From the sequence record MT701590.1: a stretch of DNA of 64,000 nt; one strand, written 5' to 3'. The DNA comes from Klebsiella phage Miami. Positions 1 to 64,000 of this stretch are shown piece after piece (position 1 is the first letter of the stretch; each line of letters starts with the position of its first letter). The notes beneath the pieces are model-generated. The model had not been told where the DNA came from. It ran no database searches and saw only the letters and a program-made list of their open reading frames with translations. The position numbers were made by a program, and so were the translations under genes.

Positions 1-627
1 TTTGAATATCTTAATATTCCTGGATCTTCCGGATCGGTTAGTTCCGCCGGAGGCGTGTTTGGAAAGGTCGTGTGTAAAACGGCCAGTTTTAGTTCTTCCG
101 TAATTCATAAAGGGTCATTTACGACATTGAATTTGTTAGGTAAAACTTACGTTAGGGATGTTGGGGCGGCAGCACTGGTCGTTTCAGGAGGAAAAAATAA
201 AATAGAGGATTCCTATATTTCTGGGAATGCAACTTTAGACGGCGGCGGAACAATATTTAACACGGACATAGCCGGACCCGCATCCTTTACTGGATCGTGG
301 GCGTCGAGAATGAATAGAGTTAATGGAAATTACTCTATTGGATCTTCCTCAGCTGAGACGTACGCGTCAGAACATAGTAACATTTTCGTAAACGGTCAGC
401 TTTCAATCAATGGATACGCTAAAGCATCGTTAGAAAAAATGACCGTGGGTAACATCTACTTCAATGTTACTGGCGGATGGTGTACTTTAGAAAAAATAAA
501 GATGGCCGGGGCTTTAAGTGGAAACCCAATAAGCGCAACAAATATTCCTGGGTACGGGTCGGTAACAACCAATCCTTCTACCGGGGCGATCTATGTTTAT
601 AAATCCACAGGATGGACGGAATTATAA
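1..627 (+). CDS. tail fiber protein, C-terminal fragment (5' end lies upstream of window)
   Basis: Frame of ORF 55..627 has no stop back to nt 1, so the CDS enters from upstream. Gly/Ser/Asn/Thr-rich, beta-rich composition is typical of distal fiber or receptor-binding domains. It sits directly upstream of another tail fiber gene. Confidence 0.5.
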   Translation, partial: FEYLNIPGSSGSVSSAGGVFGKVVCKTASFSSSVIHKGSFTTLNLLGKTYVRDVGAAALVVSGGKNKIEDSYISGNATLDGGGTIFNTDIAGPASFTGSWASRMNRVNGNYSIGSSSAETYASEHSNIFVNGQLSINGYAKASLEKMTVGNIYFNVTGGWCTLEKIKMAGALSGNPISATNIPGYGSVTTNPSTGAIYVYKSTGWTEL

Positions 628-644
628 ATTTAAAATCAATCTTA

Positions 645-668
645 TTTCCCTGACGGACGTCAGGGAAA
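645..668 (+). terminator. stem-loop (tttccctgac-ggac-gtcagggaaa) between fiber genes; weak terminator or RNA structure
   Basis: 10-bp inverted repeat read directly from the sequence. No clear U-tract follows. Confidence 0.3.
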
Positions 669-692
669 TGGCTATTAAAGAAAGGCTAGAAC

Positions 693-3600
693 ATGACCAC
701 GCCAACCGATAAAGATATACCGAGTAACTCGGTACAAGATAGACTGTATAACGCCGAGAAATTTGATGAGTTTATGAACTCGGATAATGTCAATTACACT
801 GACCGTAAAGGAAAAAGCAGATGGACATTATCGGGTATTAGACAAGCCGTCCAAAATTGGATGGATACTCTGAAAACCAGTTCAGGGGCTTCAGCTATCG
901 GCTACGGTACGAGCACAGTCGCCGATGAAATCGCTAAGACGGTCAAGCAGCAGATCACTTTCTCAACCGGCGGCACACTGAATACACCGTTAGATCGTAT
1001 AAGTGACGGAACGTATTTGTATTACTGGACCGGTGTATTCCCGAAACAAATCCCGGCGAATTCAACAATTGATTCAACCGGCGGCATGGGAGTTGGTGCG
1101 TGGGCCGCGGATACCGATTCATTATTGAGAAAAAAATTATCAGATGAGGGCGGTTCTCAGCTTATTTTCGGGTTAGGAAACATAATCGGGACAGTCGTCG
1201 AGATCCTGAATTCCACAGAATCCCCCCAGATATATCAGGCAAATGGGTTTTATGCGCAGAATGACGGCGGCGAAGGCGTTTGGGTAGCGACGGGGAATAC
1301 CTCTCCTGAATTATCAGGTAAACACGTGCCATCAAGCGCGGCGGTATACAACGCAAATGGCGTCGAATATCAACTGAAAGTACAATCTGGATTTGAATTA
1401 TCAGCAAAAGCTAACGGATCTAAGCCAGTCAGCAATGTCGATGCTCAAACCGAAGATTTCGTATGTCTTGGTGAAGTAGTGAACGGTATCACGTCGCGTG
1501 TCAAAACTATGAGCAATGACGACGATTTTTGGACGTACCTAAAAGTCACCATACCGTCCGAGACCCCATTACGTATCGGGAAAAGCAGTATCAAGGCTTA
1601 TTCGCGCTTGACGTTAGATTTTCAGCAGGCTTCAATTTACGTCAGGCCGAGCCCGTCAAAACGCCAGGAAGTCACCGGCGTTTATATGAACGCCATCGAG
1701 CGCGGTATTGAAGATATCAAGGCGATATCCGCAAAGTATGCCGGTAAGACGTCTTACTTTAATATGACCGTTTCGAATTTTCACATCATCGGTGGGAAGT
1801 TCTTCGGCGACCATAACACTGATAAGGGGGTTGCGAATTGCAGTACCGGCACTGGATTGCTCACTTACAATTTAGAAGAGTCCAGCGTCACTAATACGTG
1901 GTTCCAGGGATTTGCTTGTGGGCGTCAATACGTCCGCACCGTGTCCGGTTATTATTTCGATAACCTTGGGCGCAAAATAACGGGCACGCTGGTTCCAGAA
2001 GTTGCTTCTTCAGCCACTGGTTCTTATGAGGGCGTTAAGGAATGGTCCGTCACGGCTTATGGCTGCCGTTACATGTACCTGAGAACTGTCAGTAACTGGG
2101 CGAGATTCGAGAACTGCAAATTCGGTACCTACGCTGACTGGGGGTCAAGCCCTGATGGCAACCAGTGCGAATACTTCATTGAGAACCGAGGAGCCGGTGT
2201 AGTATTCAGTGGCGGTGTGATTGAAGCCAATACCTCGGCCGCCAACCCAACAAAAGGCTTTGTGAGGGACTTCGCCCGCGGGTGTACGTTCACAGGTATC
2301 TACTACGAGAACTGCCTGTCGGCTGGGTGGGTCATCACCACTCCTGAAAAGAGCCAGTACAACCGAGCTAATGGACTGTTCCTTACAGCTATTGGGAGTC
2401 AGTATACTGGATCGTCGAAGGGCGCCCCCCTGGTTAAATTTGAACCGGGATACTTTGGCTCATACGACGCTACTACGGGGCTGTATAAAACAGGTGGTTG
2501 GGAAACAAATTACCAGTATTCGGGTGGGGTTAACACCTGGTCTGTAGGTCAACCTGTTTTAGATTCCGGGGCTTTCCCTCACGGTGGGTATGACTTTAAA
2601 TATGGGACTTACGGGATCCATTATTCTGGAGCTGCGCCGGATGTAGACTCGCTTCGGGACACCCCTGAAGGTAATGAGTTTCTGTCTCAATATGGATTAC
2701 TGGTTAACTCCGGAGTTTTGTTATTCCCTGAATTATCCCCGGCATATCACTCTAACATCGTAGTTTGGTATAAAGACCTGACGGGTAACTTTGACCCAAG
2801 GGGTATTGTTGTTGGTGATTTCGACAATAACAACGTGTCTGATGGGACCAGCAATGCGCTCTACCGTACTAATGGGTTTAATTACTATGACTACGGTAAT
2901 GGGTATAAGGCGGCCATTGTGCCCTACGTTAACCCGCGCCCACTCGATAACAGGATGACAACGTCTGCCGGACGCAAGTTAAAAATTACTGTAACCAGTG
3001 ACGCTCCTATTATCCTGAAAAGCATTCAGGCGTTCGTAGGGGGGACTCCGATATTCCCGCCAGCCGTTAAGGAATATGTGCCTCGTTCACAACGAGACCG
3101 CATATGGGGTACTATGACTGGTGCCTCTACGAATTCTGGTGCGTATTACGGTCCACTGATTGGCGGCGGTATCTTCCGACCAGGTGATGTAGTGTTACCT
3201 TTTACGCCGTTCCAGAACCCCTTGTTGCTGGATCCGCTAACGTACACAGATATTTCCGGGACCTTTGGCTCGAGCGCAGAAATCGTTACTATTACCGGTG
3301 GTGCGACCTGGGGAGCTGGATTATCCGGTAAAACCATCGCCCTTACAGTAGTAGACCAAGACGCAACCCATGGCTGGACAACCGTCTCGGTACCGTCTGA
3401 CAGTTTGGCATACATCTTAACCGGGATGCCGGTTAACATAACGGCAAACTCCTCCGGGGGGGGTACAGGGTTTATAAATATTGTACGCAGGATTATTAAT
3501 TCCGATGGGACTCTGAGCAATAATTACGTGTTGTCCGGTACCCTTGGGGCCCCTGGTACGACCCTAACAGCGTCAACAAACGGGAGTTATACATTGCGCT

Positions 3601-4334
3601 CTGGGGTGTCTTCGACGCTTTCTGGTGTTTCTGGTTCGTTCAGTTCTGGATCGTGGTTAGGTTCGTCATCTGGAGATTTGCGCGTAGGGTATGGGGCTTC
3701 ATCTTCTAGTACGCGTCAAATACGTTACTACTACAACGGCACGGATGTGTCCGCCGGGATAGGGTCTAATGGTCTTACCTCCTTGTACTTAACAGGTACA
3801 GGCGGGATCACCCTCAATGGGTCTTTACTAACAAGTACAAGCTACTCATTTGGTAGTGCGTCGGCATACCCAGCGAACATCTACTCTCAAAACGCCGTAA
3901 CAGTAGTCTCTGACGAGAACTACAAAACCGACATAGTAGAGTTAGAAGATGCTGAGATTGAGTGCGCTAAAGCCTGCGCCAAGTTGTATCGCCGCTATAA
4001 GTTGAAAACAGCCGTAGCTTTAAAAGGTGAAGATGGGGCCAGATACCATGTGGGTACCATTGCTCAACTTGTTATGCAGGCTTTCACTGACGCTGGTCTG
4101 GACTGGACGAAGTACGGGATCATTACTTATGAGTCTTGGGAAGATTCCGATGCAGTTTTTGAAACTGTGGGTGCTACCTATGATGAAGAAGGTAATGAGT
4201 TAACTCCTGAAACTACTGTAGAAGTTACTCCTGCTAAAAAGGCCGGGGAAATCTACATGGTTCGCTACGACGAATTTAATAGTTTCGTTATGGCTGGACT
4301 AGAAGCGCGGATTCAAGACCTAGAGATTAAGTGA
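693..4334 (+). CDS. long tail fiber / tailspike protein with C-terminal intramolecular chaperone (peptidase S74-like) domain
   Basis: 1213 aa. N-terminus MTTPTDKDIPSNS..DRLYNAEKFDEF..YTDRKGKSR is homologous to the N-terminus of the minus-strand ORF 6753..9323. The C-terminal ~150 aa (DIVELEDAEIECAKACAKLYRRYKLK..GEDGARYHVG..TYESWED) matches the autoproteolytic chaperone domain of T5 pb1-type L-shaped fibers and endosialidases. Confidence 0.85.
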   Translation: MTTPTDKDIPSNSVQDRLYNAEKFDEFMNSDNVNYTDRKGKSRWTLSGIRQAVQNWMDTLKTSSGASAIGYGTSTVADEIAKTVKQQITFSTGGTLNTPLDRISDGTYLYYWTGVFPKQIPANSTIDSTGGMGVGAWAADTDSLLRKKLSDEGGSQLIFGLGNIIGTVVEILNSTESPQIYQANGFYAQNDGGEGVWVATGNTSPELSGKHVPSSAAVYNANGVEYQLKVQSGFELSAKANGSKPVSNVDAQTEDFVCLGEVVNGITSRVKTMSNDDDFWTYLKVTIPSETPLRIGKSSIKAYSRLTLDFQQASIYVRPSPSKRQEVTGVYMNAIERGIEDIKAISAKYAGKTSYFNMTVSNFHIIGGKFFGDHNTDKGVANCSTGTGLLTYNLEESSVTNTWFQGFACGRQYVRTVSGYYFDNLGRKITGTLVPEVASSATGSYEGVKEWSVTAYGCRYMYLRTVSNWARFENCKFGTYADWGSSPDGNQCEYFIENRGAGVVFSGGVIEANTSAANPTKGFVRDFARGCTFTGIYYENCLSAGWVITTPEKSQYNRANGLFLTAIGSQYTGSSKGAPLVKFEPGYFGSYDATTGLYKTGGWETNYQYSGGVNTWSVGQPVLDSGAFPHGGYDFKYGTYGIHYSGAAPDVDSLRDTPEGNEFLSQYGLLVNSGVLLFPELSPAYHSNIVVWYKDLTGNFDPRGIVVGDFDNNNVSDGTSNALYRTNGFNYYDYGNGYKAAIVPYVNPRPLDNRMTTSAGRKLKITVTSDAPIILKSIQAFVGGTPIFPPAVKEYVPRSQRDRIWGTMTGASTNSGAYYGPLIGGGIFRPGDVVLPFTPFQNPLLLDPLTYTDISGTFGSSAEIVTITGGATWGAGLSGKTIALTVVDQDATHGWTTVSVPSDSLAYILTGMPVNITANSSGGGTGFINIVRRIINSDGTLSNNYVLSGTLGAPGTTLTASTNGSYTLRSGVSSTLSGVSGSFSSGSWLGSSSGDLRVGYGASSSSTRQIRYYYNGTDVSAGIGSNGLTSLYLTGTGGITLNGSLLTSTSYSFGSASAYPANIYSQNAVTVVSDENYKTDIVELEDAEIECAKACAKLYRRYKLKTAVALKGEDGARYHVGTIAQLVMQAFTDAGLDWTKYGIITYESWEDSDAVFETVGATYDEEGNELTPETTVEVTPAKKAGEIYMVRYDEFNSFVMAGLEARIQDLEIK

Positions 4335-4443
4335 TTAATAACTCACAATTGATGTGGGGACCGGTGACGAGTGATAGAATCTGTAAGAGGTGACATCGTT
4401 ACAGATTTTTTGTTACCGCACCGGTCGATGTTATGAAAGGATC

Positions 4444-5247
4444 ATGGTTTTATCACACACAGCAGGTACTTATATGCATAATCGTAGTGTTAAGCGTGCT
4501 AACCGCGACGCTCGTCGCGAAGCAAGACGTCAAGATAAGTCCCAAAGTAGTCAACTGAAACTGGTGGACAACAATTTCAGTGAAGTAAACCTACCTCTTG
4601 CAAAAGCTGATCGGAGTAAGATTGAGCCGAAAACCCCAATGCAACAAAAATATTGGGATGGGTTACACGCCCACGATGTCGTCATCGGTATTGGTGAAGC
4701 GGGTAGCGGTAAAACGTTCCTCCCGACTTGTTACGCTGCAGAACGTCTGCTGGCTAAAGACGTGGAAAAGATTATCGTTACACGACCAGTCCTACAGGCC
4801 GATGAAGATCTGGGTTTTCTCCCCGGGGATGTTAATGAGAAATTCGCACCTTACTTCCGACCGGTCTACGATATCTTACTGAAGCGCCTGGGTGGTGGAA
4901 TGCTTAACTATTGCATGAAGCCTGGCGTGGAGAAAGTTGAAGTCGCCCCCTTTGCTTTTATGAGAGGTCGTACTTTTTCTGACTCAGTAGTGATTCTTGA
5001 CGAAGCGCAAAACGTTACAGTTATGCAGATGAAAATGTTCATCACTCGTATGGGTGAGAACACTACGGTAATCATCAACGGCGACCTTACCCAGTGCGAT
5101 CTTCCTAAAGGAGTTAAATCCGGTCTGGAAGATCTGCTGGAACGCATTGAACGAGATCCTGAAAATGGATTCCCGATTTATCGTTTCAATGCGGCTGATA
5201 GTGTGCGGTCAGAGATTTGTTCCAAAGCCCTGAAACTTTATAAGTAA
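4444..5247 (+). CDS. phoH: PhoH-like ATPase
   Basis: Walker A GEAGSGKTF, then LGFLPGD and PYFRPVYD motifs typical of PhoH. Start taken at the ATG with AAAGGA Shine-Dalgarno (MVLSHT...) rather than the upstream GTG of the ORF track. Confidence 0.85.
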   Translation: MVLSHTAGTYMHNRSVKRANRDARREARRQDKSQSSQLKLVDNNFSEVNLPLAKADRSKIEPKTPMQQKYWDGLHAHDVVIGIGEAGSGKTFLPTCYAAERLLAKDVEKIIVTRPVLQADEDLGFLPGDVNEKFAPYFRPVYDILLKRLGGGMLNYCMKPGVEKVEVAPFAFMRGRTFSDSVVILDEAQNVTVMQMKMFITRMGENTTVIINGDLTQCDLPKGVKSGLEDLLERIERDPENGFPIYRFNAADSVRSEICSKALKLYK

Positions 5248-5255
5248 GTTCTAAT

Positions 5256-5292
5256 AACTCCTACTCCCGATAAGGGAGTAGGAGTTATTTTA
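5256..5292 (+). terminator. rho-independent terminator, copy 1 of a repeated 29-nt hairpin (aactcctactccc-gataa-gggagtaggagtt) plus U-tract
   Basis: Perfect 13-bp stem and 5-nt loop followed by ATTTT. The identical hairpin recurs at 19055 and 40476. Confidence 0.8.
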
Positions 5293-5337
5293 AACGCACC
5301 ACGACCATTTATGAACTTTTCATAAGAGACTGTAATC

Positions 5338-5805
5338 ATGAACCTCATGTACGACAATTACTACGGAAAAGAAATACTTGGATTGGGTTTAGAGGGTGAA
5401 GTCATCACAATGCTAAATTTGGCGATGGCTGATATTAATCACTTCGCTAAGAAAAGTATCGCTAAAGATATCAACCCCTATCCGTTCAATCTGGAAGATT
5501 TTAAGCACAACCGTTTTAACGAACACTACTTCCTCGTTTTTGATGGGAAGAAAATAGTGTCGATTCTATCCGTCGTTTACGCTTTAGAGCATCATCTCAA
5601 AATAGCTAAAATCTTTAACGTTTATACGTTACCGGAGTATCGCCATAAAGGGCTTGCTAAACGCAACCTAATCGCCGCTATCGTGTCGGCAAGATCAAAT
5701 GGGTACATTGTGCAGTTAAACGTTTACAGGTCTAATAAAGCCGCTCAGAGGCTTTACAAGAGCCTTAAATTTAAACCCGTCGAATACACTATGCAGCTCG
5801 GTTAA
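5338..5805 (+). CDS. GNAT-family N-acetyltransferase
   Basis: 155 aa. Motif-A-like segment VYTLPEYRHKGLAKRNLIAA (Q/R-x-x-G-x-G/A) in the expected position. Confidence 0.5.
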   Translation: MNLMYDNYYGKEILGLGLEGEVITMLNLAMADINHFAKKSIAKDINPYPFNLEDFKHNRFNEHYFLVFDGKKIVSILSVVYALEHHLKIAKIFNVYTLPEYRHKGLAKRNLIAAIVSARSNGYIVQLNVYRSNKAAQRLYKSLKFKPVEYTMQLG

Positions 5806-5917
5806 TTTTAACGACCATAATGTTTTATTGGTAATAAACGAGAATACGTTGTTTTAAACATCGGTTTGAAATAACACGTTCTCATTTTAAACAATAAATA
5901 AAAAGGTAATAGCCGTT

Positions 5918-6706
5918 ATGAAAATCACGAAACAAGAATTATTATCCGCTTATGTTAACAACGGCACGTCAGATGTCTTAATTATCAATAAAGATAATGA
6001 CACGTTAACTCTTCGTCTTCGTCAGTCTGATACCGATTACGACGATTTCAAGAACATCATAGGTTGGTTAGAAGAAATCACCTTCGTTGGCCATAATGAA
6101 TTACGTCTAAATCCAGGATCCTCACTAACCGGTAAGATCCATCTGGATAACGTGAGTTCTGACGTAGCGAAACTTAATATCGGCCACAGCTCTCTTGGTG
6201 TAACTAAGATAATTGGACGTGGTAGTGTGGAACTCACTAACGCCAGGATACAAGCGGCCACGATCATCTCCAATGCAGGTGATGATGTTACGACAATTAA
6301 AGATTCCGAAATCATTAAAGTTGATGTGGGGGCGAGTAAGATAGCTAATAGTTCTTTGGTTTGTAAAGACATCGTAGGATCGTCCCTCAAAGTCCATAAC
6401 TCCGATATTTGTCATTCGGTTATTTACGCTAACGGGGGAGAGATATTGGATAAGGCGATACGTTCTATTGTCGTCGATACGGACTTATTCGAAGGGAAGT
6501 ATTTATCCATTGGATTCAACGGTTGTCAGATCGTTTGTTATACAAATAAGAACGAGAAGATCGTCGTTGTAGGCGATAAACGATACAACCTAGGACTGTG
6601 GGAAGAACAATTCGTTAATAAAGAGCAAAATTCATTCATTAAAATGGTGAATCAAAAGAAATTAGAAATGATGAATATGTTCTTCGATAGTTTGGCGTTT
6701 AAATAA
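5918..6706 (+). CDS. beta-solenoid-like repeat protein (possible fiber accessory or assembly protein)
   Basis: 262 aa with approximately 15-18 residue repeats (..SSLGVTKIIGRGSVELTNARI.., ..ASKIANSSLVCKDIVGSSLKVHNSDI..). AT-rich gene. Converges on the tailspike gene at the palindromic terminator. Confidence 0.45.
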   Translation: MKITKQELLSAYVNNGTSDVLIINKDNDTLTLRLRQSDTDYDDFKNIIGWLEEITFVGHNELRLNPGSSLTGKIHLDNVSSDVAKLNIGHSSLGVTKIIGRGSVELTNARIQAATIISNAGDDVTTIKDSEIIKVDVGASKIANSSLVCKDIVGSSLKVHNSDICHSVIYANGGEILDKAIRSIVVDTDLFEGKYLSIGFNGCQIVCYTNKNEKIVVVGDKRYNLGLWEEQFVNKEQNSFIKMVNQKKLEMMNMFFDSLAFK

Positions 6707-6712
6707 TAAAGT

Positions 6713-6748
6713 TTTACTCTACCTCGCGATATCGCGAGGTAGAGTAAA
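6713..6748. terminator. bidirectional terminator: perfect 36-bp palindrome tttactctacctcgcgat/atcgcgaggtagagtaaa
   Basis: Sits exactly between convergent genes 5918..6706 (+) and 6753..9323 (-). Confidence 0.75.
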
Positions 6749-6752
6749 TTGT

Positions 6753-9323
6753 TTAACTTACATAAATGGAAGTTAACGATAGCTGGGAGAATATCCCTGA
6801 AATGTACGCCTGAACACCTCGCGTCCCTACGGTGTAGCGATCAATAAAACTATTCATTTGGGTCGAACTAGTTCCTGAATAGTCAGTCCCTGAAACCGAC
6901 ACGGAGGTTGTTCCCGATAGAGTATTGACTGAACTGGTAATATTAGTGGCGATGGATCTCGCCAAAATACCACTTCCGGGATAGTCAATTTTAAAAACAT
7001 CAAAAAAGGTATTACCGGATTGCAAATGGGTGGCCTGCAGACAATTTCCTTTGGCCACATATAAAGCCCCGGACCAACTACTATTATTTACTCCGGTGTT
7101 CCAGATCATCAGAGAAGAAATTGGCGTACCTGAGTTATTATAATAGGAGCAGTCACTTAACCGGAACCATTGGGCTAAATTCAAATTAGATGATGTGACC
7201 GAACTTAACGAGTAGTCGCCGGAAAAACTTACCCCTGACGCTTTCAGTCTGTGAAGGAACGCCGAATCGGCGGTCGTTAAAGGCAAATTAGTCCCTGATT
7301 TGACACTCCCTCCCCTCATGTTAATTTCTACACGTTGATTGGCTTCCTGGGTGCCGTCGTTGGTAATGAACCTTGATAACTCACAGTCGTTGAAATTATA
7401 GGACCCCCTTTGTGAGATTCTCACTAGGGTGGGGGTGCCGTTGTAATTGGGGTTGTGTAATCTCCTAGCGTCGAGCCTAATATTGTGTTGAAATCCGTAA
7501 GATGGACGTTTGATAATTAAATTATCCACCCCTACGTTGTTCATACTGACTTTCATGTCGATAGGTTCGAACATAGTGTCGGTCGATGCAGAAGTATTGC
7601 TTGCCCTGGGCTTCGTGTTGGTGAAATCAATTTTTAACGTCCCGCCGGCGGCGTAGGTAACGTTGTCAAATCGAATATTCATAGGAGGGGTAACCGTTCT
7701 GTCGCGGTTTATCCAATAAATATTTTGAAGGCAACTAGAAGCTTCCGGAGTCTCAATAGTCAAGCCGTCAATATCTATTTTATTAAATAGCTCCCCAGCC
7801 ATCTGAGACCCAGTAGGTAAAGAAGTGTAATTATCGGCGGCTCCCTGTACAATGGACCCTTCTCCATTGGACGCTAAACTGTAATATTTCCAAAATCCTC
7901 TGACCCTGACGTTACGCATAATCAGCGTCCCATCGGTGATTCCTCCGGAAGTAGTCCTGGCCTGCACAAGTGAAGGGAAAAGAAATTTTCCGTAGTAAGG
8001 GTCTCCGGATCCCCTCCCCAGTTCGTATACTGTGTCAAGTATCTCGAGAGTTGAGTTTTTAGTACCTAAGAAAACAGCAGCTCCGTCACCAATCTTGCAG
8101 TTTACAAGTTTGTAATATCCGATGCTTGGGTTATGACTATCGAAGTTGTTGGCCGAGCAATTATCAAAAATGGTATCGGCTATCCAACCGGCCGCGGATA
8201 TCGACCCCCATCCGTAGCCAAACGCGTTTACGTTTCTTACGTATAACTTCGCCCCCCACCCATGGTGGAGTGTGTAAGATGCATAAATGGTCGTTTGATC
8301 CGAGGAAGAAAAGGAAGCGGTTGGGTGAGCGTCGTAGATGAAATCCACGTAGGTGTTGTAGTAATACTGAATGTCGATAACGTGACGTGATCCTATTTCC
8401 GTAATCGGTTTATTGAGTATTCTCCCCTCTTTTATGATCAAGTTGGACACATAAAAGAACTGGAAGAATATAGGTCTAGGTCCATAACGATAGTCGACGT
8501 CCGGCATAATAAATTCACTGAAACCAGCCTGGATAGGTAGCGCCGATATGCTAGTAATCGACGTCCCGTTGTAAGGGAAGACGTTATCCATTTTGCCGTT
8601 AGCGCTTATCCTGGTTACGTGAGCGAGTTTCTGAGTTTTTGCGCCAGCTTGGGTTTGTGTGCTATTATAAACATATAGGTCGTCTGAAAAATTCATAATG
8701 ACCATGCTGTCGTTTAAAGTCGTGTCCGATCCCAACGAATCTAAACAACCGTTTCCGCTTAAGAAGTCTGTGGAGGCATTAGCATTTAACTTAGTTACCA
8801 CGGAAGATCCGGAGGCATGGTTAACTAATCCGCTCGATTGAGAGATCCAGAAAGTCCCGGTAAAATCAGCCGCCGGAATAATTTTCATTCCCCCTAAATC
8901 GGTCTTCTTATTATCGATGATCCAGTTAAACTTGGCGTTACCGGAAATCAAGTACTCACCAGATTTTTGTTTTATAGGAATGCCCGTCAATGTCGACAAT
9001 TGAATAAGGGCTAAAAGTTTGTCGGTGACGTCAACATCCCCCGTGTTCTCTATACCAAACATGTCACAGGAAAGAAATGTTTGAAGGTTAGAGACTTTAC
9101 CTCCATAAGGAAGATTTATAATTGACGACCCGTCCCCTCCGGTTAAAACATTCAGGGTTTCCTGGACGGCCGCCGCTACCCCCTTAGCGGTCAATCTCTG
9201 GTTACCAAAACGATCAGTATAGGTATTCTCATCGGAATTAATGATCTCATCTAACTTTTCGGCATTAAATCTAACATCTATAGCGGTGCTACTGGGTATA
9301 CCATTTTGTGTTGGAGTCGTCAT
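6753..9323 (-). CDS. tailspike / tail fiber paralog (probable beta-helical polysaccharide depolymerase-type receptor-binding protein)
   Basis: 856 aa. The N-terminal ~60 aa (MTTPTQNGIPSS..DVRFNAEKLDEI..YTDRFGNQR) are clearly homologous to the N-terminus of 693..4334, and the rest is unrelated. Asn/Gly/Ser-rich with patterns like right-handed beta-helix tailspikes. Confidence 0.75.
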   Translation of the reverse strand: MTTPTQNGIPSSTAIDVRFNAEKLDEIINSDENTYTDRFGNQRLTAKGVAAAVQETLNVLTGGDGSSIINLPYGGKVSNLQTFLSCDMFGIENTGDVDVTDKLLALIQLSTLTGIPIKQKSGEYLISGNAKFNWIIDNKKTDLGGMKIIPAADFTGTFWISQSSGLVNHASGSSVVTKLNANASTDFLSGNGCLDSLGSDTTLNDSMVIMNFSDDLYVYNSTQTQAGAKTQKLAHVTRISANGKMDNVFPYNGTSITSISALPIQAGFSEFIMPDVDYRYGPRPIFFQFFYVSNLIIKEGRILNKPITEIGSRHVIDIQYYYNTYVDFIYDAHPTASFSSSDQTTIYASYTLHHGWGAKLYVRNVNAFGYGWGSISAAGWIADTIFDNCSANNFDSHNPSIGYYKLVNCKIGDGAAVFLGTKNSTLEILDTVYELGRGSGDPYYGKFLFPSLVQARTTSGGITDGTLIMRNVRVRGFWKYYSLASNGEGSIVQGAADNYTSLPTGSQMAGELFNKIDIDGLTIETPEASSCLQNIYWINRDRTVTPPMNIRFDNVTYAAGGTLKIDFTNTKPRASNTSASTDTMFEPIDMKVSMNNVGVDNLIIKRPSYGFQHNIRLDARRLHNPNYNGTPTLVRISQRGSYNFNDCELSRFITNDGTQEANQRVEINMRGGSVKSGTNLPLTTADSAFLHRLKASGVSFSGDYSLSSVTSSNLNLAQWFRLSDCSYYNNSGTPISSLMIWNTGVNNSSWSGALYVAKGNCLQATHLQSGNTFFDVFKIDYPGSGILARSIATNITSSVNTLSGTTSVSVSGTDYSGTSSTQMNSFIDRYTVGTRGVQAYISGIFSQLSLTSIYVS

Positions 9324-9436
9324 CTCTCCCTCCGACTATAAAAATTAACGGCCACACATATTACTATGCATGACTCCTAATGAACTTGGGTCATAAAATT
9401 CAACATGATATTAATCTACATTATTGAGGTTTTATT
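9324..9436. promoter_or_regulatory. divergent promoter region (tailspike on the minus strand, long + strand gene run)
   Basis: 113-bp AT-rich spacer between divergent genes. It contains a sigma70-like TTGGGT-N17-TATTAA facing the + strand. Confidence 0.4.
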
Positions 9437-9712
9437 ATGAAATTTACTTCTGCTGTTGCAAAACTCAAACCCGGTTACGGGATTCAGTGCACCGATTGGA
9501 ATGGTGCTAATCAATTTGTTTTTGATGCCTCTTTGACCATGTCTCTCGTTGAAGCACGCAAGCAGGGCTTCCCCGGCCCGGTTAAACTGAAACCGGTTTA
9601 CGTGTTGCATAACGCTAAAGGTGAGCTGCAACCTGGTTGGGTGCCTTCTCAGGGTGATCTGCGCAACGAGAACTGGGTCGTTGTCAAAATCAAAGACGCG
9701 CTGGCGAAATGA
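9437..9712 (+). CDS. DUF2829-like small protein (Tad2-like candidate anti-Thoeris sponge)
   Basis: 91 aa. AKLKPGYGIQCTDWNGANQFVF ... LQPGWVPSQGDLRNENWVVV fits my recollection of the DUF2829 consensus (..ALKxGKKVxRxGWNGKxMF.. / ..PWxASQxDLLAEDWxIV). Codon usage is strongly of the highly-expressed type. Confidence 0.45.
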   Translation: MKFTSAVAKLKPGYGIQCTDWNGANQFVFDASLTMSLVEARKQGFPGPVKLKPVYVLHNAKGELQPGWVPSQGDLRNENWVVVKIKDALAK

Positions 9713-10035
9713 ACTACCATCTCTTCTTCGTCGTAGGATTGACGGTTTGTTTGATCGTTTTTAGTGTCTTTGACGATTACTACACGAAAAGAGCGATTGG
9801 ACTTAAAGGTTACGTTCCTTTCTGGGCCGTCGCAGTAATTCCAGGAAAATCCAAACTTAGTCTTAAACTGATTAAGTTTAAGATGGCGTGTTATGTTTTA
9901 GTTTGGATTGCGTGGCTGGTCATTCTATCATCTCCGTTACCTTTTCTTGTTGCGTTGATGATGACGATCTTGGGATTACTCAGTTGTATCATGTTAGGAT
10001 CGTTGCTTCACAACATCGCTCAATCTAAAAAATAA
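9709..10035 (+). CDS. small membrane protein (3 predicted TM helices)
   Basis: 108 aa, hydrophobic segments. ATGA overlap with the upstream gene suggests translational coupling. Confidence 0.55.
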   Translation: MNYHLFFVVGLTVCLIVFSVFDDYYTKRAIGLKGYVPFWAVAVIPGKSKLSLKLIKFKMACYVLVWIAWLVILSSPLPFLVALMMTILGLLSCIMLGSLLHNIAQSKK

Positions 10036-10040
10036 ATCTA

Positions 10041-10067
10041 AGTAGGAGAGGTTTCCCCTCTCCTACT
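10041..10067 (+). terminator. terminator-like hairpin agtaggagagg-tttcc-cctctcctact
   Basis: 11-bp perfect stem directly after the stop codon. Confidence 0.55.
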
Positions 10068-10086
10068 TAATAAAGGATGATCTTTT

Positions 10087-11010
10087 ATGCCTATCATTAT
10101 CGTTCCAGTTAGCGGTGGGGTGGAATCCACTGCTTTACTCCATAAAGCCTTACAAGGTGACAACGAAGTTCATCCCGTATACGTTGCCGTCAACGGCGAT
10201 CCCAGATCATCAGTATTTGATTTAACCGCAGCCGAACATATAGTGAATTGGTTTGAAGAACATAAAGGTGGTTACGTCGGGAGATTAAGACCCTTAACGT
10301 ATATGATCAATCCGGTTTTCTTTCATCTCCATAACAACAACAAAATAGAAAACACTCCGGCTAATTATGGAGTGACCCAACAATTTCAATTGGTTTACAA
10401 CATTAGTCTTCTTCGATCTAAATTTTGGGATTGTAATCCAGGTGTCTGGATTGGTTGGTTAAAGGAGGATGGCAATGAATTTTCTTTTAACGAATACGAT
10501 TTCTCGGCAGAGGAGTATAAGGAACTATTAAAATTACCCGTGACACTAGGGACGTTATCTAATATAGATAGAACGTGTAAGCCTTTTAGAGCCCCCTTCT
10601 GGGAAATGACTAAATCGGATGTTTATCTGAGCTTACCTGAAGAACTTAAAACTTTAGTCGTTCCTAACGGTTCCGAGTATTATAACGGAGACGGTGACTT
10701 GGTCAGAACACCTTGGAAAGCTAAAAGGAAAGAATGGATCAATGCGAACATACCTATTAAAGACAGTTATGTATTTTCAGCAGCTCAGATTTCCCGCATA
10801 GGGCGATACGCCGGAAAGAAACTCTTGGGGAAAGATTTCAATCTCTCTCCTAATTACGACGCTTTAATCGAATTAGTTTATCGAGACTCTCGATGGCACC
10901 CCCTCCCCTTTACCAATAAAGACTTCTACACCATTTGTAGTGCGAATAACTTAAAAGACATCGTCAGGGAAGCCCAACACAACATCCCTGCTATCAGACC
11001 AATCGGTTAG
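10087..11010 (+). CDS. PP-loop ATP pyrophosphatase superfamily protein (QueC/ExsB-like N-terminus, unknown specificity)
   Basis: 307 aa. SGGVEST PP-loop at residues 9-15 (MPIIIVPVSGGVESTALL). Lacks the C-terminal Cys cluster of QueC. Confidence 0.55.
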   Translation: MPIIIVPVSGGVESTALLHKALQGDNEVHPVYVAVNGDPRSSVFDLTAAEHIVNWFEEHKGGYVGRLRPLTYMINPVFFHLHNNNKIENTPANYGVTQQFQLVYNISLLRSKFWDCNPGVWIGWLKEDGNEFSFNEYDFSAEEYKELLKLPVTLGTLSNIDRTCKPFRAPFWEMTKSDVYLSLPEELKTLVVPNGSEYYNGDGDLVRTPWKAKRKEWINANIPIKDSYVFSAAQISRIGRYAGKKLLGKDFNLSPNYDALIELVYRDSRWHPLPFTNKDFYTICSANNLKDIVREAQHNIPAIRPIG

Positions 11011-11061
11011 TTGGATGGCTTTATCTATTTTCAGTTCTACATTATCTTTTCGGAGTAATCA

Positions 11062-11250
11062 ATGAAATGTAATCACGATTTTGAAAAACCAACTTACGAA
11101 TTCTTAAAGAAGGAGCTGGGTTTCTTTCACTGCTTTAAACGAACGTGTAAACTATGCGGTCATGTTCACCAACAAGAAGTGAAACGTAAATCAGATGCGC
11201 CTCTCTGGGCTAAAGAAGCGGAAGAGGTATTTCACTATCACAAATTTTAG
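11062..11250 (+). CDS. small Cys/His-rich (zinc-ribbon-like) protein
   Basis: 62 aa with C3, H5, C24, C29, C32, H34, H36. Confidence 0.45.
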   Translation: MKCNHDFEKPTYEFLKKELGFFHCFKRTCKLCGHVHQQEVKRKSDAPLWAKEAEEVFHYHKF

Positions 11251-11262
11251 GAGTCAATATCA

Positions 11263-11658
11263 ATGGGTATGATCGATTATGTTTACGTTGAGGGAGATAA
11301 TAAGGTCGGAATCCCTAAACTAATCGGCGGTGAGCACTATCAAACCACGGAAATGGATTGTCTTTCGGTTAAATACAAAATTAATGAAAATGGTGTATTT
11401 TCTGTCGTGGGAAAGGGTAATTGGGAAGGTGATTACGAACAAGATGTTTTGGGTGGGCGTTTAACCGAAACAATTGCGCTCGTAGGAGAAACGGAAGAAG
11501 GTAATAAAGAGCTTTTTCTTTATATCGAGAATAACGTTGTTAAATTCGTTTTCGAATACGGTAACATTCGGTATAGAGCCGAAGATATTAACCTTGACAG
11601 CATGTATCGAAAATTCACCGATGAATTCTTGGGTGAATTCGAATTCTTATTAGAGTGA
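11263..11658 (+). CDS. hypothetical protein (131 aa)
   Basis: Co-oriented ORF with a Shine-Dalgarno (SD) sequence. Confidence 0.5.
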   Translation: MGMIDYVYVEGDNKVGIPKLIGGEHYQTTEMDCLSVKYKINENGVFSVVGKGNWEGDYEQDVLGGRLTETIALVGETEEGNKELFLYIENNVVKFVFEYGNIRYRAEDINLDSMYRKFTDEFLGEFEFLLE

Positions 11659-11665
11659 GGATAAA

Positions 11666-12232
11666 ATGGCTTTCTCTATTTCTGGAAATGGTCTAAAGAC
11701 AAAGGGTTTAAGGACACCTAATTGCTCTTGGATTAAAAATGCAAATGATCGATTCTATTCAATCGATAATGGTTGGGAGCGGTATATGAAAGCCTCTACA
11801 GAAGAGATCATTAATGGGGTAAAACGCATTAACCTCAGTTCACCTGATTTTGGCATTAACGATATTTTGATTAGTTTAATCGTTAGATTCAATACCGATA
11901 TTCGTTTGAGCAAAATCTTCAAGAAGGTTAACAATAACGATGTTCCTTCTTTGTTTAATGACAGCGACTTCGTAAAGCATTACACTCAGCGACCTCATAT
12001 AGAAAACGGGTTATTGAAATATAACAGTTGGACAGTGGGGGCGGGCCGTCTGCCAAAAATCCAGTCTTTTGATTGGAGAGTGTATGGGTCTGAGGGATTT
12101 AATATCATAACCATCCCCAACCCAAAACCTAAACTAAAGATCCGGTTTACAAGAAGTAATAAGCCAGGGTACGTTAATTTTGTTGTTAAAGAACAACCGG
12201 AACTTAACGAATGGGAGAAAGTTTATGGGTAA
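11666..12232 (+). CDS. hypothetical protein (188 aa)
   Basis: Co-oriented ORF. Confidence 0.5.
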   Translation: MAFSISGNGLKTKGLRTPNCSWIKNANDRFYSIDNGWERYMKASTEEIINGVKRINLSSPDFGINDILISLIVRFNTDIRLSKIFKKVNNNDVPSLFNDSDFVKHYTQRPHIENGLLKYNSWTVGAGRLPKIQSFDWRVYGSEGFNIITIPNPKPKLKIRFTRSNKPGYVNFVVKEQPELNEWEKVYG

Positions 12233-12443
12233 AGCGGATCGAATTAAAGTTAAACGGGCCGCGAAGTCATTGGCCTCGATGAAAGACGAGATGGCACGGG
12301 CGTTAGACAGGTCGTTTTTAGCCGCAATCGAAGCGTTAAAATCGGTTACGGCCCCACCCCAACCGGCTTTGGTGAAAAAGTCGGAAGCAGAGGACCTGGA
12401 CGAAGGTACGATCGTTGAGGAACGCAGTAATGACAAAACGTAA
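12225..12443 (+). CDS. hypothetical protein (72 aa)
   Basis: Start moved to the ATG (MGKADRIKV) preceded by GGGAGAAAG. It overlaps the stop of the previous gene. Confidence 0.4.
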   Translation: MGKADRIKVKRAAKSLASMKDEMARALDRSFLAAIEALKSVTAPPQPALVKKSEAEDLDEGTIVEERSNDKT

Positions 12444-12735
12444 GTTACTCTCTGGTCAAGGCATGACACGATCTGAAAAGAAGATTTTCAGATATTTCGA
12501 GGGTCGTGTTTTAAGGGGTCGGCGTAAGTATATTAAAATTACTCGTGATGAGATTTTATCTCGGAAATATGACGGGTCTTTCATGCCCGAATCGGCATTC
12601 GTCAAGATGTTGGAAAAATCCTTCGGTCACGCCTTCGAAGGAAAAATAAACGAACGCTGGTCTGCGAGTTTAGCCAACTATTCTTCTCTCAACAAAAAGG
12701 TCGCTCTTCGCGGACATTTAAGAGATTCTGTTTAA
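12430..12735 (+). CDS. hypothetical basic protein (101 aa)
   Basis: Start at ATG (MTKRKLL) with a GAGGA SD sequence. The ORF-track start is a TTG. Confidence 0.45.
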   Translation: MTKRKLLSGQGMTRSEKKIFRYFEGRVLRGRRKYIKITRDEILSRKYDGSFMPESAFVKMLEKSFGHAFEGKINERWSASLANYSSLNKKVALRGHLRDSV

Positions 12736-12761
12736 ACCTAATTACCGACAGGAAATAAAAA

Positions 12762-13151
12762 ATGAGTAAACGAGGATTATCATCCAGCCCCTATAGGAGT
12801 AGACTCGAAAAGAAAAAGTTGGATAAGAGGAGAGCCGATCTTTTCACAGGACCTAAACTGAGGGGCCGTAAAGCTATTCAACAGAAAATCCGGATTGAAT
12901 CATATTTTAAAGACATTTGTTGGAATCCCGACGGATACTTATTAAGTCAAAATCACACTCGTAAATTTAGACAAATGCTCTCCGCCACCCCAATTCTTAG
13001 TGCTTCAGCGGAAGCGCTTAATGGTTCCGCTAACCGACAAGAGAGTATCTACGAAACATTCTCTTTTTATACCCACAAAAATATTGACCTTAGAGATTAT
13101 CGCAAGGCTCATGGTCGTCCTTTAACTACTAACGGATTCCAACATGGCTAA
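12762..13151 (+). CDS. hypothetical highly basic protein (129 aa)
   Basis: Lys/Arg-rich N-terminus. Possible nucleic-acid-binding protein. Confidence 0.5.
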   Translation: MSKRGLSSSPYRSRLEKKKLDKRRADLFTGPKLRGRKAIQQKIRIESYFKDICWNPDGYLLSQNHTRKFRQMLSATPILSASAEALNGSANRQESIYETFSFYTHKNIDLRDYRKAHGRPLTTNGFQHG

Positions 13152-13692
13152 AAGTATCTGGAAACCGGGCGTTAAGATCACCCGTAAAGAAAAGAAAGCG
13201 CTTCGTCGTTTAATGCCGCATCCTAATAAGGGTCGTAAGCACTACCAGTGGCGGGTAGAAAACTTACGCATTAGTCACATCATGAAAAACGTATTGAATG
13301 ATGACGGTACGCTGAATATCGTTCAGGTTGCTAAACACTCGGTTCGCGTTTCGGCTAAACTCACGATGAAGAGAGAATTCGCGATATCGCGTGTCCAGGG
13401 TAAAGTAAAGGGTCCGATCTTTACAGAAGTCGATAACATCGGTCAAAATCAAGGGGAGGTCACCGAGAGACTGAGAACCGGATACCAATTCACCGTGACC
13501 TCCCCAGAGTTAGCGAAAACGATTAGGGAACTCCCCGCTGATATCGATCCGGTCCAATTCAAAGAAACCTGTGATAAGGTTATCGAACAATATCTCAGTG
13601 ATAACATTAAGAACGGAACCACCAATCCAGAAATAAAAGGAGTGCATCTTTGTGGCAAAGCCAGTAACATACCGCCAGTTCCTAAAGAATAA
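13144..13692 (+). CDS. hypothetical basic protein (182 aa)
   Basis: Co-oriented ORF. Basic N-terminus. Confidence 0.5.
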   Translation: MAKSIWKPGVKITRKEKKALRRLMPHPNKGRKHYQWRVENLRISHIMKNVLNDDGTLNIVQVAKHSVRVSAKLTMKREFAISRVQGKVKGPIFTEVDNIGQNQGEVTERLRTGYQFTVTSPELAKTIRELPADIDPVQFKETCDKVIEQYLSDNIKNGTTNPEIKGVHLCGKASNIPPVPKE

Positions 13693-13906
13693 CGGCATCC
13701 CTAAAGATAAGAAGGAACCCCTTATCCCACCCACAGCGACATTGCTGCCTAAACCGGAAGTTCCTAAAGGATTGGATTCTAGTCTTCGCGGTACAGATGG
13801 AATCGGGATTGATACGTTTGGGGACGTGGATGGTCGTTCAGGGAGGATTCAAATCATTAATGCTAAGAAAGCCCACGGAGAATGGTTTACTTGGCCTAAC
13901 AAATGA
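13652..13906 (+). CDS. hypothetical protein (84 aa)
   Basis: Overlaps the previous gene by 41 nt. Confidence 0.4.
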   Translation: MAKPVTYRQFLKNNGIPKDKKEPLIPPTATLLPKPEVPKGLDSSLRGTDGIGIDTFGDVDGRSGRIQIINAKKAHGEWFTWPNK

Positions 13907-14811
13907 GGTCCGCAAAGGTGGCAGTTAAAACAATCCCGCTTCACTCCCTCACAGTCTCTGAATTGAAAATAGATTTGGGTAAAACCACTAAAGACCGACC
14001 CGTTATCTTCCATCTCCTGATAATGGTGGCGGCTAACATCAGGTTTCCTTATTTAAGGACGGAACTCACCTACGGGGATAAAATAAAACACAGCTCTAAT
14101 TTCTCCATCCATATAGACGCTTTAAAGGAGATCGTAGCGGGAAAACAAAATGTGTTTAACTTTTTCATCAGTCACTTAAAAGAGACTCTTAATAAAGAAA
14201 CTGAATCGGCTTACTTTAGGGGCTTAAAAGAAGGTTGTGATAAGATAAAAATTCTTGGGAACAAGCTTGATCTTTTTGAAGAAGAGCCGGTGTGCTTCAA
14301 TCAAGTTTTCATTGAGCACGTTAATCGTATTTTTATGAAAAAAGAAGCGTCCGTGCGGCGTAGAATGCTATTCCACAAGGAACCTTTTAGATTAGTAGAA
14401 AGTTTCTCTTTCCCGCTAGAAACCAACGGACCGACTTTGTCCTTTTACATGGTTACGTCAGGAGAGAGGCAGCTGCCTTGGGTCCTTTGTATTATTGAGT
14501 TAGATTATCTGGTTAATAAAGAGTTTGACATTTATCTGACAAACGAAGATTTTCAGCTCATCATTAACAAAACGGTAAGCGCCGAAGAACTTTGTATTGG
14601 GAAAGCCATATTAGTAGCCAAAGGGATTTTTGGTGAGGAGTCATCTATTACGGGAAGGCTGAAAACACTATACGAGGCTTTCTTCCAGGTAGGGGTCGGG
14701 TCTGAAACATTAATCAGTTCTGGGTTTTATCAGGCAACGGTAAAAACATATTTGGATTGTGAAAATATCCAGAAAGCGCAGTTTAGTCAAAATTCAGAGA
14801 TGAAGAAATAA
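13903..14811 (+). CDS. hypothetical protein (302 aa)
   Basis: ATGA overlap with the upstream gene. Confidence 0.55.
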   Translation: MRSAKVAVKTIPLHSLTVSELKIDLGKTTKDRPVIFHLLIMVAANIRFPYLRTELTYGDKIKHSSNFSIHIDALKEIVAGKQNVFNFFISHLKETLNKETESAYFRGLKEGCDKIKILGNKLDLFEEEPVCFNQVFIEHVNRIFMKKEASVRRRMLFHKEPFRLVESFSFPLETNGPTLSFYMVTSGERQLPWVLCIIELDYLVNKEFDIYLTNEDFQLIINKTVSAEELCIGKAILVAKGIFGEESSITGRLKTLYEAFFQVGVGSETLISSGFYQATVKTYLDCENIQKAQFSQNSEMKK

Positions 14812-15110
14812 TGGAAACGTTAAAACTAGCACATAAATCTGGGAAGATGGATGTCTACACTTTTTCTTTTGGGACTAAATCCTTCTCGATTAGAACCACA
14901 CAACCTTTAACGAGGATGAATAGACTAAATAAATTAATCGAATATTTGAGTTCGTCTAATTCAGCAGTTAAAATTTCTCCCAAGGATGTTTGCGATCTTT
15001 ATAAACTTCGCGTAATGACAGATGATGGGAAGAACATTAGATTACTATTAACCATTAAAACTATGGTTGAGAAACTCATAGTCAAATTAGAGAAGGATAA
15101 CCAAAAATGA
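14811..15110 (+). CDS. hypothetical protein (99 aa)
   Basis: Overlapping start and stop with neighbours. Confidence 0.5.
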   Translation: METLKLAHKSGKMDVYTFSFGTKSFSIRTTQPLTRMNRLNKLIEYLSSSNSAVKISPKDVCDLYKLRVMTDDGKNIRLLLTIKTMVEKLIVKLEKDNQK

Positions 15111-15628
15111 TCATTAGTCTTATTATCGCATTGGACGAAAATAACGTTATTGGTCAAGATGATCATATTCCTTGGAATGAACCAGAGGATATGATGTGGT
15201 TTGTTAATAAAACCCGTCATAAAGCCATCGTAATGGGTCGTAAGACGTTTGATGGATTATCTAACCCATTACCAGATCGTTTGAATATCGTGCTCTCTAA
15301 GGACGGTAAAGATCGCCCTGGAGCCATTACGGCTAAAACACCATGGGATGTTCAGAAAGCGGCTATCGACTCAGGTTATAACGAATTGGTTATTTGTGGC
15401 GGCCCTGGGTTATACGACTACGCGCTGAATAACAATATTGTCGATAAGATTTACCTTACACGGGTTTTGAAAGAACACGAAGGTAACGTTAAATACGAAC
15501 ATCCTCTTTTGGAAGAACTCTTAGGCAGTGATAAAGTTGGTAATCTGTATGCCGATAAGTGGGTTCTGGATCAATTCGTCTCAGCACCGGGTTTGGTGTT
15601 CCGGACCTTAACCAAAGTAAGGAAATAA
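15107..15628 (+). CDS. folA: dihydrofolate reductase
   Basis: MIISLIIALDENNVIGQDDHIPWNEPEDMMWFVNKTRHKAIVMGRKTFDGL matches the DHFR N-terminal fold motifs. Confidence 0.85.
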   Translation: MIISLIIALDENNVIGQDDHIPWNEPEDMMWFVNKTRHKAIVMGRKTFDGLSNPLPDRLNIVLSKDGKDRPGAITAKTPWDVQKAAIDSGYNELVICGGPGLYDYALNNNIVDKIYLTRVLKEHEGNVKYEHPLLEELLGSDKVGNLYADKWVLDQFVSAPGLVFRTLTKVRK

Positions 15629-15629
15629 A

Positions 15630-16091
15630 ATGGGGCTGGTCATCAGAATAGGTAATGCGCGAATAAGACCTCAAGATCCGATGTTCCCGCATTACGAAAT
15701 GGATGTCGAGACGGAGGTTCTGGCAAGAGACGACAGTGCTCCGTTCACAGTTGGGATATGGTCGAGTAATGAGATTGAACCACGTTACTGCGATTGGATA
15801 TCCTTTTGTGGAGAGGTTGGTATATTCGAAGCATTTTTTTACATAGACCGTAATGGAGATCCTTGTGCTTACGGAGATCCGGGCGCCGTTTTCCTTTCTA
15901 ATGATATTTTGGATAGTTTTAAAGAAGCGTTAGAAACTTATCAAGCCAAATATCCCGATGTGGAAATAAAGGACGAACTGACGACCGATACAGTTAAAAC
16001 ATATCTTCATTATTTGAATTGGTTGATTTATTGGTCTGAAAGGGCTTTAAAAAACGAAGACATTCCGGCCATTGGGATTGGGGTTGAATAG
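15630..16091 (+). CDS. hypothetical protein (153 aa)
   Basis: Co-oriented ORF. Confidence 0.5.
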   Translation: MGLVIRIGNARIRPQDPMFPHYEMDVETEVLARDDSAPFTVGIWSSNEIEPRYCDWISFCGEVGIFEAFFYIDRNGDPCAYGDPGAVFLSNDILDSFKEALETYQAKYPDVEIKDELTTDTVKTYLHYLNWLIYWSERALKNEDIPAIGIGVE

Positions 16092-16100
16092 GGGTAAGAT

Positions 16101-16661
16101 ATGAAACAGAAATTTCATCAAGGCGATTTAGTTTTTATAAAAGAAGACCTCGGCCCATACATGTCCCATTTCGAAAGTGGGTGTCTGGCCATCGTTCAAT
16201 ACAGTTACAATGATCGTTACGGCGACAAAGATAAATCAAAAGAGTTTAAAAATGAGTCTGGCATCAGCTATTCTCTTTGGTTGGAAGGGAGGGGAAGTGT
16301 TGCTTGGTATCATCAGAACCAACTCATTCTCATTGAAGCGGGGAGAGGTGATCTCTTAGAACGGTGGGAAAAGGAAGAGGAAGAGAAAAAGGTTAGGGAA
16401 TCCGATCTGGATTATATCTTTTCCATTAAAGATCCAAATCAACTAGGCTATTACAGTCTGCAGGCCTTGGCTGACGTTATGGAACTGGGCTCGCTTTGGG
16501 GTTCAAGAGGAGAGGGCGTGGATTTGGTCCGTAATCAACACTGCATGCGTATTCTCTTTAGCCGATTCGTATCGTGTGAAAACCCAAAAGAAGAATTCCT
16601 GAAAGCCGTAGCCGAGTTTAAAGAGAAAGTTCGGTCTGACAAAATCGACACACAGATTTAA
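16101..16661 (+). CDS. hypothetical protein (186 aa)
   Basis: Co-oriented ORF. Confidence 0.5.
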   Translation: MKQKFHQGDLVFIKEDLGPYMSHFESGCLAIVQYSYNDRYGDKDKSKEFKNESGISYSLWLEGRGSVAWYHQNQLILIEAGRGDLLERWEKEEEEKKVRESDLDYIFSIKDPNQLGYYSLQALADVMELGSLWGSRGEGVDLVRNQHCMRILFSRFVSCENPKEEFLKAVAEFKEKVRSDKIDTQI

Positions 16662-16716
16662 TCAGGTCTTTAATATCTCTTCGTAAATCCAATTACTAAT
16701 TTTAGGAAAAAATATC

Positions 16717-17151
16717 ATGAGTGACGAAATCGAAAAACCAGATTGCTTTTATATTGCTGAAGGTCATCTGTCAGGATGCAGTTCTACGTCTTTCGACAAA
16801 GAAGGGTTCTTAAGTAATACCGAGGTCGATGAAACGCTGATTGAAAGTCTGGTCGGCGGGTATCTCGAAATAGAAGATCACGAAGATGGGCTTAGTTATT
16901 TTGAGGCGTTGGTGACCGTCTCGGAAGAACGGATTGGATGTGGATTTAAAACCCATACGGTAAAACGTCACACGCTCCATATCGAAGCCGTCAATGACGA
17001 ATCAGACACCCTGAAATTCACCATCGACAACGTTGATACGAAAGACTTCGACGCGCTAATCGAACGTTACAACGGTGTGATCTCCGCCTTTGATGAGAAT
17101 CGTCAACACTCTCTGTACTCGGCCTTTGCAACTGCTTTACAATACTGCTAA
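16717..17151 (+). CDS. hypothetical acidic protein (144 aa)
   Basis: Asp/Glu-rich. Preceded by the conserved leader motif. Confidence 0.5.
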   Translation: MSDEIEKPDCFYIAEGHLSGCSSTSFDKEGFLSNTEVDETLIESLVGGYLEIEDHEDGLSYFEALVTVSEERIGCGFKTHTVKRHTLHIEAVNDESDTLKFTIDNVDTKDFDALIERYNGVISAFDENRQHSLYSAFATALQYC

Positions 17152-17161
17152 TTAACATCAC

Positions 17162-17181
17162 TTTTAGGAATAAATATCATG
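17162..17181 (+). promoter_or_regulatory. conserved translation-initiation motif instance (ttttaggaataaatatcATG)
   Basis: One of at least 24 near-identical leaders TTTAGGAA-WW-AACATC-ATG. Confidence 0.6.
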
Positions 17182-17682
17182 TCTGACATCAAACGTATCG
17201 CTGACCTTATGTACCAATCGGTTATTCAAAGAAACCCGGATATTCTGAAAGCCGGTCTTATCGTGCTGGCCACCGACCAAAAAGTAATGGTAAAATCATC
17301 GGTTTATTTTATCCCCAGACCGATCACCGCCGGGAAGGACGAAGTAGAAGGAGAAGTTGAAGAAGCGGCTAAGGAATTCGATTTCCACGTCTATCATCTC
17401 GATAAGGTTAAGGTTATTTTGGATGAAGGGCTTAAAATAAGAGCCGTGATCATCAGTGGCGGGAGTGATAATTTCCCTGGTTTCCAACAACAGCATCTCG
17501 GATATGGCCGGTTCCCTCAAATGGGGGAAATCCACCCTACTGACGTGTTCGAGGTTATTGGGTTTTCTGACGCCGGAATGTATCCAGGAAACGTTTTCGG
17601 TTTATACGATGCGCTTTGTAAAATTTACGATGGTAAGGCGGTTCCCGGGGGACGCCGGGCTGACCGACCAGTTCCTTTCTGA
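17179..17682 (+). CDS. hypothetical protein (167 aa)
   Basis: Conserved leader motif. Confidence 0.5.
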   Translation: MSDIKRIADLMYQSVIQRNPDILKAGLIVLATDQKVMVKSSVYFIPRPITAGKDEVEGEVEEAAKEFDFHVYHLDKVKVILDEGLKIRAVIISGGSDNFPGFQQQHLGYGRFPQMGEIHPTDVFEVIGFSDAGMYPGNVFGLYDALCKIYDGKAVPGGRRADRPVPF

Positions 17683-17725
17683 TTGAACGAGAACATCGTG
17701 AAAACTACAATTATTAGGAATAAAA

Positions 17726-18091
17726 ATGATAGTAAGACTCGTAGTTAACCAACATTGTCGTCTAGGTTGGTGGTTTGAAAGAGAATATTTCTCCCACCTT
17801 AATCGTGATCTGAGAGACCTCGCCCCTAAGAATAGTGAGAAGTATTATTCTGGCGGGGAACATGGTGTTAACCTACTCACGGATGAAGGTGATGAGATCA
17901 GGGCGTGGTTAGAACTCGTCAAAGAAACTTATCCGGTTATTGAAGAAGAGATCGGTTTACTTCTTAAAGAAATCGGAAACAGTAAAGGTGGTTTTTACGA
18001 CATGCGTAAAATACTGCAGGATCGTAAACCCTCTTTACTTTGGCGGTGGTCTCCATTGAACAAGGACTTCTTACCCCCTTCTGTATTTTGA
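17726..18091 (+). CDS. hypothetical protein (121 aa), paralog of 21716..22108
   Basis: Shares RDLRDLAP / WLELVKETYPVIEEEIGLLLKEI with the 21716 ORF (KDLKDLAP / WLGLVADEFPEVGEEVELIVRAI). Confidence 0.5.
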   Translation: MIVRLVVNQHCRLGWWFEREYFSHLNRDLRDLAPKNSEKYYSGGEHGVNLLTDEGDEIRAWLELVKETYPVIEEEIGLLLKEIGNSKGGFYDMRKILQDRKPSLLWRWSPLNKDFLPPSVF

Positions 18092-18176
18092 TCTGCAGTA
18101 ATACCCAGACAAGGATGTCGTCAACACAGCTTAGTGCTGTTTCGAGTCAACTAATTAAACTCAACGAGGAATAAAC

Positions 18177-19052
18177 ATGTTAAGAAATATTCACGAATGC
18201 ATCCGCGCTATCGATATTCATTCTGGTGTAGTGATGTCACTCAGACTCAACGCAGATGATCGAGTAGAACGTCTCACTGCGTCGATCATGATCTCAGATA
18301 GATACGATAACCGGTTCTTAATATTACCGGATGAAATTAGAACATTCACACAAACCATCCGTGAGTTTGTGCACGGAATTATACCAGGATTTAATCCTAA
18401 CGCACCTAAACTTCAATATGTCGTAGTAGAAAACCTGAAAGAAAAACGGGTCAACATTTCTTTTAAAGGAACGACGATAAAAGTGGGCGGGGATAGAGAC
18501 CCAAGAATCAATCTTACTGAGATTCTTGAAACAATATCACTCTGGCACCCTTTCATTCTCCAGTGGGAATCCACCGGGATAATAGATCACTCTGCCCTTG
18601 ATCTGCTAAACAGAATGCTGTTGCTTCATCGAGACTCCGGCAACTTCCTTAAAGTTCTAACTCGGCAAGGAAATATGTCCAATCCGTTGACGACCATTAC
18701 TGTAAGAGATGGTCGAGGATCTCGCAAGGAGCTGGTGATTTCTAACAGAACCCAATTCTCGATGATTATTTCTGGTACTGCCGGTAAAGACATCTTGGAG
18801 TTGATTATCGAAACGCTCCAATCTAAACCAATGTTAGGTAATCGGAAAGGTCACATCAAAGAGCTGGCAGGGAAGTACGTTTTTGTCTGCTCCTTGATAA
18901 AAGCCCCTCGTAAAGAAAACTTTGATCGACGCCAGCTCACGATTATGAGTGAAGCCGGGCCCTATCCTCAAGCGATCCGTTTAAATTTTGAAACAGAAGA
19001 AGAAAGAAATGAAATTCTTTCTGGGTTAGAACACGCCTTAACAATCGTTTAA
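18177..19052 (+). CDS. hypothetical protein (291 aa)
   Basis: Co-oriented ORF. Confidence 0.5.
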   Translation: MLRNIHECIRAIDIHSGVVMSLRLNADDRVERLTASIMISDRYDNRFLILPDEIRTFTQTIREFVHGIIPGFNPNAPKLQYVVVENLKEKRVNISFKGTTIKVGGDRDPRINLTEILETISLWHPFILQWESTGIIDHSALDLLNRMLLLHRDSGNFLKVLTRQGNMSNPLTTITVRDGRGSRKELVISNRTQFSMIISGTAGKDILELIIETLQSKPMLGNRKGHIKELAGKYVFVCSLIKAPRKENFDRRQLTIMSEAGPYPQAIRLNFETEEERNEILSGLEHALTIV

Positions 19053-19054
19053 CC

Positions 19055-19089
19055 TATACTCCTACTCCCGATAAGGGAGTAGGAGTATA
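19055..19089 (+). terminator. terminator hairpin, copy 2 of the repeated 29-nt element
   Basis: tatactcctactccc-gataa-gggagtaggagtata. The core is identical to the copies at 5256 and 40476. Confidence 0.7.
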
Positions 19090-19185
19090 AACCTTATTAT
19101 TTTTTACTTGTATTTATTTATAGATCTTTATTATCAAAGCGTAAACTAAAACAACTGTTGACCTTATATGGTTGTTTTTTCCTAA

Positions 19186-19215
19186 CCGAGGAAATGGAAG
19201 TCCTCGGTCTTTTTT
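19186..19215 (+). terminator. rho-independent terminator ccgagga-aatggaag-tcctcgg plus TCTTTTTT
   Basis: Stem-loop with a U-tract. It is the second of two tandem terminators before gene 19248. Confidence 0.65.
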
Positions 19216-19247
19216 AATACGGAATGCAAATTTAGGAAACCCACATC

Positions 19248-19664
19248 ATGAAAAATATCTTTATCGCCCTCTCTCTGTTCGTTTTCTCTTTCTCTGCACT
19301 GGCTGAAGATTTTGTCTGTAAGACGGAAGCCTATGTCGCTGATCCGAAAGGAACTGATCCGGCCGTAATAACTCACGGTGTTTACAGTTTTGATTACAAT
19401 CGCTCTACCGATGTTTTAACCAAAATTGATGGTAAGAAAGATGACTTCGCAGTCCCTACCTTTGCAGTAGGTAAGGACGACAAAGGCATCACCGTCCGCG
19501 TGGGGTATAAAGGCAAAATGGTATATTGGTTTGGGTTTAACGGCCGTGCTATCGATTCCGTCATTCTGGCGGAACATAAAACCATGATAACCCGAGATTC
19601 TTTTAAAGGGGATACCATGGCGAAAACTGTTTATTTGAAAATGTACAGCGACTGTTCTTATTAA
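19248..19664 (+). CDS. secreted protein with signal peptide (138 aa)
   Basis: N-terminus MKNIFIALSLFVFSFSALA. Confidence 0.55.
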   Translation: MKNIFIALSLFVFSFSALAEDFVCKTEAYVADPKGTDPAVITHGVYSFDYNRSTDVLTKIDGKKDDFAVPTFAVGKDDKGITVRVGYKGKMVYWFGFNGRAIDSVILAEHKTMITRDSFKGDTMAKTVYLKMYSDCSY

Positions 19665-19673
19665 GGGACGACG

Positions 19674-20369
19674 ATGAAAAGAAATGTGTTTGTCGAAATG
19701 CTCGACAACGGAGTGAGGATAAGAGCGCTTTCAGAAGATGGTAAATCCACACTGATCGACCACACGTTCACCACTCAATCGTTGTTGACTTCCGAACAGT
19801 TTCGACACCTAGTGGACATCGCAGAAGAGAATTGGGAGATCGAAAGCCAGTTTAGAAGGTCTGTTCAGCTGTCTGTCCACTGGGGGGTAGTTACCAAGGA
19901 AATTGTAGACGGGTTAACTGAATACATCGGCGATCGTAAAGTTGCTGAACTGGGTTGCGGGCACGGTTATCTTCTTTCTTGTTTAAAAGAAAAAGGAGTC
20001 GATATCCGAGGATACGACCTGGGGATCGAATCAGGAGAGGCCGAAGAATGGTTGGGGTCTAAACTCGTAACTGATAAAAAGCACCATTTGTTTGCTTCTT
20101 ATACTTCGGGTAATTATAACGAACTCTCGTTCGATTATTACGATATCATTCTCATGGTCTGGCCTCGTAATGCCGACCAAGCATTACTCAAAATGAAGCC
20201 TGGGCGGACGCTCATTCTCATCGGGGAATTGGACGGCTGCACCGGAGGTCCTCTTCAAGAGAGGATTTTGGATGAGCGTTTTGAAGTCATAGAAGAAAAT
20301 TTCTTAGGGGAGCATTTTATTCGTTGGCCTGGATTGTACGACAAGATTAACATTTATCGTAAAAACTGA
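19674..20369 (+). CDS. SAM-dependent methyltransferase-like protein
   Basis: Motif I VAELGCGHGYLLSCLKEKGVDIRGYDLG. No DPPY or NPPY motif, so not an obvious DNA MTase. Confidence 0.45.
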   Translation: MKRNVFVEMLDNGVRIRALSEDGKSTLIDHTFTTQSLLTSEQFRHLVDIAEENWEIESQFRRSVQLSVHWGVVTKEIVDGLTEYIGDRKVAELGCGHGYLLSCLKEKGVDIRGYDLGIESGEAEEWLGSKLVTDKKHHLFASYTSGNYNELSFDYYDIILMVWPRNADQALLKMKPGRTLILIGELDGCTGGPLQERILDERFEVIEENFLGEHFIRWPGLYDKINIYRKN

Positions 20370-20396
20370 CATCAACTTTATTTAGGGAAACGTATC

Positions 20397-20852
20397 ATGT
20401 CATTACTGAAAAACATCGTTATTAAATCTTCTTCTATTTCCGCCATCTGCGGGATTCCGACTTATAAGGATAAACCTTGCGCTTACACCAACGTGGGGTT
20501 CAATCGCAAACTTTACGGCACTGGCGTGGATTACGTCCTTGATAATTCGGATGGGATCCTCAAACAAACTAATCTGGATGAAGCCAGTTCTGATCAGCCG
20601 ACTAAGCTTAACGGTGTTTTCATTATTAAACACATGACTGGGTTGGTTGACGGCAATTCCTGCGTAATCGGGGTTAAGGATGACGTTATCCTTTGCGTAG
20701 CGGATAGCAAGGGTCTTATTTGGACCCACCCCACCCATTCCACAATGACCATTCAGGATGAATGCCTCAAAGAGGTGATGACTCCGGATGGATTCGAGCA
20801 GTATAAGCTGGGGCGCAAACGTCGCTTCTCTGACGATCTGGCTTTCTTTTAA
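20397..20852 (+). CDS. hypothetical protein (151 aa)
   Basis: Conserved leader tttagggaaacgtatcATG. Confidence 0.5.
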   Translation: MSLLKNIVIKSSSISAICGIPTYKDKPCAYTNVGFNRKLYGTGVDYVLDNSDGILKQTNLDEASSDQPTKLNGVFIIKHMTGLVDGNSCVIGVKDDVILCVADSKGLIWTHPTHSTMTIQDECLKEVMTPDGFEQYKLGRKRRFSDDLAFF

Positions 20853-20864
20853 AGGAAACGAAAA

Positions 20865-21179
20865 ATGCACTCGCAACTCACGACCATTATCGACACGGTA
20901 GAACGGGTTAAAAACGATCGGTTTAATCCCGAGACCTTCATCACCAGTCGAAAAGTAAGCACCAACGATATGGTGTTTTCTTACAGTTATCTTTTGGGTA
21001 ATCTTTACATCAAAGGTGCGTTCGACGACGGCGAATTCGAAATCTTCAAAGATCACGCTACCTGGCAGGTTTGGATCTGGGGTGAAAAGAAACCTGATCG
21101 CTGTCAGTTCTCCTGTCCTGAACACGGGTACGATAAAGTAAAACACTTTATCGAAACCACTTTCCCAGAAACGAAATAA
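20865..21179 (+). CDS. hypothetical protein (104 aa)
   Basis: AAAGGAAACG SD sequence. Confidence 0.5.
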   Translation: MHSQLTTIIDTVERVKNDRFNPETFITSRKVSTNDMVFSYSYLLGNLYIKGAFDDGEFEIFKDHATWQVWIWGEKKPDRCQFSCPEHGYDKVKHFIETTFPETK

Positions 21180-21225
21180 CTTAATCGGGAGGAAACTCCC
21201 GATTGATAGATTAGGAAACCACGCC

Positions 21226-21690
21226 ATGTCCGATATTTTTGAAGCTAAGACTTATATCGAAATCGTTTCTTGTTCTGATGACGAGGTGATTCTTAGAGAT
21301 ACTCGCCATGACGGGATCTTGAAAATTAAATGCCTCGGTGATTTAAAAGGAACCGCCGTCTGTTCTGAAATCCAACATGCTTTTATTTACGGTAATCTGT
21401 TGCTGAGAATCAAAGGAGAGAATACTTTCTTCTGCAAAGAAGGGTTTGACCTATCAGGTAACGTTCAAATCCATAACGTTGTTCTTCTCGACCCTATTTT
21501 GGAAGATGCTTCTCTGATCGACGTTGAACTCCCTAATGCAGAGTTAAGCGTCCGTTTTGCTTCTCTTGAAAACGTTCCTTCTTATAAGCGACCAAAGAAA
21601 ATTACCTTGGCTTACGGGTTGTATGCAGGAAGCGATCTTTGTGGTTCTTCAGATATTAACCGTATTAACAGATCGAATGTAAGAGTCTAA
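21226..21690 (+). CDS. hypothetical protein (154 aa)
   Basis: Conserved leader. Confidence 0.5.
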   Translation: MSDIFEAKTYIEIVSCSDDEVILRDTRHDGILKIKCLGDLKGTAVCSEIQHAFIYGNLLLRIKGENTFFCKEGFDLSGNVQIHNVVLLDPILEDASLIDVELPNAELSVRFASLENVPSYKRPKKITLAYGLYAGSDLCGSSDINRINRSNVRV

Positions 21691-21715
21691 AATATTTATA
21701 TCACGGGAGATTAAA

Positions 21716-22108
21716 ATGGTTACTGTCGATTTAACAATGGGCTGTGTGACTCGTCTGGGTCTAATCATCAACAGAATCCAAAATTATCCGCGTCGTAAGG
21801 ACCTCAAAGATTTAGCTCCGCTATTTATCTTTGATGAAACCAATTGGTTTTATCCGCGTTGCGAAATAAAGTGGAATAACTCGGAAGCCTTAATCACCTG
21901 GTTGGGGTTGGTGGCTGACGAATTTCCCGAAGTCGGTGAAGAAGTCGAATTGATCGTTCGTGCGATCGAGGGTAAAACGTCCGGTCGGGTCAGTATTTTT
22001 GATTTACTCAATACCCCCACCCACCAACACCTTCTCCTGGTTTGGGATATCCATGAGAAGAAAACAACGGTTAAACATCCCGGCGGGGACCATCCCTATT
22101 CGAAATAA
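21716..22108 (+). CDS. hypothetical protein (130 aa), paralog of 17726..18091
   Basis: See 17726 for the shared motifs. Confidence 0.5.
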   Translation: MVTVDLTMGCVTRLGLIINRIQNYPRRKDLKDLAPLFIFDETNWFYPRCEIKWNNSEALITWLGLVADEFPEVGEEVELIVRAIEGKTSGRVSIFDLLNTPTHQHLLLVWDIHEKKTTVKHPGGDHPYSK

Positions 22109-22127
22109 CAAAATAAGGAGATGAGAA

Positions 22128-22460
22128 ATGGGCTTACCCTCTCGTTTCGCAGAAGAAATGTTTACCCCTATTACAGGGTATGCATTTTCAGAGAAAATAA
22201 ATCCCGGATATTTGGTCTCGTTGAAAGGGATTTCATACAAATCGGATATCTCGTTTTTAGAAAACCTCGGCGATATCGAGGAGTTCACTAAAGAGTTTAT
22301 CGATCAGGATTTCCAGTTCACGCTGGGGGTCGTCGTCGGAGTGACCGATTTGGAACTCATCGTAAAACTTCGGACAGGGGACCACGTTAAGATCTCTGAC
22401 ATAGGTGACGGAGAAATCGTCATTGCTCCGACAGTAAAAATCGCCGAGCGTTGGATATAA
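22128..22460 (+). CDS. hypothetical protein (110 aa)
   Basis: Co-oriented ORF. Confidence 0.5.
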   Translation: MGLPSRFAEEMFTPITGYAFSEKINPGYLVSLKGISYKSDISFLENLGDIEEFTKEFIDQDFQFTLGVVVGVTDLELIVKLRTGDHVKISDIGDGEIVIAPTVKIAERWI

Positions 22461-22484
22461 GACAACCTTTTAGGAATTGACACC

Positions 22485-22862
22485 ATGTCTAAGTTATCAT
22501 CTTCAGCGGTAAATGATTTATTTTGTGACTGTTTGGCTGAATCAGAAGAAGATCCCGACGTAAAGGTCGTAGTGGGTATCGTAGGGGTCTTTATCTTCGA
22601 TCCCGCTAAACTTATTGAAAACAAAGAAAGTATCGTTTCTTTTCTCATGGAGCTTCCTGAGAAATTTCAGGAAGAGAAAGGAGGCGGGTGGAGTTTCCTC
22701 GAAGCTTGTATGGACAAAGAGGGAAACCACTGGGCAGAACATCCAACCATCGAACGGCTAATGGGTCTGGGGATCGCCATAGATAAAGTAGAATACGTTC
22801 TACCGCGCGAAATGTGGTCCGTCCTCCCAGGCGGAATGCCGTATTTTGTTATTAAGAAATAA
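22485..22862 (+). CDS. hypothetical protein (125 aa)
   Basis: Conserved leader. Confidence 0.5.
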   Translation: MSKLSSSAVNDLFCDCLAESEEDPDVKVVVGIVGVFIFDPAKLIENKESIVSFLMELPEKFQEEKGGGWSFLEACMDKEGNHWAEHPTIERLMGLGIAIDKVEYVLPREMWSVLPGGMPYFVIKK

Positions 22863-22891
22863 CCAAACCTAACTTTTGAAAGGAACATCCA

Positions 22892-23350
22892 ATGAAAAGC
22901 ATCGTTTTAGTTTTACTCTCTTTCTTTTCCGCTTCCGTATTTGCTGGTGCAATGGGAATGGTCGATCCTCTGGACGTTGTAGGTGATCGTTGTGCCCCAG
23001 GTGATATCGTCTTTTACGGTCAAACTGAAAAAGGACATAAAGAAGTTCTCGTCTGCCGTTGGGACAATGATGTCTTTTACTCCTACGGTAAGATCGGTCA
23101 GAAACCCGAGCTGTATCTCAAAGTCAACGTTCGCGACGTAAGGGCTCAGGTTGAAGACACCGACAACACCAGCGGCGAACAAGTCATTATCAAAAATGGT
23201 AATGTGCTTTATTACGTTGGCGCGAAATCTTACTTCAACGAAGCCAAAGATGTAGGTTGGGTTAACGTTACCGATACCGATGGTAAAAAGATCGTTAACA
23301 TTCCACTGGTAGGCAGCGGAACCATAAGCGATATCCGTAACCAATTTTAA
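22892..23350 (+). CDS. secreted protein with signal peptide (152 aa)
   Basis: MKSIVLVLLSFFSASVFA. Confidence 0.55.
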   Translation: MKSIVLVLLSFFSASVFAGAMGMVDPLDVVGDRCAPGDIVFYGQTEKGHKEVLVCRWDNDVFYSYGKIGQKPELYLKVNVRDVRAQVEDTDNTSGEQVIIKNGNVLYYVGAKSYFNEAKDVGWVNVTDTDGKKIVNIPLVGSGTISDIRNQF

Positions 23351-23364
23351 CTGAGAAGATTAAG

Positions 23365-23712
23365 ATGACGTATAAAGAGCTCAACGAACTACTCTCTACC
23401 AAAACACCGACCGAACAGTTTGTTTGGTTGGAAGCTGAAGTTAAACGCCTCGGTCTCGAGATCACCGATAAGCGCCACGCCGATTGGATGACTGAAGGAA
23501 AGCAAGATCCTTTCGGAGGACAGTATGACGGCGATGACCGCCCGCATCAGTCTCAACGTACCGACTATGTCGTAGGGAACGCGGTTTACCTGGCGGATCG
23601 GCACGACCTCAGTCTCATCGCTCAACAAACCGAAGCTAAAGAACGCATCCGCTGGCTATCCCGGCAGTTGTATAAACATCGATTAATCCAGGCCATCCTT
23701 TTAGCCGAATAA
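23365..23712 (+). CDS. hypothetical protein (115 aa)
   Basis: Co-oriented ORF. Confidence 0.5.
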   Translation: MTYKELNELLSTKTPTEQFVWLEAEVKRLGLEITDKRHADWMTEGKQDPFGGQYDGDDRPHQSQRTDYVVGNAVYLADRHDLSLIAQQTEAKERIRWLSRQLYKHRLIQAILLAE

Positions 23713-23725
23713 CAAAGGTATCACC

Positions 23726-24079
23726 GTGAAAAACATTTTAGGTCTCATCATCCTGTTCTTTCTGGCAACAACCCCGGCCCGAGCCCACTTGTTTGGACCG
23801 GTGGACCAAGTCAACATCCGTGGTTACGAAACGACTCTGATCAACATGCGGTTAAAATCGGATCGTAACGACTACTACGCGTTTAGCGTCGGAGACGTCA
23901 CTAAGGTGGACAGTAAGGGCAATCCGGTTAAGATGTACGTGATGGCTGGCATGGAAGCCATTTTCCCGATGACCATCAGTAACAAGTACATTAAAAACGA
24001 CCACATCAAGATCTGTTCCTGGCCTCTTGATGCCCACTCGCAATTCACCGGAAAGGTATGCTTCGATGTTCGCGTATAA
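23726..24079 (+). CDS. secreted protein with signal peptide (117 aa)
   Basis: GTG start. MKNILGLIILFFLATTPARA. Confidence 0.5.
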   Translation: MKNILGLIILFFLATTPARAHLFGPVDQVNIRGYETTLINMRLKSDRNDYYAFSVGDVTKVDSKGNPVKMYVMAGMEAIFPMTISNKYIKNDHIKICSWPLDAHSQFTGKVCFDVRV

Positions 24080-24461
24080 AACACTCATCATCCTCATTGC
24101 AGCGTTTTTCACTAACCTGGCGTTAGCTGACGCACCCTACATGACTAACAACACCGCCTCGTCTTCTGAACGAGTACAGGTCGGTGATGTGAGTTGCGAT
24201 TCTTCTAAACCACAGTCGACTATTAATATAGGAGCTTACGGTAACAACGGCAATCGTTACAGTTACGAAGATTCTGATAAAGGCGGGTTCGTATCCATCT
24301 CCATCCCTATCGGGGAATCTGCCGTAAAGACGGATTGCTCGCGCCTCTATGACTTAGGCGTGAAGATGAAAGAAGTTGAATTAAAACAGCGTGAAATGGC
24401 TGTTGCTGCCGCCGAAGAAAACCTTCGGCTCCAACAGCAGCGAGCTTTAGATTTCAAATAA
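24066..24461 (+). CDS. secreted protein with signal peptide and C-terminal coiled coil (131 aa)
   Basis: Start moved to the ATG giving MFAYKTLIILIAAFFTNLALA. Overlaps the upstream stop. Confidence 0.5.
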   Translation: MFAYKTLIILIAAFFTNLALADAPYMTNNTASSSERVQVGDVSCDSSKPQSTINIGAYGNNGNRYSYEDSDKGGFVSISIPIGESAVKTDCSRLYDLGVKMKEVELKQREMAVAAAEENLRLQQQRALDFK

Positions 24462-24506
24462 CCAACCTTAACGTTATACCAACCAACCCAACAGGAAAAT
24501 TCCTAA

Positions 24507-24998
24507 ATGAAAAAGATCATGATCGCTATTGCTCTTCTGTCTACCACAGCATTCGCCAACGCCGCTTCTGAGCAGGTATGGAACGCGTCTCTCACCAACA
24601 GCCAAATCACCTGCGGCATCGACTACACCGGCGGCACCCAGGTTGAAGGCGGTATTCTTACCGCTAACGAAAGCGGGACGAATACATCCAAAGCGATTTC
24701 CTTCACCCTGATCGCGAACACGCAAAACGTCAACTGGCAGATCACCGAAGCCAAACTGGTTCAAAACACCGGCCGGTTTGATTTCAGCGATAACCTGCTG
24801 AGTGTAAACGATAAGACCAAAACGTCGGTCTACATCAACGATCAGGAATACGCGTGGCCTGACGCCGCTCAAGCTAAAGCGTTGGCCAGCAATTCTCGCG
24901 TGATCAAACTGGCGCCGAAAATCAATCTGGAACAGTCGGTCTTCCCGATTGGCCAAACAAGGATCGCTGGGAAAATTGTGATTACGTGCACGCAGTAA
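24507..24998 (+). CDS. secreted fimbrial-subunit-like protein (163 aa)
   Basis: Signal peptide MKKIMIAIALLSTTAFANA. Ser/Thr/Asn-rich beta protein with two Cys. Markedly higher GC and host-like high-expression codons. Confidence 0.45.
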   Translation: MKKIMIAIALLSTTAFANAASEQVWNASLTNSQITCGIDYTGGTQVEGGILTANESGTNTSKAISFTLIANTQNVNWQITEAKLVQNTGRFDFSDNLLSVNDKTKTSVYINDQEYAWPDAAQAKALASNSRVIKLAPKINLEQSVFPIGQTRIAGKIVITCTQ

Positions 24999-25013
24999 AT
25001 TAGGTTTACTTAT

Positions 25014-25049
25014 TTTAACCTACCGACCGGTTGGTCGGTAGGTTAAAAA
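25014..25049 (+). terminator. terminator-like palindrome aacctaccgacc..ggtcggtaggtt
   Basis: 12-bp stem directly after the stop codon. Confidence 0.55.
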
Positions 25050-25069
25050 CTTTTAAGTAAGGATATGAA

Positions 25070-26089
25070 ATGGGGCGGCTACCAACGAAATCTAAACATG
25101 AAATATACCTTGAAAGAGTTAAATTAAAACATAATAATTTTTATGATTACTCTAAAACTATCTTTACCGGGTCTCTGAACACAGTAAAAATAATTTGTCC
25201 TATTCACGGTGAATTCGAACAACGAGCATCCAAACATTTAGAGGGGTGTGGGTGTAAACAATGTGGAACCGACCGACAGCGAAAGGCTCTAAATAAAACA
25301 ACGGAAGATTTCATTAAAGAAGCCAAGGCAATTCACGGAGAAACATACGACTACTCACAAACGGTTTACTCAAATGGCCACTTCCCGGTAAAAATAATTT
25401 GCAGAACTCACGGTGTATTCTATCAGACGCCCTCCAATCACATTGGAGCGCATAAACATGGGTGTCAAAAATGTGTCTATGATAGCTTACGACTCGGATC
25501 TAAAATATTCATTGATCGGGCGAAAGAAGTGCATGGCGATAGGTACGATTATTCTAAAGTCGTTTACAATAAAAACTCTGAAGAGGTCGTCATCGTTTGT
25601 AAAGAACATGGGGAGTTCAAACAAACACCAAATACCCACACTGTCGACAAATCAGGGTGTCCCAGCTGTTCCAAAAAATTCACCAGAATGGTTCCGCTAA
25701 CGGTTTACTTTATAGTAAGCGAGGACCTTAAATTCATCAAGATAGGTGTTACACGATCTTTAGTAGGTAGATTAAAAACTCTCTTCTCTGCACGCCACAC
25801 CAAATTAATAGGATTCAATTCTTTCTTTTACACTAGAAAGTTTTATTCTGATGGTTACGAGGCTGGAGAAGCGGAGCGTAGTTTCAAAAATATGTTTTCA
25901 GAGTATAACGCCGGTTTCCTTATTGAAGGCTACTCTGGATCAACAGAATGGTTCAAGCTTAACCAAATAATTCTTAACTGGATAAAGGAGAATATAGACG
26001 ATCAACTCGATTTAACAGCACCGCCCTCTAACGCACGGTTAGGTTTAGACTCGATTCCTGGACAACCCGCATCCAAGGCAAGATTGTGA
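25070..26089 (+). CDS. T5orf172 (GIY-YIG-like) domain protein with three N-terminal Cys/His zinc-binding repeats
   Basis: Three ~50-aa repeats of ..HGxxYDYSxxxYxxxxxxVxIICxxHGxFxQxxxxHxxxxGCxxC. C-terminus YFIVSEDLKFIKIGVT...GSTEWFKL matches the T5orf172 signature (..GxxEWF). AT-rich gene. Confidence 0.55.
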   Translation: MGRLPTKSKHEIYLERVKLKHNNFYDYSKTIFTGSLNTVKIICPIHGEFEQRASKHLEGCGCKQCGTDRQRKALNKTTEDFIKEAKAIHGETYDYSQTVYSNGHFPVKIICRTHGVFYQTPSNHIGAHKHGCQKCVYDSLRLGSKIFIDRAKEVHGDRYDYSKVVYNKNSEEVVIVCKEHGEFKQTPNTHTVDKSGCPSCSKKFTRMVPLTVYFIVSEDLKFIKIGVTRSLVGRLKTLFSARHTKLIGFNSFFYTRKFYSDGYEAGEAERSFKNMFSEYNAGFLIEGYSGSTEWFKLNQIILNWIKENIDDQLDLTAPPSNARLGLDSIPGQPASKARL

Positions 26090-26179
26090 TCAACTGCATT
26101 CAGTAATCGTCATCTGTACTTCTTCAATAGGGGGAACGCTTCCCCTATTTTTCTCCATCTCACTTTTAGGAAAACACAA

Positions 26180-26578
26180 ATGTCTACTATCTCTCAAAAC
26201 TCAACTACTGATATGAACGGCAAAGTGACTTTTAATAAAGGCGCTTTCCCGCAGCTGATGACCCCAACTTTCATGATCTTCATCTGGGCCTATCAGCCGG
26301 TTATGAACGCCATCCAGGGCTGGAACCCGGCCATCGGTTTCATCTTCGCCTTTGTCGTCTTCCTGATCTGGTTTTGTCATGACCGCGCATTCTTGGCTTC
26401 ACAAGGTGCGTTCGTCCCTCACTGGCTTTGGTTCCTTTTCGTTCCGGTGTATATCTATAAACGCCAGAAACGTAACGGTAATAGCCGTTGGTGGGTTGTC
26501 TTCTGGCTGATCAGTGTATTAATGGGTCTGGTGGTTTCCGCCGCCACTATGGCAGTATTCCATCCCCAGGGTTACTAA
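26180..26578 (+). CDS. integral membrane protein (132 aa, 3-4 TM)
   Basis: Trp/Phe-rich hydrophobic segments. Highly-expressed codon signature. Confidence 0.55.
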   Translation: MSTISQNSTTDMNGKVTFNKGAFPQLMTPTFMIFIWAYQPVMNAIQGWNPAIGFIFAFVVFLIWFCHDRAFLASQGAFVPHWLWFLFVPVYIYKRQKRNGNSRWWVVFWLISVLMGLVVSAATMAVFHPQGY

Positions 26579-26586
26579 TTTCATAT

Positions 26587-26630
26587 GTGAGGCGGAATTC
26601 CGCCTCACAAAAACTCTCTTTTATTTTTTA
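26587..26630 (+). terminator. rho-independent terminator tgtgaggcggaattccgcctcaca plus T-rich tract
   Basis: Perfect palindromic stem followed by a T-rich tract. Confidence 0.75.
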
Positions 26631-26636
26631 TTTATT

Positions 26637-26656
26637 TCTTAGGAATAAACATCATG
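26637..26656 (+). promoter_or_regulatory. conserved translation-initiation motif instance (tcttaggaataaacatcATG)
   Basis: Matches the window-wide leader consensus. Confidence 0.6.
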
Positions 26657-27298
26657 GCAACTCCACGTAAAAAGAAACCTGCAACAAAAAACCGCATGAC
26701 TTTCGAACAAAAACGTCTGTCTGAAATCATTAAGAAAGTCTATCACGAGCTTTATTTTGTCGGGGCGTCTTTTTATAAACCGACGGCGGTCAACGCCAAT
26801 AAGCTCTTCTTGGGCGCTCAGGGCAAGGAAGTGCATACCGCCAGGAGAATTCTATTAGATCATTTGATCAGCCTTAAGACGAACTGGCCTTTATGGGTTG
26901 GGTGTTTCTTCAATACCCCTAATGGAATCTCTGTGGCTACCGCAGACTCTTTATGGGAAGCAGAGACGATGTTATCCTTCGGGGGACAGTTCAATAAAAG
27001 AATAGAGACTGTGGTAGATGGCATCATCGAAGCTGAAAATGACCCCGACTGCACTCGGGAAACATTGATAGGCTACGGATATTTCTTTAGCCACTGCGAC
27101 ATCTACAACATGTCTGGGACAGACGAACGTTTAGTAAAACTGATGCTCCCCTATATGGATAAACATTTGGCTAAAGAAGTTAAACCAGAAGACGTCGTCG
27201 TTAGCACAGACCTTTTGATCGAATCAATAGTCAAACGTGGTGGGGTCGCTAAAGATGGCAAAATCGAAGAATACATCGAGGTGTCGGAGGAGTGGTGA
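26654..27298 (+). CDS. hypothetical protein (214 aa)
   Basis: Conserved leader. Confidence 0.5.
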   Translation: MATPRKKKPATKNRMTFEQKRLSEIIKKVYHELYFVGASFYKPTAVNANKLFLGAQGKEVHTARRILLDHLISLKTNWPLWVGCFFNTPNGISVATADSLWEAETMLSFGGQFNKRIETVVDGIIEAENDPDCTRETLIGYGYFFSHCDIYNMSGTDERLVKLMLPYMDKHLAKEVKPEDVVVSTDLLIESIVKRGGVAKDGKIEEYIEVSEEW

Positions 27299-27852
27299 AA
27301 CGATTATACCTGTTACTCATTTTGCTCGGATTAAGTTTTAGTAGTTTGGCCAGAGTCGACATCGTCCTGGTCTGTAACAAAGTTGGAGAGACCAAAGGAA
27401 CTGGGGTTGTTAAACCGACTCTTTACAACACCGACATCAATTATTTTATAATTTCCAAAAATAAAATCTCGTTACTTAATGGGCGTTACGGTGGGGTTCT
27501 TATGGAACTGCCTTTTTTCCTTTTTCATGATAAAGGAAAAATAGAAGGTAGTGGGACTGCTGGGTACGATAAGATCGATCTCGGTTTTACTAACGGCGAC
27601 CTCGTCATAAACCTCACTAGGTTCACGAAATTCATAGCGACCCCGGATAACAAAGAGAACAAAGTAGATAAAACGATTGAGTTCTCAGAATGTTATATTT
27701 TGGATCGGATTATCACGCCTGATGTAGAAGAAGCAGTACCTTTCTCTGAAACTGATAATAGTGATGTTAAAGGCAGAAGAGGTCCTGGTCCGGGACCTGG
27801 TCCGGCTAATCCAGGCGGTCACCCCAACGGTCCTCCGGGACCACCCCGTTAA
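27292..27852 (+). CDS. secreted protein with Pro/Gly-rich C-terminus (186 aa)
   Basis: Signal peptide MVKRLYLLLILLGLSFSSLA. C-terminus RRGPGPGPGPANPGGHPNGPPGPPR. Confidence 0.5.
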   Translation: MVKRLYLLLILLGLSFSSLARVDIVLVCNKVGETKGTGVVKPTLYNTDINYFIISKNKISLLNGRYGGVLMELPFFLFHDKGKIEGSGTAGYDKIDLGFTNGDLVINLTRFTKFIATPDNKENKVDKTIEFSECYILDRIITPDVEEAVPFSETDNSDVKGRRGPGPGPGPANPGGHPNGPPGPPR

Positions 27853-27870
27853 TTACTCAAAGGAAATATC

Positions 27871-28488
27871 GTGGAAAAAACTATTTTTGACAAGATCGTC
27901 GACTGGTCTACTGAACGCAATATCATCACCGCGGGCAAGCCTTCCGGCCAAGTCCTTAAAGTCATGGAAGAAATGGGAGAAATCGCGGGCGGCGTTGCTC
28001 GCAATAAACTCGATTTGATCAAAGATGCCGTAGGTGATGTTTTGGTCATCATGACCAACGTCGCTAAGATGTACGGGGTTGAACCGTCTTCTGTTATTAC
28101 CTTTGACGAAGATGAACGAGGAGGGCATTTTGAATGGAGCGCAGGTACGATTGGGTTGATCGCGGACATGTACGCCTTTTGGGGGGAAGCTTTTAGCCTT
28201 GTAGAAGATCACGACGTCGAGCGCAATTTTACCGACCTAGACGCCGTCTATTATCCGGTACTCAATATCCTTTATGAGATCGCCCGCCGTTATAACTTTA
28301 CGTTGCAGGAAGCCATCGAAGCGTCTTACGACGAGATTAAAGATCGTAAGGGGGTTTTCTATAATGACGTCTTCGTTAAAGAAGCTGACTTTACTCCGGC
28401 TTGGGCGGTTGAGACGTTAGTGGATAAAGGTCTGTCGATGTCGGCTCGAGGATATCTCTCCCATTGGTTGGCGAGACAAGCCGGTTAG
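27871..28488 (+). CDS. mazG: MazG-like nucleoside triphosphate pyrophosphohydrolase, tandem-domain
   Basis: First domain EEMGEIAGGVARNKLDLIKDAVGDVLV (the EExxE..D..D motif). A second MazG-like repeat (..YEIARRYNFTLQEAIEASYDEIKDRKG) follows. Confidence 0.7.
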   Translation: MEKTIFDKIVDWSTERNIITAGKPSGQVLKVMEEMGEIAGGVARNKLDLIKDAVGDVLVIMTNVAKMYGVEPSSVITFDEDERGGHFEWSAGTIGLIADMYAFWGEAFSLVEDHDVERNFTDLDAVYYPVLNILYEIARRYNFTLQEAIEASYDEIKDRKGVFYNDVFVKEADFTPAWAVETLVDKGLSMSARGYLSHWLARQAG

Positions 28489-28534
28489 TAATCTTTGTGG
28501 GTGGGGCTTCCCACCCCCTATTTAGGAGAAAATT

Positions 28535-28810
28535 ATGGCTCAGGCGCCATCCATAGTTTATTATGCTGCACGCACCACACCGACGGGAATTCTTTTGGTT
28601 GGTCAGGATCCTGACACCAAAGAGGTTCGTAAGTTCGATGTACCTAAAGATAAGCTGAACGCCAAATTAGGCGAGAAGTTTCGTTTGAGTTTCGGGGAGT
28701 TTCTCAGGGAAGATGAGCCTGACCCGATTATCTTCAGGGTTCATGATCTGAGTAAACCCAAAAAGAAACTCAATCCAAATAAGAAACATGCTAAAAGGAA
28801 AAGAAAATGA
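28535..28810 (+). CDS. hypothetical protein (91 aa)
   Basis: Co-oriented ORF. Confidence 0.45.
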   Translation: MAQAPSIVYYAARTTPTGILLVGQDPDTKEVRKFDVPKDKLNAKLGEKFRLSFGEFLREDEPDPIIFRVHDLSKPKKKLNPNKKHAKRKRK

Positions 28811-29016
28811 TCACGGAGATAGTAACTATCGTACTATGTTACTTCGCCGGAGGGTGGTTTTTACATTTACTCTGGTGGCGTAATCAGAGAGCTCCAAAAG
28901 AAGGCTACGTCAAAACGTTATTCAAAGCCTGGCTTAGTCCTATATGGCATCTGTTTATTCTTATCGGCCATGCGTTCAAACGGGTAAGTGAATTCTTTTT
29001 GGAAATCTTTAAGTAG
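28807..29016 (+). CDS. small membrane protein (69 aa)
   Basis: One or two hydrophobic helices. ATGA overlap. Confidence 0.45.
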   Translation: MITEIVTIVLCYFAGGWFLHLLWWRNQRAPKEGYVKTLFKAWLSPIWHLFILIGHAFKRVSEFFLEIFK

Positions 29017-29018
29017 TC

Positions 29019-29243
29019 ATGTTAGAGTTTAAAATTAAATGCGTCAGAGGAAGACGGATGTATAAACTGTTTTCCTTTTTAAGGGAAGTTCTTTACGGGA
29101 GAGGGGTGATTTCTTCTACAGCGATTGACTGGGAGTTGGGAGAAATCACTTTGAGTATCTTTGCGCCGGGAGAAGAAGAAACACTGACAGAAGAAATAAA
29201 ACAGTATTGCGAACAACACAGCTCATTGACTTTTCTATCCTAG
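29019..29243 (+). CDS. hypothetical protein (74 aa)
   Basis: Co-oriented ORF. Confidence 0.4.
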   Translation: MLEFKIKCVRGRRMYKLFSFLREVLYGRGVISSTAIDWELGEITLSIFAPGEEETLTEEIKQYCEQHSSLTFLS

Positions 29244-29250
29244 TCTATCT

Positions 29251-29270
29251 TTTTAGGAACCAACATCATG
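29251..29270 (+). promoter_or_regulatory. conserved translation-initiation motif instance (ttttaggaaccaacatcATG)
   Basis: Matches the consensus. Confidence 0.6.
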
Positions 29271-29516
29271 ATGAATAGGTTGAAGTTAAGACTAAAGAAA
29301 AACCTTTCTAAGACCTATCGACAATCCATTAGGTTTGAATCAGATTACCGCTATAGGGTTATCGACCTCGGCAATCATTTTCGTATTGAAAAAAGGATCT
29401 CCGGATATTGGATATTTGCACACTGGATGCGTTTACCGGTTATTTTTAATACCTACGACAGGGCTAAGAACAAGATCATTATTCTCGGCATTCATCACAC
29501 GTTTAAACTCAACTAA
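29268..29516 (+). CDS. hypothetical protein (82 aa)
   Basis: Conserved leader. Confidence 0.45.
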   Translation: MMNRLKLRLKKNLSKTYRQSIRFESDYRYRVIDLGNHFRIEKRISGYWIFAHWMRLPVIFNTYDRAKNKIIILGIHHTFKLN

Positions 29517-29545
29517 TCGATTCACTACTAATTAAGGAAACAAAA

Positions 29546-29968
29546 ATGTATTTATGGTTATTTCGCATTTTAATGGTAATTGCTGTTGCGCTCAATCTTT
29601 ATGGGACGTCGGTTGGTAGCGAGCAAATCGTTTCGTTCGCTGACTGGTTATTTTTACTCTTCACGTCATTCACGATAGGTTGTGTTATCGCTTTGTGTTT
29701 AGTTTACGCCACCCTATTCGCAGCGGGTCAAAAAGTCAAAGATATAGCTAAGAATATCTTAGCTAAAAACGAAGAACGTAAGAAAAAATCATGGTACGGT
29801 CTCAGGGTATGTGTCGGTCGTATCTGGGTATTTGGTTTCATGGCGTTTATGGCTTACTCAGGTTCACCTATTTTGGCTACGCTCAGCATCGTCTTCGTAT
29901 TGATGTCATATGGGCTGAGTTCTTTGATCATGACAAAGGTAAAAGACGTTGTCGCTAAGGAGATTTAA
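29546..29968 (+). CDS. integral membrane protein (140 aa, 4 TM)
   Basis: Hydrophobic helices. Confidence 0.5.
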   Translation: MYLWLFRILMVIAVALNLYGTSVGSEQIVSFADWLFLLFTSFTIGCVIALCLVYATLFAAGQKVKDIAKNILAKNEERKKKSWYGLRVCVGRIWVFGFMAFMAYSGSPILATLSIVFVLMSYGLSSLIMTKVKDVVAKEI

Positions 29969-30216
29969 TGGAGAATATCTCTTTCGGCGATTACCGAAGA
30001 TCGTTAGGGCTGACTAGGACCAATCCTAAGACCGATAAAGAGTTCGCGGTTCCTGATCACGCAGAACGCGTTTACGAGATACCCACAGAGATTGATGTTA
30101 TCGAGGGCGGCGTAAAGCTTGAGTACATTAGCGGAAAGGGTCACGTGTACGCGACATACCGCTGGATCGGCGACATGGGTTGGTGGCGCTGGGAAAGCAG
30201 AAATAAACCAAATTAA
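29968..30216 (+). CDS. hypothetical protein (82 aa)
   Basis: Overlapping start and stop. Confidence 0.45.
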   Translation: MENISFGDYRRSLGLTRTNPKTDKEFAVPDHAERVYEIPTEIDVIEGGVKLEYISGKGHVYATYRWIGDMGWWRWESRNKPN

Positions 30217-30230
30217 CTTTAGGGAATATC

Positions 30231-30683
30231 ATGGCTAACGAATTCAACATTAACGGTAAAAGTATCAATGTGCCTTCAGGCGCGTCCATCAGTTTCTCCA
30301 ATGGAGAACTGTTAATTAACGGCAAACCTCCTTCAGAGATTGAGCCTGGTCAGAACATCACAGTTAATATCGTCGTACAGGGTTCTGTTACGAAAATCGA
30401 TATCGGATCAGGGACTGTCACTGTCAATGGATCGGCCGGGGAAATAAAAACAGCATCCGGCAACGTCAATGTCCAAGGTAATTGCGAGGGTCAGATAACC
30501 ACCGCATCGGGGGATGTGGGCGTTGGCCAAGAAGCAAGAAACGGAATAAAAACCGCGTCTGGTAACGTGACCACAAAGACTATAAAGGGCAACGTTGAAA
30601 CTTCTTCCGGAGATATTCAAGCTGATCAGATCGTCGGTAATGTTAAAACGACTTTCGGCACGATAAAACACCCTCATGGATAA
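30231..30683 (+). CDS. bactofilin-like beta-helical repeat protein
   Basis: 150 aa with periodic GNV/GDV/GDI repeats spaced about 8-9 and 17-18 residues (..TASGNVNVQGNCEGQITTASGDVGVGQEARNGIKTASGNVTTKTIKGNVETSSGDIQADQIVGNV..). This resembles the bactofilin (DUF583) triangular beta-helix. Confidence 0.4.
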   Translation: MANEFNINGKSINVPSGASISFSNGELLINGKPPSEIEPGQNITVNIVVQGSVTKIDIGSGTVTVNGSAGEIKTASGNVNVQGNCEGQITTASGDVGVGQEARNGIKTASGNVTTKTIKGNVETSSGDIQADQIVGNVKTTFGTIKHPHG

Positions 30684-30690
30684 ACCATTT

Positions 30691-30723
30691 ATACTCCTAC
30701 GGCGATTAAGCCGTAGGAGTATA
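30691..30723 (+). terminator. terminator hairpin atactcctacggc-gattaa-gccgtaggagtat
   Basis: 13-bp perfect stem after the stop codon. Confidence 0.6.
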
Positions 30724-30776
30724 TTTAAACGGTTATTTTTAGTTATTGAACTTCTCTTCCCTTTTAAGGATTATCT

Positions 30777-31640
30777 ATGAATTTTCAATCTTTGAAGAAA
30801 CTCGTCGGCCCGATTGAGTTATCTTGCATATCCTTCTGTTTGTTATTTATGATATTTAATCTACCGGCGGCTCAGGAGTCGTGGTTAGTCTCCGCAGTAT
30901 GTTATTTGGCTTTATTGTTCTCTGCCAGTTGGTTATTCAAAGCGGCAGGTTGTGTTCTGTGTTATAAAACGGAAGGCGGGTATGATGACGAACACGATCT
31001 AGAACATGTAGAGAACGTATTGCGAGGCGACCTTAGTTCTAAAGAGTGGTCTGCATTAACAGCGTGGCGAGTTCTAGTCGGGGTGGTTGTTCTGTTAGGA
31101 CTGGGAATATGGTACGGGGTGGGTTATTTCACCATGTTCTTTGCATCGCAGGGAATAGGTTTGCTTGTCAAAACCTATTACGATGATTGGAAGAAAAACA
31201 ACCAACCGTTATTAGAGAACGCCCGTAAAGAATTTCTTTTGGCTATTCAAGATGAAGGCGCTATTCTCAGCGGGGCTATTTTTATTAAAGGTCGGGGATC
31301 CTTCATTCTTAAGAAAGGATATAACGCAGCCGAATTTGACGCCATGTTAGATTGGTTAGATTTCGATTACGACCAAGAAGCATTAGAAGACGGATTCATG
31401 ATGATCCAGGGCTTCTTCGAACTCCAAGACAACTATCAAATTCAGCGTTATTGGGATGGGGAAGTTGGAGAATGCTGGGTGGTATTTAAGTGCCATGATC
31501 TAAGTACCATAACCGATCCGTTAACGTTATCGGCCGCATTATTAACCGATAATGAATTCGTAGAGGAATTCGAAGAATACCTCAAACAACATCCAGAAGA
31601 AATAGGATTAGAAAATGAAACCGATCGAACCGGGCTGTAA
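30777..31640 (+). CDS. membrane protein with acidic cytoplasmic C-terminal domain (287 aa)
   Basis: Four hydrophobic helices in the first 130 aa. Confidence 0.5.
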   Translation: MNFQSLKKLVGPIELSCISFCLLFMIFNLPAAQESWLVSAVCYLALLFSASWLFKAAGCVLCYKTEGGYDDEHDLEHVENVLRGDLSSKEWSALTAWRVLVGVVVLLGLGIWYGVGYFTMFFASQGIGLLVKTYYDDWKKNNQPLLENARKEFLLAIQDEGAILSGAIFIKGRGSFILKKGYNAAEFDAMLDWLDFDYDQEALEDGFMMIQGFFELQDNYQIQRYWDGEVGECWVVFKCHDLSTITDPLTLSAALLTDNEFVEEFEEYLKQHPEEIGLENETDRTGL

Positions 31641-32055
31641 GTGCCTGATTATTAAAGATATTTATTCTCCTGAGAACGTGGGTAAAGAGGTCACCGTGAT
31701 CAGGGTTTACGATCCCGGTACTCGCTTCTTTTTCTCATTTAAGGACGGTCAGGTGGGGAGCTTTATAACAGCGGGCAGATGTTGGAGTGTGTCTGAAATA
31801 ATCCCCGCCGTAGTGTTTGTGCGGACGGGCGGCGGTCGCATACCCAGCCAGGTCTTTGATATTAACGAATCGGGACGCTGCATCAATGGACTGGTGGGGG
31901 AACCCAGACTCATACGTATCGATGGGGAAGACTTCGACGATAATCCTTATCAGGAGAAGAAACCAATCTCAGATATACTGAGTTCTTTACAAGCCCACTG
32001 GGTCAACTCACCCGAAACATGGGATGAAAATCAAAGGAGGGTTCAACATGGATGA
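31615..32055 (+). CDS. hypothetical protein (146 aa)
   Basis: Overlaps the upstream gene by 26 nt. Confidence 0.45.
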   Translation: MKPIEPGCKCLIIKDIYSPENVGKEVTVIRVYDPGTRFFFSFKDGQVGSFITAGRCWSVSEIIPAVVFVRTGGGRIPSQVFDINESGRCINGLVGEPRLIRIDGEDFDDNPYQEKKPISDILSSLQAHWVNSPETWDENQRRVQHG

Positions 32056-32314
32056 TCTGATGAATTATCTTTGGGTTTTCCTGGCCATATTGGGGATAAA
32101 GTTCATCTTCGCTATTCATAAGGATAGCAAAGAAATGGGATACAGCCCCATCCCAAAAGTGGAATGGCGAGGGGGAGCGTTCTCTGCAGGGCCGGTGGTT
32201 TATTTTCTTTTCGGGTGTGCGATAGGGAATTACCAAAACATTTATTTATGTTTGGGTGTTCTAGCATTAATTATCGTTATTCTCAAATGCGATTTCTTTG
32301 TAAGAGAAGAGTAA
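32024..32314 (+). CDS. small membrane protein (96 aa)
   Basis: Two TM helices. Confidence 0.45.
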   Translation: MKIKGGFNMDDLMNYLWVFLAILGIKFIFAIHKDSKEMGYSPIPKVEWRGGAFSAGPVVYFLFGCAIGNYQNIYLCLGVLALIIVILKCDFFVREE

Positions 32315-32319
32315 TCTGA

Positions 32320-32345
32320 ATAGACCTAGTTATAACTAGGTCTAT
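32320..32345 (+). terminator. terminator-like palindrome atagacctagttataactaggtctat
   Basis: Perfect inverted repeat after the stop codon. Confidence 0.5.
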
Positions 32346-32384
32346 ATTACCTTTATGCCGAACTAACATTTAGGAATTAAAATC

Positions 32385-32972
32385 ATGATGAATCAATTGA
32401 AGGATTGGATTGACTACACCTCTTACTGGAATACGTATAACCGCGTTCTTCTTCGTAAAGGAGGGATGTACACCGAACAGATCGAACTGGAGCTCACCCC
32501 AATTAACGACGAGTGGGACGAAGTTAAACTCTGTAAAATCCGTAAGCATCGTACGAGCATGGGCCCGGGGGATAAAATTAGTCATCATCTCCATCCTGAC
32601 ATCTTTGCATTGATGGAAGAGAAGCTAGGATATCATTTAGCCCATTTTATCTTTCACTACGATATCTACACTAAGCTAACCAATTACGATGCGAGAAGAT
32701 ACTGGTACTTGCTTGATCGCTATGTCTTTAATGGTGGAGGTGGGATACCTCTGGTGTTGATAGATCCAAGCTTTGATTTGCTGAGAGAGGATTGGGCTAA
32801 AGGGACTTCCTCGGCTTACGCCGACGCTAAACAACGCATTATGGATAGATTGAACATAGGGTTGGATCAGGTAAACAATCTGAGTTTTTTCGGGGATTTA
32901 AGACGCTTGGACATTCACGATCACACACCATTTAGAGTGGGCGTGGCAACTTGGGTGGGGGATAAACGATGA
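32385..32972 (+). CDS. hypothetical protein (195 aa)
   Basis: Conserved leader. Confidence 0.5.
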   Translation: MMNQLKDWIDYTSYWNTYNRVLLRKGGMYTEQIELELTPINDEWDEVKLCKIRKHRTSMGPGDKISHHLHPDIFALMEEKLGYHLAHFIFHYDIYTKLTNYDARRYWYLLDRYVFNGGGGIPLVLIDPSFDLLREDWAKGTSSAYADAKQRIMDRLNIGLDQVNNLSFFGDLRRLDIHDHTPFRVGVATWVGDKR

Positions 32973-33388
32973 AACTCATTCATGGTAGAACTAGGTCGGT
33001 TATCCTCATAGGGAAATACGCCATAAAGCTCCCCTATTTGAAATCCTGGCCGTATTTCGTTAGAGGGTTACTGGACAACATGTTCGAGAAAAGCTATAAC
33101 CGATTCCCTAGTGAGTCATTGGCCCCTTTATTATTTTCTCTTCCTGGTGGTTTCTTAAACGTATACCCACGTTGTAGTGTAATAACCGATCCCAAAGACC
33201 CGCAACTTTGGAAACTATTCAAAAATCTTTACGAAGAGGATAACGAGTACATTTTAAATATCATAGAAGTCGCCGAGCCTTCCAACTTCGGTTATTATCA
33301 AGGTCGAATAGTAGCGATTGACTATGGCCATGGCCAACAGTACTTTTTGAACAAACGTATCGTCGAAGATGAATTGGGATTATTTTGA
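32969..33388 (+). CDS. hypothetical protein (139 aa)
   Basis: ATGA overlap. Confidence 0.5.
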   Translation: MKLIHGRTRSVILIGKYAIKLPYLKSWPYFVRGLLDNMFEKSYNRFPSESLAPLLFSLPGGFLNVYPRCSVITDPKDPQLWKLFKNLYEEDNEYILNIIEVAEPSNFGYYQGRIVAIDYGHGQQYFLNKRIVEDELGLF

Positions 33389-33438
33389 ATTTTTATCTAG
33401 TCAAGCGTGGTTTGGGCGGCTAAACCATAAGGAACGGT

Positions 33439-33684
33439 ATGAGAGATAATTTGGTAATATTGGGTAAGGGGTTCTATTTAGTAAGAACCCAGGCCGGTTT
33501 CAGAAAAGCGATTAAACATAGATTCTCTAATTCTCCGGATATCGCTGAAGAACGACCGTCCAATTATCCACGTTCGTACCCGGCCATTGTGTCCATATCG
33601 ACAGAATACAGGGGGTATTGGTATCCTAGTGTAAACTGGATCCCTTTAAACGACTTACTTGGTCAGATAAAGGAAAGTGAATGA
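33439..33684 (+). CDS. hypothetical protein (81 aa) of the RGYWYP paralog family
   Basis: Shares ..EYRGYWYPSVNWIPL.. with 33972..34283 (..GRGYWYPNRDNL..). Confidence 0.45.
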   Translation: MRDNLVILGKGFYLVRTQAGFRKAIKHRFSNSPDIAEERPSNYPRSYPAIVSISTEYRGYWYPSVNWIPLNDLLGQIKESE

Positions 33685-33950
33685 AATCGGAAATCATCGT
33701 TACCAGAACGTTCGCTCAGTTAAAAGAACTTCGGATAATGATCAGCCGTAAATTGGTTAAGTCGGCTTCTTTGGTTGAAACTACAGAGGGATGGTCGGTA
33801 GAGTTCAAAACAGAATACGGGGATAGAGTATTCTCTTCGTCAAAGAATGCGTACTATCCAAAGACCTTCAAAGGATTTACAGCACCCATCAAAATGTTGA
33901 GAAAGATGGGATTTGACGAAGTAAAGCTGGTATTTCTAAAGGCCAAATGA
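33681..33950 (+). CDS. hypothetical protein (89 aa)
   Basis: Co-oriented ORF. Confidence 0.45.
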   Translation: MKSEIIVTRTFAQLKELRIMISRKLVKSASLVETTEGWSVEFKTEYGDRVFSSSKNAYYPKTFKGFTAPIKMLRKMGFDEVKLVFLKAK

Positions 33951-33971
33951 TATTAATTTAGGAGAAATGAA

Positions 33972-34283
33972 ATGAAATTATTTCTGGTTCGTTCGTCCGA
34001 TAATCATGGGAAATACGAAAGATGGTGGGAATTGGTTGTTGCTGCTAAAGATGAGACGGAAGCAAAAGACATAACGTTCCCGCATCCTGATTTCGTTTCT
34101 GGCGCTTCAGTATTTGAACCAGTCCCTACTGGTGATAGTCATGGTTCGCTATCAGGTCTTCCTTATGGAGAAAAAGGCCGTGGGTATTGGTACCCTAACC
34201 GTGATAACCTCCATGTTATCTGTTTGGGCGAAACTCCTCTTACAGAGCCAGGAGCCATATCAGGGTTTTTCTACCACGCGTAA
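33972..34283 (+). CDS. hypothetical protein (103 aa) of the RGYWYP paralog family
   Basis: See 33439. Confidence 0.45.
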   Translation: MKLFLVRSSDNHGKYERWWELVVAAKDETEAKDITFPHPDFVSGASVFEPVPTGDSHGSLSGLPYGEKGRGYWYPNRDNLHVICLGETPLTEPGAISGFFYHA

Positions 34284-34306
34284 CAAGCATCTTTAGGGGA
34301 AATCTC

Positions 34307-34633
34307 ATGAAAGTAACAATCCAAGTGCTGGAAGACAGAGAAGTCGATATTATCGAGGCCTTAGAAAAAAGTTTGTTCATCCCCCATTTCTATTTCGTGC
34401 ATCGGGGGCGGGATAAAGGAGAATTCTTAGGGGAGGATGACGATTCTATTTTGATCATCTCACAGGAGTTGGTTGATTGTTGTCCTGAACTGGTCGTATT
34501 GGAATGCGGGGATTTGGAAAAACTATGTTTCTCCCAACGACGCACCAAAACCGAAAAAGAGGTTATTATCGAATACCTCAAAGCCAATCGAGAAAAGATT
34601 ATCAAAGTCACTGACTTGCCGGGGTACTATTAA
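34307..34633 (+). CDS. hypothetical acidic protein (108 aa)
   Basis: Conserved leader. Confidence 0.45.
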   Translation: MKVTIQVLEDREVDIIEALEKSLFIPHFYFVHRGRDKGEFLGEDDDSILIISQELVDCCPELVVLECGDLEKLCFSQRRTKTEKEVIIEYLKANREKIIKVTDLPGYY

Positions 34634-35166
34634 TGACTGCTCGTTGGTTCGCAGGGGATTTCCATTTAGGAGATCCTTCTATTATCAAATACCGTAAACA
34701 GTTTAAAACGGTAAAAGAGCACGATGAATTTATCGCCGATACGATTTTGGTTAAGCCTCGTGATCACGACGTGTTAACCATCGTTGGCGACGGATTCATT
34801 AAACCCGAATCGCTGTTCATCCTGAAGAAATTCCCGTATAAGAAACATCTTATCCCGGGGAATCACTGTATGGAGAAAGGCGTTAAGGTTACCGATCTTG
34901 CTGCTTTCTTCGACGTTGTTACCGGATCGTTTAAATGGAAGAGTGGGTTCTTCGTATCCCATGAACCTCAGCATCCTAATCATCTCCGAGGTCGCATCAA
35001 TATCCATGCTCATTTGCATGATAAAGTGATCGAAGACGAACGTTATATCGGGGTGTCGTTAGAACAAACCGGCTATCGTTTAATCCATCACGATGAGATC
35101 TTATCTGGTTCTTATCGTACTTATCGCAAACCAACCCTTGAAGACCATTTACATTTAGGAGAATAG
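34633..35166 (+). CDS. calcineurin-like metallophosphoesterase (Ser/Thr phosphatase-like), paralog A
   Basis: GDFHLGD...GDGF...PGNHC motifs of the metallophosphatase fold. Paralog of 49086..49883. Confidence 0.65.
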   Translation: MTARWFAGDFHLGDPSIIKYRKQFKTVKEHDEFIADTILVKPRDHDVLTIVGDGFIKPESLFILKKFPYKKHLIPGNHCMEKGVKVTDLAAFFDVVTGSFKWKSGFFVSHEPQHPNHLRGRINIHAHLHDKVIEDERYIGVSLEQTGYRLIHHDEILSGSYRTYRKPTLEDHLHLGE

Positions 35167-35168
35167 CC

Positions 35169-35465
35169 ATGGCTCGTAAACCTTCTACCGTAGGCGAGAT
35201 TATTAAGAAAGAGTATCTCGAACCGATGAACATGAGTATGATGGAACTCTGCCGTCGGACTCATTCAAGCAATGCCGCTATTTCCCGTCTGCTTAGCGGG
35301 AATACTCGTCTGAGTATTGAGATGGCGTTTAAACTCGCTAAGCTCTTTAACACAACTGAAGAGTTTTGGTTGAATCTTCAACGTCAAGTAGATCTTTACG
35401 AAGCTAAGCGAGATAAAGAGCTTAAGGCGACGTTAAAGAAAATTGTTCCCATTAGTAAGGTGTGA
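35169..35465 (+). CDS. HigA-like / XRE-family HTH protein (solo antitoxin-like)
   Basis: ..ELCRRTHSSNAAISRLLSGNTRLSIEMAFKLAKLFNTTEEFWLNLQRQVDLYEA matches the HigA/VapI antidote HTH, including the EFWLNLQ..YDL tail. No RelE/HigB-like toxin gene is adjacent. Confidence 0.55.
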   Translation: MARKPSTVGEIIKKEYLEPMNMSMMELCRRTHSSNAAISRLLSGNTRLSIEMAFKLAKLFNTTEEFWLNLQRQVDLYEAKRDKELKATLKKIVPISKV

Positions 35466-35812
35466 TAATGAGTCCGTTTAATATTTATTTTTCTGCTTCT
35501 CCCCTGGGGTCCGCTATAGGGTTAGCGATCTTGCTAGTCCTTGGGTGGTTTTTTATTTACCGCAGCCCTACAGCGATTAATCAAGTTATCGGTAAACAGA
35601 AACGCGTCTACGTTGTTTTGTTCGTCCTGGTATTTTTTATCGGGAGTTGTTTTAATATAGGTACTCGGCAAGCTGAGCTTAATCGTTCTCAGTTCGACGC
35701 CCAGATGAACACTGAGATCATCAAGAAATCACCTACCTCCACGGAAGTCTTCGATGCCCGTGGTAACTTTAATCAAGCGTTAGATAAAGCAAAAAAGGAA
35801 AATGAACAATGA
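35462..35812 (+). CDS. small membrane protein (116 aa)
   Basis: Two TM helices. Confidence 0.45.
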   Translation: MIMSPFNIYFSASPLGSAIGLAILLVLGWFFIYRSPTAINQVIGKQKRVYVVLFVLVFFIGSCFNIGTRQAELNRSQFDAQMNTEIIKKSPTSTEVFDARGNFNQALDKAKKENEQ

Positions 35813-36675
35813 AGAAACTTTTCTCAATTGTGGGATTAGTGATGATTGCAACTTTACTCTCTGGATGCGGTCAAATCGTAGAACCTGGTTTTAAAGCCAA
35901 GTTCCTTTCTTCCAGTGGTTACAGTAACGAGATCAAGGAGCCGGGTAAATATCAAGTTTGGTGGGGCGAGAAGTTGATTAAACTTGATACCTCGACCAAA
36001 GCGATATCCATTCCTCTCACTGTTAAGATGGCGGATGAAATGGATTTATCCTTTAGCGTTAACTTCCGTACCCGAGTCGGGGGTAACGATAAAGTCCTGA
36101 ACGCCATGTTTAACGACATTCGGCCTCAGGATACTGATAAGGGTCTGATCATCTCCTTAGATCAGGTATTCTCGGTTTACGGTAATGACGTAGTGAGTAA
36201 CGTTGCTCGTTCCGTAGTGGGGAAATACAAAGTCAGTGAGGTCTCTAAAAACTACGACACAATCAACGAGCAGCTTCAGGCTAAGTTAATCGAAGCGATG
36301 AAGAACAACCCGCTGGAAGTGTCCAACGTGACCGTCGCTAACATTACCTGGCCTAAAGTCATTACTGACGCCATCGAAAAGCAACAAGAACGTGAACTGG
36401 CAATCAAGACAGAAGAAAACCAGCAAGCTATAGAAATGGTCAAACGCACTAACCAGCTCAAACTCGCCGAAGCTGACCGAGAGATCGAACTCACTCGAGC
36501 GAGAACCCTGCGAGATCAGAACGCCATTACCGCCGATGGATTAAGTGATAAACTCATCGCTTATAAAGCGTTAGAGGTTCAACAATCCATGACAGATAAC
36601 AAGTCGGCGGTGTTTGTCCCTTATGAAGCGTTCAATGCACCCGGATTGTCCAACCGAATCTTTAGTGCCAAATAA
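35809..36675 (+). CDS. SPFH/band-7 (prohibitin-like) domain lipoprotein
   Basis: Lipobox LLSGC after the signal peptide. The C-terminal half has the Ala/Glu/Arg-rich coiled region typical of SPFH proteins (..ERELAIKTEENQQAIEMVKRTNQLKLAEADREIELTRARTLRDQ..). Confidence 0.5.
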   Translation: MKKLFSIVGLVMIATLLSGCGQIVEPGFKAKFLSSSGYSNEIKEPGKYQVWWGEKLIKLDTSTKAISIPLTVKMADEMDLSFSVNFRTRVGGNDKVLNAMFNDIRPQDTDKGLIISLDQVFSVYGNDVVSNVARSVVGKYKVSEVSKNYDTINEQLQAKLIEAMKNNPLEVSNVTVANITWPKVITDAIEKQQERELAIKTEENQQAIEMVKRTNQLKLAEADREIELTRARTLRDQNAITADGLSDKLIAYKALEVQQSMTDNKSAVFVPYEAFNAPGLSNRIFSAK

Positions 36676-36684
36676 TTAACAATT

Positions 36685-36712
36685 AATCTGGTTGGATAAG
36701 TCCAACCAGATT
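36685..36712 (+). terminator. terminator-like hairpin aatctggttgga-taag-tccaaccagatt
   Basis: 12-bp perfect stem after the stop codon. Confidence 0.55.
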
Positions 36713-36729
36713 ACTTTTACTTTAGGAGA

Positions 36730-37323
36730 ATGATGATGATCAACTGCTTAGAACCTAACGAATTCGTTCAGTTTAAAGAACAGTGGGATAAATATCTCGA
36801 GGAGGGTCTTCCCGGACTCGATGAAAGAATGAAGGGTCCGATGCTGATCCTGAACGCAATACCTGGGGTAGCGACCCGCTTTTGTTGTTCCGGTCATACC
36901 TTTGAAGAAAGGTTATCATCCCACCCGACCAAAGCGTATTCTCGAGTGCAGAAAAGGAACTTCATTTTTGTCGTTGAAGAAGGTCATGCCGATATTTTCT
37001 TTGCGTTTGAGATACTCTTCAAATTATTGAACAAAGACGAGTTTAGTTTTTGCCGGCCTTCTTTAGAAACCACTCTGCTCAAGAAAAACTTTGGTGAGTC
37101 GGAAACCTATCCGGTTTGGGTATTCGAAATGAATTGGGTTTACGAACTCACCGAGGAAGAAAAAATAAAGGGAAGGGATAAGACCCAGAAAGAACTTTGG
37201 GAGAAACTCCTCAGAGGACTGTTCATGATCACCGATCCAAAGGAACGCCATAAACACCGGGATATTCTGACCGAACCCTATTTCGACCAACCAGGACTTA
37301 TTAGGAAAACACATAATGTTTGA
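36730..37323 (+). CDS. hypothetical protein (approx. 195 aa; start may be the 2nd or 3rd ATG)
   Basis: Conserved leader. Overlaps the nadR start. Confidence 0.5.
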   Translation: MMMINCLEPNEFVQFKEQWDKYLEEGLPGLDERMKGPMLILNAIPGVATRFCCSGHTFEERLSSHPTKAYSRVQKRNFIFVVEEGHADIFFAFEILFKLLNKDEFSFCRPSLETTLLKKNFGESETYPVWVFEMNWVYELTEEEKIKGRDKTQKELWEKLLRGLFMITDPKERHKHRDILTEPYFDQPGLIRKTHNV

Positions 37324-38425
37324 TATCGGCATCGTCGTTGGTAAATTTGCCCCTCTCACCCAGGGGCACATCAACCTCATCACCCAAGCCTCCCTCCAGG
37401 CTAAGAAAGTTATCGTTGTGTTAAGTCATGACAGTCGCTGGTTAGCGCAACAATGTCCTCGTGATCAGAAGGCGTTGACGTTCACTAACCGTCTTCGTTG
37501 GTTACAGCAGCATTACGCCGATTCTGACCACATTGATATTAAATATATCATCGAAGATGACATCCCGGAATTCCCCAACGGATGGAGCGCTTACTGTAAC
37601 CTCCTCAGGAAGATCTACACTGAGGAACAGCACAAGAACTATAAAGGAATCGGATCAGTCGACAACACTCGTCGGATTGCTCAAACCGTGGCCATTTTCA
37701 GTAGTGAAATCGATTACGATAAAGGTTACGAGGAGCATCTTCCTGAAGTCAGTCACGTCGTCGTTGATGCGCATCGTACAGCGGTTCCCATTAGTGCGAC
37801 TAAAATTCGTGAGAATCTTTACGCCAACTGGGAATACCTCCCTTCTATTGTTCGTAAGGACTACACCAAACGGATTGTCATCCTCGGCCAGGAATCTTGC
37901 GGTAAAAGCGTCATGGTCAAGAATCTGGCTAAGATGTTTAATACGTCCTGGGTAGAGGAGTACGGTCGGACGTATTGTGAAACTGAGCTCTGTGGTTCAG
38001 AATCGACACTCCGTAGTGATGATTACCCGATCATCGCTTATCGCCATAAGGAACTGGAAATCCAAGCAATGCGTTCGGCTAACCGCATTTGCATCGTGGA
38101 TACGAACGCATTCATTACCGAGTACTACCATCGGTTGTATGAAGGCAAACCTAATCGTATCGTCTCTGCTATAGCAGCTGAGGAAAACTACGATCTGGTC
38201 ATCGTGCTCGAACCTACGGTGGAATGGGTTGATGACGGCCTTCGTAGTAATCCCGAAAGACAACGGACGACCGAATTATTTAACCTCATGAGTCTGGAGT
38301 TCCCTAACCAGTTCCCGGAAGGAAGAACGTTCCATATTTCTTCCCCTGATTACAAAGTTAGGTTCGACCAGGCTTACGAAATTATCAAAACCTTCACTCA
38401 GCGTGTTAACTCAGGTGAATTTTAA
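37316..38425 (+). CDS. nadR: NadR-type bifunctional NMN adenylyltransferase / ribosylnicotinamide kinase (no N-terminal HTH)
   Basis: N-terminus GIVVGKFAPLTQGHINLITQA (nucleotidyltransferase H/TxGH motif, ISATKIR). C-terminal half has VILGQESCGKSVMVKNLAKMFNTSWVEEYGR (Walker A of the ribosylnicotinamide kinase domain). Collinear with E. coli NadR residues ~60-410. Confidence 0.8.
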   Translation: MFDIGIVVGKFAPLTQGHINLITQASLQAKKVIVVLSHDSRWLAQQCPRDQKALTFTNRLRWLQQHYADSDHIDIKYIIEDDIPEFPNGWSAYCNLLRKIYTEEQHKNYKGIGSVDNTRRIAQTVAIFSSEIDYDKGYEEHLPEVSHVVVDAHRTAVPISATKIRENLYANWEYLPSIVRKDYTKRIVILGQESCGKSVMVKNLAKMFNTSWVEEYGRTYCETELCGSESTLRSDDYPIIAYRHKELEIQAMRSANRICIVDTNAFITEYYHRLYEGKPNRIVSAIAAEENYDLVIVLEPTVEWVDDGLRSNPERQRTTELFNLMSLEFPNQFPEGRTFHISSPDYKVRFDQAYEIIKTFTQRVNSGEF

Positions 38426-39121
38426 ATGAAAGAACTTTTTAGCGTAATCTATACTGATTTCCAGAGCGGATGGAGTCGTAAGGAATGGCTGTGGTTAGTC
38501 GTAGCCGTCTCGGCTGTTGTAGTTGGGAGTATTTCCGCTTCGCCACTGGAATTCTGGGCGGGGATATTCAACGTCGTCTGCGTTATTCTTGTTGCTAAAG
38601 GCCGACTCTCCAATTACTATTGGGGGCTATTAGGGGTGGTTCTCTACGCGATCGTTTCCTACAAGCAACAACTCTACGGCAACATGGCGCTTAACGTCAT
38701 TTACTTCGGATTCCAATTCTGGGGTATTTACGAATGGCGTAAAACACTGCTGAATAAGACTGATGCTGGCGTTGACGTATCCGTTAGGCGATTGTCACTC
38801 CTTCAGTTCCTTCAGATGACGTTCGTTGTTTTGGCAGGGACCTTTGCAGTAAGCTTGTTCCTTCGTCATATCGGGGATAGTTCACCCGTATTAGATGCGT
38901 TTACGATGGTAGCGAGCTTAATCGCTATGGGCTTGATGGTTAAACAGTATTCCGAACAATGGTTACTCTGGATACTGGTCGATATCGCTTCTATTTACAT
39001 GTGGGTCATTCCTGCTTTAGACCAGCCTGGTTCTTGGTCCATGGTAGCAATGTGGACGGTCATCACCGGTAACGCGCTGTACGGCGCTTACATGTGGTTT
39101 GTTGTTAAGATAAATAAATAA
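38426..39121 (+). CDS. pnuC: nicotinamide riboside transporter PnuC
   Basis: 231 aa, 7-8 TM helices. Motifs ..FWAGIFNVVCVILVAKGRLSNYYWGL..YGNMALNVIYFGFQFWGIYEW.. typical of PnuC. Immediately downstream of nadR. Confidence 0.75.
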   Translation: MKELFSVIYTDFQSGWSRKEWLWLVVAVSAVVVGSISASPLEFWAGIFNVVCVILVAKGRLSNYYWGLLGVVLYAIVSYKQQLYGNMALNVIYFGFQFWGIYEWRKTLLNKTDAGVDVSVRRLSLLQFLQMTFVVLAGTFAVSLFLRHIGDSSPVLDAFTMVASLIAMGLMVKQYSEQWLLWILVDIASIYMWVIPALDQPGSWSMVAMWTVITGNALYGAYMWFVVKINK

Positions 39122-39150
39122 ATAATTCCGACAATAGAGGATAAAATATC

Positions 39151-39852
39151 ATGCGTAAGAACTATGACATTAATGCCACTTCAGACGACGTCTTCTTTAA
39201 TCACTCTAAATCATTTAAGCTGGTGAGAAAAGCGATTAAGAAGATCGGTTCAGCAAAATGGGAGGGGGTTTTTAGTGACCCTACCCAAAATGCTGCCCGT
39301 GGGTATGATGAAGAGCGATTTGATAACGTCCTCCGCGCCATGTATTCTGAAGATTTGGCGAGGACCTTGGATTTTGCTATTCATCGCAACGAGATTGCTC
39401 GAATCGATATCGCCATTATGATGATGAAACCTGAAACCAAAATCGATTACCATTTTAGGCACGACATCCCCTATCGTCAATGGGGATTTCTTAGTTTCCG
39501 ATCTGATTTAACAATTACCAGCGCGGATCAGCTCGACAACAATCCCTTTTTCTTCACTACGCTCTTGCGGGAGCTCAAAAGAGCGGGGATTTACGATTAC
39601 AACGTGAACGCGATCAGCGAGCTTTATCAACTTGTACATCTGGCCTCTATCGCGCTGTCGTACACTGGTTTGAGTGGATTGGGGGAATCGGATTCCTACC
39701 AGAACGCAATCGGTGTCGCCATGCAGGTAATTCGTCGTTGGGGCGCGGGAGAGAGTTCTGAAGTTATGAGTGATCTTGATCGAGCCACTCAGATTTGGTC
39801 GCCTTCGGAATCGGACTATGTTAAGTTTTACGAAGAATTGATCATCGGATAA
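39151..39852 (+). CDS. hypothetical protein (233 aa)
   Basis: Co-oriented ORF. Confidence 0.5.
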   Translation: MRKNYDINATSDDVFFNHSKSFKLVRKAIKKIGSAKWEGVFSDPTQNAARGYDEERFDNVLRAMYSEDLARTLDFAIHRNEIARIDIAIMMMKPETKIDYHFRHDIPYRQWGFLSFRSDLTITSADQLDNNPFFFTTLLRELKRAGIYDYNVNAISELYQLVHLASIALSYTGLSGLGESDSYQNAIGVAMQVIRRWGAGESSEVMSDLDRATQIWSPSESDYVKFYEELIIG

Positions 39853-39951
39853 CGAAGCGTAATTAAATTTAATAGTATGGTCAGTCGACCTAGGTGAGAG
39901 TGATCTTGTGGGTTACTCTCATTCCTTTCGTAAATATCGGAGAAATAAAAA

Positions 39952-40467
39952 ATGGCTAAAGAAAACGTTGTTCGTATTCCACTGTATAATTTAGGTAATC
40001 TTTCTTGCGTAGGGTATCGAGAAGGGTGCGGGTATAACGTTAAGATTTATTGGGGCGATTATGTGCTGGCCTCTAAACCTAATCTCACTCAAGCGCTCGA
40101 CTTCGCTTATATCGGGGTTCGGCTCTTCTCCCCGATCCACAGTGAATGGTTAACCAACGATCTGCGTTTAGCTATTTGTGAATCGTTGATAAAAGCCCGT
40201 TTATTAATTGATGGCAATCATAGCGTGGAGCGTTCTTCTGTTCTTTCAGAGGGATTCCTTAAGCATTGGAAAACAGGTGAATCGGGGGTAGAGTATTATC
40301 TGGAAGTACGTCTTGCTAGAGACCCGGGTAAAATAGAAGACGACATCGTTCAAGTCACCTTAAAGTACGACAACGATGGGTGCAGCTTCACACATAGCTT
40401 CAAGAAATACGCTTCCGTTTTCAACTATAAAGAACATTTAGGTCTTTTCAAACAAGTTACCCGCTGA
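39952..40467 (+). CDS. hypothetical protein (171 aa)
   Basis: Co-oriented ORF. Confidence 0.5.
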   Translation: MAKENVVRIPLYNLGNLSCVGYREGCGYNVKIYWGDYVLASKPNLTQALDFAYIGVRLFSPIHSEWLTNDLRLAICESLIKARLLIDGNHSVERSSVLSEGFLKHWKTGESGVEYYLEVRLARDPGKIEDDIVQVTLKYDNDGCSFTHSFKKYASVFNYKEHLGLFKQVTR

Positions 40468-40475
40468 GTCAACCT

Positions 40476-40506
40476 AACTCCTACTCCCGATAAGGGAGTA
40501 GGAGTT
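40476..40506 (+). terminator. terminator hairpin, copy 3 of the repeated 29-nt element
   Basis: aactcctactccc-gataa-gggagtaggagtt then TATTA. Confidence 0.7.
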
Positions 40507-40582
40507 ATTACACATGTAAATAAAAACAGACCTTTATTATCTCTATGTGGAATAAACCATAATCTTTTTAGGAGCATGTAAC

Positions 40583-40885
40583 GTGAACATCTATTTAGTT
40601 AAACCAATGGAATTTACTGGCGACGAAGATATCAACGGTATGGTCGTTGTAGCACCTGACACCAACACCGCCTTGCTGACCCACCCTCATATCGACGCAG
40701 ACGGCAATACCTTCGAATGGGAAGTCGAAACCAATTCTGAAGCCGGTAACTGGGTGGATGATGAGGGCCGAACTGACATCTTCCACGGTTGCGCTTGGCC
40801 GGCTCCTGATCGTTTACACTGTGTTCTGTTGGGCGTAGCCGCCGACGGGATGGAAGAAGGTATCGTGTTGGTCGATCGTGATTAA
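40583..40885 (+). CDS. hypothetical protein (100 aa), GTG start
   Basis: Leader aaccataatctttttaggagcatgtaacGTG. The 20-mer is shared with the GroEL leader. Confidence 0.5.
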   Translation: MNIYLVKPMEFTGDEDINGMVVVAPDTNTALLTHPHIDADGNTFEWEVETNSEAGNWVDDEGRTDIFHGCAWPAPDRLHCVLLGVAADGMEEGIVLVDRD

Positions 40886-40895
40886 GGGGTAACGC

Positions 40896-41414
40896 ATGAA
40901 AGTCGTTAGATTTGGGAACCTGACCGTTAATAAAGATAACAAGCTGGAGATAACACAGTTTAATTTTTCCAGTGAGTCCAACGGCGAACCCGTCACACCG
41001 GCTGGTATGGTGAAAGCTATTGTCAAATGGCTAAACAGTCATGTCGGGAACACCGATGGGATGTTCAACCCCATCAAAGACTTAAACGGAGTCCCGCTTA
41101 TCGCAGGAGTAAATATCCCAATTGATCAATCCAAGTTGGTTATGCCTAAAAGTGTGGCTTTAGCCGAACTGGATCCTCCTGTTTTTAGCACCAACGAATA
41201 TACGTTCCTGGAAGTAGAGGAACGCGTTTATCAGCTCATAGCGATGCAAATAGGAATAACGCTCACTACCGAAATGGGTGTCATTCCTGGCTCGGTTGAA
41301 CTGATTGATGTGGATGACTCTCGTCCACATCCCGACAATGTCGTAGGTTACTGCCTGACATTAGAAAATCCACCGCGGTATTTCTTGAAAGTTAAGAATA
41401 AAGGAGTTCGGTAA
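40896..41414 (+). CDS. hypothetical protein (172 aa)
   Basis: Co-oriented ORF. Confidence 0.5.
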   Translation: MKVVRFGNLTVNKDNKLEITQFNFSSESNGEPVTPAGMVKAIVKWLNSHVGNTDGMFNPIKDLNGVPLIAGVNIPIDQSKLVMPKSVALAELDPPVFSTNEYTFLEVEERVYQLIAMQIGITLTTEMGVIPGSVELIDVDDSRPHPDNVVGYCLTLENPPRYFLKVKNKGVR

Positions 41415-42199
41415 TGTTAGAGACCCAGCTTAAAGATCGCCTGACCATCCTGAACACTTTCGAATGGTTTACCTACTTCTGGAATAAATTCGAGGAAGGC
41501 ATGTATGATGTAAGGCGAACCATGCATAGCGCTTCGGTTGCGATTAATAACGGAGATTGCGCGGTAGCCGCTTTAGCGGTAAGTTCCGTTTTGAATCGTC
41601 GACTGGATGTTGACGTTGGAATGGCTCGCAATACTCTTCACGCCTGGGTCACTATCGGTAACGATATCTTCGATACCGAATACCCCACAGGACACGATAT
41701 ATCAAGTTTTAAATCTAAATGGGGCGATCGTATCAGTGAGGTGGTTTTAACACCTGAGACCCTCGTAGAAGAGTTTATGCCGTGCGATCTGGCAGGCGCT
41801 TATCTCGTAAAAGAATTCTGCGGGATAATGTGTGAACCGCATCCTAAAGAAATCGATTTTCTCCTGAATAATCCTACCGAATACGAATCACGGGAGGGCG
41901 TTCACAAAATCGAAAAGGCTATTGCGTTCGCAGTAGAGGAAACTCTGAAAGCTCGCCGGGCAGTAACCACCATCAAACACGAGTCTTACTTCACTGCTAA
42001 AGAAGCCACGATGGATCATGAACTCAAAGATCACGTCAGGGATATCTATTCCGGTATTCTGATCTGCGTACTGGTGGATAAGAACGATTACAAAGTGATC
42101 GGAGAGTCTTATCGCAAAGGACCAGAAACAGAACGCACACTACTGGCGAGATCAAGAGCCAAGTTTATCGCCCTGGATAAACTTAAAGACGTGGCGTGA
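41414..42199 (+). CDS. transglutaminase-like cysteine protease-fold protein
   Basis: ..GDCAVAALAVSSVL..ARNTLHAWVTIGNDIFDTEYP.. fits the Cys / His-aromatic / Asp core of the transglutaminase-like superfamily. Confidence 0.4.
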   Translation: MLETQLKDRLTILNTFEWFTYFWNKFEEGMYDVRRTMHSASVAINNGDCAVAALAVSSVLNRRLDVDVGMARNTLHAWVTIGNDIFDTEYPTGHDISSFKSKWGDRISEVVLTPETLVEEFMPCDLAGAYLVKEFCGIMCEPHPKEIDFLLNNPTEYESREGVHKIEKAIAFAVEETLKARRAVTTIKHESYFTAKEATMDHELKDHVRDIYSGILICVLVDKNDYKVIGESYRKGPETERTLLARSRAKFIALDKLKDVA

Positions 42200-42223
42200 T
42201 CATTCAATTTAGGAAATAAAATC

Positions 42224-43768
42224 ATGAACGAAGAAAATAAAATCGCGATCGTTTCTCATGGGGAGGTTGTTGAGTTTGATCCTAACAGTGCTGAGCATCG
42301 AAAGATTCTTGAGTCGGCAAATAGGAAACTTATAACGAACGAACTCTACCAGCGAGATTTAAAACGCTTTAAAGACCTGGTTTTGTTTTATCAAAGTGCG
42401 GTTAGCAAAGAAACCATCGATGATAAAATTGAGGAGTTCTTAAGGGCTACCGGGATAAGGTTGGACTATTCTGATCTGGCCATTTTTAACTATGGGTACC
42501 CGGACATAGATGGATACTTCGGTACTCTCTATAACCGCGCAATGGGGATTGAACCCCCTTCTGTGTCTGCTGATGAGAATCCGATAGTTGAACTGAAAGA
42601 AAATAGCTTAAAACCCCAACTCCCCTCAAGCCACACTGGCGGGGAATTATTGTACGATATTCTGCTTCGTAAATTTAACCGTTTCATGCAGAACATAACG
42701 ACCGAGCTTTTAATATTAGGGCGCGGAAGATCCTTAACAACGGAATGTCGGATTGAAACAAACATACTCAGAAAAATAGAGGGGTTTAATAAAGAAACGA
42801 ATCTGGGGCTGGATCGTGAGATCGTACAAAATTGCCCAATCGATGAAAATTTGCAAACTGGGTATTTTAATGTTCTTTTCGTAGGTCTAATTAAACGATC
42901 AGAAGAATTCAGAATGCAAACGATGCCTCTTTCAGAGAAAATAGGGTTTATCCAACCGAAATACGGTAAGGACGAGGGGGTTAAGGCGAATCCAAACATC
43001 CGTTTTTGGTACGATAAGTTTGGAGTGGGTCATGAGATACCTCCCAATAAACCCATGGAAGCAGGTAGTGTTAAACGGAATGAGGGTTGTGTTATGGCTT
43101 ATCAACCATACGGTAACGGGGGATCTGTTCCTTCTCCTGATCCCCGCGATGAAAGTGTAAGGAGTAAAGATACTGTTATTCAAAACAGCGTTTCAATTAG
43201 CCCCGGGAAAGTCAACATAGAGGTGCTTGAGGCAGCATGTCGGACAATGGCCGAAAGTATGAAAGTCATGCACCGCAAGCCCGTCTCTGATGAATTTCGC
43301 GATAAACTTTACGAGGCGCTGGCCGCCTTTTATCATCGACATCACTCTCTAGGAAATGCTTCAAGAGAGTTCCTGTACGGGGATGTTATTTGCATCGAAC
43401 GGTTTAAGCGCGAGTTTGGAATCGTTTTCTCCGCTAGGGACGTGGACGCTTTTCTTAATGGAGTTATGACTATCCCTGTGTTACTCGGCAAATACGTTAG
43501 AGAACGCCATCCCGGTGAAAAGAAAATCACAACTTACCCACAATACGCTTTAGCTCTAAACACATTAACCTCGTTATTGTGTTTGTTTCCCTCAAACGTA
43601 AGGACGAGAGAAGATATTGAACGTGCTAAAGCATTACACGTTCAATTCAATATTCGTTTTGACATTGATATGTCCGAAGAGGATTTTTTAGCGATTATCT
43701 ATCGTCATGGGACTCCCCGCCATTTTCTCAAAAAACACGCTACCACTGAAGCCACTAAAGGTGAATAA
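42224..43768 (+). CDS. hypothetical protein (514 aa), AT-rich
   Basis: Conserved leader. No recognisable motifs. Confidence 0.55.
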   Translation: MNEENKIAIVSHGEVVEFDPNSAEHRKILESANRKLITNELYQRDLKRFKDLVLFYQSAVSKETIDDKIEEFLRATGIRLDYSDLAIFNYGYPDIDGYFGTLYNRAMGIEPPSVSADENPIVELKENSLKPQLPSSHTGGELLYDILLRKFNRFMQNITTELLILGRGRSLTTECRIETNILRKIEGFNKETNLGLDREIVQNCPIDENLQTGYFNVLFVGLIKRSEEFRMQTMPLSEKIGFIQPKYGKDEGVKANPNIRFWYDKFGVGHEIPPNKPMEAGSVKRNEGCVMAYQPYGNGGSVPSPDPRDESVRSKDTVIQNSVSISPGKVNIEVLEAACRTMAESMKVMHRKPVSDEFRDKLYEALAAFYHRHHSLGNASREFLYGDVICIERFKREFGIVFSARDVDAFLNGVMTIPVLLGKYVRERHPGEKKITTYPQYALALNTLTSLLCLFPSNVRTREDIERAKALHVQFNIRFDIDMSEEDFLAIIYRHGTPRHFLKKHATTEATKGE

Positions 43769-43945
43769 ATGCAACCACTGATCAGCCTTAAAGAGTTAGC
43801 CAAACTCCTGGGTGTTTCCGTTAAAACCCTGAAAATTCGTATTAGCAAAGGTACTGTTCCCCAGCCTTTCGTTAGCGAGGGGAAAAATATGCGTTGGATG
43901 CGTTCTGACGTTGAACATCTCTTCTCTAAAGAAGAAGTCGTTTAA
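43769..43945 (+). CDS. AlpA/Xis-like HTH DNA-binding protein (58 aa; absent from ORF track because under 60 aa)
   Basis: MQPLISLKELAKLLGVSVKTLKIRISKGTVPQPFVSEGKNMRWMRSDVEHLFSKEEVV matches the AlpA-type pattern (L..keva..lgvS..Tiyr....G.FP.P...G.r..rW...dv..w). ATG overlaps the upstream stop (TAAATG). Confidence 0.55.
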   Translation: MQPLISLKELAKLLGVSVKTLKIRISKGTVPQPFVSEGKNMRWMRSDVEHLFSKEEVV

Positions 43946-43947
43946 GT

Positions 43948-43961
43948 TGTAAATATTTACA
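43948..43961. promoter_or_regulatory. perfect 14-bp palindrome TGTAAATATTTACA (candidate operator)
   Basis: Located 3 nt after the alpA-like stop, within a sigma70-like promoter upstream of the codon-optimised gene 44020..44301. Confidence 0.45.
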
Positions 43962-44019
43962 GCCCTGTACTATTGTAATGGTTAACCGACCGTAAACTTT
44001 AATTAAAGGAAAAGAAGTT

Positions 44020-44301
44020 ATGTCTAAAATCAAACTGACCGAAGAACAACTCGCCACCCTGAATGGTTCGGAATCCTTCGTCGTCTCCGGCCTGGCTGCC
44101 GGCAAAGTCTCCCTGGCAACCGACGTGTCGGTCATCACCCTCGATCTCGATCCGGGTCAGCTGACCATCGGCCAAACCCTGAAGATCAAAGACGGCGTCC
44201 TCGTCACGGACAAAGCCCAGGAACAAAAGGCCGAAAAAGCCAAAGGTAAAAACAACCCGTCTCCGGAAATGGCGGCCAAACTTGCCGGCAGCGCCTGCTA
44301 A
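44020..44301 (+). CDS. small abundant-protein candidate (93 aa) with Lys/Ala-rich tail
   Basis: SD sequence AAAGGAAAAG. Extreme high-expression codon usage (ctg, acc, atc, ggc, gtc, tcc). The C-terminal KAQEQKAEKAKGKNNPSPEMAAKLAG is histone-tail-like. Confidence 0.55.
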   Translation: MSKIKLTEEQLATLNGSESFVVSGLAAGKVSLATDVSVITLDLDPGQLTIGQTLKIKDGVLVTDKAQEQKAEKAKGKNNPSPEMAAKLAGSAC

Positions 44302-44311
44302 GTTAAGGTAA

Positions 44312-44356
44312 AGTAGGAGGGGGGTTTCCTCCTCCTACTCCCTCGTGTTTATTTTT
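44312..44356 (+). terminator. rho-independent terminator agtaggagg..cctcctact plus TTTATTTTTT
   Basis: GC-rich stem followed by a U-tract. Confidence 0.75.
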
Positions 44357-44370
44357 TGGGAATTTCGTTA

Positions 44371-44934
44371 ATGACCATAAAGACTCTTTCCGGGAGATTA
44401 TTTCTTAACCGAGATAAATCTAATCTCAACAGCGTAAGTTGGTCGGCTAAAGTCACCATTGTCGATTATGAAACGAAAAAGAAAGAAAAAATCCATAACG
44501 AGATTTTTGACGCTAATCTTACCATTCGTAAAGGGAATTCAAGCGTAGTCCTCCATACCAATAATGACGGGGTAGACAAAAATTTTGAATCTTTTTTGTC
44601 TAAGCTTCGGCTCATCAGCACTCACGTTCGTGATTTCGTTGAGCAATGCGAGATTAAGCGCAGTAAACCAACCCAGGTTAAAACCGAGCGCTACTGGTTA
44701 AATGACCCTGAAGGAATCGATAAATCATTTACTGGGTCACTGGTAAAGATATACGATACTTATAGCGACACCATAGAAATAAGTTCCTGTGAGCGATCAG
44801 CGCGTTGGTATATCAATAGTTACCTTAATCGAGGGAAGTCCGAGATTGGCGAACTTATTGTTTTACAGCGCGCCATAGATCGGCTCATTAGAGATATTGG
44901 TATTGTTTTAAAAGAGGTTAAAAATGGGGCGTAA
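44371..44934 (+). CDS. hypothetical protein (187 aa)
   Basis: Start placed at the first ATG (MTIKTLSG). The ORF-track start is a TTG inside the terminator. Confidence 0.5.
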   Translation: MTIKTLSGRLFLNRDKSNLNSVSWSAKVTIVDYETKKKEKIHNEIFDANLTIRKGNSSVVLHTNNDGVDKNFESFLSKLRLISTHVRDFVEQCEIKRSKPTQVKTERYWLNDPEGIDKSFTGSLVKIYDTYSDTIEISSCERSARWYINSYLNRGKSEIGELIVLQRAIDRLIRDIGIVLKEVKNGA

Positions 44935-45343
44935 GAGTCACGGGGAAGATTATTCCGACGCAGAGCTTGATTTTATCGCAAGCGTAGCGCACAGCGTGCA
45001 ATGTGGGATAGACTATGCCTTTGGTCTACCGGAATTATATCAATGGGGGTTGATGGGAGAGGGGTATAAAGCCCAAATGAAAGCATCCGTCAGAGCCGTT
45101 CTGGTTCATGACAAATCACCAAAATCTCTCCATGGTAGTTGGCTTAGTCGACTAACCCAAGAAGGTTGGGTTCATGGAGAAGTAAAGGATGCGGAAAAGA
45201 AAACCCATCCGTTATTAGTTCCATTCGACGAACTTCCTATCGAATGGAAACTTCGTCTTCGTCAATTCCGAGCAGCAGTCATTCCTTTTAGAAAAACCAA
45301 AAATGCAGTGAGATCTAATCTCATTACCTTTTCAACAAAATAA
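44924..45343 (+). CDS. RyR-domain protein
   Basis: ..HGSWLSRLTQEGWVHGEVKDAEKKTHPLLVPFDELPIEWK.. matches the bacterial/phage RyR domain pattern (HE.W...K...GW.YG..RD...K.HP.LVPY.ELPE.EK). Confidence 0.55.
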   Translation: MGRKSHGEDYSDAELDFIASVAHSVQCGIDYAFGLPELYQWGLMGEGYKAQMKASVRAVLVHDKSPKSLHGSWLSRLTQEGWVHGEVKDAEKKTHPLLVPFDELPIEWKLRLRQFRAAVIPFRKTKNAVRSNLITFSTK

Positions 45344-45367
45344 CCTCACTAATTTAGGGCTACGATT

Positions 45368-46111
45368 ATGAGCGAGAACATTCCTTACGTTTACCTTCCT
45401 TCCGACATCAAACACGATTCCGGCGTTGTTTTGAATCGCGATAAGATCAACCGTTCGAAAACGATCATTAAAACGTTGGGGGTCAAAATAAAAGACCACA
45501 ACAACACCGTAAAGATGTTTGATAAAGCGATGTCTGGTGAGCTTTATCAAACCAAGGAGGGGAGAAAATACCGTTCGGTAACCTTCAAGTTACACGCCAA
45601 GCGAAAGAAGGAACTTCTGGAAGCGCTTAAAGCGGAAGAGAAGGTATTACAAGCAATGAAAGAATTCGGCGTGATTCTTCAACAGAATATTTACGATGCT
45701 CAGTCGATGAGTTTCGCTCCTTTCCCTTTAAAAGATTTTCTCGACTCTAAAGCACTCGGCAGTATTCCGGGTAAATCTGAATTGCGGGATCTTCGTCAGT
45801 CGTTAACCAAATTAATTGAAGTGGATCCTGATGCGGTTATCTGGATTGCAAAAAGAAATCTGGACGGGGTTCCGGTTGCTTTTATCGCCGGGCGAGACAA
45901 AGGCGATGACGCCTTCGACATGTCTATTTTCTATTCACACACTGAGGATGCAGAACGGCATAATGAGGTAATGAAATATCTCATTAAGCGTCTAAAATCG
46001 ATAGGGGTCACCCCTATCAGTCTGATCTCGATTTCTCCTGATTTTAGTGCGGCTGGTCACGCAATGGAGAAAATGGGCGGGCGCATGACTTCGGCACAAT
46101 TTGACTTTTAA
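45368..46111 (+). CDS. hypothetical protein (247 aa)
   Basis: Co-oriented ORF. Confidence 0.5.
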   Translation: MSENIPYVYLPSDIKHDSGVVLNRDKINRSKTIIKTLGVKIKDHNNTVKMFDKAMSGELYQTKEGRKYRSVTFKLHAKRKKELLEALKAEEKVLQAMKEFGVILQQNIYDAQSMSFAPFPLKDFLDSKALGSIPGKSELRDLRQSLTKLIEVDPDAVIWIAKRNLDGVPVAFIAGRDKGDDAFDMSIFYSHTEDAERHNEVMKYLIKRLKSIGVTPISLISISPDFSAAGHAMEKMGGRMTSAQFDF

Positions 46112-46123
46112 GGGTGATTAAAC

Positions 46124-46798
46124 ATGGGTGTAAATTCTAGAACGATGTCGCTTTCTTACTACAAGACAAAAACGACAGATGAAAAAGACGAGTTTCCTAT
46201 TGACTCCGATATCAATACTGTCATCTTTGATTTCGAAACCGCTTCGCTTGGCATTAATCCAGCGATCCTCAGTATGGGCGCGTTTGCTTTCGATCGGTTT
46301 AGTTTAGAAACCACACAACGTCGAATGAAGAATCCTCAGGATAAGGATACGTTTTATCGTAATCTTAATCTAAAGGAATCGTTCTTCTTGGGTTTCGACA
46401 TCTCCAAAGAAACCGGAGAATGGCATTACAAAAAGAACGGAACTAACCTCGGTAAGATGTTAGAAAACGAGGTTTCTCCCTACGCGGCCTTACGGGAATT
46501 CAAACGCTTCATCATGTCTTATCGCCGTAAGACCGAGGACATGGTTATTCTGATTCGTCGCACTCACGCAGATTACATTTGGTTAGAGAATCTGTGTAAG
46601 CGATTGGATACAGAGATGTTCCTCAGGCACAACGACGTGATTGACATCCCAAGCATCGTGTTTGCTAAAACAGGTGACGTCAAAGGGCATTACACCCTAG
46701 AGGAAAGTTTGTTTGAAGGCCTTGTAAGTCATCATGCGCTGACCGATTGTTATTTGGATGCGCTTCGCATTTGTTCGCTGTACCAAGAAACGAAGTAA
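46124..46798 (+). CDS. DEDDh (DnaQ-like) 3'-5' exonuclease
   Basis: Exo I motif VIFDFETASLG, and Exo III motif HHALTDCYLDALRI near the C-terminus. Confidence 0.6.
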   Translation: MGVNSRTMSLSYYKTKTTDEKDEFPIDSDINTVIFDFETASLGINPAILSMGAFAFDRFSLETTQRRMKNPQDKDTFYRNLNLKESFFLGFDISKETGEWHYKKNGTNLGKMLENEVSPYAALREFKRFIMSYRRKTEDMVILIRRTHADYIWLENLCKRLDTEMFLRHNDVIDIPSIVFAKTGDVKGHYTLEESLFEGLVSHHALTDCYLDALRICSLYQETK

Positions 46799-46804
46799 AA
46801 ACGC

Positions 46805-46843
46805 AGAGGGGTTAACGCCCCTCTCTCTTATTTTGTCTTTTTT
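46805..46843 (+). terminator. rho-independent terminator agagggg-ttaacg-cccctct plus T-rich tract
   Basis: Stem-loop then CTCTTATTTTGTCTTTTTT. Confidence 0.7.
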
Positions 46844-46859
46844 AGGAATTAACATCATG
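46840..46859 (+). promoter_or_regulatory. conserved translation-initiation motif instance (ttttaggaattaacatcATG)
   Basis: Matches the consensus. Confidence 0.6.
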
Positions 46860-47153
46860 GGTTTAGAATCTTTCTTTCGTCAATTACTAGATTGGCCTGA
46901 ATACGAAACACCATCGTACTTTATTAAAGACGGGGTATGTACGATTATAGACGGCGAAGACCAAATCAGTTTTCGCATAAGAGATATCAGCCGAATACGT
47001 TTGGTTAACCGCACCGTTAACCTCTACAGCCGCACGGGAATAGAGATCGCGTTCTACGGAAGGAAACCTCGCATTCACGTAGAGAGTTCTTCTGACTTTA
47101 AAGAGTATTTCGTTAAAATGATGTCCGATATCTTCGCTGGAAGGGAATGCTGA
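46857..47153 (+). CDS. hypothetical protein (98 aa)
   Basis: Start moved to the ATG after the conserved leader (MGLESFF). Confidence 0.5.
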   Translation: MGLESFFRQLLDWPEYETPSYFIKDGVCTIIDGEDQISFRIRDISRIRLVNRTVNLYSRTGIEIAFYGRKPRIHVESSSDFKEYFVKMMSDIFAGREC

Positions 47154-47716
47154 TGAAAAGTATCAAACGTAAGTACGTAACGGCTAACGAACTTAAGAAT
47201 AGTAAGTTCATTATCTTCGGGGAAATGCATACAACAGAAGATCGTGATGAAGTCGATTTTTTGATTCGACGGGCTCACACGCTAAAGCCGTTTAAAGTCC
47301 TCTTTAGTGAGGAATGCGGAAGTGAAGTGTTCCTCACACCTAATGCCATTAAGCGAGGACTGGCATTAGAGAAATGGTCAATCAGCGATCGTTCGTTTAA
47401 ATTAGCGTTAGAGCTCGGGTTACAAGTCGTAGGGTGCGATCTTTGGGATAAATCCGTTTACGCCTGGGATAAGAAAGACGAGAACGGAATCTACACAGAT
47501 TGTCGACGTAGCTTCGCATTAAGAGAGCAGTTTATGATCGATCAGATCATGGGGCTGTGCAACCCTAACAATCCACATGTGCGTGGCTGTATGATCGTAG
47601 GAGACAGTCACCTAAGGATGACAAAAAATCCCGTTATGGGGGATGCCAGTGCGCTTGGCAAGCTTGTTTATAATCGGGGGTTAATCCTTCGTAGTGACAT
47701 TGGGGAAGTGGCATGA
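47147..47716 (+). CDS. hypothetical protein (189 aa)
   Basis: Contains GEMHT. Only a weak resemblance to the TIKI/ChaN/TraB GxxH motif, so not called. Confidence 0.45.
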   Translation: MLMKSIKRKYVTANELKNSKFIIFGEMHTTEDRDEVDFLIRRAHTLKPFKVLFSEECGSEVFLTPNAIKRGLALEKWSISDRSFKLALELGLQVVGCDLWDKSVYAWDKKDENGIYTDCRRSFALREQFMIDQIMGLCNPNNPHVRGCMIVGDSHLRMTKNPVMGDASALGKLVYNRGLILRSDIGEVA

Positions 47717-48141
47717 GAATATTCTTAATTCAGGAAAATTTTTGTAGTCGTGAATTCTTTTCTCTTTTAAAGGATTACGGGGTTCCTAAGGGGAATCTGG
47801 ATACGAATAAGGATGGGTATATCTACGTTCGCACCGGGATAGAGCCAAAGGAAATTATCCGGCGAATTAAGCTGGCCGATAGTCGCAAAATGAAAGTTGT
47901 TTTCATTATTCCGCATTATCTCAACCAGAGTAAAGAGCTGTACGCGGCTCTCAAGGACGATGGTCACAATTGGGAGAATCACCTAAGCATAGTCGGAAAT
48001 CATTTGGAAGAAGCCGATTATGTTGATTTTGTCAGAGACGACAACCTCACAGATATTGTAAAGATCATTCAGCGCGTTAAAACTGAGTGGGGTCGGGTCA
48101 CCCATCCCGCTTATTCGTCTATTTTTGGTTCAGTTAACTGA
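47713..48141 (+). CDS. hypothetical protein (142 aa)
   Basis: ATGA overlap. Confidence 0.45.
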   Translation: MRIFLIQENFCSREFFSLLKDYGVPKGNLDTNKDGYIYVRTGIEPKEIIRRIKLADSRKMKVVFIIPHYLNQSKELYAALKDDGHNWENHLSIVGNHLEEADYVDFVRDDNLTDIVKIIQRVKTEWGRVTHPAYSSIFGSVN

Positions 48142-48207
48142 AAACCCAATACTCGCCACCTTTATGTTTAAAGGTGGAGTGAGTAGAATAATTGGTCGGA
48201 GATGATC

Positions 48208-48630
48208 ATGAGACTATCCCAGTATAAAGATCTATTACAAAGTGTTTCGGCTGAGCCGATTCGGTTTAACTCTGAGTTCTACGAAAAAGTTATCCCTTTC
48301 CCTATTACAGGGAAAGACTCTACTAAGGCGCATTGGAGTTTGGTATTAAATCGCCCAGTTTCGGTAGAAGCGGCTTTCCTCAAATACGCGACTGGGGTCT
48401 TCGTTGATTTCGGGGAATACTTTACGATAAAGGAGCCGTTATCCTTAGCGGACTTCGTATTCCAATATAGCCGTAACGGCGGGTTTCAGTTAACGGAGTA
48501 TTTCACTCACTTTATTCCCGCCCCCGATATCACCAGCCCATACGGCTGGGCTACGGTATCACGTAACCCCTTAAATATTAAAGCGCACTACGATCTGTTC
48601 GTGGGGAACCCCAAGTTCATTAAAAAATAA
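48208..48630 (+). CDS. hypothetical protein (140 aa)
   Basis: Start at the 2nd ATG, 6 nt after a GGAG SD sequence. Confidence 0.45.
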   Translation: MRLSQYKDLLQSVSAEPIRFNSEFYEKVIPFPITGKDSTKAHWSLVLNRPVSVEAAFLKYATGVFVDFGEYFTIKEPLSLADFVFQYSRNGGFQLTEYFTHFIPAPDITSPYGWATVSRNPLNIKAHYDLFVGNPKFIKK

Positions 48631-48653
48631 TCACATATTTAATTGGAGGGATT

Positions 48654-49061
48654 ATGGCTAGATTTAAAAGACGCGGCGGTTACCGTTCCGATCATGGGCC
48701 GGAAGCTGAGTCCCTGAAGATAGAATTAATTCTCAATACGGGGTTGATTAACGAGCTTACAGAAGCGATAAAAGAGAGAAAATATTCAAGATTGCAACTC
48801 CAAATAGCTTACCACAATTACCGTCGGAGTCATTTAAATAAAACACAACCATTGACCGAATTGGAAAAGAACGCCCACATCGCAAAAATAGATCGGGTGA
48901 GCCGGATCCTTGCGGGGCTTTGCCTGCAGCATAAAGCCGCCGTCGGCAGACAAATCACCCTCAAGAGTCAATACCGAGAGGCATACACTGAGTATTATCG
49001 GGCTAACGGAATCAACACACATTTAATAATAGGGAGTTGGGGTTACATCCCGACCTCCTAA
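48654..49061 (+). CDS. hypothetical basic protein (135 aa)
   Basis: Co-oriented ORF. Confidence 0.45.
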   Translation: MARFKRRGGYRSDHGPEAESLKIELILNTGLINELTEAIKERKYSRLQLQIAYHNYRRSHLNKTQPLTELEKNAHIAKIDRVSRILAGLCLQHKAAVGRQITLKSQYREAYTEYYRANGINTHLIIGSWGYIPTS

Positions 49062-49085
49062 GAAACCCTTTTAGGAACTAACATC

Positions 49086-49883
49086 ATGACAGACCAATGT
49101 GAGTGGAAAGACGTTTATGTGACAGGCTGCAATCATGTAAATGATAAGATCATGTTAAAATATCGCCCTCAGTTTAGTACGATGGAAGAACATGATAATG
49201 AAACCTGGGGTCTTCTCGACCAAGTCCCAGAAGATAAAATCGTTATCTTCTTAGGTGACAACTTCCTCAGTCCAGAAAGTCTAATAAGACTAAAACAGTA
49301 TAAGTTTTACAAAGTCCACGTACTCGGTAACCACGATCTCCAAAACGGAGTGAATATAAAAATGATTACCGACGTGATGGATGAAGTCCATGGCAGCATT
49401 AAAATGGACGGGATATGGTTCTCGCACATCCCGATGCATAAACACGCTTTAGGGCATGGTTATATTAACATCCACGCTCACATGCATACCGACACGTTAT
49501 ACGACGATCGTTACGTCAACGTAAGTATGGAGGCGACTAATTATCGTTTATTCTCTGTCGATGAAATACTGAACGGCAAGTACGTTCCTTTTTCCTTCCT
49601 CCCTAAAGGAAAAACAGAATCCTTAGATTTAACTGTCCCGATAAACGTTACTCGGTTTATTCTCGACGAAGAGATCTTTGATCAGGAAGGCAACTTGGTC
49701 GCAGAAATTAAATCAGTTGACGCCAGCCGCCCAATGAAGATAGACGTGAATATAAAAATGTTGCTTAGTGAATTTAAAGCGCATTTTAAATCACCTACCC
49801 AGTTCAAATTCGTCGCAGGTAGGGGGGAGGTTCACTCTAAAATTGTTTTCAACAAAATATCAACTCAGGAGTTATCATCGTGA
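49086..49883 (+). CDS. calcineurin-like metallophosphoesterase, paralog B
   Basis: ..VTGCNHVND..IFLGDNF..LGNHD..HIPMH..HAHMH. Collinear with 34633..35166. Confidence 0.65.
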   Translation: MTDQCEWKDVYVTGCNHVNDKIMLKYRPQFSTMEEHDNETWGLLDQVPEDKIVIFLGDNFLSPESLIRLKQYKFYKVHVLGNHDLQNGVNIKMITDVMDEVHGSIKMDGIWFSHIPMHKHALGHGYINIHAHMHTDTLYDDRYVNVSMEATNYRLFSVDEILNGKYVPFSFLPKGKTESLDLTVPINVTRFILDEEIFDQEGNLVAEIKSVDASRPMKIDVNIKMLLSEFKAHFKSPTQFKFVAGRGEVHSKIVFNKISTQELSS

Positions 49884-50236
49884 AAGAGGAAAGATTACTG
49901 CAGCTCATTGCTTCTTCTAAAGTTCTCGAAGTCGTCACAATCACCCATAAAGAACTCCTGGAAATTGCAGAGTGTCGGATTCAGGTAAAAACCTTTTATC
50001 CCGACATTGTTGATCGTTACCTCGGTTATCTCAAAAACTCTCCTGAACTAGGTACGGGTAAAACCAAAACGTCGCATCTCATCTGGATGCTGGAGAGTAT
50101 AAGGGATAATTCTGAAATGTCCCTTACTAAGAAACATCGTTGGTTGGGATACATTCAAGGTATTATGGTTTCTCACGGTATTCTTGATGTAGACGAAGAA
50201 CGTGACAGCACCAGAGAGATTTTCAGGGGATTGTGA
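49880..50236 (+). CDS. hypothetical protein (118 aa)
   Basis: Overlapping start and stop. Confidence 0.45.
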   Translation: MKEERLLQLIASSKVLEVVTITHKELLEIAECRIQVKTFYPDIVDRYLGYLKNSPELGTGKTKTSHLIWMLESIRDNSEMSLTKKHRWLGYIQGIMVSHGILDVDEERDSTREIFRGL

Positions 50237-50296
50237 TGACCAAGAACGGTGCGGGTAAACAACTTTACGTAAAACTTAATAACCTGGGGAAATAAA

Positions 50297-50890
50297 ATGG
50301 CGAATATTGAATTAATAAAGCAAACCAACGAAGAGGCGTTCAGTAATCCGCTTCCTGGCGATCTCTGGCACGAGATGTTTAACGAACAGCTCCGGGTCAT
50401 TAAGGTTAATGACGACGGGTCCTTATTTATCAGATACTCCCCATCTGGAATAAACCAGATCTTGAAGATTAATCGCTCGCAGTTCGCCCTTATGTTAAAG
50501 TACAAACATAATGATAATTTTTGTCTTGACGTGATAAGGGGCAAGAGTGTTTTCGATCTCCCAAGAAAGATCAGTAACGGTTTATTCGTTAAATTTGAAG
50601 ACAGCGGTTTAAGCTGCCGGGTAGTGGAGATCTTTAAAGACGTTTACGTTGTTGCAGACGCTAGCGCGCTGACTAACCTTTGCCTGGAAGTTGGGATGAA
50701 GAAGCCGTTAGTTCCCGATAATTTGCGTTATCCTTTAATCGTTCATCTTGGCGGGGTAGGTCAAGCCGATGAGTTACTAAAAGAAACCTCTCTAGCAAAA
50801 ATTAATCGCATCTTTGACTCGGTCAATTACAATAACTCGGTCAAAACGATTTACGGCTATAATCACTGGTTGGTATTCCGTAATTTTTAA
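50297..50890 (+). CDS. hypothetical protein (197 aa)
   Basis: Co-oriented ORF. Confidence 0.5.
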   Translation: MANIELIKQTNEEAFSNPLPGDLWHEMFNEQLRVIKVNDDGSLFIRYSPSGINQILKINRSQFALMLKYKHNDNFCLDVIRGKSVFDLPRKISNGLFVKFEDSGLSCRVVEIFKDVYVVADASALTNLCLEVGMKKPLVPDNLRYPLIVHLGGVGQADELLKETSLAKINRIFDSVNYNNSVKTIYGYNHWLVFRNF

Positions 50891-50899
50891 GGATTCTAA

Positions 50900-51337
50900 A
50901 TGAGCTTACGCGCTTTGTATTGTGGTGGTGTCGTTAAAAATGGAATAGTGGCTTGGGGTAACCATATCCCGGTCACTCATCGAGAAACTTTCCTTCAATT
51001 TAAATTTCAACTCAAAGGATGTAAATCGGCTGGGTTCTTAGGGGACGAAGAAGGGTATTTGAAAATTTATGGTAAGAGTATTAGTCTCGGTATCGAGGCT
51101 AACGATTTTACTAATAAACGAATCAGGGCGGGTCAAGACAACTACCGGTTCTTCCGTTGCATGGTGACCGTAGGTAACTACGAATTCCCGTTATTATTTT
51201 GCGGAACTTACGAACCCGAGTTCTTTGAGTTACGTAAGGAAATCACCAGAGACGAGCTTGGCGATGCGTTGAGTCAGCTCGAACAACTGGGCTGCAATTA
51301 TGTCAGCAACGATCGCAGAACCGTTAACTGGCTTTAG
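50900..51337 (+). CDS. hypothetical protein (145 aa)
   Basis: Co-oriented ORF. Confidence 0.45.
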   Translation: MSLRALYCGGVVKNGIVAWGNHIPVTHRETFLQFKFQLKGCKSAGFLGDEEGYLKIYGKSISLGIEANDFTNKRIRAGQDNYRFFRCMVTVGNYEFPLLFCGTYEPEFFELRKEITRDELGDALSQLEQLGCNYVSNDRRTVNWL

Positions 51338-51346
51338 GAAAATGAA

Positions 51347-52570
51347 ATGTTCGAATATCTCATTCAGATAAATCAGGTTCTCTCTTCTGTTCCTATTATC
51401 GGTGGGAGTTTAGCGGTAGCCTTAGGCGGCGGGATCATTGCCGCCTTCTGGAAAGGTCCAGCGTTACTCTCGAGGATTTTTAACTCCACTGTTGTGGTTT
51501 CCTTCACTCTTAATAACTCAGGGTGGGGCAATAATACCAAGCACTACATTGCGTTTATTAAATGGTTTAACCGTTCAGATATTCTTAAGATAACGCGATC
51601 TACTGGTTACGAGGCCGTTTACGACAGCTCTGGTAAAGGGCCTAGTGTCGGCAGTCATTTATTTCGATTTAAGAATAAATGGTACTATCTCAAAATCAAA
51701 GAACTCCCTTCTACGGGAAGCGAGCGTGAGAAGAAAGAGATATGTATAAAGACGTTAGGGTGTTCTGTCAGCATTTTCGACGATCTCTTCGAGGCCTTTA
51801 AGGATAAGACAGATGACGACGGAGAACTCAAAGTAAAACGGTTCAGGGACAATCACTGGTACGACGCCTGTCTTCTCAGCAGGAGGTCGTGGGATACCGT
51901 CATCTTAAACAAAGAAAAGAAGGTGGAAATAGTCGAACTCATCGAAGAGTTTTACGCGTCGAGGGAGTGGTACCGAGAAAGAGGAATACCGTATAAACTC
52001 GTTATTGTATTGTACGGCCCGGCTGGGACGGGTAAGAGTACCGTTATCAAAGCGTTAGCACGCCTGTTTAACAAAAACCTTAACCTCATTTATCTTCACC
52101 AAATGACGGATAACACCTTCCCGGCCAGCATAGAGACGGTAGAGCAAGATTCTTTTATTGCCATAGAGGATTTTGATACGGTTTCTTCTATAGGGTCGAG
52201 GACCAAACCTAAGGAGGAGAAAGATCCGTTCCAAATAGACCTTTCAGACGGAGGATTAAACCTGACCACTGTTTTAAATACATTGGATGGGATCGCTGAA
52301 TTGAACGGTCAGGTCATCTTTATGTCCACCAATCATCTTGAAAAGATCGATAGTGCGCTGATTCGAACCGGTAGGGTAGATGCAAAAATCCATATCGGGT
52401 TTTTAGGTAAAGAAGAGGTCGGAGACTTCATTCAGATGATGTATCCCGGAACGGAAGCTGATTTGGATTTTGTTACAGAAATCTCTGGGTCGGATCTTCA
52501 GTCGTATGCGTTAGCCAACAAAAGAAATTCGGAAGGTTTCTTAAAAGAGCTTAAGGACCATTTTAAATAA
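51347..52570 (+). CDS. membrane-anchored BCS1-like AAA+ ATPase
   Basis: N-terminal TM helix (VPIIGGSLAVALGGGIIAAFW). Walker A VLYGPAGTGKST, Walker B FIAIEDFD, then GLNLTTVLNTLDGIA and RTGRVD as in BCS1-type AAA proteins. Confidence 0.65.
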   Translation: MFEYLIQINQVLSSVPIIGGSLAVALGGGIIAAFWKGPALLSRIFNSTVVVSFTLNNSGWGNNTKHYIAFIKWFNRSDILKITRSTGYEAVYDSSGKGPSVGSHLFRFKNKWYYLKIKELPSTGSEREKKEICIKTLGCSVSIFDDLFEAFKDKTDDDGELKVKRFRDNHWYDACLLSRRSWDTVILNKEKKVEIVELIEEFYASREWYRERGIPYKLVIVLYGPAGTGKSTVIKALARLFNKNLNLIYLHQMTDNTFPASIETVEQDSFIAIEDFDTVSSIGSRTKPKEEKDPFQIDLSDGGLNLTTVLNTLDGIAELNGQVIFMSTNHLEKIDSALIRTGRVDAKIHIGFLGKEEVGDFIQMMYPGTEADLDFVTEISGSDLQSYALANKRNSEGFLKELKDHFK

Positions 52571-52594
52571 CCTTTTATTTTAGGACAAACATCG

Positions 52595-53149
52595 ATGATT
52601 TTACAAGCAGTTAGCGTCGGTGGTAAGAAAACCACCATAGAAATAGAAGAAGGGCTTGTTAATGTTTGGCTGTTAGCTAAGCACGACGTCTTCTTACAAA
52701 ACTTACCTCCTCTGGTTTGTCATGCGTTGATTAAAGAACATATCGAACGCAATATTACCCGTCGACCCGACATTCCTTTAACAGCCCAAGTACGCGAGCT
52801 GATGTACCGTGATATTACCATTAAGCTCAACGGTAAACCAAACTCGGTCATTCCCGTAATTAAAGTAAGGCCGAGTAAAACCAGAAACCAGCTGAACCGA
52901 ATCGTCAAAGAGTACTTCACGGTAAACAGCATGGAGTTCGATAAGAAACTCACTGTTGGGGAAATGCGTAAATTGGAGAAATACCTCCTTTCTTTTTACA
53001 AAGAACCTGTGGAGATCCACAAGAAAGAATTCCCTAATGGGGTTTATAAACTCACCGGCGTGGAATACGAAAATGAGCGGTTTGAAATAACCTTCTCTGA
53101 CGATTTCTTCTTCGCCTTATTTAAAGGACCTGAATACCGTGTTCAATAA
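52595..53149 (+). CDS. hypothetical protein (184 aa)
   Basis: Conserved leader. Confidence 0.5.
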   Translation: MILQAVSVGGKKTTIEIEEGLVNVWLLAKHDVFLQNLPPLVCHALIKEHIERNITRRPDIPLTAQVRELMYRDITIKLNGKPNSVIPVIKVRPSKTRNQLNRIVKEYFTVNSMEFDKKLTVGEMRKLEKYLLSFYKEPVEIHKKEFPNGVYKLTGVEYENERFEITFSDDFFFALFKGPEYRVQ

Positions 53150-53558
53150 TGTCATTTTATTTGTCTATGACGACAGCGAGCTCGCCACCCAGTACACCGT
53201 GGCTAATAAAGGTGGGGCAAGAAGATTAACAACCCCAGGTCACAGTGTTCTCTTATCTGACGTCAAAGACAGAGTGGGGAAAAGCAGTTTCCATAACAGC
53301 ATTGTGGTATTTCTACGAGGAGGGGTTTTCTTTGTTTTCATGTGCGGGTCCGTTCTATACGGATTGGTGGGTGATCTCGATCACCTTCTGGATCACTTGT
53401 TGAAGATCAGGGACGAACTCAATACTCGGGCAGACATACGCAATCGGACAATACTGCATATCTCCGAGGCAGGGTTCGGGCGGTACGACATCATTCCGAC
53501 CATCGATCCCGTCGCGCACAAGGCATTGGCCGATTACCAAAATAATAAATTATTCTAA
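53139..53558 (+). CDS. hypothetical protein (139 aa)
   Basis: Overlapping start. Confidence 0.45.
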   Translation: MFNNVILFVYDDSELATQYTVANKGGARRLTTPGHSVLLSDVKDRVGKSSFHNSIVVFLRGGVFFVFMCGSVLYGLVGDLDHLLDHLLKIRDELNTRADIRNRTILHISEAGFGRYDIIPTIDPVAHKALADYQNNKLF

Positions 53559-53564
53559 CAGTTA

Positions 53565-53607
53565 CTGGAGTGGGGATGACCCCACTCCAGTAAGTTATTT
53601 TTTTTTT
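53565..53607 (+). terminator. strong rho-independent terminator ctggagtgggg-atga-ccccactccag plus T10
   Basis: 11-bp GC-rich stem followed by TTTTTTTTTT. Confidence 0.85.
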
Positions 53608-53674
53608 CATATTATTTTAAAACTATATTACCTAAACGTATAGACGACTTCTTTTATTTAACTGGAGTAGTAAA

Positions 53675-53923
53675 ATGATTTATTTCGATTTAGATTTTTT
53701 ACTCGGGTCAAAAATCACGAAAGAAGAATTTAAGGAGCTATTTCCGGATGCAGATCCGGACCATCTATCCTGTTCCTCTACCGAGGAGGAAATTGATTTC
53801 GAAAATGCTTTTTGTGCGGAAGATCCTTATGATTCGGAAATCCTTCACCGATCCGTACCCATAATCGAAGGATCAAAATCAGATTTAATTTCGTCATACA
53901 AATTAGCGGAGGATGAGATATGA
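53675..53923 (+). CDS. hypothetical acidic protein (82 aa)
   Basis: Asp/Glu-rich. Confidence 0.45.
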   Translation: MIYFDLDFLLGSKITKEEFKELFPDADPDHLSCSSTEEEIDFENAFCAEDPYDSEILHRSVPIIEGSKSDLISSYKLAEDEI

Positions 53924-54912
53924 TTATTGCTTTAAAAACGTTTGTTGGTAGTAAACTGTTTGGATTAGAAACAGAGAATTCGGATACGGATATAAAGGGA
54001 ATTTATATTCCTTCTGCTAAGGATATTCTCTTACATCGTTATCACCCTGTGATCGATAAATCTTCTAATAAGGGGACTTATCGAGCCAACAAGCCGGAAG
54101 ATACAGATGAAGTCTATTTCTCTTTGGACAAATTTATCGAGCTTCTCATAAAAGCCGATACAACAGCTTTCGATATGCTGCACGCACCAGAAAGCAAAAT
54201 CCTCATCTCCACTGACATTCATCATGAGCTTTGGAGAAACCGGTCCAAGTTTTATACTAGCCGATTGGATGGTCTGTTCGGGCAGGTTATTACCGAAGCG
54301 AATACTTACGGTGTTCGGAGTATGCGAGCCGCCGCTTTAAAAGAGGTCGTTGAAATCGTTTCTTCGTGGGATGATTTTAAATTGTCGGGCTGCAGATTGG
54401 GTGGACTGATTTCTCAGCTCCCAGTCGATAACGTGTACACGCGTATAACGCGGGATGAGACACAGAGGGCCGGGTGTCAGGATTTCTATGAAATTCTAGA
54501 TCGTAAATTTCAGTACACCATCTCGGCTTTGAAATTCAAAACTGCTATTCTGGAATTATGGTCCTCCTACGGAGAAAGGGTTAAGAAGGTGGAGTTATCT
54601 GGGGGTAATGATTGGAAGGCGTTAAGCCATGCTTTCAGAATCGGATATCAGCTGTTAGATATCTATCGAGAGGGCGATTACACCTTCCCTTTAAAGCAAA
54701 GCTCTACGATTATGAAAATTAAACTCGGGGAGGTTTCAGAAGAAGAATCAAGAGAAATGCTGAATCAACTCATTTCCGATGTTAAAACTGCAGCAGGTAA
54801 ATCCGGACTTCCTACTGAAATCGATCCAGAGCCATGGTACGATTGGGTGGCAGACGTTTACGCCGGGGTAGTTAAGAAAGCTTATTTACCTAAGGGGTTT
54901 AGATTATCATGA
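53920..54912 (+). CDS. Pol-beta superfamily nucleotidyltransferase (RlaP/PF10127-like)
   Basis: N-terminus KTFVGSKLFGLETENSDTDIKGIY has the GS-x9-13-D-x-D nucleotidyltransferase motif. Confidence 0.55.
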   Translation: MIIALKTFVGSKLFGLETENSDTDIKGIYIPSAKDILLHRYHPVIDKSSNKGTYRANKPEDTDEVYFSLDKFIELLIKADTTAFDMLHAPESKILISTDIHHELWRNRSKFYTSRLDGLFGQVITEANTYGVRSMRAAALKEVVEIVSSWDDFKLSGCRLGGLISQLPVDNVYTRITRDETQRAGCQDFYEILDRKFQYTISALKFKTAILELWSSYGERVKKVELSGGNDWKALSHAFRIGYQLLDIYREGDYTFPLKQSSTIMKIKLGEVSEEESREMLNQLISDVKTAAGKSGLPTEIDPEPWYDWVADVYAGVVKKAYLPKGFRLS

Positions 54913-55091
54913 CATCAGCAATGATTTTAGGAAGTTGTTTTGTGGTAGGGGGTTTTATCTTCCTTTACGTCTTAATCAGAATCTTAATTAAGAACAGCTT
55001 AGATGCCTTTGACAAAATGTTCGTTGCTGGGGCTGGGTTAACTGCCGTTGGGCTTATTATATTTTCTTGCGGTCTAATCCAAGGAGTCTGA
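54909..55091 (+). CDS. small membrane protein (60 aa)
   Basis: Two TM helices. Confidence 0.4.
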   Translation: MTSAMILGSCFVVGGFIFLYVLIRILIKNSLDAFDKMFVAGAGLTAVGLIIFSCGLIQGV

Positions 55092-55115
55092 CACGCAAGA
55101 TCTGGAGGAGTAACA

Positions 55116-55382
55116 ATGAAATATTTTTTAGGGTTATTAGTTTTGTGTTGTGGTTTGTCTTATGCGAAAAATTCTACAGTAACCGGGAGTTGCGTTGCGA
55201 TGGATCATTACGAAAAGACGGTCTATCAGTGCAGCGATGGAACGGTAACCGTCATGGACCAAGACAACGCGACCATTTGTCGTCCTAATGATTCTGCTGT
55301 AACTGGAGGTGCTCAGCGCTGCTACCGGGTGGATTTAAAAACCGGGGAATCGCATGAAATGGAAAAAGGAGTTAACAAATGA
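55116..55382 (+). CDS. small secreted Cys-rich protein (88 aa)
   Basis: Signal peptide MKYFLGLLVLCCGLSYA, with six further Cys. Confidence 0.5.
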   Translation: MKYFLGLLVLCCGLSYAKNSTVTGSCVAMDHYEKTVYQCSDGTVTVMDQDNATICRPNDSAVTGGAQRCYRVDLKTGESHEMEKGVNK

Positions 55383-55591
55383 TCGATTTCTTTTTCGCTC
55401 CGGTTTCTAAGGGATGGTTTATCGTTCAGGTCATGTGCACGGTTTACGTTTTACTAAAATGTGTAACGTCCTATATCGACTACTGCAAGAACCCGAATAA
55501 AACTGATCTGATCATTTATTGGATTCAGGCGGGACTCGGGATAATCGTAACAACAAAAACGATTTGCTTCTTGGCGGCTGGGAGTTTCTAA
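55379..55591 (+). CDS. small membrane protein (70 aa)
   Basis: Hydrophobic helices. Confidence 0.4.
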   Translation: MIDFFFAPVSKGWFIVQVMCTVYVLLKCVTSYIDYCKNPNKTDLIIYWIQAGLGIIVTTKTICFLAAGSF

Positions 55592-55906
55592 ATGAAAAGT
55601 GTTCCTGAGTTAAGTAAATTGAACGATGTTTACGCTTGGGTCCGTCGTATAAACGAACACTACCCCAGACTGTGGGTAGAGGGTTATATGGTGATCGGTA
55701 ATATAAACCGGCCGGTTTTATTCTCAACCTTCGCAGATCTTAGTTGTCTCCATGCCGTATGGGATCGGGAGTTCGCCGGTAAAGAATTCTTTTTAGAGGA
55801 TAAACTGGTGTTAAGGGTGAAATGTTCCCAGTCAACCAGGGATAAACTCAGACGCTTGAAAATCCACAGTACCCTGGAGGTTCCTTTGGTATGGAACATG
55901 AATTAA
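55592..55906 (+). CDS. hypothetical protein (104 aa)
   Basis: Co-oriented ORF. Confidence 0.45.
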   Translation: MKSVPELSKLNDVYAWVRRINEHYPRLWVEGYMVIGNINRPVLFSTFADLSCLHAVWDREFAGKEFFLEDKLVLRVKCSQSTRDKLRRLKIHSTLEVPLVWNMN

Positions 55907-56229
55907 AAATAGCTTTAGCGAGTTACGGAAGATTAACTATATTAAACCCACTCAGGGGGATCATAGGCCATTTTGTCCCAAGATTAATAGTAGAGTGGTC
56001 AGTAGAAGAAAGAACGCTCAGATTCCGTCCTAGCGGCACTGAGGGGAATAAGTATTATAAAGGGTTTATTAAGTTAAGTCCTACCGCATGCGTCCATTTA
56101 ATAGCGCCTATTCTTAGAAAAGCAGAATACGGTAAAAAGATGGATAATCCAGATATCGTTGAAGTTCTCGGGCATACTGTCACGATCAAAGTCAAAGAAC
56201 AAGACGGCTGGTATTGCGCACAATTTTAA
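55891..56229 (+). CDS. hypothetical protein (112 aa)
   Basis: Co-oriented ORF. Confidence 0.45.
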   Translation: MEHELKIALASYGRLTILNPLRGIIGHFVPRLIVEWSVEERTLRFRPSGTEGNKYYKGFIKLSPTACVHLIAPILRKAEYGKKMDNPDIVEVLGHTVTIKVKEQDGWYCAQF

Positions 56230-56256
56230 CTCGAGTATCAATTTAGGAAAAATATC

Positions 56257-56706
56257 ATGCAATTAGATAACATTTGGTTTTTCGGCATAGACGCAGAAGA
56301 TCTAGAAAATTTTAAAGCGATCTTTACCGTAGAAGGGTTAAAGGAACCCTTCGATTTTAATTTCATTCCCTTCACCATTTCGCCTCAGTCGATGGTCGCT
56401 CACACTAAAGAACTGACGATCACGCTTTACCCCGTTAAAGAGAAAATTTTATTAAATGGTAAAGTAGAACAAACGATCTTTAAAGGTTCCGACGGAAGGT
56501 TGTATTTTAACCTGGGTTCGATTATCCAGGTGATGAATAGTCAAATAGCCGCCTTTGTAGCCAAATCCTTTTCTGGGTTTAATAAACTGGGCTGGTTTAT
56601 TAAAGAGATCGACGGAAGTTTTATCCTATTCAACGTCCAGAGCTTCAGTGACGAGGGGTTGATTAAACTGTATCGATCCTCTAGCGTAACCGATAGCTCT
56701 AATTAA
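56257..56706 (+). CDS. hypothetical protein (149 aa)
   Basis: Conserved leader atttaggaaaaatatcATG. Confidence 0.5.
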   Translation: MQLDNIWFFGIDAEDLENFKAIFTVEGLKEPFDFNFIPFTISPQSMVAHTKELTITLYPVKEKILLNGKVEQTIFKGSDGRLYFNLGSIIQVMNSQIAAFVAKSFSGFNKLGWFIKEIDGSFILFNVQSFSDEGLIKLYRSSSVTDSSN

Positions 56707-56715
56707 GGAAACCTT

Positions 56716-56907
56716 ATGGTAATCTCAAACGCTGTTATCGTGTTGGTGGTTTGGCTCACCGTTATCCCTCTCCTAATCTGGGAGACGCGTAACGACGGTT
56801 ACAAGCCGTTGAAGCGCTATATCTTCATCGTCATATGGCCTATCTCTGCGGTAGGGATATTTTTACATATCGTCTGGCAACTCCTGAAATATAAAGGATG
56901 GAAATAA
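56716..56907 (+). CDS. small membrane protein (63 aa)
   Basis: Two TM helices. Confidence 0.4.
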   Translation: MVISNAVIVLVVWLTVIPLLIWETRNDGYKPLKRYIFIVIWPISAVGIFLHIVWQLLKYKGWK

Positions 56908-57254
56908 TGGGAATATTCTACGCCGGATTAATCCTTATTACCGGCCTTTTATTCGGGGTGGGATACTTGCTCTTTAAAAAGAGAAAAGACCCGCAGCTGG
57001 TATACTGGGACGACTGGATAAAACTTCATTGGAAGAAGTTTTTAATTGTCTTAATGATCTCGCTGGGTGTTTATACTCTAATTTGTATCAAGCCCCTTTA
57101 CCACACAACCAAATGTTACTTCTACGGTAAAACGTATAAGACATACACCGAATACAGTTGGATTCTTGGTGAGTGTTTGTATAAAGGTAAGACGGGGGCG
57201 ATGTTGCCTTTGCAGATCACTCGGGATAATCCAGACGGAGACGTCGAGGAGTAG
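56898..57254 (+). CDS. membrane protein (118 aa)
   Basis: Two TM helices. Confidence 0.45.
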   Translation: MEIMGIFYAGLILITGLLFGVGYLLFKKRKDPQLVYWDDWIKLHWKKFLIVLMISLGVYTLICIKPLYHTTKCYFYGKTYKTYTEYSWILGECLYKGKTGAMLPLQITRDNPDGDVEE

Positions 57255-57257
57255 AAC

Positions 57258-57695
57258 ATGATTTGGGTAAAACAAGCCTGTTCGTTATGGTACGAAAAAA
57301 GAACATTGAAGGACTGGGGTGAGATCCTCACTTTTATTAGTATGTTCTGTCTGATTGTAACACTATGTGCAAGTTTTGCAACTAGTTCTGTTCTTTGGCT
57401 AACATTGTGTGCGATCAATATAGTGCTGATGATTTCTTTAGGGCCTTTGTTCGACTGGTTACACAAAAACAAATCCACGATCGTAATGAGGGTAGAACGC
57501 GAAAGGATGTTAAAAGATCCTTTCGATAGCATGATCCATGCTTATCTGGAAACAGACGGTGCTGATATTGAAGAACTGTTGGACGTACTGCGAATGGATT
57601 CGTTTACGTTACACAATCAAATTAAAAACACGGAGCTTAAAAGTAGGGTGTCTGACGCTATCGCCAAGATGCACCGAAAACAAAGCTCAAATTAA
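57258..57695 (+). CDS. membrane protein (145 aa)
   Basis: Two TM helices. Confidence 0.45.
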   Translation: MIWVKQACSLWYEKRTLKDWGEILTFISMFCLIVTLCASFATSSVLWLTLCAINIVLMISLGPLFDWLHKNKSTIVMRVERERMLKDPFDSMIHAYLETDGADIEELLDVLRMDSFTLHNQIKNTELKSRVSDAIAKMHRKQSSN

Positions 57696-57707
57696 TTAGG
57701 AAAACAA

Positions 57708-58571
57708 ATGAAAACAGCAGAACAACAGTATTTGGATTTAGGGTTTCGCATTGTCGAAGAAGGTGTGTGGGTAGAAAACAAACGAACCGGCGTTCGTTGT
57801 CTAACTGTGGCCAATGAAACTCTTCATTACGACGTGGAAAACGGGTTGACTCCTGTTCTCTCCACCCGCCCCGTCCCTTATAAAGGAGGGTTAGGGGAGT
57901 CCATCGCTTACTTGCAAGGGAAAGGGAACGCCGCTGAATTCCGTGAGTTGGGTTCCAACACCTGGAACTCTAATGCCAACGAGAACGAAGCCTGGCTGAA
58001 CAATCCTAACCGTAAAGGCGAGGATGACATGGGTCGGGTCTATGGCGTTCAAGGACGTGATTGGACTAACCAATTCGGCGCTAAGTTAGACCAGCTGAAG
58101 AAAATCATCGACAACCTTAATCGAGGAATTGATGATCGCGGAGAGATTCTGACTTTCTGGAATCCCGGGGAATTTGAATATGGGTGTTTGCGTCCTTGTA
58201 TGCACACGCACCAGTTTACCCTACTCGGCAATAAACTCCACCTCACCTCGGTGCAAAGAAGCTTCGATTGGGCGTTAGGTGGGCCGGCAAATATGCTTCA
58301 ATGTTATTTCTTCTTACAGTTGATGGCTCAGGTCACGGGACATACCGCCGGTCAGGTCACTCATCACGTGGTCAACGCGCATATCTACGAGAACCAGCTG
58401 GAGTTGGCTAAAGAGCAACTCAAAAGAACTCCTCACCGAACAGATACTCAGTTCTGGGTTAATCCAAATATCCGCACCCTGGAAGATATCGATAAGATGA
58501 CCAAGAACGACGTCAAACTTATCGGTTACTTCAGCGACTACGACCCGATCAAATATCCGTTTACGGTGTAA
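57708..58571 (+). CDS. thyA: thymidylate synthase (ThyA) family enzyme (thymidylate synthase, or a dUMP/dCMP hydroxymethylase-type paralog)
   Basis: Collinear with E. coli ThyA: YLDLGFRIVEEG, NRTG, GRVYGVQGRDW, RGEILTFWNPGE, catalytic Cys in LRPCMHTHQF, QRSFDWALGGPANM. Contains an approx. 45-aa insertion and non-canonical residues around the catalytic Cys. Confidence 0.75.
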   Translation: MKTAEQQYLDLGFRIVEEGVWVENKRTGVRCLTVANETLHYDVENGLTPVLSTRPVPYKGGLGESIAYLQGKGNAAEFRELGSNTWNSNANENEAWLNNPNRKGEDDMGRVYGVQGRDWTNQFGAKLDQLKKIIDNLNRGIDDRGEILTFWNPGEFEYGCLRPCMHTHQFTLLGNKLHLTSVQRSFDWALGGPANMLQCYFFLQLMAQVTGHTAGQVTHHVVNAHIYENQLELAKEQLKRTPHRTDTQFWVNPNIRTLEDIDKMTKNDVKLIGYFSDYDPIKYPFTV

Positions 58572-58589
58572 CTCGCAATAAAACAAAAA

Positions 58590-58622
58590 CTTTATCCTAC
58601 CTGGATTCCCAGGTAGGATAAA
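58590..58622. terminator. bidirectional terminator (tatcctacctgg-attc-ccaggtaggata inside the larger palindrome aaacttta..taaagttt)
   Basis: Between convergent thyA-like (+) and DUF1353 (-) genes. T/A tracts on both sides. Confidence 0.7.
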
Positions 58623-58628
58623 TAAAGT

Positions 58629-59009
58629 TTATCTTTTTTGGATGACGTTGCCCTCAGCTTTACGTTTGGTAAAATGAGAGGATCCGCAGAGTCGGACAAA
58701 CACCCACATTACAAGCCAGTAGCGCCAGCTGAGTTTTAAACGATAACGCATATTGTCTCGGAAGAGATTGTCGCACTCTTTCCTTTCGTATAACCCGGAA
58801 CCGTACATGTAATCGTGCACAGCCGCAGCCGGGAAATATTTATAGTAAGCTGGGTATAAACCCTGTAGCCAACGAGGAACACTCGCACCGTCCGTTACCA
58901 AGCCTTTAGGGACGGTGACTTCTGGGGTCGGGTAATCTTCTCTGAACCGAAATTTATCCTCGGTTATAACGTAGTCAAGCGGGATGTCGGTAAAACTAAA
59001 TTCTTCCAT
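58629..59009 (-). CDS. DUF1353-family protein
   Basis: ..VPKGLVTDGASVPRWLQGL..YFPAAAVHDYMY.. matches the DUF1353 signature (PxGFxTDGASIP...AAxxHDxxY). Only the second minus-strand gene in the window. Confidence 0.55.
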   Translation of the reverse strand: MEEFSFTDIPLDYVITEDKFRFREDYPTPEVTVPKGLVTDGASVPRWLQGLYPAYYKYFPAAAVHDYMYGSGLYERKECDNLFRDNMRYRLKLSWRYWLVMWVFVRLCGSSHFTKRKAEGNVIQKR

Positions 59010-59131
59010 TTCGCTATTCTCTGAATTAGTTAGTAATAAACGATCATAGCATTTTAGACTTTCGACACATAGAAGTTTTCAGTTCTATATTACTGTTATG
59101 TAAACACAACCTATCATTAAGGAAAGGCATC
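59010..59131. promoter_or_regulatory. divergent promoter region (DUF1353 on the minus strand, LysM gene on the plus strand)
   Basis: AT-rich. + strand TCGACA-N18-TATATT about 30 nt upstream of the GTG at 59132. Confidence 0.4.
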
Positions 59132-59617
59132 GTGAAACTCGTTAATCAAAAAGTTTATATTGTTAAGCCAGGCGATACGCTGTCAGAAATAGCAAACCAT
59201 TTTTGTGGGAATCCTGCTATCGGATACGATATAGCTGAGGACAACGGCATTATCAACGCCGGACTCATCTATCAAGGGCAAAGAATCTGGATAAGGGAGG
59301 GATTTCTAAAGGAAGAATTTAAGGGCTCTCCTAATACCCAACCCAAAGAAGAACCTTTCAGAAAAGGTCAGGTCGTTCATATCGCTCAGTCCGGCGTTCT
59401 AACAAGACCAAAACTTACCGACTGGGTTGAAAGTATCGATCATCTAATCGATGGCTGTTTTTTAATTGTACAAGACCAAGATCAGAATCGCTCTTCGGTC
59501 CTGGTCCAAGATAACAAGAAGCAGTTTTATTACTTCGATCTGAACGAATCAAGAGAAGTGGTTAGGGTTCAAGGAGCGATAGAAATCTGCCCTGGTCGTT
59601 TTATGGCGTTAGGTTAA
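59132..59617 (+). CDS. LysM-domain protein
   Basis: GTG start. YIVKPGDTLSEIANHF....DNGIINAGLIYQGQRIWI is a canonical LysM peptidoglycan-binding motif. Confidence 0.6.
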   Translation: MKLVNQKVYIVKPGDTLSEIANHFCGNPAIGYDIAEDNGIINAGLIYQGQRIWIREGFLKEEFKGSPNTQPKEEPFRKGQVVHIAQSGVLTRPKLTDWVESIDHLIDGCFLIVQDQDQNRSSVLVQDNKKQFYYFDLNESREVVRVQGAIEICPGRFMALG

Positions 59618-59634
59618 ATCCAACTGAGGGTTAC

Positions 59635-60030
59635 ATGAAAAAGATTATAATCTACACAGCCCCGAGGTCAAGCTTCTTAGGGGCGGGACTCAAAGAAAAA
59701 CTTTTAAAGGAACTGGAAGTGACTTTCGGTTATCTCTTTGATGTACAGGAGATAACCGAAATGGGGATTGAACTAACGGCGCACGAATTCATCATTTCCG
59801 ATGAAGGATTCAATATTCTCGCTAAGGAGTGGGAGAATAAGTTTGAGGATCCGGAGATTCACAAGATGGAGGACGTTTACATGTTCCCGTCTGAGTTACG
59901 TAAAGCAAGCTTGGATAAGTTGAAAGGGGTTAGGGAACTCTTTACGATTAGAGTCGCAACCTTCCTTTCATGCTTACCAGAAGAAACGGCAGTTTTAATC
60001 GAAGCTCAACCCGTCGAAGAAGACGAATAA
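59635..60030 (+). CDS. hypothetical acidic protein (131 aa)
   Basis: Co-oriented ORF. Confidence 0.45.
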   Translation: MKKIIIYTAPRSSFLGAGLKEKLLKELEVTFGYLFDVQEITEMGIELTAHEFIISDEGFNILAKEWENKFEDPEIHKMEDVYMFPSELRKASLDKLKGVRELFTIRVATFLSCLPEETAVLIEAQPVEEDE

Positions 60031-60047
60031 CTTTAGGATTTAACATC

Positions 60048-60425
60048 ATGTATGAGGTTACTGTTTACCATTTCTCCAGACAAGAACTGGAAAAGAAAGA
60101 TCAGGATTTCTTCGAAGACCTGACCAAGAACGAAGGTTGGGTAGAAGACATCGAAGATATTGAAATGGCACTGGGTTCCAGGGAGGGTTGCATTGAAGGT
60201 CAAGAATTCAGATTACCCGTCTCTGCTTTAGATATCCTGGAAATGAAATGGGAGGGGCGTTTTGACTCTGGCATTTGCATGTGTTCCGCCATTTACTATT
60301 TCTCGCCTGAATGCATTGAATCCGTATGTCGCGATCTTTCCGATCATGGTACTCGGGAGGCCGCTCTCTTAGCAGAGTACCTGCAGGGCATCCCCGATAC
60401 CGAAATCGTCGTTATCGAAATCTAA
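60048..60425 (+). CDS. hypothetical protein (125 aa)
   Basis: Start at the ATG after the conserved leader ctttaggatttaacatcATG. The ORF-track start is further upstream. Confidence 0.5.
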   Translation: MYEVTVYHFSRQELEKKDQDFFEDLTKNEGWVEDIEDIEMALGSREGCIEGQEFRLPVSALDILEMKWEGRFDSGICMCSAIYYFSPECIESVCRDLSDHGTREAALLAEYLQGIPDTEIVVIEI

Positions 60426-60452
60426 TTGCTGTGTAGTTGTGGTAGTTCTTTT

Positions 60453-60477
60453 GGGGGCCTTCGGGCCCTCCTTTTTT
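60453..60477 (+). terminator. rho-independent terminator with UUCG tetraloop (gggggcc-ttcg-ggccctcc plus CTTTTTT)
   Basis: GC stem, UUCG loop, U-tract. Confidence 0.75.
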
Positions 60478-60489
60478 AAGGAAAGTGAA

Positions 60490-60930
60490 ATGCGGGAAGA
60501 CAGAAATATTTATCGTAACACAGCTTATATCAACGATCGTTATGAGAGGATAGGTGATGCAGTAGAGGTAACACTATTTTCTTTTTCGACGTTTGAAATA
60601 GAGCAGAAAATCGTGTTTGAGTGGGTCAAGAAAAATCCCGCTATCAAACTCGAACTTTATCGAGGTCTGAGTGATAAAGATTCACCAGTAAATATCTGCG
60701 GGTCCGTTACTAATATAAGGATCAACCCCCTAGATTTCAAAGTCACCGGTACACTTCGACCCGAAGGAAGAATGCGCAAAATACTGGAAGATACCATCAA
60801 TCGGCATCAGCCTGTCACCATTAACATGCGAGGGATATTTGATTTTAGACATTCCGTTTATCGTTGTACCGAAATCAAAGGTCTGGTGCTAATGTCTGAC
60901 TTTAGTGCCTATCGTAAAAGGAGTATTTAA
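60490..60930 (+). CDS. hypothetical protein (146 aa)
   Basis: Start at ATG (MREDRN) after an AAGGAAAG SD sequence. Confidence 0.5.
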   Translation: MREDRNIYRNTAYINDRYERIGDAVEVTLFSFSTFEIEQKIVFEWVKKNPAIKLELYRGLSDKDSPVNICGSVTNIRINPLDFKVTGTLRPEGRMRKILEDTINRHQPVTINMRGIFDFRHSVYRCTEIKGLVLMSDFSAYRKRSI

Positions 60931-61018
60931 CTTCCATAATTTTTTAAATCGATATTACCACTGTGTCTCAAAATAAAACTTTTTAGGTTGTTTTAACATC
61001 ACTTAGGAGTACGCCCGT

Positions 61019-61393
61019 ATGCGTTATCAACATTTTTCTATCGTCTCTTCCAAAGAAGCATTTTCCATTCGTCTTTCTTACATCCTGCAACATCTGAACA
61101 AAACAGAAACTCAGCGCTCTATCGCGGAGTATTGTGGGGTGAGCACGAGTACCATCTCCGCCATCTGCAACGAGCACGTCCAGTATGTATCCCTCAATAC
61201 GCTGATGAAAATCGCGGATAAACTGAAACTCAACTACGAGGTTGTCTTTAAAGGCAATCGCGGTAAAGTGAGTAACTTTGTTACTGTTGAATCCGCCGTG
61301 GATTACATGAAGCTCGGCAAGCTGAACCCCGTTCGTAAAAATGTGATGAAGGGTAGCTCCCCTGCATTTAAAGGACGGGTGGCGACGCATTAA
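61019..61393 (+). CDS. XRE-family HTH transcriptional regulator
   Basis: ..ETQRSIAEYCGVSTSTISAICNEH..VSLNTLMKIADKLKL is an HTH_3 (Cro/CI-type) motif. Confidence 0.55.
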   Translation: MRYQHFSIVSSKEAFSIRLSYILQHLNKTETQRSIAEYCGVSTSTISAICNEHVQYVSLNTLMKIADKLKLNYEVVFKGNRGKVSNFVTVESAVDYMKLGKLNPVRKNVMKGSSPAFKGRVATH

Positions 61394-61396
61394 TCA

Positions 61397-61424
61397 TGGT
61401 GGGGGTCCGCAAGGGCTCCCACGC
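61397..61424 (+). terminator. terminator-like hairpin gtgggggtcc-gcaa-gggctcccac (GNRA loop)
   Basis: 10-bp stem with two G-U pairs, followed by a T-rich tract. Confidence 0.5.
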
Positions 61425-61454
61425 TATTTATCAATTTATTTTTTAGGATAAAAC

Positions 61455-62012
61455 ATGACCATTATCGTAGGGGTTGTAAAAGAAAAATCGTTAAGTGCGG
61501 ACCGTTATATACTGGATTATAAGCAGATCAACAAAACAGTGTCTTCGGTTTCACGCTACACCGAGAGTAAATTAAAAATATCTCCGGACAATCATTTTTG
61601 TTATGTCTTCTGTGGCGAACAAAAAGAAGAGATTGTTCCATTGGTTCTTAACTATTTACTCAGATTCGAAAAAGGTCTGGTAAAGGAAGACGAATTTATT
61701 CATTGCGGACTTAAATCCTGCGACTCCCTCATTGTGATGTCCGCGAGACATTTTTATTCAATTCAGTTAAATGAAAAACAGGGGGTTTTAGAAGTTCAAA
61801 TTCGTTTGGATGGCGCGGTCACCTATCCTTTTTTAAACAACCATATGGTCGCCGGACTCGATCTCCCAGGGGAAGTAATTCGTCAAGCACTGATGGAAGC
61901 CAATCTCATTCTCCACACCGATGAAAATGAAGTTGATGTAGTCCATCAAAAAGACCTCACTCTTATTAAGAAAGCCACCAAAAAGGAAATTAAAAATGCT
62001 CTTTTATCTTAA
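61455..62012 (+). CDS. hypothetical protein (185 aa)
   Basis: Conserved leader ttttaggataaaacATG. Confidence 0.5.
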   Translation: MTIIVGVVKEKSLSADRYILDYKQINKTVSSVSRYTESKLKISPDNHFCYVFCGEQKEEIVPLVLNYLLRFEKGLVKEDEFIHCGLKSCDSLIVMSARHFYSIQLNEKQGVLEVQIRLDGAVTYPFLNNHMVAGLDLPGEVIRQALMEANLILHTDENEVDVVHQKDLTLIKKATKKEIKNALLS

Positions 62013-62454
62013 CAAGCGGGTTATCGTTGACAGCGTAGCGAACATCTTTATGTTAGCGGACGATACTCCTCACGTCGAGTTCTTATTGGATGGCGACAAA
62101 CGATGGGCTTTCATTCCCTATCATGAAAATAACGGCAGTACGTTATCTGCGGCTATCTCAGTGAATGAGCACGGTGTTTGTTATAATGCGCATTTCAACT
62201 ATAAAACGTTAAGTCTCGATCGTCGTATTCCGTTACCCTCTAATTTGTTAAAAGCCTTTCAAACAGGGGGAGATTCCGACTACTGTAACAACATGCACGT
62301 CGCTAAGGCCGCTTTCTATCACTATAACTGTACCTTTGACGAATTCCAAGCATTGCTAAATAAATCAGGCCGGGAGTACAAAATGTTTGATTTATTAGCG
62401 GTCTCTAAAAGACTTAAGACGATGCAGCCGGAACAATTTAACTGGGTTATTTAA
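61996..62454 (+). CDS. hypothetical protein (152 aa)
   Basis: Overlapping start. Confidence 0.45.
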   Translation: MLFYLNKRVIVDSVANIFMLADDTPHVEFLLDGDKRWAFIPYHENNGSTLSAAISVNEHGVCYNAHFNYKTLSLDRRIPLPSNLLKAFQTGGDSDYCNNMHVAKAAFYHYNCTFDEFQALLNKSGREYKMFDLLAVSKRLKTMQPEQFNWVI

Positions 62455-62544
62455 AACCAAGATTCCTATTATACGTTAAAGAATTTTGGATCTATATCAC
62501 CGTCTTGATGCACTAACCATAATCTTTTTAGGAGTATTAACATC

Positions 62545-64000
62545 GTGAACGTTCGTGGCGTAAAAGTAAAAGCAGAAACCCGTCAAATTATTGATAACAC
62601 CGTAGAGCTCGTTGCAACCGCGGTAACCTCGACCATGGGCCCTAACGGCAAGCTGGTTGTTATTGACGAAACGGGTAATCCTAAAATGACCAAGGATGGG
62701 GTGACAGTAGCGCGCTCTATCCGTTTGGATGATCGGGCAATGGACATCATCGCCAAGATGATCACCGAAGCCTCGATCAAAACGGATGCCGAATGTGGCG
62801 ATGGGACCACCACCACTGTATTCTTAACAAGAGCGTTTTATAACGCCTTTAAAGATAAACTGGATTTCATGACCAAACGCCGGGTGGAAGAGTTAACCAA
62901 AGAAACGATCGAAATGCTCAAAGGAATGACGAAGGTTATTTCTCTTGATAGCCCAGTCCTTCACAATCTGGCGTTAACAACCAGTAATAACGATCTGGAT
63001 ATCGTGGATAAACTCTACGATATCTTTAAGACCATACCTGATCCCATGATTGATTATCGTCGGGGTGTAACAGGTATTGACGAGATCGAATACAGTAAGG
63101 GCAAGGAATTCACAGGCGGGTACGCGCACCCTACTTTCACTAAAGATGGAAGTGGTAGCCCGATTACGATCGAATCGGGTTATGCGTGCATCTTTGAAGG
63201 GAAGTTCAGTATTCCAGATGACGAGTCGGAATTCCTGAAGCTCTTCGATGAGATCACTGAAAGGGGATATCGTCAGACTGTTGTTATCGCACGTGAATTC
63301 GACGAACACACCCTGATGGTGATGAACAAAATGAATCACGTTATGCTGACGCAGAAACTGGTGGAGGAACCGGTTTTCATTCCCGTGCGGGTTCAGGCTA
63401 TCGGAACAGCGGGAGTGGGGATCATTGGAGATATTGCAACGGTACTGGGATTAAACCAGGATGTGGACTATTCAGGTTGGAAGTCTCGCAACTATGAAGT
63501 ACGCCCCATTGAAAACGTTGTAGTGAAAGGCGCGCTATTCTTTGTGGGTAGCATGTCCGATGATGTCTCGGAACGTACAGTAAAGCGTATCGCGCAAATT
63601 AAAGATCAAATCGATAACTTGCCAGCTGCTCAGAAACACACGCCTTTGGCGAAGATCCTGAGACACCGTATCTCTACTCTGATGGGTAACCGAGTGACTG
63701 TAACCGTTGGAGGAGAAACCGCTTCCGACATCAAAGAACGACTGGATCGATTTGAAGACGTCGGTCGGGCTATCGCATCAGCGTTAACTAACGGCGTCCT
63801 TCCGGGCATTGGTTATTCATTGGCTTATGTTGGTAGTGAGCTGGTGAAGAAATATCCTGACGATTCTATAGTGAAACTGTACGCCGATGTATTGGGCGAG
63901 CAGCTTCACATGTTGATGGGTCGGGAATTCAATGATCCTGAATTAGTCTATGTCAATCTGGCTACTGGGGAAACCGGTAAGCATCCTCAAGACATCAACG
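62545..64000 (+). CDS. groL: GroEL-like (group I) chaperonin, N-terminal ~485 aa (3' end beyond window)
   Basis: GTG start after the conserved leader. KAETRQIIDNTVELVATAVTSTMGPNGKLVVIDETGNPKMTKDGVTVARSIRLDD...AECGDGTTTTVFLTRAF aligns with GroEL residues ~5-95 (..LGPKGRNVVLD..PTITKDGVSVAREIELED..AGDGTTTATVLAQA). The frame is open to nt 64000. Confidence 0.8.
   Translation, partial: MNVRGVKVKAETRQIIDNTVELVATAVTSTMGPNGKLVVIDETGNPKMTKDGVTVARSIRLDDRAMDIIAKMITEASIKTDAECGDGTTTTVFLTRAFYNAFKDKLDFMTKRRVEELTKETIEMLKGMTKVISLDSPVLHNLALTTSNNDLDIVDKLYDIFKTIPDPMIDYRRGVTGIDEIEYSKGKEFTGGYAHPTFTKDGSGSPITIESGYACIFEGKFSIPDDESEFLKLFDEITERGYRQTVVIAREFDEHTLMVMNKMNHVMLTQKLVEEPVFIPVRVQAIGTAGVGIIGDIATVLGLNQDVDYSGWKSRNYEVRPIENVVVKGALFFVGSMSDDVSERTVKRIAQIKDQIDNLPAAQKHTPLAKILRHRISTLMGNRVTVTVGGETASDIKERLDRFEDVGRAIASALTNGVLPGIGYSLAYVGSELVKKYPDDSIVKLYADVLGEQLHMLMGREFNDPELVYVNLATGETGKHPQDIN

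Follow-up and report, generated by a model that had tools for sequence, protein, structure and literature searches.

A predicted GroEL-like chaperonin of the viral type, with a mosaic apical domain, in a Klebsiella jumbo phage

The right-hand end of the window, that is, of the whole stretch of 64,000 nucleotides analysed here, is occupied by a long open reading frame that the initial annotation had taken for a phage-encoded GroEL-like chaperonin. The question raised by this locus is whether such a gene encodes a working chaperonin of the viral kind, a classical ring relying on a GroES-type lid, or something that no longer acts as a chaperonin at all. Chaperonins of phages have been on record since phage EL, and biochemistry and structure determination have been applied to three of them. 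In the canonical arrangement, the gene of the partner GroES/Cpn10 is usually adjacent to groEL. The reading preferred here, which we regard as highly likely, is that the gene is functional and encodes a GroEL-like chaperonin of the viral type, with a lid-less mechanism and an exchangeable apical module, in a phiKZ-like jumbo phage of Klebsiella from the Miami/KPN8/BUCTxx100 group.

The coding sequence opens with the GTG at 62545-62547, the first start codon past an in-frame TGA (62506-62508), and its frame stays open to base 63999, giving 485 codons without a stop. Because the orthologues in all five GenBank relatives (genomes of 251-257 kb) comprise 1578 nt and 525 aa from the same GTG start, the window copy is short of 40 codons and the stop, rather than of the approximately 60 codons supposed at first. 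An intact copy would end in ...WDAQLATVTALRAGVSTAISLASTDTLIIGSRAGGADIP followed by the stop. Hallmark motifs of chaperonins are present in the product (MGPNGK, TKDGVTVA and GDGTTT). With the Pfam model Cpn60_TCP1 (PF00118) it scored 67.6 bits over residues 23-151 only, at a gathering threshold of 34.3, and the full-length orthologue reached 68.9 bits at the same cut-off. A profile search matched residues 6-484 to PHROG 5725, 'chaperonin groEL', with 4.1e-112. In the sequence search of the PDB the top match was gp146 of phage EL (6tmt; 6.9e-66, 226 bits), followed by the phage chaperonin 6hdd (1.1e-62, 215 bits, residues 9-483), which we take to be OBP gp246, then more weakly by mitochondrial and bacterial Hsp60/GroEL chains (1e-36 to 1e-29, at most 127 bits), and by the group II chaperonins at 1e-7. 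The models of GroEL gave ~150 bits for the window protein, against ~40 bits for those of thermosome/CCT. The GroEL equivalog model TIGR02348 of NCBIfam yielded 148.5 bits, under its cut-off of 582.1 bits, and the cut-off of every GroEL subfamily was missed as well; among the controls EL gp146 also fails (158 bits), and E. coli GroEL, to which the window protein is ~24% identical, scores 853 bits. By these matches the gene is assigned to the viral GroEL-like chaperonins of the EL gp146, OBP gp246 and AR9 gp228 type (PHROG 5725), and the first identification of the product was borne out, the nearest solved relatives being phage chaperonins.

The same affiliation was obtained from the predicted structure. 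The AlphaFold model of a full-length orthologue, 99.6% identical to the window protein, has a pLDDT of 92.9 and a pTM of 0.83, and its best Foldseek match is EL gp146 with ATP-BeFx (6tmt_A, TM 0.82, E 3.5e-39), with GroEL/Hsp60 chains next at ~1e-32; the matches, which comprise EL gp146 and many GroEL/Hsp60 chains, extend over ~540 columns at E 1e-29 to 3e-39. The three-domain Cpn60 fold, with equatorial, intermediate and apical domains, is thus shown for the window protein at the level of a model. In an alignment of E. coli GroEL, EL gp146 and viral homologues, the residues T30, G32, P33, K51, D52, G86-D87-G88-T89-T90-T91, D398, G414 and G416 (E. coli numbering) were invariant, and the GDGTTT motif was unchanged in E. 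coli GroEL as well as in 110 viral homologues. The site of D495, in the same numbering, lies beyond the window end, and the residue is kept in the full-length orthologues. By these alignments, the residues for ATP binding and hydrolysis that the window covers are intact. The coordinates of the features discussed are collected in Table 1.

Table 1. Features of the chaperonin locus and of the left part of the window; domain limits were transferred from E. coli GroEL through alignment A1
Feature	Position	Strand	Remark
Tail-fibre gene	693-4334	+	
PhoH gene	4390-5247		Just before the accessory stretch
Tail-fibre gene	6753-9323	-	
Intergenic leader of the chaperonin gene	62455..62544	+	Essentially invariant in the five GenBank relatives, largely kept in the 79% relative
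Exact 20-mer AACCATAATCTTTTTAGGAG, including the Shine-Dalgarno AGGAG	62515..62534	+	Common to the leader of the GTG-started gene at 40583
Translation-initiation region TAGGAGTATTAACATC-GTG	62529..62547	+	Leader class TAGGA-N3-6-A[CT]ATC-[AG]TG
Chaperonin coding sequence	62545..64000	+	Codons 1-485 of 525; cut by the window end
Equatorial (ATPase) domain, N-terminal part	62545..62925	+	Residues 1-127
GDGTTT nucleotide-binding motif	62797..62814	+	Residues 85-90 (E. coli 86-91, including D87)
Apical (client-binding) domain	63097..63693	+	Residues 185-383; hypervariable, mosaic
Asp405 codon	63757..63759	+	Corresponds to the catalytic Asp398 of E. coli GroEL; invariant in alignments A1 and A4

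All five close relatives have kept both the GTG start and the preceding 110 nt; in the relative of 79% protein identity the GTG is kept too, and the upstream part largely so. The intergenic leader may hold a putative promoter. The initial annotation had remarked that the GTG start uses a shared leader of 20 nucleotides, and this was confirmed: the window has AACCATAATCTTTTTAGGAG exactly twice (40555 and 62515), in both cases directly 5' of a GTG start, with 0.01 expected by chance. Further copies with up to three mismatches were not found in the window, and a literal search with the 24 nt preceding the start returned only itself there. The looser leader class TAGGA-N3-6-A[CT]ATC-[AG]TG has 10 matches on the plus strand of the window and 0 on the minus strand, and precedes at least 10 plus-strand genes; the leader of the chaperonin gene is thus the standard ribosome-binding leader of the phage. 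A scan for sigma-70 promoters and terminators around the gene gave nothing above chance. The string TATAT[CT]AC occurs in five copies in the window, all of them intergenic and one 45 nt upstream of the chaperonin gene. The motif CTATAT(T/C)AC was weighed as an early promoter of the phiKZ style but dropped, being not over-represented in the KPN8 genome (8 found, ~13 expected per strand). The strand-biased 8-mer TACGGTAA was also rejected as a signal, 11 of its 12 copies lying inside predicted coding sequences, and is read as a Tyr-Gly codon pattern.

Over its final 2 kb, the window shows 98.6% identity to Stenotrophomonas phage BUCTxx100 (252 kb), 96.4-96.6% to the Klebsiella phages KPN8, phiKp_32 and YC1, and 92.3% to Raoultella phage VB_ZK_P1, and the window is collinear, with mosaic gaps, with positions 88359-147889 of KPN8. 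The earlier suggestion of a large-genome phage has therefore proved right, given the 92-98.6% identity to genomes of 251-257 kb. KPN8 encodes split genes of a multisubunit RNA polymerase (beta/beta'), a 'divergent family B DNA polymerase' (PF20286, 1.5e-258), a tubulin-like protein and a virion-type lysin of 2268 aa, and the combination of the split polymerase, the divergent PolB and the tubulin-like gene places the phage group among the phiKZ-like phages. Miami has been described as a 253-kb phage distantly related to the Erwinia phages RisingSun and Joad and to the Aphroditevirus Vibrio phages (PMC7844079), and in a study of chimallin-encoding, nucleus-forming phages it was taken as a distant relative of Erwinia phage RAY (10.1101/2023.02.24.529968).

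By tblastn, five orthologues (BUCTxx100, YC1, phiKp_32, KPN8, VB_ZK_P1) are 95.5-99.6% identical to the window protein in amino acids; Miami was counted only as a member of the 90%-identity cluster and stands outside this comparison. The window gene and the orthologues of BUCTxx100, KPN8, YC1, phiKp_32 and VB_ZK_P1 agree in length, GTG start, leader and neighbours. The differences from the orthologues of the Miami group amount to 2 to ~20 amino acids, nearly all apical, and the window genome has a different tail-fibre gene at the left end. The accessory region without structural or replication genes, put at 55 kb in the initial annotation, held for the ~53 kb before the chaperonin gene, since neither the KPN8 annotation nor our own scans recognised any such gene between ~9.4 kb and 62.5 kb, but not for the beginning of the window, which opens with two tail-fibre genes. 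The genes found in this stretch belong to nucleotide and cofactor metabolism (DHFR, a MazG-like pyrophosphohydrolase, NadR/PnuC, a nucleotidyltransferase, thymidylate synthase), to nucleases (an HNH endonuclease and an RNase T-like exonuclease) and to other classes (a BCS1-like AAA+ ATPase, a LysM protein, an HTH regulator).

In the 90%-identity cluster, the Miami protein YP_010667384.1 is labelled 'chaperonin groEL' and KPN8_190 (UVD41981.1) 'putative chaperonin large subunit', while four of the six named phage entries (BUCTxx100, phiKp_32, YC1, VB_ZK_P1) read 'hypothetical protein'. A description of the chaperonin gene was not found in the published literature on BUCTxx100, KPN8, phiKp_32 and YC1, and the genome announcement of Miami leaves it unmentioned. 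The gene is accordingly real but ordinary, being already known and annotated in Miami and KPN8; it carries little weight as a discovery, and the annotation can be corrected where cluster entries still read 'hypothetical protein'.

A GroES-like partner, for which a check had been proposed in the initial annotation, was looked for by tblastn, phmmer, Pfam and inspection of the neighbours, and was not found. With E. coli GroES as tblastn query, homologues appeared in 125 phage records, mostly giants of 320-390 kb (RaK2, CBB, 121Q), and none of the 40 sampled of these 125 rows was a member of the Miami group. With GroES and T4 gp31 (the latter sequence approximate) as phmmer queries against the six-frame translations of KPN8 and the window (3035 ORFs in all), nothing significant was obtained, the best E value being 0.011, in an ORF of 590 aa. 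Among 138 small KPN8 ORFs (65-165 aa), Pfam recognised 32 families, and Cpn10 was not one of them at E < 0.002. The neighbours of the chaperonin gene in three lineages, including the relatives of 79% and 42% identity, gave no Cpn10 match by Pfam, and the ORF of 85 aa directly downstream in the relatives has no Pfam match and is unlike GroES. All these searches were sequence-based, so that a very divergent lid, unlike GroES or gp31, would escape them. The absence of a phage lid gene agrees with the co-chaperonin independence of the EL, OBP and AR9 chaperonins: EL gp146 hydrolyses ATP and prevents aggregation, with neither binding of GroES nor enclosure of the client (PMC7185714), and the chaperonins of OBP and AR9 are ATP-dependent single rings that act on endolysins independently of a co-chaperonin (PMC9598537).

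The same observations bear on the strongest of the rival explanations, according to which the gene encodes a classical group I chaperonin that uses the GroES of the host, or an unrecognised phage lid, encloses its clients and replaces or supplements the host GroEL. It draws on the greater proximity of the protein to GroEL than to the thermosome/CCT models (~150 against 40 bits), on the GroES homologues of the 125 records from other giant phages, and on the apical contacts. Of nine GroEL positions that contact GroES or client (Y199, S201, Y203, F204, L234, L237, L259, V263, V264), four are identical (Y199, F204, L234, L259), two conservative and three changed, in a region where the alignment is divergent. 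Nevertheless, this explanation is considered unlikely, in view of a score of 148 bits where the GroEL equivalog model asks for 582, of the failure to find Cpn10 or gp31 in the related KPN8 genome, and of EL gp146, the closest studied homologue, which fails to bind E. coli GroES (PMC7185714). Against it stand also the C-terminus and the allosteric network: GGM repeats are absent from the C-termini of the orthologues, which end ...IIGSRAGGADIP, and the GroEL salt bridges D83-K327 and R197-E386 are not conserved, their equivalents being A/G and G/A. The lid-less viral-type chaperonin is therefore preferred to the classical one.

The apical domain is the part of the chaperonin in which the related phages differ most. 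In comparison with the relative of 79% identity, a metagenomic contig (P0002) whose protein, like that of the window genome, has exactly 525 aa, the amino acid identity is 97% in the equatorial, 91% in the intermediate and 55% in the apical domain, and the nucleotide identity is 46-62% across the apical segment against 85-97% in both ends of the gene and in the flanking genes. Of 26 residues that vary among six near-identical phages, 21 fall within apical residues 185-383 (binomial p = 4e-5), and in the wider viral clade the apical identity is about half of the equatorial one. Relative to KPN8, dS is 0.215 in the apical segment and 0-0.06 elsewhere, with an apical dN/dS of ~0.2. Positive selection on the apical domain was rejected, because synonymous and non-synonymous divergence climb together; the rise of dS alongside dN points instead to recombination with divergent alleles, and the comparisons indicate that the apical domain was probably exchanged in this way among related phages. 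The domain would then constitute an exchangeable module, swapped by recombination between related phages. This mosaicism is the one mildly new point of the analysis and a small addition to what was known of the gene.

A further step would be that in the Miami/KPN8-type branch the apical domain is a cassette exchanged by recombination while the ATPase core stays nearly invariant, and that this cassette sets the client specificity or lets the chaperonin evade a host factor that targets it; such modular retargeting of a chaperonin is put forward tentatively, and we consider it doubtful. To our knowledge, modular retargeting is not described for GroEL-type machines. In any event, the near-invariant ATPase core and the mosaic apical domain offer a natural domain-swap set for the study of client choice in lid-less viral chaperonins. 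The contrast between mosaic apical domain and nearly invariant core might also suggest that the ring has been repurposed, for instance as a dedicated assembly factor for one component of the virion or of the phage nucleus, with the apical cassette defining that partner, and a BCS1-like AAA+ ATPase is encoded 10 kb upstream. This explanation appears very improbable, for the phage chaperonins studied so far handle several unrelated substrates in vitro (PMC7185714, PMC9598537), and the apical dN/dS of ~0.2 is a signal of recombination and not of positive selection.

As regards the integrity of the gene, the dN/dS of the window copy by the Nei-Gojobori method is 0.05 against BUCTxx100, 0.27 against KPN8 and 0.15 against the metagenomic relative of 79% identity. 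Relatives with chaperonin identities of 79% and 42% have retained the gene order thymidylate synthase ... chaperonin ... thymidine kinase ... SNF2-type helicase. Judged from these comparisons, the chaperonin gene is under purifying selection and stably inherited. A decaying or truncated remnant without function, the outcome that the initial annotation had named as fatal to its reading, might be imagined from the 3' end of the window copy, which lies beyond the window, and from the general Cpn60 model of Pfam, which aligns with residues 23-151 only. It is scarcely credible, since the 485 codons are free of stops at dN/dS of 0.05-0.27, every residue of the nucleotide site is kept, the matches to PHROG and the PDB run along the entire protein, and the 525 aa are intact in every relative, that is, in the five from GenBank and in that of 79% identity. 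The reading as a functional viral-type chaperonin is thus retained.

The phylogenetic position was assessed by neighbour joining of the 120 best database hits, E. coli GroEL serving as outgroup. The window protein and its orthologues form a small clade with four relatives (79, 60, 46-48 and 42% identical), drawn from assemblies of sequencing runs (Logan) and from NCBI, and its sister group comprises the remaining 115 sequences, EL gp146 and named phage proteins among them. A homologue is present in 277 of 50,697 phage records, with genomes of 60-735 kb, among them Flavobacterium podophages of 60 kb, Cellulophaga phages of 73-100 kb and Vibrio phages of 145-195 kb. The initial statement that such chaperonins are known from only a few, mostly jumbo, phages is consequently outdated. 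The recent capture of a host groL, or an origin of the window from bacterial DNA, which one cluster member labelled Klebsiella quasipneumoniae (a contig of 251,651 bp) might recall, has next to no probability, given the ~24% identity to E. coli GroEL, the clade of proteins from phage genomes and contigs, many of ~210-280 kb, the synteny with phage genes down to 42% identity, and the phage-genome size of the Klebsiella quasipneumoniae record, most likely phage DNA within an isolate assembly.

As to how the viral-type chaperonin would work, the type of ring, ATP hydrolysis, the clients and non-encapsulation are all inferred from homologues with 31-34% identity. By homology with EL gp146, OBP gp246 and AR9 gp228, the subunits would form heptameric rings, single or double, and non-native phage proteins would be bound on the Met/Leu/Phe-rich surface of the apical domain, in which the model has the Met/Leu/Phe-rich helices ESEFLKLFDEITE and EHTLMVMNKMNHVMLT. 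Conformational cycling driven by ATP would curb aggregation and aid folding, a lid of the GroES type would not be needed, and the client would not be enclosed. The most likely clients would be phage proteins that are abundant or prone to aggregation, for example lysins and virion proteins synthesised in the cytoplasm.

Among the known systems, E. coli GroEL shares with the window protein the three-domain fold, the GDGTTT motif and the residues D52, D87, D398 and D495. The differences from the E. coli GroEL/GroES system comprise the identity of ~24%, the missing GGM tail, the missing adjacent groES and the altered inter-ring and allosteric residues. T4 gp31 and RB49 CocO exemplify a similar investment of phages in the chaperonin system (PMC9598537), but those phages bring the lid and borrow the ring of the host, whereas here the ring is that of the phage and a lid is not brought. 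The 6hdd and AR9 chaperonins are distant from the window protein in sequence, and with the proteins of the AR9/PBS1 type only about half of the query aligns, at 22-23% identity. The best match in both sequence and structure is EL gp146 (PDB 6TMT-6TMX), at 32-34% identity, in which the nucleotide pocket is likewise conserved, the GGM tail is lacking, the salt bridges of GroEL are lost and the phage carries no GroES (PMC7185714); it differs in its length of 558 aa, with C-terminal equatorial insertions that the window protein is without, and in the apical domain, where the identity is only 19%.

The gene for the GroEL-like chaperonin is preceded, 10 kb upstream, by that for a BCS1-like AAA ATPase, whose product matched the Pfam families AAA (1.2e-11) and BCS1_N (3.7e-06) as well as PHROG 7485, and whose counterpart in the annotated jumbo-phage relative KPN8 is labelled 'putative chaperone protein'; it is possible that this ATPase represents a second protein-remodelling machine besides the chaperonin. 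On the downstream side, the 85-aa ORF, with its low-complexity N-terminus and hydrophobic C-terminus, is situated where the chaperonin region is best conserved, sharing 97-98% of its nucleotides with the P0002 contig (a relative with a 79%-identical chaperonin), and is itself 96-100% identical across the relatives; it had no match in the Pfam search and is missing from the more distant, 42%-identity relative. An HNH gene other than that of the window (25070-26089) is found between the chaperonin and thymidine kinase genes in KPN8 and in the close relative BUCTxx100, and is missing there in the relative YC1 and in the P0002 contig.

Coordinates of features in the window and directly past its end
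Feature	Position	Strand	Remarks
Tail-fibre gene, 1213 aa	693-4334	+	
Hairpin ACTCCTACTCCCGATAAGGGAGTAGGAGT	5256-5284, 19057-19085, 40476-40504		three identical intergenic copies
HNH endonuclease gene	ORF 25070-26089, in 1.1-kb stretch 24948-26059	+	PHROG 681, 7e-50
Motif CTATAT(T/C)AC	32342, 53623, 59085, 62492	+	intergenic
BCS1-like ATPase gene, 407 aa	51347-52570	+	BCS1 N-terminal and AAA ATPase domains (Pfam)
85-aa ORF	7621-7878 of locus L001		directly past window end, downstream of chaperonin gene

Two kinds of short intergenic elements were recognized. The copies of CTATAT(T/C)AC stand approximately 30-110 nt upstream of gene starts, that of the chaperonin gene among them, and CTATATTAC likewise precedes the chaperonin gene in the relative of 42% identity; the motif is, at most, a candidate promoter because it is without over-representation in the whole KPN8 genome. 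The hairpin ACTCCTACTCCCGATAAGGGAGTAGGAGT, whose 7-mers are enriched 11-15x in intergenic DNA and to which the stem variants near 30692, 10042 and 44313 are related, probably belongs to a family of sites for transcription termination or RNA processing.

Anti-defence genes are probably present in the long small-gene block, since among the 138 small KPN8 ORFs (loci L003 and L007-L011) two gave Tad2-like (anti-Thoeris) matches at 6e-14 and one matched Acb1 (anti-CBASS) at 6e-13. The stretch carrying the HNH gene of the window, missing at the syntenic position of KPN8, is probably a mobile homing-endonuclease insertion.

The recorded host of BUCTxx100 (GenBank OR529409.1), Stenotrophomonas maltophilia, is worth checking, given that window 62000-64000, 98.6% identical to this phage, also matches Klebsiella phages (96.4-96.6%) and one Raoultella phage (92.3%).

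The tail-fibre gene at the left end, to which the syntenic place of KPN8 gave no megablast match, seems to be a receptor-binding or depolymerase module subject to horizontal exchange, and its sequence points to a Klebsiella host: window 1347-4297 shares approximately 80% nucleotide identity with the tail-fibre genes of the unrelated 48-kb Klebsiella phages VLCpiS13a/c, XY3 and GP-1, and likewise with that of the 159-kb phage FKP10.
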